The position numbers and the translations under genes were made by a program. From contig JBQCGH010000127.1 in assembly GCA_051955835.1 (NCBI GenBank), positions 4,590-68,589 of the forward strand: a DNA stretch of 64,000 nucleotides. Direction: 5' to 3'. How positions within the stretch are numbered: position 1 is the stretch's first letter; every line of letters begins with the position of its first letter. Below are positions 1 to 64,000 of this stretch, in pieces. The notes under the pieces are model-generated. The model was not told where the DNA came from, did not search any database, and worked only from the letters and a program-made list of their open reading frames with translations. Source of the stretch: Gemmatimonadales bacterium (GTDB taxonomy: Bacteria > Gemmatimonadota > Gemmatimonadetes > Gemmatimonadales > GWC2-71-9).

Positions 1-1385
1 ACGTTGATCTCCGCCGCGATGGCCGATGCGAGGTCCGCCTGGAGCGCCAGCACGTCGCTCGAGCTCCGCTCGAAGCTCCTGGCCCAGAGGTGCTTGTCCG
101 CGCGCGCATCGATCAGCTGGGCGGTGATGCGCACCCGGTCGCCGGAGCGGCTCACCGAGCCTTCCACGATCGCATCGACGTTGAGCGCCTTGCCGATCTG
201 AGGCGTCGAAGGACGGTTGGTCCCCTTGAACTGCATCGCCGAGCCGCGCGACGTCACCCGCAGCCGGCTGATGCTCGCGAGATCGGTGGTCAGCTCGTCG
301 GTCATGCCTTCGGCGAAGAATTCCTGGGCGGAATCCGCCGAATAGTTGTCGAGCGGCAGCACGGCGATCGACCGGATGCGGCCGACGGCGTCGGCGCCGC
401 GCGGGCCGCCGGATCGCGCCATCACGTAGCCGGCCACACTCAGCACCAGGACGAGCCCGGCGGCGAGTCCGAGCCATTTCCCCCGCGACACGGGTTGGGC
501 TCGGCCCGGCAGTGCCGCGCTGCGCGTGGGAGTGGAGGGAGCCGCGGTAGTACTGCTGCCGGACAGCGCCTGGACAAACTGCGCCGCAGGGTTGAAGCGG
601 TCGGCCGGACTCTTCGCGAGCGATCGCGCCAACGCCCCCGCCACTTGAGGAGGCACCGTGGGCCGCAGATTGGTGATCGGCGCCGCCTCGGTGAGCAGGT
701 GCTGGCGGGCGATCACCTCCGCCGTCGGCCCGGTAAACGGGGCCTGCCCGCCCAGCATCTCGTAGAGAACGCAGCCGAGGCTGTAGAGATCGCTGCGGCC
801 GTCGAGATCGGGATCGCCGGCAGCCTGTTCCGGGCTCATGTACAGCGGGGTGCCGATCGCCATCCCGGTTTCGGTCAGCCGGTCGGCGCCGGCGCTACTC
901 AGGGCCCGTGCGATGCCGAAGTCGGCGACCACGGCGTGACCGCCCTCGAGCATGATGTTTTCAGGCTTGATGTCGCGGTGGACCACGCCGCGCTGGTGCG
1001 CGTACCCGAGCGCATCCGCGACTTCGCGGGCGATCGCCAGGGCCTCGTCGATCGGGAGCTGTTTCTCACGGGTCAGCCGATCTCGGAGGGATTCGCCCTC
1101 GACCAGCGGCATCACGTAATAGAGGAAGCCCGACGACTCGCCGGAGTCGTATAACGGAAGAATGTGGGGATGGCGGAGATTGGCCGTCGTGGCGACTTCG
1201 CGGAGAAAGCGTTCGGGGCCCAGCGCATGGGCAAGCTCGGGCTTGAGCACCTTGATCGCGACCTTGCGGCCGTGCCTGAGATCCTGCGCCAGGTAGACGG
1301 TGGCCATGCCACCCTGTCCCAGCTCGCGCTCGATGTGGTACCGATCGGCCAGAGCCGCGCGCAGGCGATCGAGATCGGCCGTCAT
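1..1385 (-). CDS. Hanks-type Ser/Thr protein kinase, 3' end cut by the window edge (kinase domain, TM helix, periplasmic TolB-N/CsgG-like module)
   Basis: Absent from the ORF track because it runs off the left edge. Hand translation from ATG 1385-1383 gives MTADLDRLRAALADRYHIERELGQGGMATVYLAQDLRHGRKVAIKVLKPE...VVHRDIKPENIML...VADFGIA. This is followed by a hydrophobic helix (about 430-480) and IAVLPLDNYSADSAQEFFAEGMTDELTTDL, the same module as in the kinase at 9048-11309. The start overlaps the upstream kinase stop (TGATG). Confidence 0.85.
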   Translation of the reverse strand, partial: MTADLDRLRAALADRYHIERELGQGGMATVYLAQDLRHGRKVAIKVLKPELAHALGPERFLREVATTANLRHPHILPLYDSGESSGFLYYVMPLVEGESLRDRLTREKQLPIDEALAIAREVADALGYAHQRGVVHRDIKPENIMLEGGHAVVADFGIARALSSAGADRLTETGMAIGTPLYMSPEQAAGDPDLDGRSDLYSLGCVLYEMLGGQAPFTGPTAEVIARQHLLTEAAPITNLRPTVPPQVAGALARSLAKSPADRFNPAAQFVQALSGSSTTAAPSTPTRSAALPGRAQPVSRGKWLGLAAGLVLVLSVAGYVMARSGGPRGADAVGRIRSIAVLPLDNYSADSAQEFFAEGMTDELTTDLASISRLRVTSRGSAMQFKGTNRPSTPQIGKALNVDAIVEGSVSRSGDRVRITAQLIDARADKHLWARSFERSSSDVLALQADLASAIAAEIN

Positions 1386-4060
1386 CAGGGCTTCCGGACC
1401 TCCATCACCCACACATCGCTCTGCTCTTCGGACCCGGCGGTGGCCAGCCGGCCCGCCGCCGTGCTCCACCCGCCGCTCGCACGCCCGCCCGTGTTGAACG
1501 TCACCAGCCGCTCCGGCGCGCCGCCGTCAAGGGGAATCCGCCAGAACGCCGTGCTACCGGTAGAATCGATGTTCCGGGTGTAGACGGCACGGCCGTCATC
1601 GCTCCACCGCGCCGCATCGCCCAGGAGCGCCCGAGGTCCGGTGGTGTCCGCAAGCAACCGAGGCGCGCCGGAGTCGTCCGGCATGATCCATAACGGTCCG
1701 CGAGAGAGGGAGCTGCCGAACGCCAGCGTATGACCGTCGGGCGACCAGTTGGCGAAGAACCCCCAGCCGAGGCGCTCGACCGGCCTCTGCCAGACGCCGT
1801 TGACGCGGCGGACCGTATAGACACCGCCGCGACCGGTGAAGAGGGAATAGGCCAGCCGATTCCCGTCGGGCGCCCACGCGGGCATCGCCTCCTGCGCGGG
1901 CGAGGAGGTCACCCGCTGGATCGGGCGCCCGTCGAGCGGCATGACCCAGATATCGCGCGAGCCCCCGCGCCACGAGTGGAATGCGACCTCCGTGTTGTCG
2001 GGTGACGGCGACGGCCAGAAGTCGTCGCTCGAGTCGGTGGTGAGCCGCTCGGGGGCACCGCCGGGCAGCGCCATGCGGTACAGATCCATGTTGCCGCTCA
2101 GGTCGGAATCGTAGTACAGCCAGCGGCCGTCCCTCGACAGTATCGTCGTCTCGATGAACTGGGACCCGTGGGTGAGTTGGGTCGCGCTCACGGAGGAGGC
2201 CGGCGGGTGCGCCGGCACGCCGATGGACCAGGCGTTGCTCTCGAGCGTCAGATCGGCGTACGCGATCCGGCGCCCGTCGGACGAGAGCGAGATGGTGTGG
2301 GCATTGAGGCCCGTCGTGAGCCGCAGGGCGGAACCGCGCGGCGCGCCGGCCGACATCGCCTGGGCGAAGATGTCGCGCGGACCATAGCGGTTGGAGACGT
2401 AGTAGACCCAGCGCCCGTCGGGCGACCACACCGGGCTCAGGTTGGCGGAGAGGCTGTCGGTGAGCTGCACGACGCGGCCATCGCGCACGCGGACGCTCAC
2501 GATGCGGCTGGGGCTCGCATTGCCGAAGAGGAGCCCCGCCGTCACCGCGATCGCGTTGCCCGAGGCGCAGGCGACGTACTCGCCGTCGGGACTCCACCCG
2601 CAGCCGTGCGCCTCATACACGCGCGCGACGCCGCGCGACTCGGCCCCGGCGTCCCGGACGAAGAGCGAGTCTCCGACCACATAGGCGATGCGCTTTCCGT
2701 CCGGCGCCCACGCCGCCGAGATCACCGGGCCGCTTCGACCCGGCGGCACCTCTGGGGTCTCGGCGCCGCCAGTGGCAGGGACGCTCGCGACGCCGCCCCG
2801 CTCGAGGAACAGCACCCGGCTGCCGTCGGGCGACCAGCGCGGATGCGCCTGGACCTGTGTGGTGTCGTCCGTAAGCGCGATGCCGCGACCCCCGGCCACC
2901 GGGCGGACGAAGACGCGCATGTGGGTCGGCGTCCCCATCGCGTAGGCGACGGCCTTGCCGTCGGGAGAGATTGCGGGCAGGACTTCGAGCTGCGGGTCCC
3001 AGGTGACCTTGGTGGCCGCGCCGAAGCTCATCGGGAGCGCGGCGGCGTGGGATCCCTGCGCGCCCAAGACGTACGCGGCCACCGCGAGCGCGGCGGTAGC
3101 CACGGCCCACGGAGCGGTTCGCCGCCACGAGGCGGCCGGCGCCGCGGCGGCACGGGCGCGTGGGCCGGTCCGCCGGCTCGCGCGGCCCCCGCCCAACCCT
3201 TCCGCGAACTCGTGCGCCGTGCCGAACCGATCGGCCGGGAGCTTCTCGAGCGCGGTAAGGACGGTCTCCTCGACCTCCGGCGGAATGGAGCGCCGGCGCG
3301 GGACGAGCGGGCGCGGCTCTTCGGTCAGCACCATGGCCACCACCGCCTGCGCCGTGGGGCCGCTGAACGGCGGCTCGCCGATCAGCATCTCGTACGTGAC
3401 GGCGCCGAGCGAGTAGATGTCGCTTCGGGCGGTGATCTCACGCTCCCCCATCGCCTGCTCGGGCGACATGTAGTGCGGCGTCCCGACAGACATGCCGGTC
3501 TCGGTGAGGCGGGTGCCGCCGGCCTTGCTCGCCGCGAGCGCGATGCCGAAGTCGGCCACCAGCGCGGCGCCGTCCTGCAGGAGGATGTTCTCCGGCTTGA
3601 TGTCGCGGTGGATGACGTCATGACGGTGCGCGTAGTCGAGCGCGCTGGCCACCTCGGTGGCGATGCGGATCGCGTCGGGCACCGGGAGCTGCTTCTCGCG
3701 GACCAGCCGGTCGCGGAGCGACTCACCCTCGACGAACGGCATCGCGTAGTACAGGAAGCCGTCGGCCTCGCCCGAGTCGAACAACGGCAGGATGTGCGGG
3801 TGCTGCAGGTTGGCGGTGGTTCGGATCTCGCTCAGGAACCGCTCGGCGCCGATGACGGCGGCGAGCTCGGGCCGGAGCAGCTTGATGGCGACCCGGCGCT
3901 CGTGCCTGAGATCGTGGGCAAGATAGACGGTGGCCATGCCGCCGGCGCCGAGCTCGCGCTCGATGCGGTAGCGGCCGGCGAGGGCGGCGGCGAGTCTCGA
4001 TCTGTTCTCGGTCATCGGTGGTGGTGGCTCAATATGGGGCTTGTCCACGGACGGGGCCAT
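1385..4060 (-). CDS. Ser/Thr protein kinase with C-terminal TolB-like (PD40/WD40-like) beta-propeller
   Basis: 891-aa ORF. G-loop GAGGMATVYLA, AIKLL, HRDIKPENILL, DFGIA and SPEQ motifs. TM helix APWAVATAALAVAAYVLG. About ten SPDG/APDG repeats (WSPDGSRVLF, WAPDGKRIAY, WSPDGRWVYY...). GAGG 9 nt upstream of ATG 4060; ATG at 4015 is an alternative start. Confidence 0.9.
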   Translation of the reverse strand: MAPSVDKPHIEPPPPMTENRSRLAAALAGRYRIERELGAGGMATVYLAHDLRHERRVAIKLLRPELAAVIGAERFLSEIRTTANLQHPHILPLFDSGEADGFLYYAMPFVEGESLRDRLVREKQLPVPDAIRIATEVASALDYAHRHDVIHRDIKPENILLQDGAALVADFGIALAASKAGGTRLTETGMSVGTPHYMSPEQAMGEREITARSDIYSLGAVTYEMLIGEPPFSGPTAQAVVAMVLTEEPRPLVPRRRSIPPEVEETVLTALEKLPADRFGTAHEFAEGLGGGRASRRTGPRARAAAAPAASWRRTAPWAVATAALAVAAYVLGAQGSHAAALPMSFGAATKVTWDPQLEVLPAISPDGKAVAYAMGTPTHMRVFVRPVAGGRGIALTDDTTQVQAHPRWSPDGSRVLFLERGGVASVPATGGAETPEVPPGRSGPVISAAWAPDGKRIAYVVGDSLFVRDAGAESRGVARVYEAHGCGWSPDGEYVACASGNAIAVTAGLLFGNASPSRIVSVRVRDGRVVQLTDSLSANLSPVWSPDGRWVYYVSNRYGPRDIFAQAMSAGAPRGSALRLTTGLNAHTISLSSDGRRIAYADLTLESNAWSIGVPAHPPASSVSATQLTHGSQFIETTILSRDGRWLYYDSDLSGNMDLYRMALPGGAPERLTTDSSDDFWPSPSPDNTEVAFHSWRGGSRDIWVMPLDGRPIQRVTSSPAQEAMPAWAPDGNRLAYSLFTGRGGVYTVRRVNGVWQRPVERLGWGFFANWSPDGHTLAFGSSLSRGPLWIMPDDSGAPRLLADTTGPRALLGDAARWSDDGRAVYTRNIDSTGSTAFWRIPLDGGAPERLVTFNTGGRASGGWSTAAGRLATAGSEEQSDVWVMEVRKP

Positions 4061-4167
4061 CGCACGTACCTCGAGATCCCTGCGCGAGCGGGCTGAGGGC
4101 CCGCTCGTTCAGGCACCTCGTAACGTCAGGCCGATTTGTCTCGAGATCGATCGCGCCCTGCGCGCGC

Positions 4168-4923
4168 TCACGCGCTTCGGCAGGTGTCGACCAAGTGCTC
4201 CATCGACGCCGTCCGGTCGGCCGGGGCGCGGGCGAGCGCGCGCGCAATCGCCTGGTCGATGACGGCCGGGACGTCCGGATTGAGGCGCCTCGCGGAGGGA
4301 ATCGGCGCGCGGAGGATCCGGGTGATCGTCTCGTTGAGCGAGGGACCGACGTACGGCGGCTCGCCGGTCAGCATCTCGTAGAGCACGCAGCCCAGACTGT
4401 ACACATCCGTCCGAGCGTCCAGGTCGGGTTCTTCGCGGAGCTGCTCGGGGCTCATGTAGTAGACGGTGCCCACGACGACGCCCGTAGAGGTGAGCTTCTG
4501 GGAATCGGCGGCCCCGATGGCGCGCGCCAGGCCGAAGTCCGCCACCGTGGCGCCCTCCGACGTGAGGAGCAGGTTCTCGGGCTTCACGTCGCGGTGCAGC
4601 ACGCCCCGGTGGTGCGCGTAGGCGAGCCCGGCGGCCACGTCGCGCAGAACGGCCAGTGCCTCCCCGAGCGGCAGGCGTCCGTCGCGCTGCAGGCGCAGGT
4701 GGAGCGACTCGCCCTCCACGTACGGCATGACGTAATACAGCACGCCCTCGCCGCTCCCGGTGTCGAGCAGAGGCACGATCCGCGGGTGCGTCATGCCCCG
4801 CACGATCTCGATCTCGCGCCGAAAGCGCGCCGCGCCCAGGGCGGAGGCGAGCTCCGGCGCCATGACCTTCACCGCGACCCGACGTTGCTGCTCCCGATCG
4901 TCGGCGAGATAGACGGTCGCCAT
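4168..4923 (-). CDS. Stand-alone Ser/Thr kinase catalytic domain (no sensor or TM region); the true start is probably upstream of the first ATG
   Basis: VAVKVM, HRDVKPENLLL, DFGLA and SPEQ motifs are intact. The first ATG (4923) falls inside the G-loop (..IARGG-M-ATVYLA). The in-frame upstream sequence TLEEVAGAIGDRYALVREIARGG matches the N-termini of the other kinases here. Confidence 0.8.
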   Translation of the reverse strand: MATVYLADDREQQRRVAVKVMAPELASALGAARFRREIEIVRGMTHPRIVPLLDTGSGEGVLYYVMPYVEGESLHLRLQRDGRLPLGEALAVLRDVAAGLAYAHHRGVLHRDVKPENLLLTSEGATVADFGLARAIGAADSQKLTSTGVVVGTVYYMSPEQLREEPDLDARTDVYSLGCVLYEMLTGEPPYVGPSLNETITRILRAPIPSARRLNPDVPAVIDQAIARALARAPADRTASMEHLVDTCRSA

Positions 4924-4993
4924 GCCGCCGCGGGCGATCTCCCGGACGAGCGCGTAGCGGTCACCGATGGCCCCGGCGACCTCCTCGAGGGTT

Positions 4994-5818
4994 CTAGACG
5001 TACGACTCCCGAAGCATCGCGGCCGCGGCCTCGTCCAGCCGGTCGGCCCAGCGGAGCTGGTCGAACAGCTGGAGCACCTCGGCCTCGGTCAGCCGCTGCT
5101 GCCGCGCGCCAGGGATGTCGTACACCAGCCGTCCGCGGTGCATCACCAGCACGCGGTCGCCGAGCTGCGCGGCCTGGGCCAGCGAGTGGGTGACCATCAG
5201 CGTGGTGAGGCCCGCGTCCTGGACGACATCCTGGGTGAGGCGGATGACCTGCTCGGCGCTGCGTGGGTCGAGCGCGGCGGTGTGCTCGTCGAGCAGCAGC
5301 AGCGAGGGACGCACGAGGGTGGCCATGAGGAGCGTGAGCGCCTGGCGCTGACCACCGGAGAGCTGGCCGATGGGCGTGTCCATCCGCTCCTCCAGACCCA
5401 TGCCCAGCTTAGCCACCGCGTCGCGCAGGGGCCGCCGGCGGGCGGCGGCGAGGGCGCGCCCCAGCCGACGGGGCTCGCCGCGACGGTCCGCGAGGGCCAG
5501 GTTCTCGGCGACGCTCAGGTCGGCGGCGGTGCCGGCGAACGGGTTCTGGAATACCCGGCCCATGTGGCGGGCGCGGCGCTGCTCGGGCCAGTCGGTGACG
5601 TCCACCTCGTCGAGCCACACGCGGCCCCCGATCAGCGGCAGGCTGCCGGCGATGGCCCCGAGCAGGCTCGACTTGCCCGAGCCGTTCGTCCCGAGCACCA
5701 GGGTGAAGCTGCCGCGGTCCAGCTCGAGGTCGACGTTGTCGAGCGCCCGCACCTCGTTCGCCGTGCCCGGATGGAATACCTGAGAGGCGCCGAACAGGCG
5801 GAGCGCCGGCTTAGACAT
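4994..5818 (-). CDS. ABC transporter ATP-binding protein (COG1101-like, uncharacterised ABC system)
   Basis: Walker A GTNGSGKSS, signature LSGGQRQ, Walker B LLLLDE. 8-nt overlap with the permease gene. Confidence 0.9.
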   Translation of the reverse strand: MSKPALRLFGASQVFHPGTANEVRALDNVDLELDRGSFTLVLGTNGSGKSSLLGAIAGSLPLIGGRVWLDEVDVTDWPEQRRARHMGRVFQNPFAGTAADLSVAENLALADRRGEPRRLGRALAAARRRPLRDAVAKLGMGLEERMDTPIGQLSGGQRQALTLLMATLVRPSLLLLDEHTAALDPRSAEQVIRLTQDVVQDAGLTTLMVTHSLAQAAQLGDRVLVMHRGRLVYDIPGARQQRLTEAEVLQLFDQLRWADRLDEAAAAMLRESYV

Positions 5819-6758
5819 GTGATCTCACCGCCCGGGCCGCTGCCCCGCCGACGAGCCGACGCATCAGCCTCGGCAGCACCAGCACCGCGAGGACGAACAG
5901 CGCGCTGAGCAGCTTGAGCGCGTTCGGATTGAGTCCCGCCCGCACCGCTCCGGCCACGAGCAGCCGGAAGAGGAGCGCGCCGACGGCAGCGGCGGCAATC
6001 CAGCGCCACAGCGGACGGCGCCCGATCACCGCCTCCCCGAGCATGAGGCACGCGACCCCCATGACCAGCGCCCCGATGCCCATTTCGATGGTAGCAAACC
6101 CCTGATACTGGGCGTAGAGCGCGCCGCAGAACGCGATCAGCGCGTTGGCGAGCGCCAGCCCGAGCACGAGCATGCGATCGACGTCGATGCCGACCGCCCT
6201 CGCCATCTGGCCATTGGCGCCCGCCGCGCGCAGCGCCAAGCCGAGATCGGTCGCGAGGAACAGGGCGAGCAGAAGCACCAGCATGACGGCGATGAGGATG
6301 ACGGCGCCCAGCGTCGCGATGCTCTCGCCGGCCACGCTGGTGCCGAACAGCGTCAGCTCGTCCGGAAGCCCGAACATGCGCTCCGCGAGGCGATGGGCGA
6401 GTGCGCCGAAGTTGTCGGCCGACGCGATCGAGAGGTTGCCGGTCCCCATGACGAACAGGATCGCCGAGTAGAGCGCGGTGCTCACGAGCACGCCGGCCAG
6501 GAGCGGAGTCACGAGCAGACCGGTGGCCAGCAGGCCGGTGATCGTGCCCGCCACCGCCCCGCCCACGGCCGCGAGCGCGGTGGCCGTCACGGGCGAGGCG
6601 CCGTGGACGAGCAGCGCTGCCGCGACCGCGGCGCCGATGCCGAAGGAGCCGTCCGCGGTCAGGTCGAGCGTGTTGAAAATTCGGTAGCTCAGAAAGACGC
6701 CGATGGCGAGCGGCGCGAGAATCAGCCCGATCGTCGCCGCCCCGATCAGCAGATTCAC
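5811..6758 (-). CDS. ABC transporter permease (COG4120-like)
   Basis: Polytopic hydrophobic protein. I trimmed the track ORF (start 6845) to GTG 6758 (VNLLIGAATIGLILAPLAIGV), because the longer form overlaps the upstream gene by 77 nt and adds an Arg/Pro-rich non-membrane head. Confidence 0.8.
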   Translation of the reverse strand: MNLLIGAATIGLILAPLAIGVFLSYRIFNTLDLTADGSFGIGAAVAAALLVHGASPVTATALAAVGGAVAGTITGLLATGLLVTPLLAGVLVSTALYSAILFVMGTGNLSIASADNFGALAHRLAERMFGLPDELTLFGTSVAGESIATLGAVILIAVMLVLLLALFLATDLGLALRAAGANGQMARAVGIDVDRMLVLGLALANALIAFCGALYAQYQGFATIEMGIGALVMGVACLMLGEAVIGRRPLWRWIAAAAVGALLFRLLVAGAVRAGLNPNALKLLSALFVLAVLVLPRLMRRLVGGAAARAVRSHV

Positions 6759-6768
6759 GCGTCGCGTC

Positions 6769-8025
6769 TCAGGCCAGCCGGCTGATGGGGCCTGCCCAGG
6801 CAACGCCGCGCACCAGCGTGGTCTCCGCGGCGTCGGTGACCCCACGGAAGTCGCACAGCAGATGGAGGACGTCGCGTAGCTGGTGTTCGGTGAAGAGGGT
6901 GCGGGCGAGCGCGCCCAGCTCGACGGTACGCTGCGGGAGGGGCCGGTACGAGAAGACAGCGGCGTGGAAGTGCCCCCACAGCCGGCGGGTGACGGTGAGT
7001 GGGCGAAGATGGGGTGCGAGCGCGGGGTCCGGGGTCCGCGCGACCACGCCCGTGATGATGGCCGTGGCCCGGGGGTAAGTGGGCTCCGGAGAGAACGAGA
7101 GCCAGTCGCGCACGCCCGGCACGTCGAAGCTGACGGGCGCGGTGGTCGGCGAGCGGCTGAGCCTGGTGCCGAGCACGCCCGCCGTCTCGCCGGCCACTAC
7201 CAGTCCCGCAGTGGCGCTGCCGGTGGCCTTGAGCGCGGCGGCCGCCAGGTCTGACAGCGGAACCGCGCCGGCTTCCCGGTACGGACTGAACCGAAGGAGA
7301 TGAGAGAAGCCGCCCTCGCACACGAGGCCAAGGCCCAGCAAGGCCTGGGGCGGGACCGATCCGGCGCCGACCACATAGTCGGCGAGGCGGGCGCCGTCGC
7401 CGGGGAAGTGGGCAACGCACCCGGCCACCGCCGCCAGCTCGCCGAGGCGCCCGTGGCCGATGGCGTACTCGTCGCCGATCGCACCGATCCCCAGGGCGAA
7501 CGTCTCGCCGGTGACCGGGAGGGTGGCGCAGTCCCGCTCGCCCAGCGCGGCCGTGCCCAGGCGGGCGGGATCGCCGATCACACGACAGGAGAGCGAGCCG
7601 TCCGGGTGGGCGGCGGAGACCTCGACCTGCCCGGCAGATCCCATGTCCGGTCGACTGCCCGACGCGAGGTCGAGCGCGGCCTTCCAGGAGGACCGGCGCA
7701 GGCTCTCGTTCAGCGCGGCGGCCTCGCGACCGCCGGCCATCGGCGCCCATCCCGCGATGTCGAACATCCGGTTGACCGCGGCGGGGACGGCCGTGAAGCG
7801 CACTTCTCCACGCAGGAGCGCCAGCTCCCGCTGGCAGCGCGACAGCACGGTGGTGGCCGCCGAGCTGACGTACGTGACGCGCTCGAGGTCGATGTCGAGG
7901 GAGCGCACGCCGTCACGGAGCAGCTCCTCCAGCGCGTGCGCCAACCGTTCTGCCCACTCCCGGTCGAGGCGGCCCTCGAGCGTCAGGCGCGCACTGCCGC
8001 CCCCGCGCTCGGCAGCGATTCTCAC
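6769..8025 (-). CDS. STAS-domain protein (anti-sigma-antagonist/MlaB-like N-terminus) fused to a ~300-aa C-terminal region I cannot assign
   Basis: N-terminal ~100 aa: ARLTLEGRLDREWAERLAHALEELLRDGVRSLDIDLERVTYVSSAATTVLSRCQRELALLRGEVRFTAVPAAVNRMFDIAGW. This is the SpoIIAA/STAS pattern, including the DLxxVxYxSS segment. The GTG start overlaps the SBP stop (GTGA at 8022-8025). Confidence 0.65.
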   Translation of the reverse strand: MRIAAERGGGSARLTLEGRLDREWAERLAHALEELLRDGVRSLDIDLERVTYVSSAATTVLSRCQRELALLRGEVRFTAVPAAVNRMFDIAGWAPMAGGREAAALNESLRRSSWKAALDLASGSRPDMGSAGQVEVSAAHPDGSLSCRVIGDPARLGTAALGERDCATLPVTGETFALGIGAIGDEYAIGHGRLGELAAVAGCVAHFPGDGARLADYVVGAGSVPPQALLGLGLVCEGGFSHLLRFSPYREAGAVPLSDLAAAALKATGSATAGLVVAGETAGVLGTRLSRSPTTAPVSFDVPGVRDWLSFSPEPTYPRATAIITGVVARTPDPALAPHLRPLTVTRRLWGHFHAAVFSYRPLPQRTVELGALARTLFTEHQLRDVLHLLCDFRGVTDAAETTLVRGVAWAGPISRLA

Positions 8026-9041
8026 CGCTTGGCCGGCCCCCCGACGACGGTGTCCGCCTGCTTCACGACGTCCGGCGGCAGTGTTACGCCGGCGTCAACG
8101 GCGCCACTCGGGTTCACGGCCGTCTTGGTCTTGGTCAGGCGAAAGAACGGGATCTTGGCCGGGCTCTCGCCGTGCAGAATGCGGGCGATCATCTTGCCGG
8201 CTTCGACACCACCCTCCTGGAAATCGGGGTAGAAGGCGGCGGTGGCGCCGTGCATCACCTCGAACGGCGAAGGAGAGAAGACCGGGACCTTACAGCCCTT
8301 GGCGGCTTTCATGAGTGCGGGGAAGCCGGCGTGTGCCGCGTTGCCGAACAGCTCGATGGCGTCCACCTTGCCGCAGAGCGACTGGGTGGCCTGGGCGACG
8401 TCGCCCACCGCGTTCACCGGGGCGGGCACGGCCTGGAGCCCTGCCTTCTTGGCTGCCGCGGTGAGCCGATCCTTGAACGTCACGGAGAGCTGCTCCTGCG
8501 GGCTGAACAGCACGCCGATCCGTTTGGCTTTGGGCACGACCCGCTTGATCAGGGCGACGCGCTGGGTCTGCTCGGGGTCGCCGAACCCGGGTGAGTAGAC
8601 GCCGGTGACGTTCGCCAGGTGATCGTTGTCGCTCTTGCCCGCGCCGGCCGCGAACGGGTCGGACAGCAGGTGGAACACGATCGGAATGGTCTTCACCCGC
8701 TTGACCGCGGCCTGGAGCGTCGCGTCCTGCAGCGCGACGATCACCTTGGCCTTGGCGTCGACCGCGTTGTCGATCAGGCCCGGCAGGGCGGAGAGGTCGC
8801 CCTGCGCGCTGGTGACCTTGAGCTCGTAGTCCTGTCCCTTCTCCATGTCGGCCTCGCGAAGGCCGAGGACCACCGCGTCCTCATTCCATTCGCTGCCCAT
8901 CCAGTCGGCCGCGCGGATGAGCTCGATCAAGGGTTTCCCCTGAGCCGCGGCGGGGGCCGGACCGAGCGCGAGCCCACTGGCCAGGGCAAGAGCGGGCACG
9001 AGCAGGGCGGACGAACGCGAGCGAACACGGGTCATGAGCAA
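8022..9041 (-). CDS. ABC transporter substrate-binding protein (ABC_sub_bind / COG2984-like), secreted
   Basis: Signal peptide MLMTRVRSRSSALLVPALALASGLALGPAPAAAQ. Periplasmic-binding-fold-like sequence with GFGDPEQTQRVALIKRVVPKAKRIGVLFSP. Lies 6 nt downstream of the kinase gene at 9048. Confidence 0.75.
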   Translation of the reverse strand: MLMTRVRSRSSALLVPALALASGLALGPAPAAAQGKPLIELIRAADWMGSEWNEDAVVLGLREADMEKGQDYELKVTSAQGDLSALPGLIDNAVDAKAKVIVALQDATLQAAVKRVKTIPIVFHLLSDPFAAGAGKSDNDHLANVTGVYSPGFGDPEQTQRVALIKRVVPKAKRIGVLFSPQEQLSVTFKDRLTAAAKKAGLQAVPAPVNAVGDVAQATQSLCGKVDAIELFGNAAHAGFPALMKAAKGCKVPVFSPSPFEVMHGATAAFYPDFQEGGVEAGKMIARILHGESPAKIPFFRLTKTKTAVNPSGAVDAGVTLPPDVVKQADTVVGGPAKR

Positions 9042-9047
9042 ATCTCC

Positions 9048-11309
<2,262 letters not shown>

Positions 11310-11768
11310 GCCGAACTCACCTCTGCCAAGCGCCGTCGATCAGACCAGCGTTGAAGCATCGTCGATGTCCCGGTCGTGCCACTACTTCTCTCCAGTCAGG
11401 CCAATATAGGGGCCAAAACGCGCGTCGCCAGAGCGCGCGCCACCGAGCGCACGCCCCGCTGCCGTCCCATGACAATTGGGTTACGCGAGTTCCGGCGGCC
11501 GGCGGCACCGCCCCGGCGCAAGCCGTTCCGCGAGGGCGCGTCCGGGGCACTCGGATGGCATCGAGCGGCCTTCCCCAGAGTCTCGGCCACTTCTACTATG
11601 AAACGTGAACGGCCAAGAGTCTGGACACTGGAAAGGCCCGGGCAGGTTCAGGCCCGGTCTCGAGTTCGGGGACGGGTGCGTGGCAGGCGTGGCTCGGCGG
11701 TGGTACCCATCAGCAGTTCTTATCGGCGGAACAACATCCGCGACAATGGACGACATGCGGAGGGGTAT

Positions 11769-13208
11769 ATGCGGCGCTCGGGTGTGCTGGTGCTCTGGTG
11801 TCTCGGGTGGGTCGTGGCGGTCGGGCTCGCACCAAGCTCGCCGCCGTCTGCGGCCGCGCAGACGAGCACGGTCCGGTGCGAGTCGCAGGGTGGAAAGCGG
11901 GTGCAGTGCCCCATCGCGCAGAATTCGCAGGCGACCCTGACGCGGCACCTGAGCGATACGCCCTGCATCGAGAACCAGAACTGGGGCGTGGGGAACGGCT
12001 ACCTCTGGGTGGCCAACGGGTGCCGGGCGGAGTTCACCGTCACTCAGGTCGCCGTGGTGGTGCCGCCGGCGCGCCCGATGCCGGTCGGGGTCGTCACCCG
12101 TCAGATCCAGGTCTGCCGCAGCGAAGCCGACCGACGGCTCCCGAAATACTCGGGCGACCAGATCGCCGTCGAGCTGAGCTCACGCAACGGGCCGACTAGC
12201 TGGTTCACCTGGGAAGCGGGAACCATGAGCGGCCGCTGCGAGGTGGCGGCCGACGGGCGGCTGGTCCAGTTCGTCACCAACAAGCCTGGCGAGGGCCCGG
12301 GCTACGGGCCCGGCTACGGCAACGCCGGCCCGTCCACCATGCTCACCTGCGAGTCGGCCCGCACCGAGCGGAAGGAATGCCCCATCCCGCAGGGCTCGCG
12401 GATACGGCTCGTGCGTCAGACCAGCGACAACCCCTGCCGCCTCAACGACACCTATGGCCAGGGCCCCGGCTACCTCTGGGTGGCGGAAGGGTGTCGCGGC
12501 CAGTTCGAGGTGTACCGGATGGGCGTGCCGGGCAACGGACCGGGCAACCCCGGGAGCGTGATGCAACTCGCCTGCGCGGCGCCGACCAGCAACGTGCAGC
12601 AGAACTGCCCGATCCCGGAGGGAGCGCGGGCCCGGTACGTGAGCCAGCAGAGCGCGCAGCCCTGCATCGTGAACCAGACCTACGGGATCACCGCGAGCTA
12701 CGTCTGGGTGAGCCGCGGCTGCCGGGCAACCTTCGAGGTCGGTACCGGCGGCTATGCGGGCGGCGGCTACCCCGGCGCGCCGACCAACGTTCGGATCACC
12801 TGCGAGTCGTCGGGCGCGGCGCGGCAGCAGTGCCCGGTCGAGGGCGTGACGTCGGTGCGGCTGATCCGACAGATCAGCACCAGCCCCTGCCAGCTCAGCC
12901 GCACGTTCGGTGCGGGCTTCGGGCACATCTGGGTGAGCAACGGCTGCCGGGGCGAGTTCGAGGCGACGGTGAGTCCGGCCGGCGGTGGCGGGATGCATGG
13001 CGGGTACACCGGGCCCGCCGAGCACATCACCTGTGAATCGAGTAACGGTCAGCGGGCCGAGTGCGGGTACCAGCGAACCGGTGGCCAGGTCGGGCTCGTG
13101 CGCCAGCTCAGCACGACCCCCTGCACGAGGAACAGCACCTGGGGCACGATCAACGGGAACACGATCTGGGTGACCCGTGGATGCCGGGCGGAGTTCGAGG
13201 TGCGATAG
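11769..13208 (+). CDS. Secreted Cys-rich protein with five DUF3011-like repeats
   Basis: I moved the start to ATG 11769 (MRRSGVLVLWCLGWVVAVGLAPSSPPSAAAQ signal peptide). There are five repeats of the pattern C-ES-x5-C-x12-16-RQxS-x2-PC-x5-6-G-x4-6-WV-x2-GC-R-x-EF-EV. Confidence 0.75.
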   Translation: MRRSGVLVLWCLGWVVAVGLAPSSPPSAAAQTSTVRCESQGGKRVQCPIAQNSQATLTRHLSDTPCIENQNWGVGNGYLWVANGCRAEFTVTQVAVVVPPARPMPVGVVTRQIQVCRSEADRRLPKYSGDQIAVELSSRNGPTSWFTWEAGTMSGRCEVAADGRLVQFVTNKPGEGPGYGPGYGNAGPSTMLTCESARTERKECPIPQGSRIRLVRQTSDNPCRLNDTYGQGPGYLWVAEGCRGQFEVYRMGVPGNGPGNPGSVMQLACAAPTSNVQQNCPIPEGARARYVSQQSAQPCIVNQTYGITASYVWVSRGCRATFEVGTGGYAGGGYPGAPTNVRITCESSGAARQQCPVEGVTSVRLIRQISTSPCQLSRTFGAGFGHIWVSNGCRGEFEATVSPAGGGGMHGGYTGPAEHITCESSNGQRAECGYQRTGGQVGLVRQLSTTPCTRNSTWGTINGNTIWVTRGCRAEFEVR

Positions 13209-13215
13209 ACCTGCC

Positions 13216-13250
13216 GGGGGAGCTCTCCGGCCGCTCCGGAGGCCTCCCCC
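13216..13250 (+). terminator. Putative terminator hairpin after the DUF3011-repeat gene
   Basis: GGGGGAGCTCTCCGG-loop(CCGCT)-CCGGAGGCCTCCCCC gives 14 bp with one mismatch and one G-U pair. It begins 8 nt after the stop. There is no U-tract. Confidence 0.4.
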
Positions 13251-13508
13251 AAGGCGATTGACTGTCAAATAACTGGTCGTTTGGGCGCCGGCGCTGCACC
13301 GTCTAGCGCGGACGGCGTTCGCGTGTTACTTATCGAGACCCCAGAAACAGCCCCTGAACTCTCGACACACACCCTGGAGCATCCTAATGGGTGAGCCGGT
13401 GTGCGGCCCGCGGGATATCCACGCCGCCCGACCCACCTCCGCACGTGCGTTCGGCCGCGGCGGCCTCGCCGCGTGTCCCCGGACCGGGCCTCGGGCGGAG
13501 GGCACCGC

Positions 13509-16259
13509 GTGACTGCTGCAGGCCCGCGCGTGAGCGGACCCAGGGCTGCCATCCATGTGCCGCCCCGCTCGCGCGTCCCCGTCGGCCTCGTCGCGTTCTT
13601 TACCGGGCTGTACGCCATCCTCTATTTCGTCTGGGAGCAGAGCGGCTGGGGCGCGCCAGCCGTGCGCGACCTGGTCGGCAACGTCGCCTTCATGCCGTTC
13701 AACCTCGGCGTGCTGGCGCTGTTCGCAATCGCCTCCCGGAACCAGGTGCTCGACTCCGGCGTCCGTCGGGCGCTGCGGTTCCTGGCGGCCGGCGGTCTCA
13801 TGGTGTTCATCGGGAACGCCATCTCCGCCTGGTACGTCCTCGCGCTCCACAGCAATCCGCCCGTCTCCTGGGCCGATCCGTTCTACCTCACCGACTCGCT
13901 GCTCACGCTGGCGGCACTGCTCTCGTTCCCGCTGGCCCGGCGCACCCGGCTCGAGCGGTGGAAGTTCCTGCTCGACGCGGCGATGGTGCTGGTGGGCGGC
14001 GGGGTCGTGATCTGGTACTTCTCGGTCCGGCCGACGGCCGCGTCGCAGGAGAGCAGCGTGGTGGTGACGCTGCTCGCGTTCGCCTATCCGCTGGTGAGCC
14101 TGCTGGTGCTGCTCGGTGTGACCACGGTGCTCCTCCGGAAGCCGATCGACGGCAACCGGTTCGCGTTCGGGCTGCTGGTGACGGGGACCGCGGTCGGCGT
14201 GGTGGCGGACCTGACGTTCAACCTGGTGCAGCTCGAAACCGGCGGGCGGAGCGCCAGCTGGGCCGACGCGGTGTTCCTGGTGTGCTACGTGATGCTGATC
14301 GCGAGCGCCGAGCTGTACTGGCGGCGCCCGGTCCCGGCGCGGCGCCCCTCGGCGGTCACCGTGACGCGGCACCAGCCGATCAGCCCCCTGCCCTACGTGG
14401 CGGTCGCGTCCACCTACGTGCTGCTCCTGGTCGTGGCCCTCGAGCCATGGACCGACCCGATCAGCGGGCTCGCCATCGGCGCCCTGCTGGTGACCGTTCT
14501 GGTGGTGTTGCGGCAGGTGCTCACGCTGCGCGAGAACGTGCGGCTGCTCGCCGAGCACGCCGCGCGCCAGAACGAAGCACGGTTCCGCTCGCTGGTGCAG
14601 CACTCGTCCGACGTCATCGTGGTGACCCGCGCGGACGGCACCATCCGCTTCGTCAGTCCCTCGGCCACGCGGGTGTTCGGCTATGACCCGCAGGCGCTGA
14701 TCCGTCAGCCGGTCATGGACCTGCTCCACCCCGAGGACCGTGACCGCGCCGCCAGCTTCTTCCGTGACGCGACCCAGGCGCCCGGCGTCACCGGGCCCGT
14801 CGAGTGGCGCTTCCGCCAGTCGGACGGCTCCTGGCTCAACGCCGAGATCCTGGCGACGAACCTACTGCTCGACTCGAGCGTCAAGGGCATCGTGCTCAAC
14901 ACCCGCGACGTGAGCGAGCGCCGGCGACTGGAGGAGCAGCTCATCCACCAGGCGTTCCACGATCCGCTGACCGGCCTCGCGAACCGGGCGCTGTTCCGTG
15001 ACCGGGTGAGCCACGCGCTCGCGCTGGCGCAGCGCCGGGGCAACCCGGTCACCGTGCTGTTCCTCGACCTGGACGACTTCAAGACGGTGAACGACAGCCT
15101 GGGCCACGCCGAGGGCGACCGGCTGCTGATCGCCGCGGCGGAGCGATTCCTGGCGTGCGCGCGGAGCGCGGACACGGTAGCCCGGCTCGGCGGCGACGAA
15201 TTCGCCATCCTGATCGAAGGCGCCGACGGACGTGAGGGGCTGCCCGATCGCCTGAGCGCCGCCATGTCGCACCCCTTCTCGCTGAGCGGGAACCAGGTAC
15301 GCGTGACCGCGAGCATCGGGGTCGCCTCCGCGTCGGCGGACGACACGGCCGACGACCTGCTCCGGAACGCGGACATGGCGATGTATGCCGCCAAGCGGCA
15401 CGGCAAAGGGCGCTCGGCGACGTACGAGTCGCGGATGTACGCCGACATCCGGGAGCGGCTCGACCTCGAGGCAGCGCTCCGGAGCGCGATCGAGGGCCAC
15501 CAGCTCACGCTGTTCTACCAGCCCATCGTGAACCTGCAGAGCGGCTCGATCTACGGGCTCGAGGCGCTGCTCCGCTGGGAGCACCCGCAGTTCGGGCGCC
15601 TGCTGCCCCAACACTTCGTGCCGCTCGCGGAGGAGACCGGGCTCATCGTGCAGCTCGGGTCGTGGGTGCTGGGGGAGGCGTGCCGCCAGCTCCACGTGTG
15701 GCGGCAGGCTCACCCCCAGCTTCCCCTCGCGGTGTCGGTCAACATCTCGGGGCGGCAGCTCCAGGGCGCGGGCCTGGCCGAGGCGCTGCGGCAAACGCTC
15801 CACTCGTCGGGGGTCGAGCCGTCGGCGGTGGTGCTCGAGATCACCGAGAGCGTGCTCATGCAGCAGACCGACGCGGTGCTCGAGCGGCTGCAGCAACTCA
15901 AGGCCTTCGGTGTCCGGCTCGCGATCGACGACTTCGGCACGGGGTACTCGTCGCTCAGCTACTTGCAGCGGTTCCCGATCGACATCCTCAAGATCGCGAA
16001 GCCGTTCGTCGAGGAGGTGGGCCAGGGCGCCGACCGCTCGGCGCTGGCACGGGCCATCATCGGCCTGGGCGACACGCTCCGGCTGCAGACGATCGCGGAA
16101 GGCATCGAGCGCGCGGAGCAGCGTGCGGCGCTGATCGAGCTCGGCTGCTCGTTGGGCCAGGGCCATCACTTCTGGCCGGCACTCAACGCTGCGGCGATCG
16201 AAGAATTGCTGTCGGGCGTGCGGAAGCCCGTGCTACGGCTGGTGGAGGAGACGGCGTAA
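13509..16259 (+). CDS. Membrane sensor PAS-GGDEF-EAL protein (c-di-GMP synthase/phosphodiesterase)
   Basis: Multi-TM N-terminus, PAS (RFRSLVQHSSDVIVVTRADGTIRFVSPS), GGDEF (RLGGDEFAIL) and EAL (EALLRWEHP...DDFGTGYSSLSYL). The track ORF starts at 13401. I prefer GTG 13509, which has GGAGGG 7 nt upstream; GTG 13557 is also possible. Confidence 0.85.
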   Translation: MTAAGPRVSGPRAAIHVPPRSRVPVGLVAFFTGLYAILYFVWEQSGWGAPAVRDLVGNVAFMPFNLGVLALFAIASRNQVLDSGVRRALRFLAAGGLMVFIGNAISAWYVLALHSNPPVSWADPFYLTDSLLTLAALLSFPLARRTRLERWKFLLDAAMVLVGGGVVIWYFSVRPTAASQESSVVVTLLAFAYPLVSLLVLLGVTTVLLRKPIDGNRFAFGLLVTGTAVGVVADLTFNLVQLETGGRSASWADAVFLVCYVMLIASAELYWRRPVPARRPSAVTVTRHQPISPLPYVAVASTYVLLLVVALEPWTDPISGLAIGALLVTVLVVLRQVLTLRENVRLLAEHAARQNEARFRSLVQHSSDVIVVTRADGTIRFVSPSATRVFGYDPQALIRQPVMDLLHPEDRDRAASFFRDATQAPGVTGPVEWRFRQSDGSWLNAEILATNLLLDSSVKGIVLNTRDVSERRRLEEQLIHQAFHDPLTGLANRALFRDRVSHALALAQRRGNPVTVLFLDLDDFKTVNDSLGHAEGDRLLIAAAERFLACARSADTVARLGGDEFAILIEGADGREGLPDRLSAAMSHPFSLSGNQVRVTASIGVASASADDTADDLLRNADMAMYAAKRHGKGRSATYESRMYADIRERLDLEAALRSAIEGHQLTLFYQPIVNLQSGSIYGLEALLRWEHPQFGRLLPQHFVPLAEETGLIVQLGSWVLGEACRQLHVWRQAHPQLPLAVSVNISGRQLQGAGLAEALRQTLHSSGVEPSAVVLEITESVLMQQTDAVLERLQQLKAFGVRLAIDDFGTGYSSLSYLQRFPIDILKIAKPFVEEVGQGADRSALARAIIGLGDTLRLQTIAEGIERAEQRAALIELGCSLGQGHHFWPALNAAAIEELLSGVRKPVLRLVEETA

Positions 16260-16506
16260 GGTCGGGTGAACGGGCGAACCGAGAGCCGGAGAGGTCAGGG
16301 TGGCGATTGGACAATAGGGATGGAGGGCTCGGACCGCACCGCGTCTCCGCACGATAAATTCCTCTCGGCGGGCTTCGAGCCCTCCGTGCACTCACGGCGA
16401 ACGACCACGACCTGTCGAGGCTATTCCAACGCGCTACGTTTTTCTTGTTCTCGCCCTCATCGGCTTCGCTCCGGGCATTGTCCGGGCGCAGGACGACGTC
16501 CCGCCG

Positions 16507-16950
16507 GTGATCGAGAAGGTGAAGGCCAAAGACCCGGGCATGGAGAAGATCTTCGCGGATGCGGTCGGGTACGCGGTGTTCCCGACCGTGGGGAAGGGAG
16601 CGATCGGGATCGGCGGGGCGCGGGGCAAGGGGTGGGTGTACGCGCATCGGAAGATCATCGGGAAGTCGACCCTGACCCAGGTGAGCATCGGGCTCCAGCT
16701 CGGCGGGCAGGCGTACAGCGAGATCGTGTTCTTCCAGACGGCACAGGCGCTGGACAACTTCAAGCTCGGCCATCTCAAGCTCGACGCCCAGGCGTCGGCC
16801 ATCGCCGTGACCGCACGGGCGTCGGCCGACCTCGCGTATCGGAACGGCGTGGCGATCGTCACCATGGCCAAGGGCGGGCTCATGTACGAGGCATCGGTGG
16901 GCGGACAGAAGTTCTCGTTCACGCCGACCGCGGCAACGGGCGCGAAGTGA
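16507..16950 (+). CDS. SYLF (Ysc84/DUF500-like) lipid-binding domain protein; probable signal peptide encoded upstream of the first canonical start
   Basis: GYAVFPTVGKGAIGIGGARGKGWVY...SIGLQLGGQAYSEIVFFQT...MAKGGLMYEASVGGQKFSF. In-frame upstream residues (from 16423) read IPTRYVFLVLALIGFAPGIVRAQDD. The stop overlaps the next gene's start (GTGA 16947-16950). Confidence 0.7.
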   Translation: MIEKVKAKDPGMEKIFADAVGYAVFPTVGKGAIGIGGARGKGWVYAHRKIIGKSTLTQVSIGLQLGGQAYSEIVFFQTAQALDNFKLGHLKLDAQASAIAVTARASADLAYRNGVAIVTMAKGGLMYEASVGGQKFSFTPTAATGAK

Positions 16951-17930
16951 AGCCCGAGCTCCGCGCGCAAATTCAGGCCGCCCTGGCGGACCGCTACACG
17001 CTCGAGCGGGACCTCGGGAAGGGCGGGATGGCCAGCGTGGTCCAGGCGCGCGATCTCCAGCACGACCGCGTGGTCGCGCTCAAGGTGCTCCACGCGGAGC
17101 TGGGCGCCACGGTGGGCGCCGATCGGTTCCGTCGCGAGATCCGCGTGGCCGAACGGCTTCGGCACCCGAACATTCTCGGCATCCTCGACTCCGGCCAGAC
17201 GCCCGATGGCCAGCTCTGGTTCACCATGCCCCTGGTCGAGGGCGAGAACGCGTATGAGCGGCTGCAGAAGGTGCATCAGTTCGCCCCCGACGACGCGATC
17301 CGGATCGCGACCGCCACCGCGAGTGCGCTGGCGTACGCGCACGCGCAGGGCGTGGTCCATCGCGACATCAAGCCCGACAACATCATGCTCTCGGGCGACG
17401 AGGTGCTGGTGGCCGATTTCGGCGTCGCCCGCGCGGTGAGCGAGGTCGCGGAAAAGCTCACGCAGACCGGCATGATCGTCGGCACGCCGACCTACATGAG
17501 TCCCGAGCAGGCGAGCGGCGACAAGGCGATCGACGGCCGGAGCGACATTTTCGCCCTGGGGTGCGTGCTGTACGAGATGCTGATCGGCGAGCCCCCGTTC
17601 ACCGGCCCGACGCCACAGGCGGCGCTCATGCGCCGGTTCACCGGGCCGCCCCGCCCGCTCCGGCCGATGGTGCAGGTCTCGGAGGCGGTCGAGGCGGCCA
17701 TCATGCGCTCGCTCGCGCGGGATCCGGATGAGCGGTTCGCCACCGCCGACGCATTCGCCGACGCGTTTATGGGGCGGGCGCGGGCGGCCGCGCCGCCGGC
17801 CGGAGCGGCACCCCAGCGCCCGGACGAAGCCGAGTCCGCACCGGCGGGCGCGAAGCGTGGCTGCGCGGTGCTGCTCGCCGCCGGCGCCGGACTCGGATAT
17901 GTTGCCGCGCATCTCGTCCGCCTGCTTTGA
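16947..17930 (+). CDS. Ser/Thr protein kinase, tail-anchored (kinase domain plus a single C-terminal TM helix, no ectodomain)
   Basis: GTG 16947 gives VKPELRAQIQAALADRYTLERDLGKGGMASV, ALKVL, HRDIKPDNIML, DFGVA, SPEQ. The protein ends GCAVLLAAGAGLGYVAAHLVRLL-stop. The track ORF 16266-17930 has an Arg/Gly-rich spurious head overlapping the SYLF gene. Confidence 0.85.
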   Translation: MKPELRAQIQAALADRYTLERDLGKGGMASVVQARDLQHDRVVALKVLHAELGATVGADRFRREIRVAERLRHPNILGILDSGQTPDGQLWFTMPLVEGENAYERLQKVHQFAPDDAIRIATATASALAYAHAQGVVHRDIKPDNIMLSGDEVLVADFGVARAVSEVAEKLTQTGMIVGTPTYMSPEQASGDKAIDGRSDIFALGCVLYEMLIGEPPFTGPTPQAALMRRFTGPPRPLRPMVQVSEAVEAAIMRSLARDPDERFATADAFADAFMGRARAAAPPAGAAPQRPDEAESAPAGAKRGCAVLLAAGAGLGYVAAHLVRLL

Positions 17931-17973
17931 CCTTCCGCCGGCCGCCCGGCTTCTCTAGCTTGCCGTACCATTC

Positions 17974-19239
17974 ATGAGCTCCACCCGCCAGCTGTTCGGC
18001 CTCCGACTGTACCTCATCGGCTTCGGCGTTGTCCTGCTGCTGGCCGGTGTCGTCGCCGTTGTGCTCGTCCGCGCCGACTTGGATAGCGACGTCGTGGTCG
18101 AGGGCGTCCTGTTCTTCCTCCTCATCGCGCTGATGATCGAGCTGGTCGTCGTGCGGCAGCTGCTCCATCACTTGCTCAGGCCCACCGGCCGTGCAGCCGG
18201 CATCGCCATTCGAGTAGCCCAGGGCGACCTGAGCCTGTGGCCCGCCGATGCGCGGGCCAAGGACCAGCTCAGCACCTCGCTCTCCGCCATGCTGGACAAG
18301 CTGCGGGAGCTGGTCGGCACGATCCGGCAGCACGCGCACGAGGCGGCGGCGATGTCCGAGCAGATCGCGGCCTCGACCCAGGAGATGAGCGCGTCGACCG
18401 AGGAGGTGGCGAGCACCACCGGCGACCTGACCGAGCGCGCCAACCAGCAGGCACTGGTGGTGCGGGCCGCGGCGGAAGACGCCGGCAAGATCCTCGACAT
18501 TGCCCAGGAGCTGGCGGCGGGGGCGGTACAGGCCGCCGAGCGGAACGCGGCGCTCGCGCGGTTGGCGCGGTCGCACAAGGAGCGGCTCGACGAGAGCACT
18601 GCGCAGCTCACCCGGCTGGCCGAGGAGGCGGAGCAGGCGGCGGTGGAGGCAGACGCGCTCACCGCGGCATCCGAGGAGATTGAGAAGTTCGTGATCCAGA
18701 CCAAGGCCATCGCCAAGCAGACCCACATGCTCGCCCTCAACGCCTCGATCGAGGCGGCGCGCGCGGGCGAGGAAGGCAAGGGATTCAGCGTCGTCGCCGA
18801 GGAAGTGCGGAAGCTCGCGGGGCAGGCGGCGCGCTCGGCGGGATCGACCAGCGAGACGGTCCAGGCCGTGCTCGAGCGGGTGCGCACCGCGCGGGAGCGG
18901 CTGCTCCGGCTGGGCCAGGGCGGGCTCGCGGCCAAGGACGCGGCGCACGAGGCCGCGGCCGGCCTGCTCAATGTCGCGGCCGATGCCGACGCGAACGACG
19001 AATGGACTCGGCGGATCTCCGCGTCGGCGAGCGAGGTGCGCGGGCTGATCGAGGGGATCGCAGGCCGGATGCGCGAGGTGTCGGCTGGAACCGAGGATTA
19101 CGCGGCGGCGGCCCAGCAGATCGCGGCGGCGGCCCAGCAGCTCAACGCGTCCACCGAGGAGATCTCGACCAGCGCGACGCATCTCGCCGATGCCGCCGAG
19201 CGTCTGACGGGCGCGGTGGGCGGGTTCAAGCTCGGCTGA
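17974..19239 (+). CDS. Methyl-accepting chemotaxis protein (two TM helices with a minimal loop, HAMP, MCP signalling domain)
   Basis: Highly conserved signalling hairpin [38 protein letters not shown]. The N-terminus has two hydrophobic helices separated by about 10 residues. Confidence 0.9.
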
Positions 19240-19292
19240 TCGCGGCGGCGCCCGGCACGCGTCTCCTGCCTCTCGCACGTGCTCCCGACGAC

Positions 19293-20474
19293 ATGAAAGC
19301 GACGCCGATGCTGACGCTGCTGCGTAACGCCGACGTGTATGATCCGGCACCGCTGGGGACGCGGGATCTCGTCGTCGCCGGCGAGACCATCGTCTGGATC
19401 GGGCAGGGACTGCCCGGGCTCGAGCGGTCGCTGCCGCTCGAAGAGGTGGATCTCCAGGGACGGCGGATAATTCCCGGGCTGATCGACGGGCACGTACACC
19501 TCACCGGCGGCGGCGGGGAGGCAGGGCCCCACACGAGGGTGCCGCCGGTGCTGCTCAGCGCGCTCACGGCGGGCGCGGTCACCACCGCCGTCGGCGTACT
19601 CGGCACCGACGACACCGTGCGCACGACCGCCGAGCTCGTGACCGTGGCGCGCGGCCTCACGCGGCAGGGGCTGTCCGCCTACTGCCACACCGGCGGGTAC
19701 CACCTCCCTCCCACCACCGCCACCGGCAGCGTCCGGCTGGACCTCGTGCTCATCGACCTCGTGCTCGGCGTTGGCGAGGTCGCCATCAGCGACCACCGCT
19801 CGAGCCAGCCCACGGTGGACGAGCTGCTCCGGGTTGCGGCCGACGCGCATGTGGGCGGGCTCATGAGCGGAAAGGCGGGCATCGTCCACCTGCACGTGGG
19901 CGACGGCGAGGCCGGACTCGCACCGGTCCGTGACGCGCTCGGGCGGAGCGAGCTGCCGCCGCGGGTGTTCAACCCGACGCACGTCAATCGGAAGCGGCGG
20001 CTGTTCGAGGAAGCGATGGCACTCGCCGAGCGCGGCTCGACGGTCGACATTACGGCGTTTCCGATCGAGGACGGCGAGGACGCCTGGCGCGCCGAGGACG
20101 CGCTGGTGCGCTACCTCGACGCAGAGCTCCCCGCCGACCGGGTGACCGTGAGCTCGGATGGCGGCGGATGCCTGCCCGGGTTCGACGCGGACGGACAGGT
20201 GACCGGGATGGATGTGGGCTCGCCGGGCGCCATGGCGGGCACGCTCGCGGCACTGCTACGCTGCGGTCAGCCGCTCGAGCGGGTGCTGCCGGCGTTTACG
20301 AGCAATGTGGCGCGGCTGCTTCGACTGGAGCGCAAAGGGCGGCTGGTCGAGGGTGCCGACGCGGATCTCGTCGTGCTGGATCGGGACGGGGCAGTGAGGG
20401 ACGTGATGGCGCGGGGGCGGTGGCACGTCAGGGACGGGACGGTGGCGGTCATGGGTGTCTTTGAGGGACGTTGA
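19293..20474 (+). CDS. iadA: Isoaspartyl dipeptidase (beta-aspartyl dipeptidase)
   Basis: Close to full-length resemblance to E. coli IadA: IIPGLIDGHVHLTGGGGEAGPHTRVP, ISDHRSSQP, VHLHVGDG, NPTHVNR, VSSDGGG, ADLVVLD. I trimmed the start to ATG 19293 (MKATPMLTLLRNADVY). Confidence 0.9.
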   Translation: MKATPMLTLLRNADVYDPAPLGTRDLVVAGETIVWIGQGLPGLERSLPLEEVDLQGRRIIPGLIDGHVHLTGGGGEAGPHTRVPPVLLSALTAGAVTTAVGVLGTDDTVRTTAELVTVARGLTRQGLSAYCHTGGYHLPPTTATGSVRLDLVLIDLVLGVGEVAISDHRSSQPTVDELLRVAADAHVGGLMSGKAGIVHLHVGDGEAGLAPVRDALGRSELPPRVFNPTHVNRKRRLFEEAMALAERGSTVDITAFPIEDGEDAWRAEDALVRYLDAELPADRVTVSSDGGGCLPGFDADGQVTGMDVGSPGAMAGTLAALLRCGQPLERVLPAFTSNVARLLRLERKGRLVEGADADLVVLDRDGAVRDVMARGRWHVRDGTVAVMGVFEGR

Positions 20475-20513
20475 GTGCCGAACGGTCAGTGACTCCCGCG
20501 CCCCAGACACTCG

Positions 20514-22028
20514 CTAGTCGCTTCCTTTTTCCACCGCCGTCGGAAGCATGATGTCGAACCGGGAGCCCTGTCCGGCCTCCGAGTAGGCCCAGATGTAGCC
20601 GTCGTTCTGTTTGACCGCGCCGTAGACGGCCGCGAGGCCAAGCCCGGTTCCCTGCCCGAACGGCCTGGTCGTGAAGAACGGCTCGAAGATGCGCTCCAGC
20701 ACTTCAGCGTTCATGCCCGTGCCGGTGTCACTCACGGTGATCGTGACGTACCGGCCGGCCGGAACCGCCGCGCCGGGGTGCTGCGCGCGCAGGTCGGCCT
20801 CCTCGAACCGCTCCTCGCGAGTCGCGATGGCGAGCCGGCCGCCGCCCGGCATCGCGTCGCGACCGTTGAGCACCAGGTCCACCAGGACCTGCTCGAGCTG
20901 GTTCGGGTCCACCCGAACCTGCGCGCCTCCGGCTGCGAGATCGAGCACCAGCTCGACGCGCGCGCCGGGCAGCGCGCGCAGCCCCGGCGCGATTCGAGCG
21001 ATCGCCGTGTCGACGTCGAGCAGCACCGGCACGCTGATCTCCCGCCGCGCGAACGCGAGGAGCCGCCTGGTAAGCGATGCGGACCGGTGCGCCGAGGCGA
21101 GGATCTCGGCGACGTAGTGATGGCGCGAGTCGCCGGTCGAAAAGTCACGGTCCAGCAGGTCGGCGAACCCGATGATGGACATGAGCATGTTGTTGAGCTC
21201 GTGGGCCACGCCGCCCGCGAGCCGGCCAACCGCCTCGAGGCGCTGGCCGTGGCGCAGCTCGGTGCGACTGCGCTCCACCCGCCCGAGGTCTACCATGGCG
21301 CCCAGCATTCGAAGCGGAACTCCTTCCGTGCTCCGCATGATGAGCGCGCGGTCATGGACCAGCGCATACTCGCCGTCACGGCGCCGGAAGCGGTACTGCT
21401 CCTCCCACCGCTCGTGTCCGCCGGTAATGGCGCGCTGGATGCCCGCCACCACGCGACGCCGGTCCTCCGCGTGGAGGCGCTCCTCCCACCAGCGAACGTC
21501 GCGCTCGACCTCGGCGGGCGGATACCCGAAGACCTCCTCGAAGCCATCGGTCCACACGATCGTGTCCGTGTTGAGGTCGCGGTCCCAGAGCGCCTCGTCC
21601 GCCGCCCGCGCCGCCAGTCGGTAGCGCTCGGCGCTGCCCCGGAGCTGCTGCTCGAATTCGCGCTCGCCCGTGAGGTCGCGGAAGATCTTCCCCAAGGCCG
21701 CCACCGCTCCCCGCGCATCCGTCACTCGATAGGTCATGCCGGAGGCCCAGAACCGTGAGCCGTCCTTGCGCTGAAGCCAGCGCTCGTCACTGGCTTCCCC
21801 GTGCTCGGCCGCGAAGGCCAGTTCGCGCTCGGGTACCCCGGCGGCGCGATCCTCAGGAACGAAAATCTCGCGGGTGTGCTGGCCGATGAACTCTTCCGCC
21901 GTGTAGCCCAGCAGACGCTCGACGCCGACCCCCCAGGTGAGGTTCAGGCCCTGAGGGTCGATCAGAAACACCGCGTGGTCGCGCGCCTGCTCGACCAGCG
22001 CGCACAGCAGCTCCATGCTCTCCACCAT
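20514..22028 (-). CDS. Cytoplasmic PAS-PAS sensor histidine kinase
   Basis: Two PAS-like segments, H-box VAHELNNMLMSIIGFADLL, and an HATPase N/G boxes (LNGRDAM, DTGTGM, GTGLGL). No TM helices. Confidence 0.9.
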   Translation of the reverse strand: MVESMELLCALVEQARDHAVFLIDPQGLNLTWGVGVERLLGYTAEEFIGQHTREIFVPEDRAAGVPERELAFAAEHGEASDERWLQRKDGSRFWASGMTYRVTDARGAVAALGKIFRDLTGEREFEQQLRGSAERYRLAARAADEALWDRDLNTDTIVWTDGFEEVFGYPPAEVERDVRWWEERLHAEDRRRVVAGIQRAITGGHERWEEQYRFRRRDGEYALVHDRALIMRSTEGVPLRMLGAMVDLGRVERSRTELRHGQRLEAVGRLAGGVAHELNNMLMSIIGFADLLDRDFSTGDSRHHYVAEILASAHRSASLTRRLLAFARREISVPVLLDVDTAIARIAPGLRALPGARVELVLDLAAGGAQVRVDPNQLEQVLVDLVLNGRDAMPGGGRLAIATREERFEEADLRAQHPGAAVPAGRYVTITVSDTGTGMNAEVLERIFEPFFTTRPFGQGTGLGLAAVYGAVKQNDGYIWAYSEAGQGSRFDIMLPTAVEKGSD

Positions 22029-22222
22029 GGCCCGATCGGCCTCCTTTCCCGCTGGTGCAGCTTACCCCTGCGCGCCGGGCTCGACCGTGAGTGTGCTCAC
22101 CCTTCTTTGCCTGATTCGGGGCTGCCCCTGACGGGCCTTCCGAGACGGTGTATCTTATTCGGCGCGGATGACTTGCAGGCCGGCCACCACGCTGCCGGCG
22201 GACCTTCAGCGGGAGGACCCGG

Positions 22223-23041
22223 GTGGCGCACGGCCGCGGCTACATCATTCCGGTGGGCGGGGCGGAAGAAAAGATCGGCGACATCACGATCCTCAGGCGC
22301 TTCGCGTCGCTCTGCGGTACCGACGGCCGGATCGCGATCATTCCCACGGCCTCCGAGGTGAGTGACACCGGGGCCCGCTACGAGACGCTGTTCCAGGGCC
22401 TGGGCGTGGCCGGCGCCCGCGCGCTCCCCATCCAGACCCGCGCCGATGCCGAGCTGCCCGAGCTGCTCGCGATCCTGAACGAGGCCGACGGCGTGTTCCT
22501 GACCGGAGGCAATCAGCTCCGGCTCAGCACGATGATCGGGGGCACGACCATGGCCAAGGCCCTCCGGCGCCGGAACGCCGAGGGCGTGCACATCGCCGGG
22601 ACCTCGGCGGGTGCGGCATTCCTCTGCGAGCACATGATCGCATTCGGCAAGGAAGGCGCGTCGCCGCGGGCCAAGATCGTGACCCTCGCGCCGGGGCTCG
22701 GTCTGACCAATCGGGTGATCATCGACCAGCACTTCCGCCAGCGCGACCGTCTGGGTCGGCTGCTCACGGCGCTGGCATACAATCCGTTCGCGATCGGAAT
22801 CGGGCTCGACGAGAACACCGCGGCGTTCATCGGCCCGGAGGACATGCTCGAGGTGGTGGGGGGTGGCGCGCTCACCATCGTGGATCCGTCGGAGCTCCAG
22901 TTCTCGTCGATGGCGCGAGTACGCAAAAACGACGCGGTGTGTCTCATCGGGCTTCGGGTCCACATCCTGGACCACGGGTCGACGTTCAACCTGACGAGCC
23001 GGGTCGCCGCAGCGGCGCCCGCGATCGCGCAGCGGGCGTAG
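22223..23041 (+). CDS. cphB: Cyanophycinase (peptidase S51), no signal peptide
   Basis: GYIIPVGGAEEK, GVFLTGGNQLRL, IAGTSAGAAFL (catalytic Ser context), IIDQHF. GTG start with GGGAGGA 5 nt upstream. Confidence 0.9.
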   Translation: MAHGRGYIIPVGGAEEKIGDITILRRFASLCGTDGRIAIIPTASEVSDTGARYETLFQGLGVAGARALPIQTRADAELPELLAILNEADGVFLTGGNQLRLSTMIGGTTMAKALRRRNAEGVHIAGTSAGAAFLCEHMIAFGKEGASPRAKIVTLAPGLGLTNRVIIDQHFRQRDRLGRLLTALAYNPFAIGIGLDENTAAFIGPEDMLEVVGGGALTIVDPSELQFSSMARVRKNDAVCLIGLRVHILDHGSTFNLTSRVAAAAPAIAQRA

Positions 23042-23075
23042 GGGCGAGCCGGGCCCCCGACAAGGAACATTTCAG

Positions 23076-25862
23076 ATGCGGATCATCGATCGTGCGGTCT
23101 ATGTGGGTCCCAGCCTCTACGCCCACTTTCCCGTCATCCGGCTCGAGATCGACCTCGGGCCCCTCGAGGCGTGGCCGTCGGCGAAGCTCGGGCCGACGTT
23201 CATCGAGCGGCTGCTGGACGCGCTGCCCGGGCTCCATGAGCACGGCTGCTCGTACGGCGAGCCGGGCGGCTTCGTGCGGCGGCTCCGGGAAGACGAAGGC
23301 ACCTGGATGGGGCACATCCTCGAGCACGTGGCCATCGAGCTGCAGAACGTGGCCGGCGAGTCGGTCACCTTCGGCAAGACCCGCGGCGCGGGCGCCGACG
23401 GCCGGTACCACGTCATCTACCAGTACGAGCAGGAGGATGTCGGCCTCGAAGCCGGGCGGCTCGGCATCGCCTTGCTCCACTCGCTGCTCCCGCCAGCGCT
23501 GCGTCCGGAGGGCGTGGTACCGCCCGACTTCGATTTCGAGGGCGAGCGCGACGAGTTCATCCGTTTCGCGCAGCGCCGGGCGCTGGGCCCGAGCACGATG
23601 TCGCTGGTGCGCGCGGCGGAGGAGCGGCGCATCCCGTGGATCCGGCTCAACGAGCAAAGCCTGATTCAGTTCGGTCACGGCCGGTTCCAGCAGCGGATCC
23701 AGGCCACCGTCACCAGCCGCACCTCGCATATCGCCGTCGAGCTCGCGTCGGACAAGGAAGAGACCAACGGGATCCTCGGCAACCTCGGCCTCCCGGTGCC
23801 GAGCCAGCGGCTGGTGCAGCGGGAGGACGACGCGGTGTCGGCGGCTGAGCGGATCGGTTATCCGGTCGTCGTCAAGCCGTACAACGCGAACCACGGGCGC
23901 GGCATCTCGATCCACCTCACCACCGAAGCGCAGGTGCGCGAGGCGTTCGAGGTCGCGCGCGAGCACAGCCGAAGTGTCATCATCGAGAGCTTCATCGTCG
24001 GCGAGGACCACCGGATGCTGGTGATCAACGGCGAGCTCATCGCGGTCTCCAAGCGGGTGCCGGGCCACGTCGTGGGCGACGGGGTGCGCACGATCGAGCA
24101 GCTGGTGGACGAGGTCAACAAGGACCCGCGGCGTGGCATCGGCCACGAGAAGGTGCTCACCCGGCTGATGTTCGACCACCAGGCCGACACGATGCTGGCC
24201 AAGCGGGGCTACACCCGCGAGACCGTACCGGAGGAGGGTGAGCTGGTCTTCCTGCGCTCGACCGGCAATCTCTCGACCGGCGGGACGGCGACCGACATGA
24301 CCGACCTGGTCCACCCCGACAACGCCGAGATGGCGGTGCGCGCGGTCAAGGCGATCGGCCTGGATGTGGGCGGGGTGGACTTCCTCACCACCGACATCAC
24401 CGAGTCCTACAAGGACGTCGGTGGGGCGATATGCGAGATCAACGCGGCGCCCGGCTTCCGCATGCACATGGCGCCGAGCGAGGGCCGCGCGCGCGACGTG
24501 TCGGGACCGGTGCTCGACATGCTGTTCCCGCCGGGCACGCCGAGCCGGATCCCGATCGCGGCGGTGACCGGCACCAACGGCAAGACGACCACGGCGCGCA
24601 TGCTGGCGCACATTCACAAGCTTGCCGGGCATCACGTGGGCCTCACCAGCACCGACGGCGTGTACATCGACGGACAACGCACGGTGTCGGGCGACATGAC
24701 CGGGCCGGTGGCGACGCGGATGGTGCTGAGCGACCCCAAGGTCGACGTTGCCGTGCTCGAGATCGCGCGCGGCGGCCTGTTGCGCGCCGGGATGGGCGTC
24801 CGCCACTGCGACGTAGGGGCCGTGCTCAACATCAAGTCCGACCACCTGGGCCTTCGCGGCGTGGGGACGCTCGAGGACCTCGCCAAGGTGAAGCGCATCG
24901 TGGTCGAGGTGGCGCGCGAGACGGCGGTGCTCAATGCCGACGACCCGCTCTGCCTCGCCATGGCCGACTACACCTCGGCCAAGAACCTGTGCTACGTCAC
25001 GATGGATCCGACCCACGAGCTGGTGAGCGAGCACATCAAGGCGGGCGGACGGGGACTGGTCCTGGAGAGCGGGATCAAGGGGCAGATGATCACGATCTAC
25101 GATCGGGGCGCCCACATCCCGCTGCTCTGGACCCACCTGATTCCGGCGACCCTCGAGGGCCGCGCGCTGCACAACGTACAGAACGCGATGTTCGCCGCGG
25201 CGATGGCCTTCAGCATGGGGCTCAAGCTGGAGGACATCCGGCATGGCCTTCGGACGTTCGACACCACGTTCTTCCAGGCCCCCGGACGGATGAACATCTT
25301 CGACGAGCACCCGTTCATGGTCATTCTCGACTATGGGCACAATCCCGCCGCGGTCGTGGTGATGTGCCAGCTGGTCGAGCGGCTCGAGCCGGCCGGCCGG
25401 CGGCTCGTGGTGCTCGCCGCGCCGGGTGACCGGCGGGATGAGGACATCGCGGACAACGGCCGGATGGCGGCGGGTCGGTTCGACCGCTACATCGTGCGGC
25501 GCGACGATTCGCTCCGCGGCCGGCAGGCGGACGAGGTGCCCCACCTCCTCCGCGACTCTCTGCTCGCCGCGGGCGTGCCCGCCGAGCGGATCCTGGTGAT
25601 CGCCGACGAGCAGACGGCGATCGACAGCGCGCTGCGCGAGGCCCAGGCGGGTGACCTGCTGCTCATTTTCGCGGACGCGATCACCCGGAGCTGGAAGCAG
25701 GTGATCCAGTTCCGCCCCGAGGCACCGGCCCGGATGCCCGAGCGGCCGCGGACGTCCGCGCCCGAGCCCGCCCCGACGGTGGCCCCCCCCACCCTGGAGG
25801 ATCGCCGGCGCGAGTTCGTACGCGACACGCGAGGCGTGTGGCTGGCGCGGGAAGAGGACTGA
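23076..25862 (+). CDS. cphA: Cyanophycin synthetase CphA1 (N domain, ATP-grasp G domain, Mur-ligase-like M domain)
   Basis: 928 aa. Typical N-terminus MRIIDRAVYVGPSLYAHFPVIRLEIDLG. ATP-grasp region YPVVVKPYNANHGRGIS...EDHRMLVINGELIAVSKR. M-domain P-loop VTGTNGKTTTARML. Confidence 0.95.
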   Translation: MRIIDRAVYVGPSLYAHFPVIRLEIDLGPLEAWPSAKLGPTFIERLLDALPGLHEHGCSYGEPGGFVRRLREDEGTWMGHILEHVAIELQNVAGESVTFGKTRGAGADGRYHVIYQYEQEDVGLEAGRLGIALLHSLLPPALRPEGVVPPDFDFEGERDEFIRFAQRRALGPSTMSLVRAAEERRIPWIRLNEQSLIQFGHGRFQQRIQATVTSRTSHIAVELASDKEETNGILGNLGLPVPSQRLVQREDDAVSAAERIGYPVVVKPYNANHGRGISIHLTTEAQVREAFEVAREHSRSVIIESFIVGEDHRMLVINGELIAVSKRVPGHVVGDGVRTIEQLVDEVNKDPRRGIGHEKVLTRLMFDHQADTMLAKRGYTRETVPEEGELVFLRSTGNLSTGGTATDMTDLVHPDNAEMAVRAVKAIGLDVGGVDFLTTDITESYKDVGGAICEINAAPGFRMHMAPSEGRARDVSGPVLDMLFPPGTPSRIPIAAVTGTNGKTTTARMLAHIHKLAGHHVGLTSTDGVYIDGQRTVSGDMTGPVATRMVLSDPKVDVAVLEIARGGLLRAGMGVRHCDVGAVLNIKSDHLGLRGVGTLEDLAKVKRIVVEVARETAVLNADDPLCLAMADYTSAKNLCYVTMDPTHELVSEHIKAGGRGLVLESGIKGQMITIYDRGAHIPLLWTHLIPATLEGRALHNVQNAMFAAAMAFSMGLKLEDIRHGLRTFDTTFFQAPGRMNIFDEHPFMVILDYGHNPAAVVVMCQLVERLEPAGRRLVVLAAPGDRRDEDIADNGRMAAGRFDRYIVRRDDSLRGRQADEVPHLLRDSLLAAGVPAERILVIADEQTAIDSALREAQAGDLLLIFADAITRSWKQVIQFRPEAPARMPERPRTSAPEPAPTVAPPTLEDRRREFVRDTRGVWLAREED

Positions 25863-25867
25863 GGCGC

Positions 25868-25967
25868 GGTGAGCGGTGAGCGTGTCGGTCACGCTCACCG
25901 CCTCCCGGTCCTTCCGCACTCACCGCCCGCCCACGTCGCACCGCTCACCCAACGCTCACCTCTTACC
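25868..25967. repeat. Intergenic cluster of GGTGAGC heptamers: 2 direct tandem copies then 5 inverted copies, including a 10-bp perfect hairpin
   Basis: GGTGAGC at 25868-74 and 25875-81. Hairpin GGTGAGCGTG-TCGGT-CACGCTCACC at 25875-25899. Inverted GCTCACC/ACTCACC/TCTTACC at 25893-99, 25918-24, 25943-49, 25954-60 and 25961-67. Confidence 0.8.
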
Positions 25968-25993
25968 CGAGCTCTTAGCCGCCATCGGCGCCC

Positions 25994-27712
25994 ATGCTGC
26001 GTGATTCCCCCGCCACCGTCTCCGACTCTCGCCGGCTGACCGGGCCATCGCTGCTGCTCGATGGCCCCGGGGCAGTGATGGAGGTGCACCACGACGAGCA
26101 AGCGATCGGACAGGCGGTCGCGGCGTGGGAACTCTCGGCGCGTCGGCTGCTGCATGCGGTGGGCTGGGAAGGCGAGCGCGTCGTGGTGCGGCGGTTCGCC
26201 GGTGGTGCGAGCCTGGCCCTCACGGCGCCGGCGGACGTCCTCTACGCGGCGACCGAGCTGAACGAGGCGGCCTGGGCGGCGGCAGCGGGCGAGGCGAAGC
26301 AGGAGCAGGCGACAGTCGCGGCGCTCCGAGCCACGATCGCGGCGGAGCGGAATCCGCGGCTCCTCACGCTCCGCGCGGCGGCCCGCGAGCACGGCGTGCT
26401 CTTCCTCGCCGGCGAGGAGCACGTCTCGGCCGGCGCGGGGACCGGGGTGCGGGTGTGGGCTGAGACCGACCTGCCCGACCCCGAGGCCGTCGACTGGACG
26501 CACGTGCACGACGTGCCGGTCGCGCTCGTCACCGGCTCGAACGGCAAGACGACGGTGACCCGCCTGCTCGCGGCGATGGCAACCGAGGCCGGTCGCGTCA
26601 CCGGCTTCACCTCGACCGAAGGCGTGTACCTCCGCGGCGAGATGCTGGGCGAGGGTGACTTTTCCGGTCCGAGCGGAGCCAGGCTCCTGCTCAGGCAGCC
26701 GGCGCTGGAGGTGGCGGTGCTCGAGACCGCGCGGGGCGGGCTGCTCCGCCGCGGCCTCGGTGTGGACCGCGCGACCGTCGCGGTGGTCACCAATGTCGCC
26801 GACGACCACCTCGGCGAATACGGGATCGTCGATCTGAAGGCACTCACCGACGTGAAGCTCCTGGTCGCCCGTGCGGTCGGACCCCGTGGGGCGGTCGTGC
26901 TCAATGCCGACGACCCGGCCCTCCGCGCCCGCGGCGAGCGCCTCGCCACGCCCGTGGTCTGGTTCACGCTCGATCCGTCACAGCCGACGGTCGCGCGTCA
27001 TCTGGCCGCCGGCGGGCGTGCGGCGATCTGGGACGACGGTGCGCTGGTGCTCGCCGCGGGACGCGAGCGCGCGACGGTGGCGCGGGTGGACGAGGTGCCG
27101 ATCACCGTCGGCGGAGCGGCCCGGCACAACGTCGCCAACGCGCTCGCCGCGCTCGGTGCGGCCGCCGGGCTCGGGCTGCCGCTGGACGCCGTGGGTCGCG
27201 CGCTCCGCCGGTTCGGCCGCGAGGGTGAGGACAACGCGGGTCGCGCCAACGTCATGGACCTGGGCGGTGTACGGCTCGTCATCGACTACGCCCACAATCC
27301 GCACGGCATGAGCGCGCTCGCACGGATGATCGGGGCGCTGCCGGGCGCGCGGCGGCTGGTCATGCTTGGGCAGGCCGGCGACCGATCGGACGACGCGATC
27401 CGCGCGCTGGCGCGCGCGGCGCTCCAGCTCCGCCCGGATCGGATTGTCCTCAAAGAGATGGAGCGTTATCTCCGCGGCCGGGCACCGGGCGAGGTGCCGG
27501 CCCTCATGGCCGACGAGCTGGCGCGCCAAGGCGTGCCCGCGGCGGCGGTGAGCCGGCCGGGGACGGAGCTCGCGGCGGTGCGCGACGCACTGGCATGGGC
27601 GCGGCCCGGCGACGTGCTGCTGTTGGCGGTCCACCAGGACAGGCCGCGGGTGCTCGAGCTGCTCGACCAGATGCGCGGGGCGAAATGGCGGGCAGGGGAC
27701 CCGGTGCCCTGA
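25994..27712 (+). CDS. Cyanophycin-synthetase-like Mur-ligase-family protein lacking the ATP-grasp domain (CphA-type N region plus M domain only)
   Basis: 572 aa. P-loop VTGSNGKTTVTRLLA at about residue 195. It is collinear with the CphA1 M domain here (EGVYLRGEMLGEGDFSGPSGARLLL / DGVYIDGQRTVSGDMTGPVATRMVL; LETARGGLLRRGLG / LEIARGGLLRAGMG; IDYAHNPHG / LDYGHNPAA). There is no KPxxxxxG ATP-grasp segment. Confidence 0.8.
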   Translation: MLRDSPATVSDSRRLTGPSLLLDGPGAVMEVHHDEQAIGQAVAAWELSARRLLHAVGWEGERVVVRRFAGGASLALTAPADVLYAATELNEAAWAAAAGEAKQEQATVAALRATIAAERNPRLLTLRAAAREHGVLFLAGEEHVSAGAGTGVRVWAETDLPDPEAVDWTHVHDVPVALVTGSNGKTTVTRLLAAMATEAGRVTGFTSTEGVYLRGEMLGEGDFSGPSGARLLLRQPALEVAVLETARGGLLRRGLGVDRATVAVVTNVADDHLGEYGIVDLKALTDVKLLVARAVGPRGAVVLNADDPALRARGERLATPVVWFTLDPSQPTVARHLAAGGRAAIWDDGALVLAAGRERATVARVDEVPITVGGAARHNVANALAALGAAAGLGLPLDAVGRALRRFGREGEDNAGRANVMDLGGVRLVIDYAHNPHGMSALARMIGALPGARRLVMLGQAGDRSDDAIRALARAALQLRPDRIVLKEMERYLRGRAPGEVPALMADELARQGVPAAAVSRPGTELAAVRDALAWARPGDVLLLAVHQDRPRVLELLDQMRGAKWRAGDPVP

Positions 27713-27980
27713 AGCTCGGTACACCCACGATCTGCCGTTCTCGTGCAGACCCCGGGTTCGGACCGCGTTGCCCCAAGCGGTTCAAGGCGATTGACCAGGC
27801 AAGAAGGCCAAGGGGCCGCCCGAGGAGCTCGGCTGCTCCCGGCTAGATTCCGGCACGCTCAGGCTCCCGTTACCGTCCGACCGAGGCCCCGCGACGCTCC
27901 CCCAGCCACAAGATTCCGCTCGCCGCGAGCGGCCCTGGATTTCTCTCGGCTTAAGCGCCGCGCTCCACGCGGCGCTTCTC

Positions 27981-28796
27981 GTGCTGGCTGTGCGGCTGTC
28001 CCGCGCACCGGCCGGATCGGGGGAGGAGCCGCAGCAGCGCGCGGCGGATACCTCGCGCCAGGTGCAGATGGTCTACCTGCAGCCGCCGGCTCAGCGCCCC
28101 AAGCCCTCAGTCCCACCTCCGAAGCCGGCGCCACCGACGCCCCCGCCCCAGCCGGTGCGGCCTCCGCCGACACCGTCCCCCGCGCCGGTCCCGCGGATTG
28201 CGCCACCACCGCCCAAGGAGCAGCGAACACCGGAGCCCGACGCCAACGCGCCACCCGACGCCGAGCGGCGGACCGGTGAGGAGCCGACGAAGGACGCGCC
28301 GAGCGGCGGCGATCCGACCGGCGCGACCGCGGACAAGGACGGCTCGCGGGCGCCGGCGGAGAACGAGGCAACGATGGAGTCGGAAGCCAAGCGGATCTTC
28401 GGCGCTCCGCACCTCGGACCGAGACCGGGCGCGGGCCCGCAGGCGAGCCGGCCGATGGAGGCCTACCTGCCCGATCACCCGGAGCGCTGCATCCCGAAGC
28501 CCGGCGTGGCGGCCGAGTCGGCCCGACCGACGCAGTTCGGGACGGTGGTGGGGAAGATCTTCCGCCAGGACAACGGGCAGCCGCTCGCGGGCGCGCACCT
28601 GCAGATGCTGGGCACGCCGTTCGTCACCTTCACCGACGATCAGGGCGAGTACCACTTCCGGTTCGACCTGTCGCTGGTGGACAACTGCCGCACCCAATAC
28701 GTGCGGGTGACGGCCCCAGGATACGAGTCGCGCCTGCTGGTGCTCGTCGTCGGGCCGAACGTGCTCAGCGAGGACGTGCTGCTGAAGCGGAGGTAG
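27981..28796 (+). CDS. TonB-like Pro-rich protein with C-terminal CarboxypepD_reg-like domain; the membrane anchor lies upstream of the first canonical start
   Basis: Pro-rich spacer PKPSVPPPKPAPPTPPPQPVRPPPTPSPAPVP. C-terminus GTVVGKIFRQDNGQPLAGAHLQMLGTPFVTFTDDQGEYHFRF. In-frame upstream residues SARRERPWISLGLSAALHAALLVLAVRL form the expected TM anchor. Confidence 0.65.
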   Translation: MLAVRLSRAPAGSGEEPQQRAADTSRQVQMVYLQPPAQRPKPSVPPPKPAPPTPPPQPVRPPPTPSPAPVPRIAPPPPKEQRTPEPDANAPPDAERRTGEEPTKDAPSGGDPTGATADKDGSRAPAENEATMESEAKRIFGAPHLGPRPGAGPQASRPMEAYLPDHPERCIPKPGVAAESARPTQFGTVVGKIFRQDNGQPLAGAHLQMLGTPFVTFTDDQGEYHFRFDLSLVDNCRTQYVRVTAPGYESRLLVLVVGPNVLSEDVLLKRR

Positions 28797-28835
28797 GACC
28801 GGGTGCTGCGCCCCTTCCGCGGTCGCCGTGAGTGG

Positions 28836-29990
28836 TCAGCGCCGCAGCAACGCCGTGACCAGCGCGGCGACCGCGAGCACCGCCGCGGCGATCCCTACGA
28901 TCAGCGCAGCGCGGAGTCGCGCACCCAGTTGTGTCGCTGAGGACGCGAGGGACGCTCTGATCGAATCGAGCGATGCGGACTGACGCTCGTCCAGCTTCGA
29001 GAGCGCGCCGGTCTGCCGCCGCTCCAGGCCGTCAAGCCGCTCGCCCACCAGGGCGATCTCGCCGCGGAGCGCCTCCTGGGCGTCGGCCATCTCCTCGAGG
29101 ACCCCGCCGGCCGGCGGGGTCGCCCCGTTCTCGAACAGCGACTGTCCCATGACCGACGTGCTCGCGATGACTTCCTCCATCCCCTGCACGAAATGCCGCT
29201 GGTGGATGCGCTTGTCCGCGTCGGGCCCGGGCTCGATGGTCGCCATCTGCGCCGCCTTGAGCACGGCGTTCTTGATGTCCCCGCCGCTCCGGGGGTACGC
29301 CTCCGCCAAGGCGCGAAAGTCGACATCGTCGGCGAGCGGCGTCTTCCGGGGATGCACCTGCACCTGCCAGATCCGCTCGCGGCTGTCGGCGTCGGGCATC
29401 TCGAACAGGATGTGGGTGCGGATCCGGCGCTCGAACGCCGGGTCCATGTTGGCGGCGAGATTGGTGGCGAAGATCACGACTCCGGGGAACGACTCGAGCT
29501 CGTGCAGCAGAACGTTGACCACCGAGTTGGCCTCGCGGTCGACCGCCGCCTGCATGGCGGTGAACCGCCGCCCCGCGATCGCGTCGGCCTCGTCGAAGAA
29601 CAGCACCGCGTCCTGCCGCTCGGCGGCGCGGAACACCGAGGCCACGTGCTTCGCCGTCTGTCCCACCCACCGGGACTCGAGCTCGGCGTAGCGGACCACC
29701 AGCAACTTGCGGTGGAGCGTGTAGGCCAGTGCCTCGGCGCAGATGGTCTTGCCGGTGCCGGGGGGGCCCGCAAAGTGGAACGCCAGACCGAGGCCGGTCG
29801 TGTGCCGCTCCGCGAGACCCCACTGGCGGAAGATGAGGTCGTGCTTCCGCACCAGCGCGAGCGCGTGGTCGAGCGCCCGGAGCGTTCGCTCCGGGAGCAC
29901 GACGTCGTCGAACGAGCGTTGGGGTTCGACGGCCTCGACCAGCTCGCGGGCGGGCGAGCCGAAGAAGAGGTCGCGGATGGAATCGGCCAT
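28836..29990 (-). CDS. AAA+ ATPase (SpoVK/CDC48-type single AAA module) with C-terminal coiled coil and a tail-anchor TM helix
   Basis: Walker A GPPGTGKT, Walker B VLFFDEAD, sensor region VIFATNL, arginine finger region PAFERRI. The C-terminus is a heptad-like region that ends ALIVGIAAAVLAVAALVTALLRR-stop. Confidence 0.85.
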   Translation of the reverse strand: MADSIRDLFFGSPARELVEAVEPQRSFDDVVLPERTLRALDHALALVRKHDLIFRQWGLAERHTTGLGLAFHFAGPPGTGKTICAEALAYTLHRKLLVVRYAELESRWVGQTAKHVASVFRAAERQDAVLFFDEADAIAGRRFTAMQAAVDREANSVVNVLLHELESFPGVVIFATNLAANMDPAFERRIRTHILFEMPDADSRERIWQVQVHPRKTPLADDVDFRALAEAYPRSGGDIKNAVLKAAQMATIEPGPDADKRIHQRHFVQGMEEVIASTSVMGQSLFENGATPPAGGVLEEMADAQEALRGEIALVGERLDGLERRQTGALSKLDERQSASLDSIRASLASSATQLGARLRAALIVGIAAAVLAVAALVTALLRR

Positions 29991-30023
29991 GCAGAAAGAT
30001 AGGGGCGCGCGGCCCGAATCGGC

Positions 30024-30434
30024 CTACTCGCGGAGCCGAGGCCGGCCCGCCTTCTGGTCCGCCGGCTCGGCCTCACCCGCCTGCTCGTCTGCCACCTTGC
30101 CGCCGGTCACCCGGTCCCACGCGTCACGGACCGCACCCTTGATCTCGTCCCAGGTCGACGGGCTGCCGCTCTGGTTGCGGTAGCGGGCCCAGCCTTCCCG
30201 GATGTCGGGCTCGGCATCATCCCAGCTCCGGCCCAGGTTGTCGCGCGCGGACTCGAACCCGTAGCGGAACGCGGGCCGGAATTGATCGTAGTAGTCGGGG
30301 CCCAGGGCGTAAGGGCGGCTGCTGAAGTTCTCCTCCCAGTAGTTGTCCTCGGTCTCCCAAGCGGCTTTCCAGTCTACGCCCAGCTCGTCGTCGGGGGCGG
30401 GGTCGGGAGACTGGCTCTGCTCGCGGTCGGCCAT
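30024..30434 (-). CDS. Small acidic Trp/Tyr-rich hypothetical protein
   Basis: 136 aa. GGAGGA precedes the ATG. DWKAAWETEDNYWEENF...FRYGFESARD...TWDEIKGAVRDAWDRV. Lies 33 nt upstream of the AAA+ gene on the same strand. Confidence 0.6.
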   Translation of the reverse strand: MADREQSQSPDPAPDDELGVDWKAAWETEDNYWEENFSSRPYALGPDYYDQFRPAFRYGFESARDNLGRSWDDAEPDIREGWARYRNQSGSPSTWDEIKGAVRDAWDRVTGGKVADEQAGEAEPADQKAGRPRLRE

Positions 30435-30742
30435 CAGGTCCTCCGGTCTGAACGTGGTGTGCTGCAGGAGGATTCAAGCTAGCGCGGGCGGTCGGTGGGT
30501 CCGGTGACCAGGCTCACGAGGCTTCATGGGGCCTTCACACTGGACGAGTGCACGGCTGGGGCGGCCGCCCCGGACGCCGCGCCCCTCCGTTCCCCTGCCC
30601 TCCTTCGCGTAGATCGCGACCCGTGACTCTCCCGGCGGTTCTGACGATACTCCGACTCGAGGCGCATCGCTCAATCTCAACGGGAGTTCGCTGGCGTGAC
30701 ACTTTTCAGGCATCCCGCGCCCCGCACCGGAACGTCGCTCGC

Positions 30743-31000
30743 ATGATCGTCATGGACCGGGAGAACACCATGGCGAAGGGATGGTCGCACGTGTTGTCCA
30801 CGACGGGCGACCTCGATGAGCTGGAGCGATTCCGGGTACGTGTCGGGGCGCCAAGGCAGGCCCTTCATGCCACCAGCCGCCACCCACACCTCGATCTCAA
30901 GCTGGAGCCGCGCGAACGCGCGCTCGCCGACCCCGAGGTCCGGGTCTTCGAGCGCACGGCCGACATGTTGCGGTTTCTGAACGATTCCCGCCGAAGGTGA
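30743..31000 (+). CDS. Small hypothetical protein, DUF4031-like C-terminal region
   Basis: WSHVLSTTGDLDELERFRVRVGAPRQALHATSRHPHLDLKLEPRERALA resembles the DUF4031 pattern (H-hydrophobic-x-D-x2-eLh-fA-x-lG...HYD). Three in-frame ATGs (30743, 30752, 30770), so the start is uncertain. Confidence 0.4.
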   Translation: MIVMDRENTMAKGWSHVLSTTGDLDELERFRVRVGAPRQALHATSRHPHLDLKLEPRERALADPEVRVFERTADMLRFLNDSRRR

Positions 31001-31006
31001 GGCCGC

Positions 31007-31408
31007 TCAAACCTTGGCCAAGATCGCCCGCTCGGGCGGAGGCCCCAGCAGATCGGGATGACGCTGGATCCAGGTCCGGAGCGCGCGCACGGCTGCGCTG
31101 TCGCCCGGGGTTTCCGGCGTCGCTTCGGGGAGGAAGTCGTCGCGGCCGACGTCGCTCGATGTCGAATCGGACCCAAACGAATCCGCGGGGGCGGAATCGG
31201 ACGGTACGGCTACCTCGAGCGTGTCGCTCGGAAGCGTCGGCGCGAGCTCCGGGGTGGGGCCGACCGAGCTGCGGGGCGCGAAGTTGGCCTGAAGCGTGTC
31301 GCTCGGGAGCGTCGGACTGGCGGAGCCCGTGTCGGTTTGCGCCGCGGCCACCCGGCCGGCGGTCGCGAGGAGCGCGACGAGGACGGAGATGCGGAGCGTG
31401 GGCGACAC
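31007..31408 (-). CDS. Secreted hypothetical protein with an internal PTLPSDTL repeat
   Basis: GTG 31408 is preceded by AGGAGG (31413-31418). Signal-like VSPTLRISVLVALLATAGRVAAAQ. Repeats SPTLPSDTLQANFAP / APTLPSDTLEVAVPS. Confidence 0.5.
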   Translation of the reverse strand: MSPTLRISVLVALLATAGRVAAAQTDTGSASPTLPSDTLQANFAPRSSVGPTPELAPTLPSDTLEVAVPSDSAPADSFGSDSTSSDVGRDDFLPEATPETPGDSAAVRALRTWIQRHPDLLGPPPERAILAKV

Positions 31409-31538
31409 GGGCCCTCCTGGCTGAAGTCGCGGTGCGCTTGCCTCTGATATTGTACGGCGAATTGAGAAGGCGCGCCGTCGCGGCCCCGACTTTCCGCGTG
31501 ATCGCCGACACATTCCCGCACGTCCTGTGACTGACACG

Positions 31539-31566
31539 AAAAAGGGGCAGCCGGCCAGGCTGCCCC
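31539..31566 (-). terminator. Rho-independent terminator after the BON-domain gene
   Basis: Minus strand reads GGGGCAGCC-TGGCC-GGCTGCCCC followed directly by TTTTT. It lies 25 nt downstream of the stop at 31591. Confidence 0.75.
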
Positions 31567-31590
31567 CTCGCGTCCCCGCCAGCGGTTCGG

Positions 31591-32706
31591 TCAGGACTTG
31601 GACGTGCTGGTTGTCCGGCCGCTGCGCGACCGCGATTCCGCGCCCTCGTGGTGCTCACTGTCACCGCTGCCCTTGCGGCCAAGGCCGCGGCGTGCCTGCA
31701 GCTGGTTGTGGACCTCGTTCACCCCTGAGCAGCGCTCGACGACTTCCTCGGCGAGCCGCTTGGTGTGGCGGTCGTCCACCGTACCCGTAAGGGTGACTTC
31801 GCCGTTGTTCACCGTGACATCGATCTCAGTGGCGTCGATGTCGGGATGCCGCGTGAGCTCTTCGTTCACGTCCTCGCGAATGCGGTCGTCGGAGCGCTGG
31901 TAGTTGCGGGGGCCGCGACCGAAATGCTGCCCGGCCTGTTGGCCATATCCTTCCTGGCCGTAGCCCTGCTGGCCGTAGCCCTGCTGGCCATAGCCCTGTT
32001 GGCCATAGCCCTGTTGGCCTTGCTGGCCATAGCCCTGGCCGTATCCCTGGTGGAGAGAGCTGCCCCCATAGCCCTGCTGACCACCCTGCCCGCCTTGCCC
32101 GTAGTTGCTCCAGCCGGAACCCTGCCCATACCCGCCTTGACCGCTGTAACCCGAGCCGTACATGCCCTGGCCCTCGCGCATCTGCCACTGACCACGGCCG
32201 CCCTCGTACCCTTGCCCGTATCCGCCCTGCCCATAGCCGCCCTGATGTGGCTGTCCCCACATGCCTGGGCCGGAGCCGCCCTGGCCGTACTCATGACTCT
32301 GTCCCATACCTTGACTGTAGCCGCCCTGATGGCTCTGTCCGTATCCGCCGCCACCCTGGCTGTACCCACCTTGTCCGCCCCACCCGGGCTGTCCGTAACC
32401 GCCTTGTCCGTACCCTTGACCATACGTCTGACCGTACCCGCCTTGGCCGTACATGCCCTGGCCGCTCTGACTGTACCCGCCTTGCCCGTACCCACCTTGC
32501 CCATAACCGCCCTGAGCATATCCACCCTGGCCGTACCCGCCCTGGCCATATCCACCCTGCCCGTACCCGCCGCCTCCCTGCGTGTACCAGCCGTGCTGCC
32601 CGGGGAAATCACGCTGGCCTCCCTGCTGCCAATCGCGCTCGTTTGAGCCTCCGCGACCGCCTTCCCGGAACCGGTCGCCAGAAGTGTTGTAATCGTCGCG
32701 AGCCAT
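31591..32706 (-). CDS. BON-domain protein with a long N-terminal Gly/Tyr/Gln low-complexity domain
   Basis: Start trimmed to ATG 32706 ([13 protein letters not shown]), with AGGA 8 nt upstream. About residues 44-260 are almost only G, Y, Q, S, with many GGYGQ units. C-terminus is BON: [64 protein letters not shown]. Confidence 0.85.
31927..32577 (-). repeat. Degenerate coding tandem repeat (GGx-TAy-GGx-CAr units) encoding the GYGQ low-complexity domain
   Basis: Repeated ccctg(c/t)tggcc(g/a)tagcc units are visible on the plus strand. The repeat generates several long spurious ORFs in other frames (31765-32646 +, 31866-32612 -). Confidence 0.85.
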
Positions 32707-33123
32707 GCTGACCATCCTGTAGGACTGAGGGTTCACGCCACGCCGGTCGCGGAGACCGCGGCACGGCAGGGCGTGCGAGTGCTCGTTGCGGTGCCGACCG
32801 CGAGAGGACGCGGGCCGGCGTGTTCGAGGTCCTGCTTTTCGTGGTTGCGGGGAACGCGCGGAGCGAACGGCGGGGACGACCACTGCGGCAACGTCTCTGC
32901 AACCACGTGCGGGAACCTAGTCGGCACTGCGGAAGACCACTGTGACTGCGCTCACCGGAAGCGACATGGCTCAAACCAGCGATGTGCGAGATTCTCGCGA
33001 TTCACCGGGCGTCGGAACGCCAACGCGCAGCCGTCTCCGAGGGAGACTGTGCTGGTCCGAGTTGTGCGGCATATTTCCGGTCCAGCCGGGCAATTCCCTC
33101 TTTCGACAACCGCCGGAGCACTC

Positions 33124-33522
33124 ATGGAACGGTCGCGCGAGACCATTCTCGTCGTGCACGATGATGAGCGACTGCGCACGCACGTGTGCCGTGTGCTCAG
33201 GGCGGAGGGGTACACCACCATCGCCACCGGCCACTCGGTGGACGCCCAGTGGTGTGTGGAGCGGCACGCGGCCGAGGTGAGCTTGCTGGTCATCGACCTG
33301 GTGCCGCCTCGTCACCGCGACTACCACCTGGGCATCCCGCTCGGCGCCCTCTGGCCTCACACGCCGGTCATCTTCACGGGCGCCGAGGAGCGCGAGACCC
33401 ACATCCGTCGCGGCCTGCTTCATCCCCGCGCGCCGTTTCTGCGGGAGCCGTTTTCGCCGTACGCCCTCAGCCGGACCGTGCGGAGCGTGCTGGAGGGCCG
33501 GGCCGCCTCCCGGGCGTGCTAG
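33124..33522 (+). CDS. Single-domain response-regulator receiver protein, atypical (conserved Lys replaced by Glu)
   Basis: ILVVHDDE (acidic pair), LLVIDL (phospho-acceptor Asp), VIFTG (Thr), but REPF where KPF is expected. Start trimmed to ATG 33124. Its stop overlaps the arginase stop on the other strand (CTAG 33519-33522). Confidence 0.7.
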   Translation: MERSRETILVVHDDERLRTHVCRVLRAEGYTTIATGHSVDAQWCVERHAAEVSLLVIDLVPPRHRDYHLGIPLGALWPHTPVIFTGAEERETHIRRGLLHPRAPFLREPFSPYALSRTVRSVLEGRAASRAC

Positions 33523-34424
33523 AGAATTTTCTTTCCGAATGCCGACTGCACCAGTTCCACCGCGAACGCCGCGGAGGCGTTGCCCTGATCCAGGATCGGG
33601 TTCACCTCGACGATCTCGAGCGAGGTCATGACCGCTGAATCGTGCAACAGCTCCATGATGAGATGGGCCTCGCGGTAGTCCAAGCCTCCCTTGACCGGTG
33701 TCCCAACGCCGGGAGCCACCGTCGGATCCACCGCGTCCAGGTCGAAGCTCACGTGCACGCAGTCCGTCCCCTCGGTCACCCTGGCGAGCGCCTTCTTCAT
33801 GATACGATGGATGCCGTGACGGTCCACGTCGGACATGGTGTGGACCTGGACGCCGGTCGCCTTGAGCCGATGCTTCTCGCCCTCGTCCAGGCTGCGGATG
33901 CCGACGAGGGCGACGTTCTTCGGGTCCACCTTGCGGAAGTGCCCGCCCAGGTCCGTCAGCTCCTTCGGGCCGTGTCCCAGGAGGGCGGCGACCGGCATGC
34001 CGTGGATGTTGCCCGAGGGGGAGGTGTCGGGCGTGTTGATGTCGCCGTGGGCGTCCACCCAGAGCAGGCCGAGCTTCCTGCCCTCCCGTCGGCAGGCGGC
34101 GGCAATGCCCGAGACGGTGCCGGCGGCGATCGAGTGGTCGCCGCCGAGCACGAGGGGGAAGTCGCCCCGGCTCATGATGCGGTCGACCTTGCGGCAGGCC
34201 ACGGCGGACGCGCGCGCGATCTCCGCGAGGTAGCGAGCGTGCACGTCGCCGACCTTGAGCTCCTCCATGTTCTTGATCGTGATGTCGCCATCGTCCACGA
34301 CCGTGTGCCCCAGCTCGCGGAGCGCCGCGGCTACACCGGCGATGCGGATCGCGGACGGTCCCATGTCCACGCCGCGGCGGCCGGAGCCCAGATCCATCGG
34401 AACGCCCAGGATGTGAACGATCAT
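33519..34424 (-). CDS. rocF: Arginase (ureohydrolase family)
   Basis: Start trimmed to ATG 34424 (MIVHILGVPMDLGSGRRGVDMGP). Mn ligand motifs LGGDHSI, VDAHGDINT, SFDLDAVDP. ATGA overlap with the upstream gene's stop. Confidence 0.85.
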   Translation of the reverse strand: MIVHILGVPMDLGSGRRGVDMGPSAIRIAGVAAALRELGHTVVDDGDITIKNMEELKVGDVHARYLAEIARASAVACRKVDRIMSRGDFPLVLGGDHSIAAGTVSGIAAACRREGRKLGLLWVDAHGDINTPDTSPSGNIHGMPVAALLGHGPKELTDLGGHFRKVDPKNVALVGIRSLDEGEKHRLKATGVQVHTMSDVDRHGIHRIMKKALARVTEGTDCVHVSFDLDAVDPTVAPGVGTPVKGGLDYREAHLIMELLHDSAVMTSLEIVEVNPILDQGNASAAFAVELVQSAFGKKIL

Positions 34425-35296
34425 GCGTACGAGCCCCATTCGAGTTCGGTGAGGACATCGGGCCGGTGCGGCCGCCAACCCAGGAGCTCCTCCGCCCGCC
34501 TGCCGCTCGCCTGCTGGTCGAACGCCAGCGCGTCGGCCTCGGCCCCGAGCTTCGCCCGAGCATCCGCCGTGGGCCATGACCGGGTGCGCCCACCGGCGCC
34601 CGCGCGCCGGCTGGCGGCGGCGGCGAGCTCCTTGACCGTCACTGACGGGCCGGACGTCGCCAGCAACAGCGTTCCTGCGGGGGCTCGCTCCAGCACCAGC
34701 AGGTAAAGGTCGGCCAGATCGTCGATGTGCACCATCGCCCAGCGGTTCTCGCCGGTGCCGACGAAGCGGGCCGCGCCTTCCTTTCGAGCGAACTCGACGA
34801 AGCCCGCCGGAATGCCGCCGCCGCGGCCGTACACGATCGCCGGCCGGACGACCACGCTCCGGATACCGCGGCTGGCGGCGGCGAGCACCCGGTCCTCGAC
34901 CGCCTGCCGCCAGCGCACGAGCTCAGGCGGGTCGGTCGGCGTGGTCTCGTCCACCACCCTGCCTCTGGTGTCGCCGTACGACCAGATGCCGCCGGTGTAT
35001 ATGTACGGCTTGCCGCTGCCCTCGAGCGCCTGGAGCATTGCATCCACCGCTGGACTATCCACGGCCCCCTTCGAGGTCGTCGCGAGATCGATCACGCCGT
35101 CGGCGGCCGCGGCCGCTCGCGCCAGAGAGGCCGGTTCGGAAAAGTCGCCGCGCGCGGCGCGGACACCGGCGGCCGCGAGCCGGGCGGCTGCCTGGTCACT
35201 CCGGGCCAGTCCCGTGATCTCGTGGCCGGCAGCCTTGAGCCGCTCCACGACCGCCTGGCCGATGTAGCCGGTCGCGCCGGCCACGAACACCCGCAT
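34421..35296 (-). CDS. NAD(P)-binding NmrA/SDR-a-type oxidoreductase
   Basis: MRVFVAGATGYIGQAVVERL Rossmann motif. GGGAGGG upstream of ATG 35296. Confidence 0.75.
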   Translation of the reverse strand: MRVFVAGATGYIGQAVVERLKAAGHEITGLARSDQAAARLAAAGVRAARGDFSEPASLARAAAAADGVIDLATTSKGAVDSPAVDAMLQALEGSGKPYIYTGGIWSYGDTRGRVVDETTPTDPPELVRWRQAVEDRVLAAASRGIRSVVVRPAIVYGRGGGIPAGFVEFARKEGAARFVGTGENRWAMVHIDDLADLYLLVLERAPAGTLLLATSGPSVTVKELAAAASRRAGAGGRTRSWPTADARAKLGAEADALAFDQQASGRRAEELLGWRPHRPDVLTELEWGSYA

Positions 35297-35470
35297 CGTC
35301 CCTCCCGACCGCAAACGGGCAATCGGCCCGACGCGGCCACCGGCCAGCGCGTACGAACCCCGGCCGCGCGAATTCCGATAGCTGAACATCCCCGACGGCC
35401 GTTGGATGCCCGCCGCGAATTTACGAGGGGCGTGGAACGAAGCGAAGTGGAGGACCCCTGTGCCGGTCCC

Positions 35471-35827
35471 TCACCCTCGCCCCGAGGATCGGCGTGCGCG
35501 CCACTGCACACGCTCCAGCTTCACCCGCCCTCTCAGGTCGAAGCCCACGCCTTCCGCCTCGAGACGAAGTCGCTGGGTCAGCTCTCCACCGCCGCCCCGA
35601 CGACAGCTCACCCCGCCCGACGCGTTGACAACCCGGTGCCAGGGAACCACCGTGCTCGTCGGAAGCGCATGCAACGCATATCCCACCTGACGTGCGTGTC
35701 CCGGCAGGCCGGCCAGCTCGGCGATCTGGCCATAGGTCGCCACGCGGCCGCGAGGGATGCGACGCACGACCGCGTAGATCCGAGCGTAGTTCCCGGTGCC
35801 GGCGGAGGGACGGGTGGAGGAGGCCAT
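35471..35827 (-). CDS. Alkyltransferase-like (ATL) protein: MGMT DNA-binding domain with Trp in place of the active-site Cys
   Basis: IPRGRVATYGQIAELAGLPGHARQVGYAL...VVPWHRVVN. The PWHRV motif (versus PCHRV) is the ATL hallmark, as in E. coli YbaZ. Start trimmed to ATG 35827. Confidence 0.8.
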   Translation of the reverse strand: MASSTRPSAGTGNYARIYAVVRRIPRGRVATYGQIAELAGLPGHARQVGYALHALPTSTVVPWHRVVNASGGVSCRRGGGGELTQRLRLEAEGVGFDLRGRVKLERVQWRARRSSGRG

Positions 35828-36000
35828 GCGAGAATGTACGGACGGCCGCGAGCGGAGCGAAAGGGACGAACCCCTTCGCTCCTGACGTGGTGCTACTCGA
35901 TGGGAACCGCGGTGATTTCCAGGATCCTGGCCTCGGGCGGACACGGGGCACCGACAAGTGCGTCACCGGCTCGCACGACCAACACGCGCGCCGCCTGCGA

Positions 36001-36927
36001 CTACGCCGGCGCCGCCCGGCCCTCCCGCACGAGGTGCTTCTCCTCGACCACGCGCACCGCGCCCCGCTCGGGGGCGATGCCCCCGCCTCGGTGCTCGGCC
36101 CAGGCCTCGGTGAACTCGGCCCCCAGCAGAACGATCATGGACGAGTAGTAGATCCACACCAGCAGCACGGCGAGCGAGCCCGCCGCCCCGAACGCCTGGC
36201 CCGGGTTGCTGCGGCCGAGATAGAAGCCGATGAGGAACTTGCCCACCACGAAGAGAAACGCGGTGAACGCCGCCCCGACCCTGACGTCCCGCCAGGCGAC
36301 CTTCGCGTCGGGCAGCACCTTAAAGATCGCCGCGAACAGCCCGGCAATCACAATGAAGGACAGCACCTGATTGACGATCTGCAGTAGGGTACCCGAGATG
36401 CCGGCGGGCAGCATCCGACCGAGGGCGCCCCCGAACGCGCTGAGCGCCGCGGTTAGCACCAGCGACACCAGCAACAGGAAGGCAACGCTCAGAATCATCC
36501 CGAACGAGAACACCCGCTTCGCGACCAGCGCCCGGAGCCCACCGTGCGGATCGGGCGTCACCTCCCAGGCCCGGTTGAGCGCGGCCTGGAGCTGCCCGAA
36601 CGCGCCCGACGCGCCGAGCACCAGTGCGACGATGCTCAAGACAGTGGCCAGTGTTCCCCCCGCGCCCGGGGCGTGCAGCTGCGTCAGGATGGTCTTGATC
36701 TGCACCGTCGCGGAGGGTCCCATGAGCCCGCCGAGCTGAGACTCGAGCTGGCCGCGAATATCCTGCGGATCCACCAGCGTGCCCAGGATCAGCAGGATGA
36801 TCATGAGCAGTGGCGGCAGCGAGAAGATGGTGTAGTACGAGAGCGCCGCCGCCTGTGTCTGGCAGTCATCCTCGAGGAACCCATTGCCGGTCTCCTTGAG
36901 GAGCGACCAGTACTCCTTGAGAGCCAT
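36001..36927 (-). CDS. YihY/BrkB family membrane protein
   Basis: QTQAAALSYYTIFSLPPLLMIILLILG...AAGSLAVLLVWIYYSSMIVLLGAEFTEAW. Start trimmed to ATG 36927. Confidence 0.85.
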   Translation of the reverse strand: MALKEYWSLLKETGNGFLEDDCQTQAAALSYYTIFSLPPLLMIILLILGTLVDPQDIRGQLESQLGGLMGPSATVQIKTILTQLHAPGAGGTLATVLSIVALVLGASGAFGQLQAALNRAWEVTPDPHGGLRALVAKRVFSFGMILSVAFLLLVSLVLTAALSAFGGALGRMLPAGISGTLLQIVNQVLSFIVIAGLFAAIFKVLPDAKVAWRDVRVGAAFTAFLFVVGKFLIGFYLGRSNPGQAFGAAGSLAVLLVWIYYSSMIVLLGAEFTEAWAEHRGGGIAPERGAVRVVEEKHLVREGRAAPA

Positions 36928-36931
36928 GACG

Positions 36932-37861
36932 TCAGCCTCGGCGCCCGGCGGACGGAGAGCGCCCTGCGGCCTCTTTCGCCCCTTCCTTCGCCTCATCCGC
37001 GACGCGCGTGGCCGACTGTTTCACCTGCTCCTTGACCTGCTCCGCGGCGTCCTTGAGGGTGTCCTTGATCTCAGGCCCGCGCGTGTCGAGCTGCTCTCGG
37101 ACCGTGTCCTGAACGTCGCGGCTCGCCTCGGCGGCCGCTTCTTTCACCCGGCTCGCCACGCCGGATACCTTGTCGGCCACCAGATCGCGGACCTCGCCCA
37201 TCATACGCCGCTCGGGATCCGTTTCCGGAAGCAGCATGCCGAGGGCGATGCCCACGAGCGCCGCGCCGGCCGCGATCAGCAGCGGGTTCTCATCGAGCAG
37301 GTGATCGAATCCGCCGCGTGCGTCGCGGGCACGAGTCGTCGCAGTCCGCCGTAGCTCGCCCGCGCGCTCCTCCGCCCGGTCTTTGAGCTCGGACACCCGT
37401 TCACCGGCCCGGGAGGCGGCCTCACTCACGGTGTGGCCCATCCACTCGGCGCGATCGGCAAGGCGTCCCAGACGGCCGCTCCGGCGCTCCGGCCCGGTGT
37501 AGGCGAACCGCGCCATGCGGTCACCCGACACTTCGCGCCGGCTTCCCTTGCGAAGGGTGAAGAGCCAGATGGCCCCGAGACCCACGGCCGCGACCGGCAG
37601 CGGGTTCTCGGTAATGAAGTCCACCAGCCTGGAGCCGGTCTGGCGCGCCTGGTCACCCACATTGGACACCACGTCCTGCGCCTTCTCGGCAATGGCGTCG
37701 CGCGCCTGCTGCTTCAGCGCGCCCGGCCGGAGCCGCTCGCCCAGCGCGTCGATGTTTTCGCTCATCCGCTCGCGGGTGCGCTCGATCTCGTGCTCGATCT
37801 CGCGAGGCGAGGGATCGTACCCACCCTCGCCCGTGGTCACGTCCCGGTCGTCCTGATTCAT
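36932..37861 (-). CDS. DUF3618-type membrane-associated stress protein (coiled-coil rich)
   Basis: SPREIEHEIERTRERMSENIDALGERL (DUF3618-like head), two hydrophobic helices, KE-rich tail. ATG 37861 overlaps the upstream stop (ATGA). Confidence 0.65.
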   Translation of the reverse strand: MNQDDRDVTTGEGGYDPSPREIEHEIERTRERMSENIDALGERLRPGALKQQARDAIAEKAQDVVSNVGDQARQTGSRLVDFITENPLPVAAVGLGAIWLFTLRKGSRREVSGDRMARFAYTGPERRSGRLGRLADRAEWMGHTVSEAASRAGERVSELKDRAEERAGELRRTATTRARDARGGFDHLLDENPLLIAAGAALVGIALGMLLPETDPERRMMGEVRDLVADKVSGVASRVKEAAAEASRDVQDTVREQLDTRGPEIKDTLKDAAEQVKEQVKQSATRVADEAKEGAKEAAGRSPSAGRRG

Positions 37862-38268
37862 GGCCGCTGCTCCTTCGCCCATTCGATGTCGTCCTTGATG
37901 GTGTCCACCGTCCGCCGAGGCGTCGGGTCGACCTGCTTGAGGTTCTTGAGCCCGCGCTGCAGCATGACCCAGCCGCCGATGCCGAACACGACCCCGACGA
38001 TGAGCGCCGCGAGCCACGGCTTGAGGCCGATCGGGTCGATCAGCAAGAGGATCAGGAACGCGGTCAGTGCGAGCCCGCCGACCAGCGCAACGGTGCCGCC
38101 GGCCGCGAGAGAGACGAGATCGGCCGTGACCTTCGACAGCTTGGCCTGCATCTCGGTCTTCGCCAACTGCGCTTCCTGGCGCACCAGAAGGCCCATGTCC
38201 TGCGACAGCTCGCCGAAGAGCTCGCCGATCGAGCGCTCCTCGGCAGGTCGCCTGCTAAGCTCCGGCAT
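37858..38268 (-). CDS. Holin-X / Phage_holin_3_6-like small membrane protein (DUF1469-type)
   Basis: SIGELFGELSQDMGLLVRQEAQLAKTEM...two TM helices. Start trimmed to ATG 38268. 14-nt overlap with the upstream gene. Confidence 0.6.
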   Translation of the reverse strand: MPELSRRPAEERSIGELFGELSQDMGLLVRQEAQLAKTEMQAKLSKVTADLVSLAAGGTVALVGGLALTAFLILLLIDPIGLKPWLAALIVGVVFGIGGWVMLQRGLKNLKQVDPTPRRTVDTIKDDIEWAKEQRP

Positions 38269-38902
38269 AACCGCTCCCCCATTCCTCGGGGTTCGCCCCC
38301 GGACGACCAGTCTGCCCCGACTGATAGCTGCCGCTCCCGTAGCCGACGGTCCCGTAGGTGCCGCTGCCGAAATCCTCACGCGCGCCACCTGTCTCGACGT
38401 TCCAGTTCGCTGAGCTGTAGTCCCGTCCCGGGCGCCTGCCGCCGCCCCGACGCGAGCTCTTGATGAAGCGGGCACCGAGCATCCCGAGCGCCAGGGCGAC
38501 GCCGACTGCCACGGCCGGTTGCCGGCGGGCGAACTGCTCGAGGTCCTCCCGGACGTCGGTGAGGTCCCGGTCCCGGAGGTAGGCGGACAATCGGTCCACC
38601 TGGTTGGCGAGGGAATCGGTCAGATTCGCGATCCCTTCCTGATGGTCCTCGCGAAGCTGCCGGCCGGTGGTCCGCACCGCGTCGGCAATCCCGCCGATCC
38701 GATCGGCGGCCTGGCTTCGGCTGTCGTTGATGCTGGAGGTGGCACTGTCGCGGGCCTGTCGCAGAGAAGTCTTGGCCTGGTCTACCACCTGATCCTTCAC
38801 CTGCCGTATCTGCTCACGCGCGCCGCCGGCGGGGCCGGCCCCGGTCTCCGCGGTCGCCGGCTCGGCGGAGACGGTTGATGCATCTCTGGGCGTCGTCATC
38901 AT
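38255..38902 (-). CDS. Hypothetical membrane-anchored coiled-coil protein with G/Y/S-rich tail
   Basis: Tandem ATG ATG at 38902 preceded by GGAGAGGAG. Helical N-half, TM QPAVAVGVALALGMLGARFI, tail GSGTYGTVGYGSGSYQSGQ. Confidence 0.55.
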   Translation of the reverse strand: MMTTPRDASTVSAEPATAETGAGPAGGAREQIRQVKDQVVDQAKTSLRQARDSATSSINDSRSQAADRIGGIADAVRTTGRQLREDHQEGIANLTDSLANQVDRLSAYLRDRDLTDVREDLEQFARRQPAVAVGVALALGMLGARFIKSSRRGGGRRPGRDYSSANWNVETGGAREDFGSGTYGTVGYGSGSYQSGQTGRPGANPEEWGSGYAGA

Positions 38903-39205
38903 CTGGCTCCTCTCCGCGCGCCCGCATGTGGCACGCGGCACATGGTCGATTGAGAACGGGCCACAGGATGCGCCCGGGCCGCCAGCGATGCGGTGCGCCA
39001 AATCACCCGCCCGGCAGCCGGCACCCGACCAGCCCTGGGCCCGCGGAGACACGCGCCCCGTGTACGTGTAGGAGAGCGATGGGACGGTAGCGGACCGATG
39101 CGGCTCCGGCAAACGGCCCTTCAGACAGGCCAACGTCGTCCCGGGGCCCGTCAGCGCCGGTGTTATACTTGTGACGCCGACCCGTTCGTTCCCCAGGAGA
39201 GGGTC

Positions 39206-40843
39206 TTGTCGACCGAGCACTTCCCGCGGCGCGCTCCCACGCCTGAGCCGCGCTCCGCGCCCGTGGCCCTCGCCATCCTCCTCCTCGCCGCCTTCGCCGT
39301 GGTGCTCGCCGCGCTGCCCTATCCCGTCTTCGAGCTGGACCGCTACACCTTCCCGAAGGAGCTGGTGCTCGAGGTCGCCGCGTTTGCCGCGGCCCTGGTC
39401 ACCCTCGCCTCCGCCCGGCGCCTCACGCTGTTCGCGGTCGACGGCATGGTCGGACTGTTTCTCCTGATCTCCGCGCTGTCGGGGCTGGTTGCGAACAACG
39501 GCTGGCTCGCCCTCCGCGCGCTGGGTGTCACGTTGGCAGGCGCGGCGCTGTTCTGGAGCGCGCGCGCAGTCGCGCGGGCGGGGCTCGGCACGCCGCTGGT
39601 GACCGGGCTCGCTATAGCGGTGGTGCTCGGCGCGGTCACCGGCCTGGTGCAGGCATATGGGCTCGTGAGCACGAGCCTCGCGAGTCTCACACGGGCTCCC
39701 GGCGGCACGTTCGGCAATCGCAACTTCATGGCGCACCTGGTGGCGATCGGGCTCCCGCTGCTGCTCTTCGTGACGCTGGACGCGCGCTCGCGCACCCGGC
39801 TTGGTTTCGGCGCGGCAGGGGTATGCCTAGCCGCCACGGCGCTGGTGCTGTCGCGCTCGCGGGCGGCGTGGCTGGCGGCCAGCGTCGCGGGTGCCTTTCT
39901 CACCTTCGAGGGGCTCTGGGTCGGCCGACTCTGGGGAGACCGGCGCCTGCGCAGCCGCGTCGTGCGGCTCGCCGCGGTCGCCGGCCTGGGCGTGGTACTC
40001 GCGCTGGCGCTGCCTAACCGCCTCAACTGGCGATCCGACTCCCCGTATCTCGAGTCCCTCGCGGGAGTGGCCAACTACAAGGAGGGGAGCGGGCGGGGCC
40101 GCGTGATCCAGTACGGCAACACCCTGAAGATGGCGGTCCGGCATCCGCTGCTCGGCGTGGGACCGGGCAACTGGCCGGTGTTCTATCCCGCATTCATGTC
40201 GCGCGAGGACCCCTCGTTCGACCCGGACGACATCATTCCCACGAACCCTTGGCCCAGCAGCGACTGGATGGCGATGGCGTCCGAGCGGGGGTTTCCTGCG
40301 CTCGCCGTGCTCCTGCTGACCGGCGGATTCCTCGCGCTCGGGGCATGGTCCCGGGTCCGGCGCGGCGCCCGGCACGGACCCGCGCTCGCCGACCTCGCGA
40401 TCGTCGCCACGCTGCTCACAATCGCGGTGGCGGGCGCGTTCGATGCGGTCCTCCTGTTGCCTGCACCCACGCTGTTCGCCTGGACCATCGTGGGCGCGCT
40501 CGCCTCCGGCGCCCGGCCCGTGCGCGAGATCGGCCTGACGGCCGGCGTCCGGCGTGCCCTCATGGCGGGCGTGCTCCTCCTCGGCACGCCCATCATCGTT
40601 CGCGGCGCCGCGCAGACGCTCGCGATGGCCGCCTTCGACGACGGCTCCCGCCCGGCCATGGAGCGCGCGGCGCTCATCGACCCGGGGAGCTACCGCATCC
40701 ACATGCTGGTGGGACGGGCCTGGGTGCGAGCGGGGAGGTGCGACCGCGCCATCCCGCACGCGTCCGCGGCCCGCGCCCTGTTCCCCAACTACCCCGCGCC
40801 GATACAGTTGCTCCGCGCCTGCGGCGTGCGCGCGCGGCGCTGA
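39206..40843 (+). CDS. O-antigen ligase/Wzy_C-family polytopic membrane protein with TPR-like C-terminus
   Basis: About 10 TM helices, NRNFMAHLVAIGLPLLLF...LVLSRSRAAWLAA (Wzy_C-like loop). Start uncertain: TTG 39206 has AGGAGAGGG upstream, while the track ORF begins at 38993. Confidence 0.7.
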   Translation: MSTEHFPRRAPTPEPRSAPVALAILLLAAFAVVLAALPYPVFELDRYTFPKELVLEVAAFAAALVTLASARRLTLFAVDGMVGLFLLISALSGLVANNGWLALRALGVTLAGAALFWSARAVARAGLGTPLVTGLAIAVVLGAVTGLVQAYGLVSTSLASLTRAPGGTFGNRNFMAHLVAIGLPLLLFVTLDARSRTRLGFGAAGVCLAATALVLSRSRAAWLAASVAGAFLTFEGLWVGRLWGDRRLRSRVVRLAAVAGLGVVLALALPNRLNWRSDSPYLESLAGVANYKEGSGRGRVIQYGNTLKMAVRHPLLGVGPGNWPVFYPAFMSREDPSFDPDDIIPTNPWPSSDWMAMASERGFPALAVLLLTGGFLALGAWSRVRRGARHGPALADLAIVATLLTIAVAGAFDAVLLLPAPTLFAWTIVGALASGARPVREIGLTAGVRRALMAGVLLLGTPIIVRGAAQTLAMAAFDDGSRPAMERAALIDPGSYRIHMLVGRAWVRAGRCDRAIPHASAARALFPNYPAPIQLLRACGVRARR

Positions 40844-40949
40844 CCGCCGGCTGGTCGGCGGAGCCTGTGTCGCTGGTCACTGCCGCTGCTCGCCCGCGAT
40901 CTCCATATACGGCGAGAGGTCCGACCGCCGCTTTCTCGTGGAGGATCGC

Positions 40950-41420
40950 ATGCGCCCCGCCCTCATCGCACCCCTCACCGCTCTCGCCGTCGTCGGATGC
41001 GGCGGCCACGCTGTTCAGATCGACTCGAAAGCCCAGCCCGTGGGCGGCCGCTGGAACGGCGTGCTCTCGACGCCGGCCAGTCTCGCAGGGGTCACCCAGG
41101 TGCACGGCAATGCCTGGATGCAGCGTGCGGACAAAGATTCCGCTCAGACACTCGCGCACGTCGAGATCACCAACGCCGCGCCGGGCGGTCGGCACCCGTG
41201 GCACGTGCATCGCGGGCAATGCGGTACGGACCTGGGCATCCTGGGGCCTCCCGACGCCTACCAGGTGCTCAAGGTGGGGGGTGACGGCAAGGCAAAGGAC
41301 GACGCGAAGCTGCCGCTGCCGCTCCCGTCAGCCGGCCAGTACTTCGTCAACGTGCACGCCTCGGCGCAGAACATGTCGACGATCGTGGCCTGCGGGAACC
41401 TGGCGCCTCCGGCACGATAG
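40950..41420 (+). CDS. Lipoprotein with CHRD-like (SOD-like fold) domain
   Basis: Lipobox LAVVGC. HPWHVHRGQCGTDLGILG and QYFVNVHAS...IVACGNL resemble the CHRD/CuZn-SOD signatures. GGAGGA upstream of ATG 40950. Confidence 0.5.
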   Translation: MRPALIAPLTALAVVGCGGHAVQIDSKAQPVGGRWNGVLSTPASLAGVTQVHGNAWMQRADKDSAQTLAHVEITNAAPGGRHPWHVHRGQCGTDLGILGPPDAYQVLKVGGDGKAKDDAKLPLPLPSAGQYFVNVHASAQNMSTIVACGNLAPPAR

Positions 41421-41509
41421 GCCGGAAGCAGCGCGCGCGGTCAGAAGAGGGGGACCAGAGCGGCGGATCGCGGATCGCGGTCGCTCGTCGGCTCATGCTT
41501 CCGTTTGCT

Positions 41510-42958
41510 CTATTTGCTTATCGCTGCCTTGAGCTTGGCGGCCAGCCATTCCGCCTCGTGCTTGTCACGAATGCCGCCACCAGCGCTGAGCTGCTTCCCC
41601 CCGGTCGTCACGATCCTGATCTCGTAGTAGGGAGTCATGCCTGCCTGTGCCGTGATCCGAGTAGTGACCTCGGCGACATCGGCGGCACGGACCGTCTGCT
41701 CGCGCTGTGGCGTCACCCACCCGGTAGCCACCGTGACGGCGTCCCGCGCGGCCGTGACCCGACTGACCCCGAGCCAGGCATCCATCACGATGAGCGCGAA
41801 GAGCATGCTGAACGCGCCGAAGAAGATCGGAAAGATGACCGGGGCTTTGAACCCCACAAGCAATGCCGTCGCGCCGATCCAGATGAGGAGAAACGCGGTG
41901 AGACCGAGCGCGAAGCCCGGATTGCGCGCGGAGGGGAAGTCGATCTCGAGACCACGCGCGGTCGGTGTCACCCGAATACGCGAGCCGGCGGGCTGACGGT
42001 AGTCCGTCGGAACCGCCGCGGCCACCTCGGCGGCGCGATCCGCCTCGGTGAGCGGCGCGTCGGAGGCCGCGGTACGGAACACGGGAACCTCGAAGGCCGC
42101 GGCATAGTCGACCCCCGGCACTTCGCCGGTAACGTCGAGGCGCCAGAAGACCCGATCGCCGGACGTGGCCGGATCGCAGGGCACCGCGTCGTGGGGAATG
42201 GCGAACGAGACGGGTAGGCCGGTCGCGGTGCTCGGGACGCGCCGCTCCTCCTGCCAGAGCACATTGTCCCAGGTCGTCCGGTCGCGACCGCTGCCGGTGG
42301 TCTCCCGACGGATGCAGCTCAGCGCCTCGCGAAACCCGCCCGCGGGCTCAAGGCCGGGCGGTGTCCGTATCGTGCCTTCGAGCGTGTGGCCCACGACGGC
42401 CGGGAGCGTGGTCAGCTCGAGGCTGGAGCTGCCGTACCGCCGGTATCGGAGGGTGGCGCGCACCGCCCAGATCACGATACCGAGCCCGACCAGCGGGAAC
42501 AGCAGCGCGAGCAGCGCCGCGCGTTGTCCACCCTGCATCGCCGAGCGGGTCGCCAGCACGGCGCCCGGCAGGCTGATCAGGTTCCAGAGCGCCGCACCTG
42601 CCCAGGCGGTCCACATGGTCGTGCGCGAGGAGTCGGTAATCCGGCGGCCGGCCCAGTCTTCCCGCCACAGCCAGGGGCTCTCCGGAGAGTGGGCCTGGCG
42701 CGCGAGCGAGTCCGCTAGGCGCTGACGGCCGCGCAGGGTGAGCACGATGCCCCCGATGCCGACGCCGCCGAAGGTCAGTGCGAAAATCGCCAGGAATCCC
42801 GCGCGGGCCCAGTCGCGGTCACCGACAGCGGCGAGAGCGAACACCGCGGTGACGATTCCGACCGCCGCGAAGGGAAATAGAAACAGCACCACGCACCCGA
42901 CCGCCGTGGTGGCGGAGGCAGGGGCGCGTTGGCGGGGGAGGCCGCTGGGTGCGCTCAC
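41510..42958 (-). CDS. Hypothetical polytopic membrane protein
   Basis: GTG 42958 overlaps the sseA stop (GTGA). Several TM helices flank a soluble central region. No family recognised. Confidence 0.55.
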   Translation of the reverse strand: MSAPSGLPRQRAPASATTAVGCVVLFLFPFAAVGIVTAVFALAAVGDRDWARAGFLAIFALTFGGVGIGGIVLTLRGRQRLADSLARQAHSPESPWLWREDWAGRRITDSSRTTMWTAWAGAALWNLISLPGAVLATRSAMQGGQRAALLALLFPLVGLGIVIWAVRATLRYRRYGSSSLELTTLPAVVGHTLEGTIRTPPGLEPAGGFREALSCIRRETTGSGRDRTTWDNVLWQEERRVPSTATGLPVSFAIPHDAVPCDPATSGDRVFWRLDVTGEVPGVDYAAAFEVPVFRTAASDAPLTEADRAAEVAAAVPTDYRQPAGSRIRVTPTARGLEIDFPSARNPGFALGLTAFLLIWIGATALLVGFKAPVIFPIFFGAFSMLFALIVMDAWLGVSRVTAARDAVTVATGWVTPQREQTVRAADVAEVTTRITAQAGMTPYYEIRIVTTGGKQLSAGGGIRDKHEAEWLAAKLKAAISK

Positions 42959-43818
42959 GCCGGCCCGGTCGCCACGGGAGTGTCCTCGCGTCCGCCCCAC
43001 TCGGTCCACGCTCCGTCGTACAGCGCCGCGCCCTCGTAACCGAGAACGTGCAGTGCGTGGATCAGGGTGCAGGCGCTGGTGCCCGAGCCGCAGGTCGCGA
43101 CGATGGGCTGGGCCGGATCGACGCCGGCGGCCGCAAACCGGTTGCGTAGCGCGTCAGGCGGAAGCAGCGTGCCGTCCGACGCGACCAGGTCGGCGTAGGG
43201 GAGGCTCCGGCTTCCCGGGACGTGCCCGCCGCGCAGCCCGGCGCGCGGCTCGGGCTCGGCGCCGGTAAACCGCCCGGCCGGGCGCATGTCCACGACCTGC
43301 TCCGCCCTGCGCTCGAGATTGGCGCGCATCTCCCCCAGATCCCGCACGCCTCGGCGGTCCAGCCGCGCCGAGAAGCGACCGGCTGGCAGCGACACCACGC
43401 CGCGCTCGAGCGGACGACCTTCCGAGCGCCACTTGCCGAGTCCGCCATCGAGCAGGGCCGTCCGCGCATGGCCGAAGACGCGGAACATCCACCAGGCGCG
43501 CGCCGCGCTCAAATTGTTGCCGGTGGCGTCGTACACCACCAGACGGTCGTCGTCGTTCAGGCCGAGCCGGCTCATGGCCTCCGAGAACGATTGCGCCGTC
43601 GGCAACATGTGCGGCAGACTCGTGCCGGGGTCGCTCACCCGGTCGAGATCGAAGAAGAGCGCACCCGGAATGTGGCCCGAGGCGTATTCCGCCGCGGCGT
43701 CGCGCCGCTGGGTCGGAAGGTGCCAGGATGCATCGAGCACCCGCAGGGCCGGTCGTGTCAACCGCTCGGCGAGCCACCCCGTCGAGACGAGAGGCGGAAG
43801 CAGCTCGGCCGCGCTCAC
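42955..43818 (-). CDS. sseA: 3-mercaptopyruvate/thiosulfate sulfurtransferase (tandem rhodanese)
   Basis: [11 protein letters not shown]...VLDASW...[10 protein letters not shown]...and active-site loop [11 protein letters not shown] 43818 overlaps the qor stop (GTGA). Confidence 0.85.
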
Positions 43819-44783
43819 GGGACCAGCAGCATCTTCCCGGTCGTGCCTCTTCCCTCGAGAGCCCGATGCGCCTCGGCCGACTCGGCGAGCGGGAACTCGC
43901 GATCGATCCTTACCTTGAGCGCCCCGGCGGCGACCGCGCCCAGGACATCGCGCGCCCGCTCGAGCAGCTCCTCGTGCGAGGCGGTATAGTGTCCCAGACT
44001 GGGCCGAGTGAGGAAGAGCGAGCCTTTCTGGTTGAGCACCTGGGGATCGAACGGCTCGACGGGCCCGCTGCTCTGGCCGAACAGCACCATCATCCCGCGA
44101 CGTGCCAGACAGTCGAGGCTGCGCGCGAACGTGGTCCGCCCGACCGAGTCGTAGACGACCTGGACTCCCGTCCCGCCGGTGAGCCGCTTCACCTCGGCGC
44201 CGAAATCCGTCTCCGTGTACAGGATCACGTCGTCGGCGCCGGCGGCGCGAGCCAGCGCGGCCTTCTCCTGCGTCGACACGGTGCCGATGACGCGCGCACC
44301 GCGGCGCTTCGCGAGCTGACACAAGAGCAGCCCCACCCCTCCCGCCGCCGCATGGAGCAGGCACGTGTCCCCGGAGCCGAGGGGAAAGGTGGACGCGGTG
44401 AGATACTGGGCTGTCATGCCCTGCAGCAGCACCGCCGCGGCGGCGCGCGTGCTCACGGCGTCAGGCACTGGGACGAGGCGTTCGGCCGGCACGAGCGCGT
44501 ACGCCGCGTACGAGCCGAGCGCGTTGACCGTGGCGACGCGTTCGCCGGCACGTACCGCCGTGACTCCCGGCCCCACCGCTTCGACCGTGCCTGCTGCCTC
44601 GGTGCCTGGCGTGAGGGGTAGTGCAGCCTTGTAGAGCCCGGTTCGCTGGTAGATCTCGATGAAGTTGACGCCGACCGCGTCGACCCTGAGCAGCGCCTGT
44701 CCTGGCCCCGGAACTGGCTTGTCGATATCCTCGAACCGCAGCGCGTCGGGTCCGCCGACGGCGTGGATGCGGATGACTTTCAT
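43815..44783 (-). CDS. qor: NADPH:quinone oxidoreductase (zeta-crystallin MDR family)
   Basis: [20 protein letters not shown]...[13 protein letters not shown]...[14 protein letters not shown]. Confidence 0.85.
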
Positions 44784-44836
44784 GGTCTCCTCGGCGGAAT
44801 GTTCTAATCTGTCAGCACGACGGGGGAGAGCGCCAT

Positions 44837-44869
44837 GCGCCCTCCCCCGTCCTTGCGCGTGCCCTGAGC
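44837..44869 (-). terminator. Strong hairpin between the stress-protein gene and qor (putative terminator)
   Basis: GACGGGGGAG ... CTCCCCCGTC 10-bp perfect stem. The inner GCGC-CAT-GCGC extends the stem. There is no U-tract. Confidence 0.4.
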
Positions 44870-44939
44870 CGGCGCCGTGCGCCGGCCACTGGGAAGCTCG
44901 CGCCCCCGAGAGGCGTCGAGCCTTGCCGAGGTTTCCGGG

Positions 44940-45806
44940 CTACACCTCCGCCATCCGGCGCTCCGGGCCGGCGTACGCGGGGTCCCCTCCCGCCCGGCGC
45001 TCGCGACCGCGGTACCGTTGCCGCCGGCTGGGGAAGCCGCGCGTGCCGGTACTGGAGCCGGAGGCGACATCGCCAGCGCCGATCCCGCCGAGCGATCCGC
45101 CCGACGGTGCGCCGATGCCGGCGTCACTGCCGCCGGCGCCCGCGACGCCGTCGTCGACCGTGCCGATCGCCCCCAGGCCGGGGTCGAGCCCGGAAAGCAT
45201 CGGGTCGCCGACGGTGCCATTGGTGGTCAGCACGTCGGCGGCCGCGTCGGCGCGATCGAACGCGCGATACCGGGTCGCGCCCGACGGACCGAAATCCATA
45301 CCGTTCCGTTCGAGAATCGCGAGCGCTTCCTCGGTCCGTGGTCCCGCGTCTACGGTGACCAGCGCGTTGCCCGCGCGCAGACCCTGGTCGAAATGGCGGG
45401 CATCACTCTCGGGAACGCCCATGCCCATCAGCGCGCCGATGACGCCTCCCGTGGCCGCGCCGATCCCGGCACCCGCGAGCGTCGATGCGAGAACGCCGCC
45501 CACGAGGATGGGCCCAACGCCCGGGATGAGCAGCGAGCCGAGCAGGCCGATCAACCCGCCGACGATCCCGCCGCTCACCGCACCGGTGGCCGCCCCCTCG
45601 GCTTCGCTGGTTGCCGACGACTCGAGCAGGTCGCCTTGCTCGACCCTGTCCTGCAGCGCCACGCCGACCTGGCGGTCGGTGAACCCCGCCGCCTTCAAGT
45701 CGCGGATGGCCGCATCCGCTTCGTCACGCCGGGCGAACAGACCCACGACGGTGCGTCCGGTCGTGTCCTGCTCTGCCGTCACGTCGTGCCTGTCATCGTG
45801 TCTCAT
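44940..45806 (-). CDS. General-stress-protein-like membrane protein (YflT/DUF1269-type with Gly-zipper helices)
   Basis: TVVGLFARRDEADAAIRDLKAAGF, Gly-zipper GGIVGGLIGLLGSLLIPGVGPILVGGVLAS...GGVIGALMGMGVPE. Start trimmed to ATG 45806 (GAGG upstream). Confidence 0.65.
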   Translation of the reverse strand: MRHDDRHDVTAEQDTTGRTVVGLFARRDEADAAIRDLKAAGFTDRQVGVALQDRVEQGDLLESSATSEAEGAATGAVSGGIVGGLIGLLGSLLIPGVGPILVGGVLASTLAGAGIGAATGGVIGALMGMGVPESDARHFDQGLRAGNALVTVDAGPRTEEALAILERNGMDFGPSGATRYRAFDRADAAADVLTTNGTVGDPMLSGLDPGLGAIGTVDDGVAGAGGSDAGIGAPSGGSLGGIGAGDVASGSSTGTRGFPSRRQRYRGRERRAGGDPAYAGPERRMAEV

Positions 45807-46004
45807 GATCCTACCTCGAGGTGTCGCGTAAGGGCCCTCAAAGTACGGCGCTAGGCGTTTGGCGGGGGTGAGCGCCCTCACAGCCCGCCGGCACGGCGTG
45901 CAATCTCACGCACCGACGCGGGCTTAACAGTCCTCCGGCCGCGCCGTCTCTGCGGCCGTCCCCGATATGCTGGCAAAATTGTCCTGAGATGAAAGGAGAA
46001 GCGC

Positions 46005-46835
46005 ATGCGCCGTCTGGCTTGGGTCGCGCTGGTCGTGGCCGTTGCCGCCTGCAGCGACTCGACGACTCCGTCTTCCGGCTCGCCCCTGTCCGCCTCGGAC
46101 GTGAGTGACATCGGCTTCGCGGAGGGCGACGAGGTGGAACAGGCTGCGGGCGCGCTCAGCACGCCGATCTCGCCGGTCGGCGCGCCCGGTCGTGGATGCG
46201 CCACGGTCGACGATCCGACCGACACCGACGGCGATCTGGTGCCGGACCATGCGACCTATACGTTCGCGCTGCCCGCGTGCAGCTTCACCGGTTTTCGGGG
46301 TGGCACCCTCGACGTCACCGGCACGGTCACGCTGAGCGACCCCACGCCCAATGCCCCTGGCCTCGACGCCACGGCGACGCTCGACGATCTCACGTTCAGC
46401 TTCACCAGCCCGGACCAGCGCCGGACGTATTCCGCCGTGCGCAACGGGACGCGGACACTCGGCGGCAACGCGCAAGGCGCATCGCTCAGCAACCAGATCA
46501 CGGTGGTCCGACACTGGCCCAATCGCGCGGATGCGACGGTGACTCACAATCTGCTCCTGACCTTCACGCCAGACCCCGGCCAGACGCTCGCGTTCGGGGA
46601 GCCGTTGCCCGGCGGCAGGTTCACGCGAAGCGGCACCTTCACATGGTCGCGAGGATCGGAGAGCCTGACCTTCACAGTGACGACCGTGGCGCCGCTCGTG
46701 TGGGACGCGTCGTGCACCACCGACCGGAAAATCGCGTCGGGCGAGACCCACGCCACGTTGAGCGACGGCAGCTACGTGCGGACGGTGTGGAACGGATGCG
46801 GGGAGGATCCGGTGAGGACGTGGGTAAAACCGTGA
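46005..46835 (+). CDS. Hypothetical lipoprotein
   Basis: MRRLAWVALVVAVAACSD lipobox. Beta-rich Thr/Asp-rich mature part. No family recognised. Confidence 0.6.
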   Translation: MRRLAWVALVVAVAACSDSTTPSSGSPLSASDVSDIGFAEGDEVEQAAGALSTPISPVGAPGRGCATVDDPTDTDGDLVPDHATYTFALPACSFTGFRGGTLDVTGTVTLSDPTPNAPGLDATATLDDLTFSFTSPDQRRTYSAVRNGTRTLGGNAQGASLSNQITVVRHWPNRADATVTHNLLLTFTPDPGQTLAFGEPLPGGRFTRSGTFTWSRGSESLTFTVTTVAPLVWDASCTTDRKIASGETHATLSDGSYVRTVWNGCGEDPVRTWVKP

Positions 46836-46865
46836 GCGGTGAGCGGTGATGGGTAAGCGGTAAGC
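46831..46865 (+). repeat. Five in-phase tandem heptamers CGTGAGC-GGTGAGC-GGTGATG-GGTAAGC-GGTAAGC, starting at the stop codon of the lipoprotein gene
   Basis: Read directly from the sequence. The first TGA is the gene's stop. The successive TGA/TAA triplets fall in all three reading frames. Confidence 0.9.
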
Positions 46866-46913
46866 GGGACCGGCACACCAGTCTGCTCCGTGTGCCGGTC
46901 CCGCTGCCGTTTT
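46864..46913. terminator. Terminator hairpin between the convergent lipoprotein and egtA genes
   Basis: GCGGGACCGGCACAC-(11 nt)-GTGTGCCGGTCCCGC, a 15-bp perfect stem, followed by TGCCGTTTT on the plus strand. Confidence 0.7.
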
Positions 46914-46947
46914 CTCCCTGCCCGCCCGCTCGCCCGCCCGCCTATCC

Positions 46948-48204
46948 TTACGCCGCCGCTTCCGCGCTTCCCACATCGTCCGCCGGGCAGCGGCCGCGCC
47001 AGGTGTAGCGGTCGAAGAACGCGCGCGCCTGTTCGAGGTCCGCCGGGTGAAAGTACCCCGGGCCCAGCGCGTCGCAGCCCTCGAGCGCGATTCGCGCCAG
47101 ATCGCCCGCGGTCCGCGCCAACGCCGGGTCGCGCAGGCCCGCGCGTCCGGCCCGCTCGAGCAGCTCCACGTCGGGCGCGCCAAGCAGATCGGTGGCCGCC
47201 CGAAGCGCGCGCGGATCGTACGCAATGCCCACTGCGAGCGCGAGCGGCGCCGCGTACCACTGGGGCGCCACGGCATCGGCCGAGCGCAGCTCGAAGTGCC
47301 CCCGCGGCCGGACCTCCGGGAACAGCGTCGTCAAGTGATCGTGCCAGTCCTCGGCGCTCGCCTCGCCCCGCTCGACCCAGGTCTCGAATGCGAGGTACTC
47401 GCCATCGACCGTAGGACGCAGGAGCGCGGGCGCCGCCAGCGCGAAGTCGAGATAGGCCTCGACCGGCGCGCTCGCGCTCCACGGCAGCCCCGTGCGCGCG
47501 GGATCGAGTGTCCGCCACACGTGGGCTCGCGCGCTCGCGCACTCCGTCCGCTTCCCGGCATAGACCGCGGAATTGGCGAAAATCGCCACGGTGTATGGCG
47601 CCGCCGAGTTGAGGACGCGCCAGCGCTGCCAGGGCTCGTCGTCCAGATCGAGCGCGACCTGGAAGGCGGCGGTCTGCCGCATCATCATCGCGCCGGTCGG
47701 ACCGCGCGTGGCGAGATAGTCGGCCATGCGCTGGTACCGCTTGGTGCGAAGCAGGAGCGGCGCGCCGTCGATCACGTTGTACGGATCGATGCCCACGGCG
47801 AGCAGCGTGATGCCGTCGGCCGCCGCCGCCGCGCGGAGCGGCAGCACGATCGAGCGGAGCAATCCGAGCAGGGCACTGGGGCTCGGACACGGGGGTGCGC
47901 TGTATTCGAGCTGGCCGCCAGGCTCGAACGTCAGCGTCCCGCCATCCGGCAGCCCAAAGCACGGCGTTCCTTTGGCGGTACGCGTTTCCGTCCAGCCCTG
48001 CCGGCGGCCGAACCGGCGCAGGAACGGCAGCGTCGCCGGCAACCCGTCGTCTTCGATGGGACATCGGCGTCCCGTCGCCGTCTCGACCGGGAGGAACTCG
48101 GCCTCGGCCCCGATCCGGCGAGGCGTCAGTGACGCGCGGGCGGGAGCGCCGAACGCTCCGGTCGCGAGATCAGCGGCGAGTGCGGCGCGCGTGAGCGACG
48201 TCAT
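46948..48204 (-). CDS. egtA: Glutamate-cysteine ligase family 2 (EgtA-type)
   Basis: RIGAEAEFLP...GTLTFEPGGQLEYS... GCS2 pattern. ATG 48204 overlaps the egtD stop (ATGA). Confidence 0.7.
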   Translation of the reverse strand: MTSLTRAALAADLATGAFGAPARASLTPRRIGAEAEFLPVETATGRRCPIEDDGLPATLPFLRRFGRRQGWTETRTAKGTPCFGLPDGGTLTFEPGGQLEYSAPPCPSPSALLGLLRSIVLPLRAAAAADGITLLAVGIDPYNVIDGAPLLLRTKRYQRMADYLATRGPTGAMMMRQTAAFQVALDLDDEPWQRWRVLNSAAPYTVAIFANSAVYAGKRTECASARAHVWRTLDPARTGLPWSASAPVEAYLDFALAAPALLRPTVDGEYLAFETWVERGEASAEDWHDHLTTLFPEVRPRGHFELRSADAVAPQWYAAPLALAVGIAYDPRALRAATDLLGAPDVELLERAGRAGLRDPALARTAGDLARIALEGCDALGPGYFHPADLEQARAFFDRYTWRGRCPADDVGSAEAAA

Positions 48205-49172
48205 GCCGGCGCGCCCAGCACCAGCCCGAACGGCGTGGTCGGATCGCGCGGCCACGCCTCGATGGTGAGCCCGGCCGCCGCGAACAGCTCGGCCACGCTC
48301 TCCCGGTCGTACTTGGTGCTGATCTCGGTGCGGATCGACTCGCCCTGGGCGAGCGCGAGCGGCTCGAGCCCCGGAATGTTTACGGTCTGATGGCGGCTCG
48401 AGACCAGGTGCATCTCGATCCGGTGCGCCACCCGGTCGTAGAACGCGCGGTGCTCGAAGGCGCTGGGATCGAAGTCGGCGCCCAGCTCGTGATTCAGCAC
48501 CAGCAGCATGTTGCGGTTGAACTCCGCGGTGATACCCCGGCTGTCGTTGTAGGCCGCCTCCACCCGCGCGATGTCCGTGCGCAGGTCCACGCCGAGCAGG
48601 AAGCGATCCCCCGGACCCATAGCCGCGCGCACGCGCTGGAGAAGCCGGATGGCCGCCGGCGGATAGAAGTTGCCGATGGTGCTGCCGAGGAAGGCGAACA
48701 GCCCCGGCCGCGGGAGCCGCCGCGGCAGGTTGAGCTCGACGGCGATGTCGGCCACCGCGGGCTCGACCGCGAGGCCGGGATACTCGCGGCGGAGCTGCGC
48801 CGCCGTCTGGCTCAGGAAGGTGGCGCTCACGTCGATCGGCACGTACCGTTCGGCCAGGCCGGTGGCGCGCATCGCGTCGAGAATGATGCGGCTCTTCTCG
48901 GCATTGCCGGCGCCCAGCTCGATCAGCGTGCGAGTGCCGAGCTGGCGCATGAGCTCCGGCATCCAGCCGGTGAGCAGCGCGCGCTCGGTCCGCGTCGGGT
49001 AGTACTCGGGAAGGCGGGTGATCTCTTCGAACAGCTCGGAGCCGCGCTGGTCGTAGAAATATTTGGGCGACAGCTCTTTCTGCGGCGCGGTCAGGCCGGC
49101 GGCCACCTCGGCGAGCATGCCGGGGTTGGGGACGTGCTCGGGCCGGCTCGCGCGGGTACGGGCATTAGGCAT
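48201..49172 (-). CDS. egtD: L-histidine N-alpha-methyltransferase
   Basis: PKYFYDQRGSELFEEITRLPEYYPTRTE, ELGAGNAEKSR, FLGSTIGNF, LLGVDL, AYNDSRGITAEFNRN. Very close to the mycobacterial EgtD pattern. Confidence 0.9.
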   Translation of the reverse strand: MPNARTRASRPEHVPNPGMLAEVAAGLTAPQKELSPKYFYDQRGSELFEEITRLPEYYPTRTERALLTGWMPELMRQLGTRTLIELGAGNAEKSRIILDAMRATGLAERYVPIDVSATFLSQTAAQLRREYPGLAVEPAVADIAVELNLPRRLPRPGLFAFLGSTIGNFYPPAAIRLLQRVRAAMGPGDRFLLGVDLRTDIARVEAAYNDSRGITAEFNRNMLLVLNHELGADFDPSAFEHRAFYDRVAHRIEMHLVSSRHQTVNIPGLEPLALAQGESIRTEISTKYDRESVAELFAAAGLTIEAWPRDPTTPFGLVLGAPA

Positions 49173-50490
49173 CGCGGGCGCACCTGAAGCCGCTGAAGAT
49201 CTGGCGGCGGATGGGGTAGTCCCAGTTGCGGAACGTGTTGCGAATCGCCCCTGGGCGGGTGGCCCACGAGCCGCCGCGCAGGACCTTGTACTCGGTGCCG
49301 AAGAAGACCTCGGAGTATTCCTTGTAGGGGAAGCTCTCGAACCCGGGCCACGGCGCGAAGTCGCTCGACGTCCACTCCCACACGTCGCCGATCATCCCAT
49401 GGCAGCCGATCGGTGAGACGTTCTGCTCGTAACTCCCGATCGGCGCGGTGCCGAACGCGAGCTGGTCCACGTTGGCCAGCGTGCGGTCGGCCGGGGCCTC
49501 GCCCCACGGGAACCTCCGCTTCGTCCCGCTGGCCGGGTCCCATGACGCCGCCGCTTCCCATTCAACCTCGGTGGGCAGCCGCTTGCCGGCGAACCGGGCG
49601 TAGGCCTCCGCTTCGTGATAGCACACGTGACAGACCGGGTGCCACGGATCCACCGGTTCGAGCCGGTCCATAGTCCGCGTAGTCCAGCCGTCGGCGTAGC
49701 GCCAGTATTTGGGCCCCCGGGCGGCACTCTCCGTCCGCCACTGCCAGCCGGCCTCGGACCACAGCTCGGGGGTCTCGTATCCACCCGCGCCAATGAACAC
49801 CAGGAAGTCCCCGTTGGTGACGGGCTGCGCGTCGATCCAAAACGGCGCCAGGTCCACCATGTGGGTCGGGCGCTCGTTGTCATAGGCCGCCGAGCGGTCG
49901 TCCGTGCCGATCTCGACCCTCCCGCCGGGAAACAGCACCATCTCGCCGGGGCGGGCCGCCCGCCGCGGCGAGCTCCCGTTGCCCGCTGGCACTCGCACGA
50001 GCGGCGTGTATGGCGCGCCGCGCTTGAGCTGCAGCGTCTGGAGCATCGTTTCGTTGTGCTGGTATTCGTGCTGGAGGACCATGCGGTAGACGAACCCGTC
50101 GCGCAGCAGCTGGTGCGCCGGATCGAAGTCAGCCGAGACCAGCCGGGCCAGCACGCGGCCGCGGATCTCGTCCATGATCGCGCGACACTCCGCGAGCCCC
50201 GGCAGCGGCAGCGCGGCACGCGTGCTGCGCGGGTGTTCGAACGGGTTGTACATCCCGGGCATCTCGACGAAATCGATCGGCCCGTCGAGGTTCTGCGTGA
50301 GCCAGAGCTCCTCGAAGTGCGCGATATGTCCCAGGTCCCACAGAATCGGACTCATCAGCGCATCGTGCTGGGCGTGCAGGTCCTCGTCGCTGAGCGGCGC
50401 CACGAGCAGCAGCGTGCGCGCGCGGGCCTCGAGCAAGTCGTCGGCGATCATCTCCGGGGCGAAACGGCTCGGTGCGGCCGCCACCGTCAT
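49165..50490 (-). CDS. egtB: Ergothioneine biosynthesis sulfoxide synthase (DinB_2 plus FGE-sulfatase domains)
   Basis: SPILWDLGHIAHFEELW (DinB-like His motif), HEYQHNETM, VTNGDFLVF, CHVCYHEAEAYARFAGKRLPTEVEWE, RGGSWAT. Confidence 0.9.
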   Translation of the reverse strand: MTVAAAPSRFAPEMIADDLLEARARTLLLVAPLSDEDLHAQHDALMSPILWDLGHIAHFEELWLTQNLDGPIDFVEMPGMYNPFEHPRSTRAALPLPGLAECRAIMDEIRGRVLARLVSADFDPAHQLLRDGFVYRMVLQHEYQHNETMLQTLQLKRGAPYTPLVRVPAGNGSSPRRAARPGEMVLFPGGRVEIGTDDRSAAYDNERPTHMVDLAPFWIDAQPVTNGDFLVFIGAGGYETPELWSEAGWQWRTESAARGPKYWRYADGWTTRTMDRLEPVDPWHPVCHVCYHEAEAYARFAGKRLPTEVEWEAAASWDPASGTKRRFPWGEAPADRTLANVDQLAFGTAPIGSYEQNVSPIGCHGMIGDVWEWTSSDFAPWPGFESFPYKEYSEVFFGTEYKVLRGGSWATRPGAIRNTFRNWDYPIRRQIFSGFRCARDA

Positions 50491-50508
50491 GCGGACCTCC
50501 TGCGCCAG

Positions 50509-51885
50509 TCAGGCGTCGAGCGTCGTGAACAACGTGTTGAGCGATTCGGCCAGCGTCGGGTGGGCGAACACTGCATCGCGGAGCCGCCTGTAGGTCACCT
50601 GCCCCATCATCGCGAGCTGCAGCGCGGACATGAGCTCACCGCCTTCGATGCCCAGCACGGCCGCGCCGAGAATCTGCCCCGTCTCCGGGTCGACCAACGC
50701 CTTCATAAATCCACGGGATTCGTCCAGCTCGAGCGCGCGCGCCACGTGCGTCATCGGGATCCGCGCCACTCTCACGGGCCTCCCCTGCCGGCGCGCTTCC
50801 CGCTCGCTCAGTCCAATCCGGCCGAGCTGGGGGTCGATGAATACGGTGTAAGGAACCAGGCGGTCTGTGATACATGCCCGGCCGTTCTGTAACAGGTTGG
50901 TACGGATTACCCTGAAATCGTCGTACGAGATGTGGGTGAAGGCCGGCCCGCCCTTCACGTCGCCCAGGGCATAGACGCCCGGGGCGGACGTCTCGAGCCG
51001 CTCGTTGACCCTGATGAACCCCTTGTCGTCCGTAGCGATACCGGCTGCGGGCAGGTCCAACCGGTCGGTATTGGGAACCCGACCGGCCGCGCGAAGAAGG
51101 TGAGATCCCTCCACCGCGTGTTGGCCGTCGCGGGTTCGGACCGTGAGACACACGCCGGCGCCGCTCGGAGCGGCCCGCACGGCCACGGTGTCGAGGAGGA
51201 CGTCTACCCCGTCCTCGCGCAGAATCTGGAGTACGGCCCCAGCGACGTCCTCGTCCTCCTGGGGCAGGAGCTGCGAGCCTCGCTGCACCACCGTCACCCG
51301 GCTGCCGAACCGGCGGAACATCTGGCCGAACTCGAGGCCGATGTACCCGCCGCCGAGGACGATCAGGTGCTCCGGAACCTGGTCGAGTTCCATGATCGAG
51401 GTCGAATCGAGCGACGGCACTCGGTCGAGACCGTCGACGTCCGGGGCGGCCGGACGCCCGCCGGTATTGATGAACACGAGGTCGGCCTCGAGCATCCGGC
51501 CATCCACGGCCACCCGCCGCTCCCCCGTGAACCGGGCGTCGGCGCAAAGGAGGTCGAGCCCGGGTGCGGCCTCGAGCCGGCGCAGGCTGCCGGCCCGGAA
51601 GCTGTTCACAATTGCCCGCTTGCGCTCTCTGACCCGTGCGAGATCGACCTCCACCTGCCCGGTCCGCACACCGTAATCGCCGCCCCGGCGGGCCAAGTAC
51701 GCCACGCGGGCGCTCACCACCATGGTCTTGGTGGGTGTGCAGCCCTCGTTGATGCAGGTGCCCCCGACATGCTCACGCTCGATCAGCGCCGTGCGTCGTC
51801 CGCTCCGGGCCAGGGCGCCGGCGAGGGGGCCACCGGCTTGGCCGGCCCCGATGACAATGGCATCGTACCGCTCGGGAGCATTCAT
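50509..51885 (-). CDS. Class-I pyridine-nucleotide-disulfide oxidoreductase, RclA/YkgC-like
   Basis: [16 protein letters not shown], redox centre [16 protein letters not shown] (compare RclA GGTCINIGCIPTK), second Rossmann motif [14 protein letters not shown]-terminal HPTLAESL. Start trimmed to ATG 51885. Lies 18 nt upstream of egtB. Confidence 0.8.
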
Positions 51886-52044
51886 GAACGGCCGTCTGTG
51901 CTGAGGGGGAGGCTGACTCCAGGAACCTGGGGTGTAACGACGGCCGTCGGGGAGTGGTTCCCCGGTCCCCAAATCTTCCGCCGAAAACTGGGGTCCGCCA
52001 CCCGAGTTTGACCGCAAGATCCGAGTGGCCGCTCGCGCCCTCCG

Positions 52045-53112
52045 GTGATACCATCAGCCATGATTCTCCGCGCCCCCGAATCCGATGCGGCCCGCTGGTC
52101 GGCCGTGACCGACCGTGACCCCGCGGCCGACGGCCGGTTCGTCTATGCGGTCGCCTCCACCCGGGTCTATTGCCGCCCGTCCTGCCCATCCCGGCGCCCG
52201 CTCCGGCGGAACGTGAGCTTCTTTGCCACGCCGGCGCAGGCCGAGGCCGCCGGCTACCGTGCCTGCCGCCGATGCCGGCCGCGCGAGGCGGAGACCGACG
52301 CCGTCCGTCGGGTCCGCGAGGCCAAGCGGTACCTCGAGCACCACCTGGACGAGCGGGTCACGCTCGAGCGGCTCGGCGCGGCCGTCGGACTCAGCCCATA
52401 TCACCTGCAGCGCACGTTCAAGCGGATGACCGGGCTTTCGCCGCGGGCCTGGGCCGGCGCCCGACGGATGGATCGGATGAAGACGCGGCTCAAGGAGGGC
52501 AACACGGTGTCGCGCGCGACCTACGATGCGGGTTTCTCGACGCTGAGCCGGGCGTACGACCACAGCCGGCGGCGGCTGGGCATGACGCCAGGCTCCTACC
52601 AGCGCGGGGGCCGCGGAGTCACCATCCGCTTCACGACCGTGAGCAGCCCCCTCGGGCTGGTGCTCGTGGCCGGCACCGAGCGCGGCGTTTCTGCCGTGAG
52701 GTTGGGTGATGACGCGGCGGCGCTCGAGGCGGCGCTGCACGAGGAGTTTCCGGCCGCCACGCTCGAGCGCAGCGACGGCGAGCTGCGGGACTGGGCCGGC
52801 GCGGTGGTCGCGATGACCGCCGGCGGCGACGGTAGACGCGTGCCGCTCGACGCGGACGGCACCGCCTTTCAATGGCGGGTGTGGGAGACGCTCCAGCGGA
52901 TCCCCCGCGGCGAGACTCGGACCTACGCCCAGATCGCCAACGATCTGGGGCAGCCGACCGCGGCGCGCGCGGTGGCGGGCGCCTGCGCGAACAACCCCGT
53001 GGCCGTGGTGATTCCCTGCCACCGGGTCGTCCGCGGGGACGGGCGGCTCGGCGGGTATCGCTGGGGCATGGAGCGGAAGCGGGAGCTGCTGGAGGCGGAA
53101 AAGCGGGCCTGA
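52045..53112 (+). CDS. ada: Bifunctional Ada: methylphosphotriester-DNA methyltransferase/AraC-type regulator plus O6-methylguanine-DNA methyltransferase
   Basis: Collinear with E. coli Ada: [45 protein letters not shown]-terminus [19 protein letters not shown]. An ATG at 52060 is an alternative start. Confidence 0.9.
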
Positions 53113-53113
53113 G

Positions 53114-54703
53114 TCAGGCCGCGCCCGCCTCTCGCGCCTCACGCCGCTCGCGCTCCGCGTCGCGCAGCAGCGGCAGCTCGAGCCCATCGCACAGTGCCAT
53201 CCAGCTCGCCTCGAGGATGTTCTCGCTGCAGCCCACCGTGCTCCAGCGCTCGGCCTCACGTGCGGACTCGATGATGACCCGCGGCCGCGCCGCCGTGCCG
53301 AGGTGCTCGTCCACGATCCGCACCTTGTAATCCACCAGGTGCACCTCGGCGAGCCCCGGGTAGTGCGGCAGCAGCGCCTTCCGCACCGCCTGGTCCAGCG
53401 CGTTCACGGGCCCCTCCCCCTCGGCGGCGGTGTGCACCATCTCCTCGCCCACGCGAATCCGCACCGTGGCCTGAGCGCGGCTCGGGCCCGCCCCGCGCTT
53501 CTCCACCAGGACGGTGAAGTCCTCCATCACGAACGGCGCCCGATAGTCCGGCGCCGCTCGGCGGAGCAGCATCTCGAACGAGCCCTCCGCCGCCTCGAAC
53601 TGGAACCCCCGATGCTCCAGCTCTTTGATCCGCCGCAGCACATTGGCCTCGGCCCCGACAGCATCGAGGCCGAGCGCCTCCGCCCGGAGCCGCACATTCC
53701 GCCGACCCGCGACCTCGCTCACCACCACGCGCATCTCGTTTCCCACGGCCGCAGGGTCCACGTGCTGATAGCTCTCCGGCAGCTTGGCGATGGCGGCGAC
53801 GTGGATGCCCCCCTTGTGCGCGAATGCGCTCCGCCCGACGTACGGCGCGTGGGGGTCGGGATGTTGATTGGCCACGGCAGCCACCAGGTGGCTCACTTCG
53901 GCGAGCCGGGCGAGCCCACCGGGTAAGAGCGCACGGACGCCCAGCTTGAGCTCGAGGGTCGCGACCAGGGGAACGAGGTCCAGGTTGCCGCACCGCTCGC
54001 CATAGCCGTTGATGGTGCCCTGCACCTGGGTGCAGCCGGCGCGCACCGCGGCCAGTCCGTTGGCGACCGCGAGCCCGGCGTCATTGTGCGGGTGAATACC
54101 GATCGGGACGGCGAACCGGTCGCGCACCTCGGCGATCCGGTCCGCGACCACGTCGGGCAGCTCACCGCCGTTCGTATCACACAGCACCAGCCAGGCCGCG
54201 CCGGCACCGGCGGCAGCCGCCAGCGTCTCGAGGGCGTAGGCCGGGTCGAGCCGGCAGCCGTCGAAGAAGTGCTCGGCGTCGTAGACCACCTCGCGTCCGA
54301 GGCGAGCGAAGAAAGCGACGCTCTCCGCGATCATCCGAAGGTTCTCCTCGCGGGACGTTTCGAGGACCCGGTCCACGTGCAGGGTCGAGGCCTTGCCCAC
54401 CAGCGTCACGACCGGCGTCTCGGCGCTCAGCAGGGCCAGCAGGCTCGGGTCGCTCTCGCAGGTGATCCCCGGCCGGCGGGTGCTGCCGAACGCCGCCACA
54501 CGGGCGTGCGCCAGCGGCGCGTCCCGGATCCGCTCGAAGAATTCGGCATCCTTGGGGTTCGATCCCGGCCAGCCGCCCTCGATGTAGCTCACGCCCAGGC
54601 GGTCGAGCGCCCGGGCGATCTTCAGCTTGTCGTCCACCGACAGCGAGCAGCCCTCGCGCTGGGTGCCGTCGCGCAGCGTCGTGTCATAGAGCCGTACCGT
54701 CAT
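53114..54703 (-). CDS. cimA: (R)-citramalate synthase (LeuA-related)
   Basis: MTVRLYDTTLRDGTQREGCSLSVDDKLKIARALDRLGVSYIEGGWPGSNPKDAEFF. 529 aa. HPHNDAGLAVANGLAAV. C-terminal LeuA-allosteric-type domain. Confidence 0.85.
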   Translation of the reverse strand: MTVRLYDTTLRDGTQREGCSLSVDDKLKIARALDRLGVSYIEGGWPGSNPKDAEFFERIRDAPLAHARVAAFGSTRRPGITCESDPSLLALLSAETPVVTLVGKASTLHVDRVLETSREENLRMIAESVAFFARLGREVVYDAEHFFDGCRLDPAYALETLAAAAGAGAAWLVLCDTNGGELPDVVADRIAEVRDRFAVPIGIHPHNDAGLAVANGLAAVRAGCTQVQGTINGYGERCGNLDLVPLVATLELKLGVRALLPGGLARLAEVSHLVAAVANQHPDPHAPYVGRSAFAHKGGIHVAAIAKLPESYQHVDPAAVGNEMRVVVSEVAGRRNVRLRAEALGLDAVGAEANVLRRIKELEHRGFQFEAAEGSFEMLLRRAAPDYRAPFVMEDFTVLVEKRGAGPSRAQATVRIRVGEEMVHTAAEGEGPVNALDQAVRKALLPHYPGLAEVHLVDYKVRIVDEHLGTAARPRVIIESAREAERWSTVGCSENILEASWMALCDGLELPLLRDAERERREAREAGAA

Positions 54704-54718
54704 GACCGCTCCGGGATG

Positions 54719-54754
54719 AAAAACGACGCGGCCTCTCGTCGGAGAGGCCGCGTC
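54719..54754 (-). terminator. Perfect intrinsic terminator located inside the cimA 5' leader (attenuator)
   Basis: Minus strand reads GACGCGGCCTCTC-CGAC-GAGAGGCCGCGTC (13-bp perfect stem), then G-TTTTT. It ends 15 nt before the cimA ATG, and GGAG lies in between. No upstream minus-strand gene exists for it to terminate. Confidence 0.8.
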
Positions 54755-54777
54755 GATCGGTGACTTGGGTCTGGTCG

Positions 54778-54855
54778 CTACCCGCGCGCCGGCGCGCCTC
54801 TCGAGGAGAGCCGGGCAATAATGCCGTGGGGCCGGACCGCGCGGATGTTCGTCAT
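54778..54855 (-). promoter_or_regulatory. Candidate 25-codon leader peptide ORF with tandem ATT-ATT Ile codons
   Basis: ATG ACG AAC ATC CGC GCG GTC CGG CCC CAC GGC ATT ATT GCC CGG CTC TCC TCG AGA GGC GCG CCG GCG CGC GGG TAG = MTNIRAVRPHGIIARLSSRGAPARG. No SD, and the ATG lies only 11 nt after the -10 box. Confidence 0.35.
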
Positions 54856-54866
54856 ACGGATGAATA

Positions 54867-54896
54867 CTTATACATTGCAGGCAGGGCGGACGTCAA
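54867..54896 (-). promoter_or_regulatory. Sigma-70-like promoter for the cimA leader
   Basis: Minus strand reads TTGACG (54896-54891), an 18-nt spacer, then TATAAG (54872-54867). It sits in a locally AT-rich patch of the divergent cimA/sufE intergenic region. Confidence 0.5.
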
Positions 54897-54995
54897 GCAT
54901 GCCGCCCACGACCAGGGGTACCTTCCGGTCCCGTGGCGTGGCACCTTTCCGGGAGCCACGCGTGTTTTATTACGTTCGTTGCCACTGAGTCGACC

Positions 54996-55412
54996 ATGTC
55001 CTCGCTCGACACCCTGATTCCGCGGTTCAAGTCCGCCGACCGGACGACTCGCCTGGAGACCCTGCTGGACTATTCGCGGAAGCTGCCGCCGCTCCCGGCC
55101 GAGTATCAGGATGCCAAGGCGCGGGGCGAGCATCGCGTCCACGAGTGTCAGACGCCGGTCGACCTCTGGGTGGAGGTGGACCAGGGCAAGGTGCACATCC
55201 ATGCCGACGTGCCGCCCGAGTCGCCCACGGTGCGGGGGTTCATCTCGCTGCTCGCGCGCGCCCTCGAGGGCGCCGATCCCGCGGACGTGGCCAGGGTGCC
55301 GGACGATCTGCTGGACCAGCTCGGCTTGAGCGAGACCCTCGGCATGACCCGCACCCAGGGACTCACCGCGATTCTCTTCCGGATCAAACGCTCCGTGGCC
55401 GCCGCCGCCTGA
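54996..55412 (+). CDS. sufE: SufE-like cysteine desulfuration (sulfur acceptor) protein
   Basis: RLETLLDYSRKLPPLP...RVHECQTPVDLWVEV (conserved Cys)...SPTVRGFISLL...GLSETLGMTRTQGL. Start trimmed to ATG 54996. Confidence 0.85.
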   Translation: MSSLDTLIPRFKSADRTTRLETLLDYSRKLPPLPAEYQDAKARGEHRVHECQTPVDLWVEVDQGKVHIHADVPPESPTVRGFISLLARALEGADPADVARVPDDLLDQLGLSETLGMTRTQGLTAILFRIKRSVAAAA

Positions 55413-56533
55413 TGCTCGGCGTCCTCGAGCTCGCCGGCCGCGGCAACGGCTTCCTTCGCCGCCGCGAGGCCGGTTACCTGCCCGATCGCGGCGATGTCCA
55501 CGTCGGGGAGCGGGTGATCCGCCAGTACGAGCTGCGCCCGGGCGACGAGATCGAGGGCCAGACCCGTCCGGGCGGCAAAGGACGTGGCCCGACGCTGGAG
55601 AAGGTGACCGCGCTGGGAGGGCGCGCGCCCGCCGACGTCCGCCGCCGCCCCGATTTCAGCCGCCTCGGCGCCATCCATCCCAACGAGCAGCTCCGGCTCG
55701 AGTGCGGCCTCGTCCGCCAGGGCCAGCCCGACTATACCAACCGGGTGATCGACATTCTCTGCCCCTTCGGCAAGGGTCAGCGCGCCCTCATCGTGGCCCC
55801 GGCGAAGGCCGGCAAAACGATGGTGCTGCAGAGCATCGCGGAGGGGATCAGCACCAACTACCCGCAGGCCACCCTGTACATGCTGCTGGTGGACGAGCGG
55901 CCCGAGGAAGTGTTCGAGATGGAATCGATGGGTGTGGGCGAGGTGATTGCCTCGAGCTTCGACAACCCCGCCCAGCAGCACGTCTCCGTCGCGGAGCTCA
56001 CCCTCGAGCGCGCGCGCCGTCGGGTGGAGATGGGCGAGGACGTGGTGATCATCGTGGACTCGCTCACGCGGCTCGCGCGGGCGTACAACACGGTCGAGAA
56101 GGGCACGGGCCGGACCCTGTCGGGGGGGCTCGATGCCCAGTCGCTCGAGCGGCCCAAGCGATTTCTCGGCAGCGCGCGGAAGATCGATGAGGCGCAGGGC
56201 GGCGGCTCGCTCACGATCATCGCGACGGCGCTGGTGGATACCGGCAGCCGGATGGATCAGGTGATCTTCGAGGAGTTCAAGGGCACCGGCAACAGCGAGC
56301 TGGCACTGAGTCGGGAGCTGGCCGAGCGGCGGATCTTTCCGGCAATCGATCTCGTCGCCAGCGCGACGCGCCGGGAGGAGCTGCTCCTCTCACCCGAGGC
56401 GCTGGCCGTGAGCCGGATGCTCCGGCAGCGGCTCGCCGGCATGACCCCGATCAACGCCATGAACGATCTGCTCACCGACCTTCGGCGCAATCGCACCAAC
56501 GAGGAGCTCGTCCGGGCGCTCGCGGCCGGCTGA
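55412..56533 (+). CDS. rho: Transcription termination factor Rho, lacking the N-terminal helical (Rho_N) subdomain
   Basis: Begins at the equivalent of E. coli residue ~48 (GVLELAGRGNGFLRR). P-loop APAKAGKT, LLVDERPEEV, SLTRLARAYN, GGGSLTIIATALVDTGS, EFKGTGNSEL, FPAIDL. The ATG overlaps the sufE stop (TGATG). Confidence 0.9.
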   Translation: MLGVLELAGRGNGFLRRREAGYLPDRGDVHVGERVIRQYELRPGDEIEGQTRPGGKGRGPTLEKVTALGGRAPADVRRRPDFSRLGAIHPNEQLRLECGLVRQGQPDYTNRVIDILCPFGKGQRALIVAPAKAGKTMVLQSIAEGISTNYPQATLYMLLVDERPEEVFEMESMGVGEVIASSFDNPAQQHVSVAELTLERARRRVEMGEDVVIIVDSLTRLARAYNTVEKGTGRTLSGGLDAQSLERPKRFLGSARKIDEAQGGGSLTIIATALVDTGSRMDQVIFEEFKGTGNSELALSRELAERRIFPAIDLVASATRREELLLSPEALAVSRMLRQRLAGMTPINAMNDLLTDLRRNRTNEELVRALAAG

Positions 56534-56596
56534 CCTCGGGGCGTGGTCGTCCGCTGGTCCCTTGCTCCCCTGCCCTCACCCTCACGCCCCTCTTAG

Positions 56597-57709
56597 CTAC
56601 GCCCGAGCCGCCGCCGCGCCTTTGTTCGCCCGCTCGAACTCCTTCATGAAGCCCACCAGCGCCTCGACGGCGGCCCGCGGACAGGCGTTGTAGATGCTCG
56701 CCCGCATGCCACCCACGCTCCGGTGGCCCTTGAGCCCATCGAGGCCACGCTTCGTGGCCTCGGCGATGAACTTGGTCTCCAGCTCTTCGGTCGGCGCGCG
56801 GAAGCAGACGTTCATGAGCGACCGGCTGTCGGGCTGTACCGTGCCGCGGAAGAACTCGCTCGCATCGATGTAGTCGTAGAGCACTTTCGCCTTGCTCGTG
56901 TTGTGCTCCGCCATCGCGGCCAGGCCGCCCTCCGACTGGATCCACTTGAACACTTCGCCGACCAGGTAGATGCCCAGCGTGGGCGGCGTGTTGTAGAGCG
57001 AGCGCTCGGCAACGAACGTGCGGTACTGCAGCATGGTCGGCAGCGTCTTCGGCCCGGTCTCCGCCAGGTCCTTCCGGATGAGCACGAGCACCGTCCCGGA
57101 GGGTCCGAGGTTCTTCTGGGCCCCGGCGTAGATCATCGCATACTTCCGCACGTCGATCGGCCGGCTGTACATGTCGCTCGACGTGTCGGCGATGAGAGGA
57201 ACGCCGGCGGGAACGGCCGGCTCGCTCTTCCACTGCGTGCCGTAGATCGTGTTGTTAGTCGTGAGATGCACGTACGCCGGGGCGGACGAATAGCGGATCT
57301 CGTCGGCCCCGGGGATCCGGTCGAAGTTCGTCGCCTCACTGCTGCAGGCGACGTGCACCTTGCCGCCGAGGATCTTGGCTTCCTTGATGGCCTTCTGCGA
57401 CCAGACGCCGGTATTGAGATAGTCGGCCGTTCGGTCGCCCGGCAGGAAGTTCATCGGCACCATCGAGAACTGGAGCGATGCCCCGCCTTGCAGGAACAGC
57501 ACCGCGTAGTCGTCGGGGATGTCGGCCAGCGCGCGGCAGTTCGCCTCGGCCTCCGCGATGATCTTCTCGAACACCTTGCCCCGATGGCTGTGCTCCATGA
57601 TGCCGATGCCGCTCCCGGCCACGTTCCAGATCGCCTCCTGCGCCTTACGGAGCACGGGCTCGGGCAGGACGGCGGGGCCGGCGGAGAAGTTGTGGATGCG
57701 GTCGCTCAT
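56597..57709 (-). CDS. serC: Phosphoserine aminotransferase
   Basis: [19 protein letters not shown], typical SerC length (370 aa). Confidence 0.9.
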
Positions 57710-57747
57710 GTGGGGTCCTCGTAAGTGTCGCGGCCTGACGAGGCCGC

Positions 57748-58968
57748 CTATCCGGCCTTCCCATCGATCCGGTTCAGCTCCACGCTGATGATGTCCGGGT
57801 TGCCGCCCCGGATGCGCTCAAGGGCCCCGTTGTCCGGCACGCCGTCGAGGTGAATCCGCGCCAGCGTCGCCTGCGCACCGTGGTAGATGATGTTCTCGAC
57901 CTCTTCCACGTTGATGGCACCGCCGGCGAGCACGCTGAACACGTGGGCCAGCACGCCGGGCCGGTTTCGGTGTCGGATCGACAGCACGTGCGTCGCCGAG
58001 CTCCGGGCCAGGCGATTCACCACGTTGGGCACCTCGCCCGTGGCCTGGAACGTCTGCACGATGCGGATGACCTCGTGCGCGATCGCCACCTGCGCCTGAT
58101 CGGTGGAGGCGCCCACGTGATGCGTTCCGTAGACGCCCGGCGCCTTCACGATCGCATTGCCGAAGGTCCCGGTTTGCCCCGCGGGCTCGCCCTCGAAGAC
58201 GTCGAGACCGGCCCGGATGCCCTTCTCACGCACCGCCTGCTCCAGCGCCGCCTCGTCCACCACCGACCCGCGCGACGTGTTGATGAGATACGCGCCGGGT
58301 CGCATCGCCGCCAGGAACTCGGCGTTCACCAGGTGCTTCGTGTCCGCGTTGGCCGAGACGTTGATGGTGACCGCATCGGCGAGCCGCGCGACCTCGAGCG
58401 GCGTCTGGGCGTAGACCACGCCCAGACGCTCGGCCTCTTCATGCGTAAGGCTCCGCGACCATGCGATGACGCGCATCCCGAACGCGTGCGCCCGTGAGGC
58501 GATCTCCCGGCCGATCCGTCCCAGACCCACGATCCCGAGCCGGCGCCCATGGAGTCCCCGCGCCTTGGAATACTCGCCCTTGTTCCAGGCGCCGGCGCGC
58601 AGATCCGCGGCCTGGTCGGGGATCCGGCGGTCGCACGAGAGGAGCAGACCCAGTACCAGCTCGGCTACCGCGATGGAGTTCTTGCCCGGACAGTTGGAAA
58701 CGAAGACGCCGAGGCTCGATGCCGTGGCCACGTCGATCGTGTCGATGCCGGCGCCCGCCCGGATGACCAGGGTGAGCGCCGTGCCCGCCCCGAGCGCCTC
58801 GGCCGAGACCTTTTTCCCGCGGACGATCAGGATGTGCGGGTCGGCCGCCTTGATGGCCGCGGGAAGGCCCTCGGCCTTCACGTCGGGCTGCGACACCACC
58901 GTGCAGCCCAGCTCCTTGAGGCCGTCGATGCCGACCTTCTCGAACTTGTCCGCGATCAACACCTTCAT
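57748..58968 (-). CDS. serA: D-3-phosphoglycerate dehydrogenase with C-terminal ACT domain
   Basis: [16 protein letters not shown] motif, catalytic region [10 protein letters not shown]...[11 protein letters not shown]-like tail. Confidence 0.9.
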
Positions 58969-58998
58969 GCGCCGCCGCTCCGCCCGGTTTCGGTGAGC

Positions 58999-60222
58999 CT
59001 ACAAGGTATGCACGAAGAGCCCGCTGCGCAGCTTGGGCTCGAACCACGTGCTCTTGGGCGGCATGCTCTGGCCGGCGTCGGCCACGGCCATGAGCTGCTC
59101 GACGGTCGTGGGATACAGCGAGAATGCGATTGCCATCTCCCCCGACCGAACCCGGCGCTCGAGCTCGGAGGCGCCGCGGATGCCGCCGACGAAGTCGATC
59201 CGCTTGTCGGTGCGCGGGTCGCCCACGCCGAGAATCGGACCGAGCACCCGATCCTGCAGCAGCGACACGTCGAGCGAGGCGATCGGGTCACGCCGGTCGA
59301 TGGTGGATTCGTCCAGCTCGAGCCGGTACCACGCGCCCAGCAGGTAGAAGCAGACCGTGCCCGGCCGGGGCGGTGAGGGATCGTCGGTGACGGTGACCCG
59401 ACCGACGTGCGACAGCCGGCCCAACAGCTCCGGCGCGCCCATGCCGCCACAATCACGTACCAGCCGGTTGTAGGGCAGGATCCGCAGCTCGTCGGCGGGG
59501 AACAGCACGGCGAGAAACCAGTTGTACTCGCCGCTGCCGCGATGCTGGACCGGCGCATTCCGGAGCTCGCGGCCCGCGCGCCAGGCGCTGGCGGAGCGAT
59601 GGTGTCCGTCCGCGACGTAGGCCAGCGGCACCGGGCGGAAGGCATCCACGAAGGGTGCCGGGTCGGCGATGCGCCAGACGGTGTGGCGCACGCCGTCGGG
59701 CGCGGTGAAGTCGTACAGCGGCGGGCCCTGCGCGGCCGCGCTCGAGAGCTCGCCGATCTCCTGCCGCCCGCGATAGGTCAGGAACACCGGCTCCGCGTTG
59801 GCCCGGAGGGTCAGGACGTGGCGGGTGCGGTCGTCCTCCTTGTCCTGCCGCGTCTTTTCGTGCTTCCGGATGATGTCGCGCTCGTAGTCGTCGATGTGCA
59901 CGCAGCCGACGACCCCGGTCTGGGCAACGCCGTTCATGACCTGCCGATACAGATAGAGCGACGGCTCGCCCTCCCGGATTAGGGTGCCGTCCGCCTGGAA
60001 GCGATCCAGCGCCTCGCGCGCCTTGGCATAAATCCGGGGGTCGTGCGGATCGGCCTCGGCCGGCAGATCGATGTCGGAGCGGCCGACGTGCAGGAAGCTG
60101 TACGGGTTCCCCTCGGCCAGCGTCGCTGCCTCGGCACGGTTCACGACGTCGTACGGGACGGACGCCACCCTCTCGGCGAGGTCGGGCGCGGGACGAAGGG
60201 CGCGGAAGGGATGGAGACGCAT
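58999..60222 (-). CDS. DUF1015 family protein
   Basis: MRLHPFRALRPAPDLAERVASVPYDVV...YVADGHHR... is the characteristic DUF1015 pattern. Co-directional with serA-serC. Confidence 0.8.
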   Translation of the reverse strand: MRLHPFRALRPAPDLAERVASVPYDVVNRAEAATLAEGNPYSFLHVGRSDIDLPAEADPHDPRIYAKAREALDRFQADGTLIREGEPSLYLYRQVMNGVAQTGVVGCVHIDDYERDIIRKHEKTRQDKEDDRTRHVLTLRANAEPVFLTYRGRQEIGELSSAAAQGPPLYDFTAPDGVRHTVWRIADPAPFVDAFRPVPLAYVADGHHRSASAWRAGRELRNAPVQHRGSGEYNWFLAVLFPADELRILPYNRLVRDCGGMGAPELLGRLSHVGRVTVTDDPSPPRPGTVCFYLLGAWYRLELDESTIDRRDPIASLDVSLLQDRVLGPILGVGDPRTDKRIDFVGGIRGASELERRVRSGEMAIAFSLYPTTVEQLMAVADAGQSMPPKSTWFEPKLRSGLFVHTL

Positions 60223-60250
60223 GGGGGGAAAGTAATGGGACCCCGCGGCA

Positions 60251-61846
60251 CTACCGCTCGCCCGGTCTCATCACCCGCTCGGCCGCCGCCAGGACCGCGT
60301 CGACCACGAAGGCGAGCGCCGCCGCGGGCAGCGCGCCCGAGAGGATCATGCGGGTATCGCTGAGCGCGAGACCCGACGCGATCGGATCGCCCAGTCCGCC
60401 GGCGCCGATGAACGCCGCGAGCGTCGCGGTGCCGACGTTGATGACGGCGGCGGTGCGAATGCCCGCCATGATGAGCGGCGCGGCGAGCGGGAGGCGCACG
60501 TAGCGCAGGATCTGCCGCGGCGTCATCCCCAGCGCGAGCGCGGCACCCACCGCCTCCGGGGCGGCATCGCGCACGCCGGTATAGGTGTTTCTCAGAATCG
60601 GGTAGAGCGAGTAGAGGAACAGCGCGACCAGCGCCGGCACCACCCCGATACCGAGCAGCGGGATCATGAACGCGATGAGCGCGATGCCCGGGATCGTCTG
60701 CAGCAGTCCCACCGTCCGGATCACGGCCTCGGCGCTGCGACGGACACGCTCGAGGCCGAGGCCGAGCGGCACGGCGACCAGAATGGCGGCGGCCAGCGAT
60801 ACGATGACGAGCAGCACATGGCGCGCCGTCAGCGAGAGCAGCGTCTGGCGCTCGGACCAGAGATAGGCACCCAGACCTGTCCGCGCGGGGCGGCCCGCCG
60901 TATCACCGGGCCCGGGGCGACCGAGTGACGCGGCGCGCGTGAGACCGAGCGAGGCGAGCGCGGAGGCGGCGACCCGCGCCACGGGCTCCCCCTCCACCTC
61001 GACGCGCTGGTTGAGCGCGCGCATCGTGGACTCACCCAGGCGGCCGCTCAGCTCGGTCAACGCCGTCACCGCATCCGGCCGCCGGGCGCTGAACCCCGGC
61101 GCCACCAGCGCCGCGGCTTGGTAGGGCGGGAAGAAGGCGCGGTCATCCTCCAGCACGACGAGGTCGTACTTCGCGATGAAGCCGTCCGTGCTGTAGCCGT
61201 CGATTACATCCACCTCGCCCGCGGCCAACGCCTGATACTTGACCGCGGGCAGCAGCGCGCGGACCGCCCGGAACCGGAGGCCATACACGCGCTGGAGACC
61301 CGGCAGGCCGTCGTCCCGCCCGATGAAGTCCGGCGTGAGTCCAGCGCGCAGCGCCCGTGCGACGCGGGCCAGGTCGCTCAGCGTCCTGAGATGCAAACTG
61401 TCCGCGGTCGCCCTGCGCACCGCGACCGCGTAGGTGTTCTGGAAGCCGAGCGGCGGGAGCCAGCGCACGCCGTAGCGGGGGGCGAATTCGCGGGAGACGC
61501 GATCGTAGACCTCTCGAGGGTCGGCACTCGGCCGGTCGTGGAGGATCGCGAGCAATCCGGTGCCGGTGTACTCCGGATACACGTCGATCGCCCCGCGTTG
61601 GAGCGCGGTGAATGCGATCTGCGTGGCGCCCAGTCCGAGCCGGCGCTCGGCGCGGATGCCGCGGGCCTCGAGCAGCTGAGCGAACATCTCGGCGAGCAGG
61701 TACGACTCGCCGAACGGCTTCGAGGCCACGATCACCGGGCGATCGGTGGGCCGGTTCTGCGCCGCCGCGGGGGGAAGCGACAGCACCAGCAGCCCTATTG
61801 CGCCGCAGGCGAGCGCCCAGACGAGGCGGAGCCCGGCCTTTCTCAC
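60251..61846 (-). CDS. Osmoprotectant (glycine betaine/choline-type) ABC transporter, fused substrate-binding and permease protein
   Basis: GTG 61846 overlaps the ATPase stop (GTGA). Signal/TM, then OpuAC-like SBP (VIVASKPFGESYLLAEMFAQLLE...DVYPEYTG), then BPD permease (LLQTIPGIALIAFMIPLLGIG...). Confidence 0.8.
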   Translation of the reverse strand: MRKAGLRLVWALACGAIGLLVLSLPPAAAQNRPTDRPVIVASKPFGESYLLAEMFAQLLEARGIRAERRLGLGATQIAFTALQRGAIDVYPEYTGTGLLAILHDRPSADPREVYDRVSREFAPRYGVRWLPPLGFQNTYAVAVRRATADSLHLRTLSDLARVARALRAGLTPDFIGRDDGLPGLQRVYGLRFRAVRALLPAVKYQALAAGEVDVIDGYSTDGFIAKYDLVVLEDDRAFFPPYQAAALVAPGFSARRPDAVTALTELSGRLGESTMRALNQRVEVEGEPVARVAASALASLGLTRAASLGRPGPGDTAGRPARTGLGAYLWSERQTLLSLTARHVLLVIVSLAAAILVAVPLGLGLERVRRSAEAVIRTVGLLQTIPGIALIAFMIPLLGIGVVPALVALFLYSLYPILRNTYTGVRDAAPEAVGAALALGMTPRQILRYVRLPLAAPLIMAGIRTAAVINVGTATLAAFIGAGGLGDPIASGLALSDTRMILSGALPAAALAFVVDAVLAAAERVMRPGER

Positions 61847-62580
61847 GTACTCACCCGCGCGCGAGCGAGCAGCGCGCGCACGTAGTCGGTGGCGGGCCTG
61901 GCACGAAGCTCCGCCGGCGCAGCAATCTGCTCGATTCGCCCGCGGTGCATGACCGCTACGCGGTCGGCGAGCAGAAACGCCTCGGTGAGATCGTGGGTCA
62001 CGAGGAGAGTGGTGAAGCCGAGGCGCCGGCGGAGATCGAGCAGCGTGTTCTGGAGGTCCGCGCGGGTGATCGCGTCGAGCGCCCCGAAGGGCTCGTCGAG
62101 CAGCACGATGTCGGGACTCGCCGCGAGGGCGCGTGCCACCGCCACCCGTTGACGTTGCCCGCCGGAGAGCTCCCGCGGCCAGCGCTCGATCACCCCCGCC
62201 TCGAGGCCGACGAGCTCGAGCGCGCGCGCGCCGAGCCGCTGGGCATCCGGTGAGCCGCGGAGCCACGGCACCAGCGCGGCATTGCGCCCCACCCGCCAGT
62301 GCGGCAGGAGCCCGCCTTCCTGCGGCACGTAGCCCACCCGCCGACGGAGCGCGATCGGGTCCGCCTGGGCGACGTCCGCGCCATCCACCATCACGGATCC
62401 GACGTCCGGCTCGGTCAGGCGGTTGAAGCAGCGGAGCAGCGTGGTCTTTCCCGATCCGCTCTCCCCGATCAGGGCGGTGCACTCGCCTTGGCGCACGTCC
62501 AGGGACACGCAGTCGAGCGCGAGGACCGCCCCGTAGCGCTTCGTGACTTCGCGCGCGGCGAGTGCAACGGGATCAGACAT
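61843..62580 (-). CDS. ABC transporter ATP-binding protein (osmoprotectant system; no CBS tail)
   Basis: GESGSGKTT, LSGGQRQRVAVARAL, VLLDEPFGALD. Confidence 0.9.
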   Translation of the reverse strand: MSDPVALAAREVTKRYGAVLALDCVSLDVRQGECTALIGESGSGKTTLLRCFNRLTEPDVGSVMVDGADVAQADPIALRRRVGYVPQEGGLLPHWRVGRNAALVPWLRGSPDAQRLGARALELVGLEAGVIERWPRELSGGQRQRVAVARALAASPDIVLLDEPFGALDAITRADLQNTLLDLRRRLGFTTLLVTHDLTEAFLLADRVAVMHRGRIEQIAAPAELRARPATDYVRALLARARVST

Positions 62581-62977
62581 CGGGACAAGTTACGCGAAGG
62601 TCAGTGGCGGCGCCCGTCGAGAGACGAACCTCCAAGGCTCGACCGCGCAAATCTCCGCACCGCACGGACTCCCGCCCCTCGCACGTACGATCTCGCAAAC
62701 TACGAGGAACGTCGAGCAGCAAATCAGGGGAGGATTCGCCAACCATTGCACGCCTTACGGTGACACCTGGACGTGCCTGATTCGCCATCGTCGCGCCGTA
62801 CCCGATAAGCGGTTCGCGTGGTGGAGGTTCGCGGTGCGTTGCTGAGGGCGACTCCGCCACCCGCCGCCCAGTCGAGTTCGCGCTCGCCCCCGTTCGCTTC
62901 ATGCAGAAAGGTGCAGCCAACCCGAGCATGAATTTGGCATCCCAGAATGCATCCCACGCCACCGTTGCCGAGGGAGC

Positions 62978-64000
62978 ATGTACCGGATCGAGCTGACGCC
63001 CGGGGAAGTCACTGTGTTCCGGACGATCGAGGAGCTCGCCACCGGCGTGCGCAACGGCCTGATCTCGCCCAAGGCGCGGATCTTCCACAACGCGTCCGCC
63101 AAGTGGCTGCCGATCGAGTTCCATCCCCACTACAAGGCGGCACTCGCCCTGCTGGCCGGCCGACCCAGCGACACGACGGTCTCTGCGCCGAAACCGGCTG
63201 AGCCGCCGAGCTTCGAGAACCTGAGCTTCCTCAAGCCGCAGAGCGAGAAGCTCTCGGGCGACAAATCATCGGGCGACAAACCATTGGGTGACAAGCCGGC
63301 GATCGAGCAGGTGCCGAGCGTCACGCCCCCGGGCGACAACCAGCCCGCGGGAAGTCCCCGGGGCGAGAAGGCTGTGAAGCTACCGGCGCGCGAGGTTCAG
63401 GAGCCGGTCAAGTCAGCTCGCCAGACGGACGATGTGCAGGCAGGCCTGTCTCGAAACGCCGCGAGGGTTTTGGCGCGGGACCCGGGAACGCAAATCGGCG
63501 CGCCAGAGGTGCCCGGCGCGCCCAGGTCCGGTCGGTCCCCGGCCTCACGGTCGCCGTTTGGCCTCCCATTGCGGGTGGAACTCGAGGGAGAGCCCGAGCA
63601 CCGACCTGCACCGCCACGGGCGCCTCCGCGCCTGCGCGATCCCTTCTTCGACACCGACGCCTCGGACGAGCAGAGCATGGATGGGGACGCCCGCCTGACT
63701 TCCGTGGCGCCGCCCCCGATCGTGCCGCGGTCGCTTCCGAGCGTGACCGCGTCGCCCGTGCTCGAGCTCCCCAAGATCTCGTACCCGGAATTCAGGCCGG
63801 CGGAGCCGCCGGTGACCGAATCTTCATCGGCCGGGCGCCCGCGGCGGCGGCTGGTGTACGTCGCGGGTGTACTGGTCGTCCTCGCGGCCGGCGGCTATGG
63901 AGCGTCGCTCGTGCTCTCGCCTGCCTGGCACGACCCCGCCAGGACGGAGCGTCCCGCCGCCACGATGCCCTCGCCCGCGATGGCGCCCGACGTGCATCCG
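62978..64000 (+). CDS. GYF_2 (DUF4339)-domain protein with Pro-rich linker and TM helix, 3' end beyond the window
   Basis: Not in the track because it runs off the right edge. Hand translation from ATG 62978 (GAGGGAG upstream): MYRIELTPGEVTVFRTIEELATGVRNGLISPKARIFHNASAKWLPIEFHPHY. Then SGDKSSGDKPLGDKP repeats, and later RRRLVYVAGVLVVLAAGGYGASLVL. The frame stays open to 64000. Confidence 0.7.
   Translation, partial: MYRIELTPGEVTVFRTIEELATGVRNGLISPKARIFHNASAKWLPIEFHPHYKAALALLAGRPSDTTVSAPKPAEPPSFENLSFLKPQSEKLSGDKSSGDKPLGDKPAIEQVPSVTPPGDNQPAGSPRGEKAVKLPAREVQEPVKSARQTDDVQAGLSRNAARVLARDPGTQIGAPEVPGAPRSGRSPASRSPFGLPLRVELEGEPEHRPAPPRAPPRLRDPFFDTDASDEQSMDGDARLTSVAPPPIVPRSLPSVTASPVLELPKISYPEFRPAEPPVTESSSAGRPRRRLVYVAGVLVVLAAGGYGASLVLSPAWHDPARTERPAATMPSPAMAPDVHP

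Follow-up and report, generated by a model that had tools for sequence, protein, structure and literature searches.

Ribosome-mediated transcription attenuation by leader peptides (Yanofsky, 1981, as cited in PMC4007540) is represented in enterobacteria by trpL and by the Ile-containing leaders ilvL (of ilvGMEDA) and thrL. The leader of the citramalate synthase gene, cimA, in the DNA described here (a 64-kb stretch from a Gemmatimonadales bacterium, hereafter the window) shares with these leaders a short ORF containing codons for the end product, four regions that can pair either as 1:2 and 3:4 or as 2:3, and an intrinsic terminator located right before the first structural gene. The presence of just two adjacent regulatory codons makes it similar to trpL. 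In contrast, the cimA leader has no sequence or Rfam relationship to the enterobacterial leaders, and its host belongs to the Gemmatimonadota. Its predicted signal is Ile only, as opposed to Ile/Val/Leu or Thr/Ile in the enterobacterial leaders, and its ORF differs from theirs in lacking a Shine-Dalgarno (SD) sequence and in starting 5–11 nt after the −10 hexamer. Enterobacteria lack cimA.

In the Firmicutes and some other phyla, Ile/Leu/Val genes are usually controlled by T-box leaders, which sense tRNA. The cimA leader resembles them in that tRNA charging would be sensed through a choice between terminator and antiterminator, but it has no specifier loop or T-box sequence, and the sensing is proposed to proceed through the translating ribosome.

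Candidate leader peptides followed by terminators have been described upstream of ilvB in Corynebacterium, Mycobacterium, and Streptomyces (Seliverstov et al., 2005, PMC1262725). These leaders share with the cimA leader a genome of high G+C content, very short ORFs with few branched-chain codons, and a terminator after the ORF, whereas the phylum, the gene, and the sequence family are different. In Deinococcus deserti, 14 leaderless leader peptides have been predicted (PMC4007540), and in mycobacteria, polycysteine leaderless small ORFs serve as attenuators (bioRxiv 10.1101/834739). In both cases, the ORF lies at or near the 5′ end of the transcript, as is predicted for the cimA leader, and, like the cimA leader ORF, it lacks an SD sequence and contains many codons for the relevant amino acid, although the amino acid and the target gene are other ones. 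The transcription starts were mapped in the Deinococcus and mycobacterial systems, and the mycobacterial one was also tested functionally, whereas the start of the cimA leader is predicted from the distance between promoter and ATG. Our full-text literature search found no description of cimA attenuation or of Gemmatimonadota leader peptides.

The initial annotation of the window had read the region upstream of cimA as an Ile-codon-dependent transcription attenuator. Here, we report a comparison of 24 leaders that supports this reading, and we consider it likely that the leader is a ribosome-mediated attenuator tying cimA transcription to charged tRNA-Ile.

Results

Organization of the cimA leader in the window

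All of the elements described below are on the minus strand, and the promoter, the leader ORF, the ATT ATT codons, the small hairpins, the palindrome, the GGAG, and the cimA ATG were all located where the initial annotation placed them. The promoter of the leader and cimA, assigned from the sequence and by comparison with homologues, consists of a −35 hexamer, TTGACG (54891–54896), and a −10 hexamer, TATAAG (54867–54872), separated by an 18-nt spacer. The leader ORF (54778–54855), which is present in the ORF list and in the homologues, comprises 25 codons and a TAG stop codon (MTNIRAVRPHGIIARLSSRGAPARG*). Besides an Ile codon at position 4 (ATC, 54844–54846), it contains two adjacent Ile codons at positions 12 and 13 (ATT ATT, 54817–54822), which the homologues and the codon counts mark as the candidate regulatory codons and as the proposed ribosome stall site.

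The four pairing regions follow. Region 1 (CTCTC, 54806–54810), assigned from the fold and the homologues, lies 9–13 nt past the first base of the second ATT and contributes the 5′ strand of the small 1:2 hairpin, CTCTC-CTC-GAGAG (54810–54798). Region 2 (GAGAGGCGCGC, 54792–54802), assigned from the duplex energy and the homologues, can pair either with region 1 or, as the antiterminator, with the 5′ arm of the terminator. A GC palindrome seen in the sequence and the predicted fold (GCGCGCCGGCGCGC, 54784–54797) has bases in common with the 3′ part of region 2 and otherwise occupies the stretch toward the stop codon; in the predicted fold, it helps to lock region 2 away. A hairpin formed by this palindrome was not retained as a conserved element: its sequence is conserved in the close clade, without convincing covariation beyond the closest clade.

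Sequence, fold, and homologues define the two arms of the terminator, region 3 (CGACGCGGCCTCTC, 54742–54755) and region 4 (GAGAGGCCGCGTCG, 54724–54737), which flank a CGAC loop (54738–54741) and precede a U tract, TTTTT (54719–54723); a T-rich tail follows the stem in the homologues as well. The loop and the U tract stand as initially annotated, whereas the perfect stem, given there as 13 bp plus a G, actually contains 14 perfect pairs (−29.7 kcal/mol). Hairpins with a perfect stem of 7 bp or more and T4 behind it occur only twice in the whole window, both strands included, and the one before cimA is by far the stronger. A shuffle test for terminator-like sites in 3.5 kb gave one site against 1.0 expected, which is not significant.

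The terminator ends 16 nt from the cimA ATG (54703–54701), and an SD sequence, GGAG (54709–54712), is located 5 nt from this ATG. The product of cimA (53114–54703, 529 aa) scores 655.5 bits against the NCBIfam equivalog TIGR00977 (citramalate synthase), for which the cut-off is 450. Conversely, it fails all isopropylmalate synthase models, its scores with all LeuA and NifV models remaining far under the respective cut-offs. For a citramalate synthase of the TIGR00977 type, a signal from Ile makes biological sense. In the window, cimA is monocistronic, ada being encoded on the opposite strand and convergent with it.

Distribution and conservation of the leader

The leader set comprised 24 distinct sequences, namely that of the window and 23 from Gemmatimonadota-type cimA loci, the CimA proteins of which are 63–89% identical; the named homologue records are Gemmatimonadales or Gemmatimonadaceae MAGs. 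The effective sequence number of the covariance model built from the leaders is 4.66, meaning that the sequences are related and that the counts given below overstate the number of independent events.

The ORF, the in-frame Ile cluster, the position of the stop codon, and the terminator with its U tract are kept in all 24 leaders. Thus, the ORF and its Ile codons are conserved along with the hairpin, rather than the hairpin alone, and the alignment of related cimA leaders shows both conserved Ile codons and covarying pairing regions. The leader is kept whatever the upstream gene, which may be a divergent sufE or a codirectional peptidase, glutamate dehydrogenase, or other gene. In all loci, the gap between the terminator and cimA is 8–43 nt, which is too tight for a separate promoter.

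The covariance model matched all 25 Gemmatimonadota-type loci (E ≤ 1.6e-6) and gave no second match elsewhere in the window. Among approximately 145 cimA loci of other phyla, it found no match, and the idea that the same leader precedes cimA in other phyla was rejected. The model thus detected nothing outside Gemmatimonadota-type cimA loci, cimA loci being the only ones searched.

A search of the whole window with Rfam 15 gave no match at the gathering score, including the Trp, Thr, His, Leu, and Leu/Phe leaders. For the T-box (RF00230), there was no gathering-score match in the whole window and none at E ≤ 10 on 54600–55050. In addition, no T-box or other family was found by Rfam in 20 cimA loci of other phyla. 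The best sub-threshold match of the leader was RF02883 (BcKCsr2), a Burkholderia sRNA family, with 21.4 bits against a gathering score of 40. BcKCsr2 is a 5′-UTR-derived RNA, nc5U15 (PMC10987360). We attribute this match, as well as the miRNA-like matches to the bare hairpin (E ≤ 10), to chance or to generic terminator similarity.

Promoter and start of the leader ORF

A recognizable sigma-70-type promoter is present in the same place in 22 of the 24 leaders, in the form of TTGAC[GAC] located 16–18 nt upstream of a −10-like hexamer (TATAAG, TATAAA, TATAGA, TAGTAT, or TATACT). The window promoter was not listed by the automated promoter scan, which demands T as the last base of the −10 hexamer, because TATAAG ends in G; the promoter table based on homologue comparison was used instead.

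The start codon of the leader ORF follows the −10 hexamer by 5–11 nt in 21 of the 24 leaders. In 10 leaders, the distance is 5–7 nt, which is compatible with a 5′-terminal AUG. In 11 leaders, among them that of the window (11 nt, without an SD sequence), it is 9–11 nt, implying an untranslated leader of approximately 3–5 nt. For the group to which the window belongs, the spacing suggests that the untranslated stretch is likely to be 4–5 nt, which may be poor for true leaderless initiation. Given the 5–11 nt spacing, the most plausible reason for the missing SD sequence would be that translation is leaderless or nearly so. The lack of an SD sequence and the very short untranslated leader, which had been listed as caveats, therefore turn out to be a conserved feature (21/24).

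Ile codons in the frame of the leader ORF

In all 24 leaders, an ORF of 19–35 codons is found in the same position and frame, and its stop codon lies approximately 7–8 codons beyond the small hairpin. Each ORF contains 1–5 Ile codons, clustered near this hairpin; two adjacent Ile codons are seen in the window and most close relatives, and a single one in L164, whose cluster is weak. The caveat that Ile codons are few thus stands and is a real limitation. In most leaders, the cluster is located directly 5′ of region 1; for L007 and L091, it sits in the loop of the 1:2 hairpin. The position of Ile codon 4 of the window is not conserved among homologues, and this codon, being far from the hairpins, is probably not regulatory.

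Three observations tie the Ile codons to this reading frame. ATH triplets (ATT/ATC/ATA) number 68 in the ORF frame of the 24 leaders, whereas the two remaining frames contain 4 and 3. The start codon precedes the conserved AGA-GG motif by 33, 48, 51, 54, 57, or 81 nt, six values that are all divisible by 3. In addition, synonymous exchanges between ATT and ATC among the leaders preserve Ile. In most leaders, neither of the other frames offers a usable start codon. A Leu-Leu reading of these frames (TTA TTG) was rejected, as its start codons are mostly absent, and a TGA overlaps the ATG in many leaders.

Codon usage was compared with that of 38 likely genes in the window (14,264 codons). Ile makes up 10.7% of leader codons versus 3.8% in the window genes, and ATT accounts for 60% of the leader Ile codons versus 10% of the Ile codons in the window genes. 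ATT had been judged by eye to be rare in the coding regions of the window, and the counts bear this out (10% of Ile codons, 3.9 per 1000 codons). The preference for the wobble-read ATT would sharpen the response.

Among cimA loci more generally, a few attractive cases of short ORFs with runs of Ile codons were seen. In a control with all 20 amino acids, these Ile-run ORFs (5 of 136 loci) were no commoner than Leu-, Arg-, or Ser-run ORFs, and because other residue runs are as frequent, we make no general claim from them.

Mutually exclusive pairings of the leader RNA

In the terminator helix, eight pairs show compensatory changes among the homologues. When the terminator and the 1:2 hairpin were evaluated together, 88.3% of the alignment cells were paired, and 10 pairs showed compensatory changes; none of 500 shuffles matched the observed paired fraction, the number of double-changed cells, or the covariation score. 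The 1:2 helix is paired in 86% of the cells across homologues; in the window, the hairpin alone is weak (−3.6 kcal/mol).

The antiterminator pairing of GAGAGGCGCG with GCGGCCTCTC, pointed out in the initial annotation, is preserved across the leaders, and in three lineages it has changed together with the terminator. The 2:3 duplex has an energy of −17.2 kcal/mol in the window, and 93.6% of its cells are paired across the leaders, as compared to 43–53% in slid controls. Three pairs are changed on both sides, and the observed number of double-changed cells was reached by only 1 of 500 shuffles. Mononucleotide shuffles of the GC-rich ORF segment often pair strongly with the terminator arm as well; in the case of the window (z = −1.6), 21 of 300 are as good. 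Because any G+C-rich segment pairs well, as these modest z-scores show, we relied on the register-slide controls and on the concerted changes.

The concerted changes concern regions 2, 3, and 4, which vary jointly. Most leaders have GAGAGGC/GCCUCUC, which is replaced by GAGGGGC/GCCCCUC in L004 and L005, by GGGAGGC/GCCUCCC in L084, and by CCGGGGGCC/GGCCUCCGG in L007 and L091. As the sequences are related, the 2:3 pairing has the support of only about three independent concerted changes.

Equilibrium folds of the nascent leader were predicted in the presence and absence of a ribosome. For the window, none of the seven core bases of region 3 pairs back into the ORF without a ribosome, whereas six of the seven do so when bases 1–49 are masked, as by a ribosome with the Ile13 codon in the A site. 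This expected switch in the equilibrium fold is seen for the window and for only about half of the homologues. In the other half or so, the nascent RNA forms 2:3 even without a ribosome, and therefore default termination must rest on folding kinetics and the position of the ribosome.

Overall, these comparisons demonstrate in silico the elements of the leader, the frame-specific Ile codons, and the mutually exclusive pairings with their covariation. The attenuator itself, which is of a long-known mechanistic type, is judged from the sequences to be real because it is conserved in every close relative examined.

Discussion

Proposed mechanism

For the steps described here, we infer the start site, the translation of the ORF, the geometry of the ribosome footprint, and the response to Ile in vivo. 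Transcription would start a few bases past TATAAG, so that the RNA would carry at most approximately 5 nt ahead of the leader ORF, which would be translated without an SD sequence in a leaderless or near-leaderless manner. When Ile-tRNA is plentiful, the ribosome would pass ATT ATT, reach the TAG, and cover or flank region 2, which, after release, would be sequestered by region 1 and the adjacent GC-rich helices. Regions 3 and 4 would then pair as the 14-bp terminator, and RNA polymerase would halt at the U tract, before reaching cimA.

When Ile-tRNA is scarce, the ribosome would stall with the second ATT in the A site. Its footprint, extending to approximately 12 nt downstream, would cover region 1, leaving region 2 available for pairing with the 5′ terminator arm as soon as this arm is made. 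The terminator would thus be blocked, and the polymerase would read into cimA. The additional citramalate synthase would feed the route from pyruvate to 2-oxobutyrate and isoleucine.

Alternative explanations

It is very unlikely that the choice between 2:3 and 3:4 is made independently of the ribosome, by an RNA-binding protein, a tRNA acting in a T-box-like manner, or a small molecule, with the short ORF being a by-product of high G+C content, in which stop codons are rare. Long chance ORFs do arise in 70% G+C DNA, and the leader ORF has no SD sequence. Furthermore, conservation in the 3′ half of the peptide (R-L-x-x-R-G-G...) extends to the nucleotides themselves, down to third codon positions and the rare AGA, which points to a constraint on the RNA and not on the peptide. 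However, a by-product would not account for the confinement of ATH triplets to the ORF frame (68 versus 4 and 3), the fixed short distance between the −10 hexamer and the start codon, or the restriction of length changes in the ORF to whole codons. In addition, no T-box or riboswitch model matched even at E ≤ 10, and beyond the Ile codons and pairing regions 1–4, no conserved candidate ligand pocket is seen. A signal other than Ile, read by an attenuator that is still coupled to translation, is even harder to credit. Candidates would be general translation capacity, the rare Arg codons AGA and CGA, or the Thr codons in the I-T-S-I-T-I variants: Arg makes up 17% of the leader residues, AGA is invariant, Thr codons are interspersed with the Ile codons in some clades, and some leaders have only one or two Ile codons. 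Yet AGA lies inside region 2, where a stalled ribosome would mask the antiterminator and favor termination, and its invariance is explained by the participation of GAGAGG in pairing. The cluster of the window's own clade contains no Thr, and only Ile is both approximately threefold enriched and fixed in position 5′ of region 1 in most leaders. CimA, moreover, is specific to the Ile pathway.

The least probable of the alternatives is that the promoter, the ORF, and the terminator constitute a separate small gene or sRNA, cimA having its own promoter or being regulated otherwise. This arrangement would fit the presence of a dedicated promoter and a very strong terminator, as well as the weak RF02883 match (21.4 bits versus 40, below threshold). 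The short distance between the terminator and cimA, 16 nt in the window and 8–43 nt elsewhere, leaves no room for a promoter, however; the unit is found only before cimA and moves with it, and a conserved pairing that destroys the terminator would be purposeless in a free-standing gene. As an addition to attenuation in cis, the terminated leader RNA (approximately 135–145 nt) or the 25-residue Arg/Gly-rich peptide might also act in trans, as described for the Sinorhizobium trp attenuator RNA rnTrpL and its peptide peTrpL (PMC6614838, PMC7298713). We give such a role only a slim chance. If true, it would account for the near-invariance of the 3′ half of the ORF and of the terminator core among relatives with a CimA identity of only 63%, but this near-invariance is already explained by the three-way pairing constraints. 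The reading of the leader as a ribosome-mediated attenuator responding to Ile-tRNA is preferred.

Implications

The cimA leader would extend leader-peptide attenuation to a little-studied phylum, the Gemmatimonadota, and to cimA, for which our literature search found no earlier link to this type of control. The geometry of the promoter and the start codon suggests leaderless translation in the Gemmatimonadota. The preference for the rare, wobble-read ATT would represent a clean natural example of sensitivity tuning with only two regulatory codons, and the compact element of approximately 180 bp could become an Ile-responsive genetic part for high-G+C hosts. Finally, the predicted Ile-only signal would show from regulation, and independently of homology, that the TIGR00977-type enzyme of these bacteria functions in isoleucine synthesis.

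Organization of the cimA leader

The spacer between cimA (53114–54703, minus strand) and the divergent sufE, whose ATG lies near 54996 on the plus strand, is 292 bp long. On the minus strand it contains a −35 element, TTGACG (54896–54891), and, after an 18-nt gap, a −10 element, TATAAG (54872–54867), which stands 11 bases before the ATG of a 25-codon leader ORF (MTNIRAVRPHGIIARLSSRGAPARG; 54855–54778) ending in TAG. Within the ORF lie a pair of Ile codons, ATT ATT (54822–54817), the small hairpin CTCTC-CTC-GAGAG (54810–54798) and a GC palindrome (54797–54784), which is followed by the stop codon. A 22-nt linker leads to a perfect 14-bp terminator stem with a CGAC loop (54755–54724, −29.7 kcal/mol), TTTTT (54723–54719), GGAG (54712–54709) and the cimA ATG at 54703; the terminator ends 16 nt from cimA. 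Every part listed in the initial annotation, which had proposed an Ile-codon-dependent transcription attenuator, is present in this spacer, and the sole correction concerns the stem, described there as 13 bp. The leader overall folds more strongly than its own shuffles (z = −3.1).

Canonical terminators are scarce in the window DNA (~70% G+C). Across the 64 kb, counting both strands, a perfect stem of 7 bp or more with T4 behind it is found just twice, in the cimA leader and at 31566–31544. The latter (9 bp and TTTTT) is an ordinary 3′ terminator at the end of the gene at 31591–32883 (minus strand), whose product has long low-complexity QGGYGQ repeats and a C-terminal part that appears BON-domain-like by eye.

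The CimA protein (529 residues) scored 655 bits against the citramalate synthase equivalog TIGR00977 of NCBIfam (cut-off 450) and fell short of every isopropylmalate and homocitrate synthase model. Its closest relatives are 79–89% identical, those with names being citramalate synthases of Gemmatimonadales MAGs, and the nearest match in the genome collection, also from a Gemmatimonadales MAG, is 69% identical. In the window, cimA is monocistronic, as the ada-like gene next to its 3′ end runs towards it.

Conservation across homologous cimA loci

Homologous leaders were taken from the genome collection (L001, L004, L005, and L007), metagenome contigs (L081–L091), and contigs encoding eight of the closest proteins (L161–L169), giving 24 distinct leaders, including that of the window, whose CimA proteins are 63–89% identical to the window's. 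In all 24, the ORF, Ile cluster, small hairpin, stop codon, linker and terminator follow in the same order. The ORFs have 19–35 codons, 1–5 of them Ile, as in MTGFPASRPGIIPLRLASRGGARARG, MPVTRTLGNIIPLRLSPRGGAPARG, MRSRIVHRPITSITIRLFARGGVPALG, MSIRCGIRPITSIAIRLSQRGGVPALG, MSLVRLALIPLSIIRPFPRGGALAHG, and MRMQPAAVTVIAGRRPSTGSPAIAIISRRGPRPAR. The Ile cluster lies immediately 5′ of the hairpin, except in L007 and L091, where the Ile codons are inside the hairpin loop as a variant geometry. The stop codon falls ~7–8 codons past the AGA-GG motif of the hairpin, and a linker of 12–28 nt precedes a terminator of 8–21 pairs with a T-rich tail, which ends 8–43 nt from the cimA start. A sigma-70-like promoter (TTGAC[GAC], 16–18 nt, then TATAAG, TATAAA, TATAGA, TAGTAT, or TATACT) was found in 22 of the 24.

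The leader accompanies cimA regardless of the upstream gene, be it the divergent sufE or a co-directional gene for a peptidase, glutamate dehydrogenase or another product. With a covariance model of the aligned leaders, 25 of 25 of these loci were recovered (E ≤ 1.6e-6), with no matches among ~145 cimA loci of other phyla and no second copy within the window.

Probable translation of the leader ORF

Across the 24 leaders, ATT, ATC, and ATA triplets number 68 in the ORF frame, versus 4 and 3 in the other frames, which have no start codon in most leaders. Ile accounts for 10.7% of the leader codons, compared to 3.8% in the 38 likely genes of the window. ATT makes up 60% of the Ile codons in the leaders and 10% in those genes, in agreement with the earlier impression, by eye, that this codon is rare there; ATT–ATC swaps among leaders leave the amino acid unchanged. 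The ORF stretch 5′ of the Ile cluster is unconserved in sequence and variable in length, yet the start codon precedes the invariant AGA-GG motif by 33, 48, 51, 54, 57, or 81 nt, all divisible by three.

The start codon lies 5–7 nt from the −10 element in ten leaders and 9–11 nt in eleven, including the window. Of the three exceptions, L004 and L005 have ~48 untranslated nt and GGAG 11 nt upstream of the ATG. The third, L089 (1849–1908), has no promoter of its own, and its ORF (V/M-IIPIAIPRWTRGSVPAFR, with four Ile within the first seven codons) forms a GTGA overlap with the preceding gene's stop codon, suggesting that initiation is translationally coupled rather than leaderless. The frame-specific Ile codons, the whole-codon distances and the fixed start/−10 spacing argue that the leader ORF is translated. 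The initial annotation had listed as caveats the missing SD and the very short untranslated leader. Given the short spacing that is kept, the missing SD looks like a property of the system, in the form of leaderless or nearly leaderless initiation, rather than a defect.

In the 3′ half of the ORF (R-L-x-x-R-G-G...), all three codon positions are conserved, including a rare AGA codon, which probably reflects an RNA pairing constraint, not peptide function.

Alternative RNA structures

Region 2, the 3′ arm of the small hairpin (GAGAGGCGCGC in the window, GAGAGGCGGCGC in most homologs), has two possible partners: region 1, the 5′ arm (CTCTC, with a CCG-a-CUCUY extension in most homologs), and the loop-proximal part of region 3, the terminator 5′ arm (GCG-GCCUCUC). 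Region 4 is the terminator 3′ arm. In the MAFFT leader alignment, the terminator and the 1:2 hairpin are formed in 88.3% of cells with compensatory changes at ten pairs, and their covariation score was equalled by 0 of 500 shuffles. Good pairing with the terminator arm is often seen for a shuffled G+C-rich ORF segment. In the same alignment, 93.6% of the cells for 2:3 are paired, versus 43–53% when the partner is slid by 1–3 columns, with both-side changes at three pairs. The leaders are related (effective sequence number 4.66), and therefore only about three independent events lie behind the 2:3 covariation.

Regions 2, 3, and 4 read GAGAGGC / GCCUCUC / GAGAGGC in most leaders, GAGGGGC / GCCCCUC / GAGGGGC in L004 and L005, GGGAGGC / GCCUCCC / GGGAGGC in L084, and, with the register shifted by one, CCGGGGGCC / GGCCUCCGG / CCGGGGGCC in L007 and L091. 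This concerted change is the most telling evidence for the alternative structures and, together with the pairing frequency, upholds the antiterminator that had been proposed between the ORF segment and the terminator 5′ arm. Because the three regions are constrained three ways, the terminator core is nearly invariant, unlike those of ordinary terminators.

In constrained folds of the nascent window leader through the terminator loop, 0 of 7 bases of the region 3 core paired into the ORF without a ribosome, and 6 of 7 did so when bases 1–49 were masked to mimic a ribosome whose A site holds the second ATT. The 1:2 hairpin by itself is weak in the window (−3.6 kcal/mol). In about half of the homologs, 2:3 formed at equilibrium without a ribosome, and therefore default termination would have to rest on folding order and ribosome position.

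Proposed mechanism

These results support the leader as a solid, well-conserved candidate for an Ile-codon-dependent transcription attenuator of cimA, with the structural features of the trp, ilv, and thr leaders. By default, the ribosome would finish the ORF and, at the TAG, cover or flank region 2, which would later be held by region 1 and the adjoining GC helices; the 14-bp terminator would then form, and polymerase would halt 16 nt short of cimA. When Ile-tRNA is scarce, a ribosome stalled on ATT ATT would cover region 1 (9–13 nt past the A-site codon), and the 2:3 pairing would pre-empt the terminator, allowing cimA to be transcribed. ATT is normally wobble-read by the same tRNA as ATC, and enterobacterial leaders use rare codons; by analogy with the latter, the ATT preference plausibly sharpens the two-codon sensor. 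The small number of Ile codons, already noted as a caveat, stays a weak point, as only two are adjacent in the window and L164 has one.

An attenuator operated by a protein, a tRNA or a ligand is disfavoured, since the Ile codons are frame-specific, length changes by whole codons, no T-box or riboswitch matched in Rfam, and sequence conservation is lacking beyond the pairing regions. A separate small gene or sRNA is likewise disfavoured: the distance from the terminator to cimA is too short for a cimA promoter, and a conserved terminator-destroying pairing would be purposeless. The stall could be signalled by Arg, which is abundant in the leader, or Thr instead of Ile. However, the invariant AGA is part of region 2, so that a ribosome stalled on it would promote termination, and the window's clade has no Thr in the cluster.

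Ile-rich short ORFs before cimA in other phyla

A generic scan for short ORFs with Ile runs, controlled over all amino acids, revealed no over-representation among 136 cimA loci; therefore, the following cases are leads, not a finding. Desulfobacteraceae-type upstream regions (L046 ~210–400, L154 ~1780–1960, and L050 ~165–340) contain a different candidate attenuator, with a TTGACA promoter, an Ile/Val/Leu-rich leader ORF (e.g., MRNVINNSIVIISATGILVSLLLLLVLELKPPGLIMT), a clear terminator 3′ of it (AAAATCCGTTATCAGG...CCTGATAACGGATTTTTTTTT), and an ORF end, GGCCTGATAA, exactly complementary to the terminator 5′ arm; our leader model did not match it. Upstream of cimA in a Bdellovibrionales MAG (L014 ~2790–2920), the leader ORF MFNKVWTPNLHNISIIKLIEIISARCGPSF is accompanied by the terminator GCCCGCATC-GAAA-GATGCGGGC-TTTTTTTTT, and an in-ORF GATGCGGGC can pair with its 5′ arm, an apparent further Ile attenuator of cimA of unrelated sequence. 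These four loci combine unrelated-looking short ORFs and Ile runs with full terminator/antiterminator anatomy. In Chloroflexota (L023 ~2850–2900 and L015 ~2810–2880), short ORFs end in I-I-I-I runs (MLNVSMSITAIIIIG and ...CISIIIIGQG, respectively), and behind each stands a strong hairpin that lacks a T tract. Ile-containing short ORFs also occur in L006, L031, L051, and L153.

Genomic neighbourhood

On the plus strand, sufE and, directly after it, rho occupy 54996–56533; the Rho encoded is short and lacks a long N-terminal extension. The pair is kept in homologous loci, where the called genes share one overlapping base, which suggests a sufE–rho operon divergent from cimA. Between the cimA promoter and sufE (54900–54965), an inverted repeat, GTGGC-N12-GCCAC, within ...GGCTCCCGGAAAGGTGCCAC..., is followed by the motif GGACCGGAAGGTACCCC. 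Both recur in L161, and the motif in L162, close relatives in which conservation is little informative; they may be promoter or operator sequences of sufE–rho. The minus-strand genes at 46948–50490 have the appearance of an ergothioneine-type cluster, comprising an EgtB-like gene (49165–50490; DinB_2 and FGE-sulfatase in homologous loci) and, called by eye alone, an EgtD-like methyltransferase (48201–49172) and a glutamate-cysteine-ligase-like gene (46948–48255).

Relation to known systems

The leader belongs to none of the curated Rfam families. A sub-threshold match to RF02883 (BcKCsr2) at 54718–54822 (minus strand), spanning exactly ATT ATT through the U tract, reached 21.4 bits, where the gathering score is 40 (E ~0.005–0.01 for the short stretch searched), and may be a chance likeness of G+C-rich hairpins and a terminator. 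BcKCsr2, alias nc5U15, is a 5′-UTR-derived Burkholderia sRNA.

Among described systems, the cimA leader most resembles the short leaders of actinobacterial ilvB (PMC1262725) and the leader ORFs that are leaderless in Deinococcus and mycobacteria. Leaderless leader peptides were predicted from mapped transcription starts in Deinococcus deserti (PMC4007540) and shown to be cysteine-responsive attenuators in mycobacteria (bioRxiv 10.1101/834739). In full-text literature of incomplete coverage, no description of cimA attenuation or of Gemmatimonadetes leader peptides was found. The cimA leader would act in the classical manner of the trp, ilv, and thr leaders, an unsurprising mechanism, and represents a regulatory element in an under-studied phylum.
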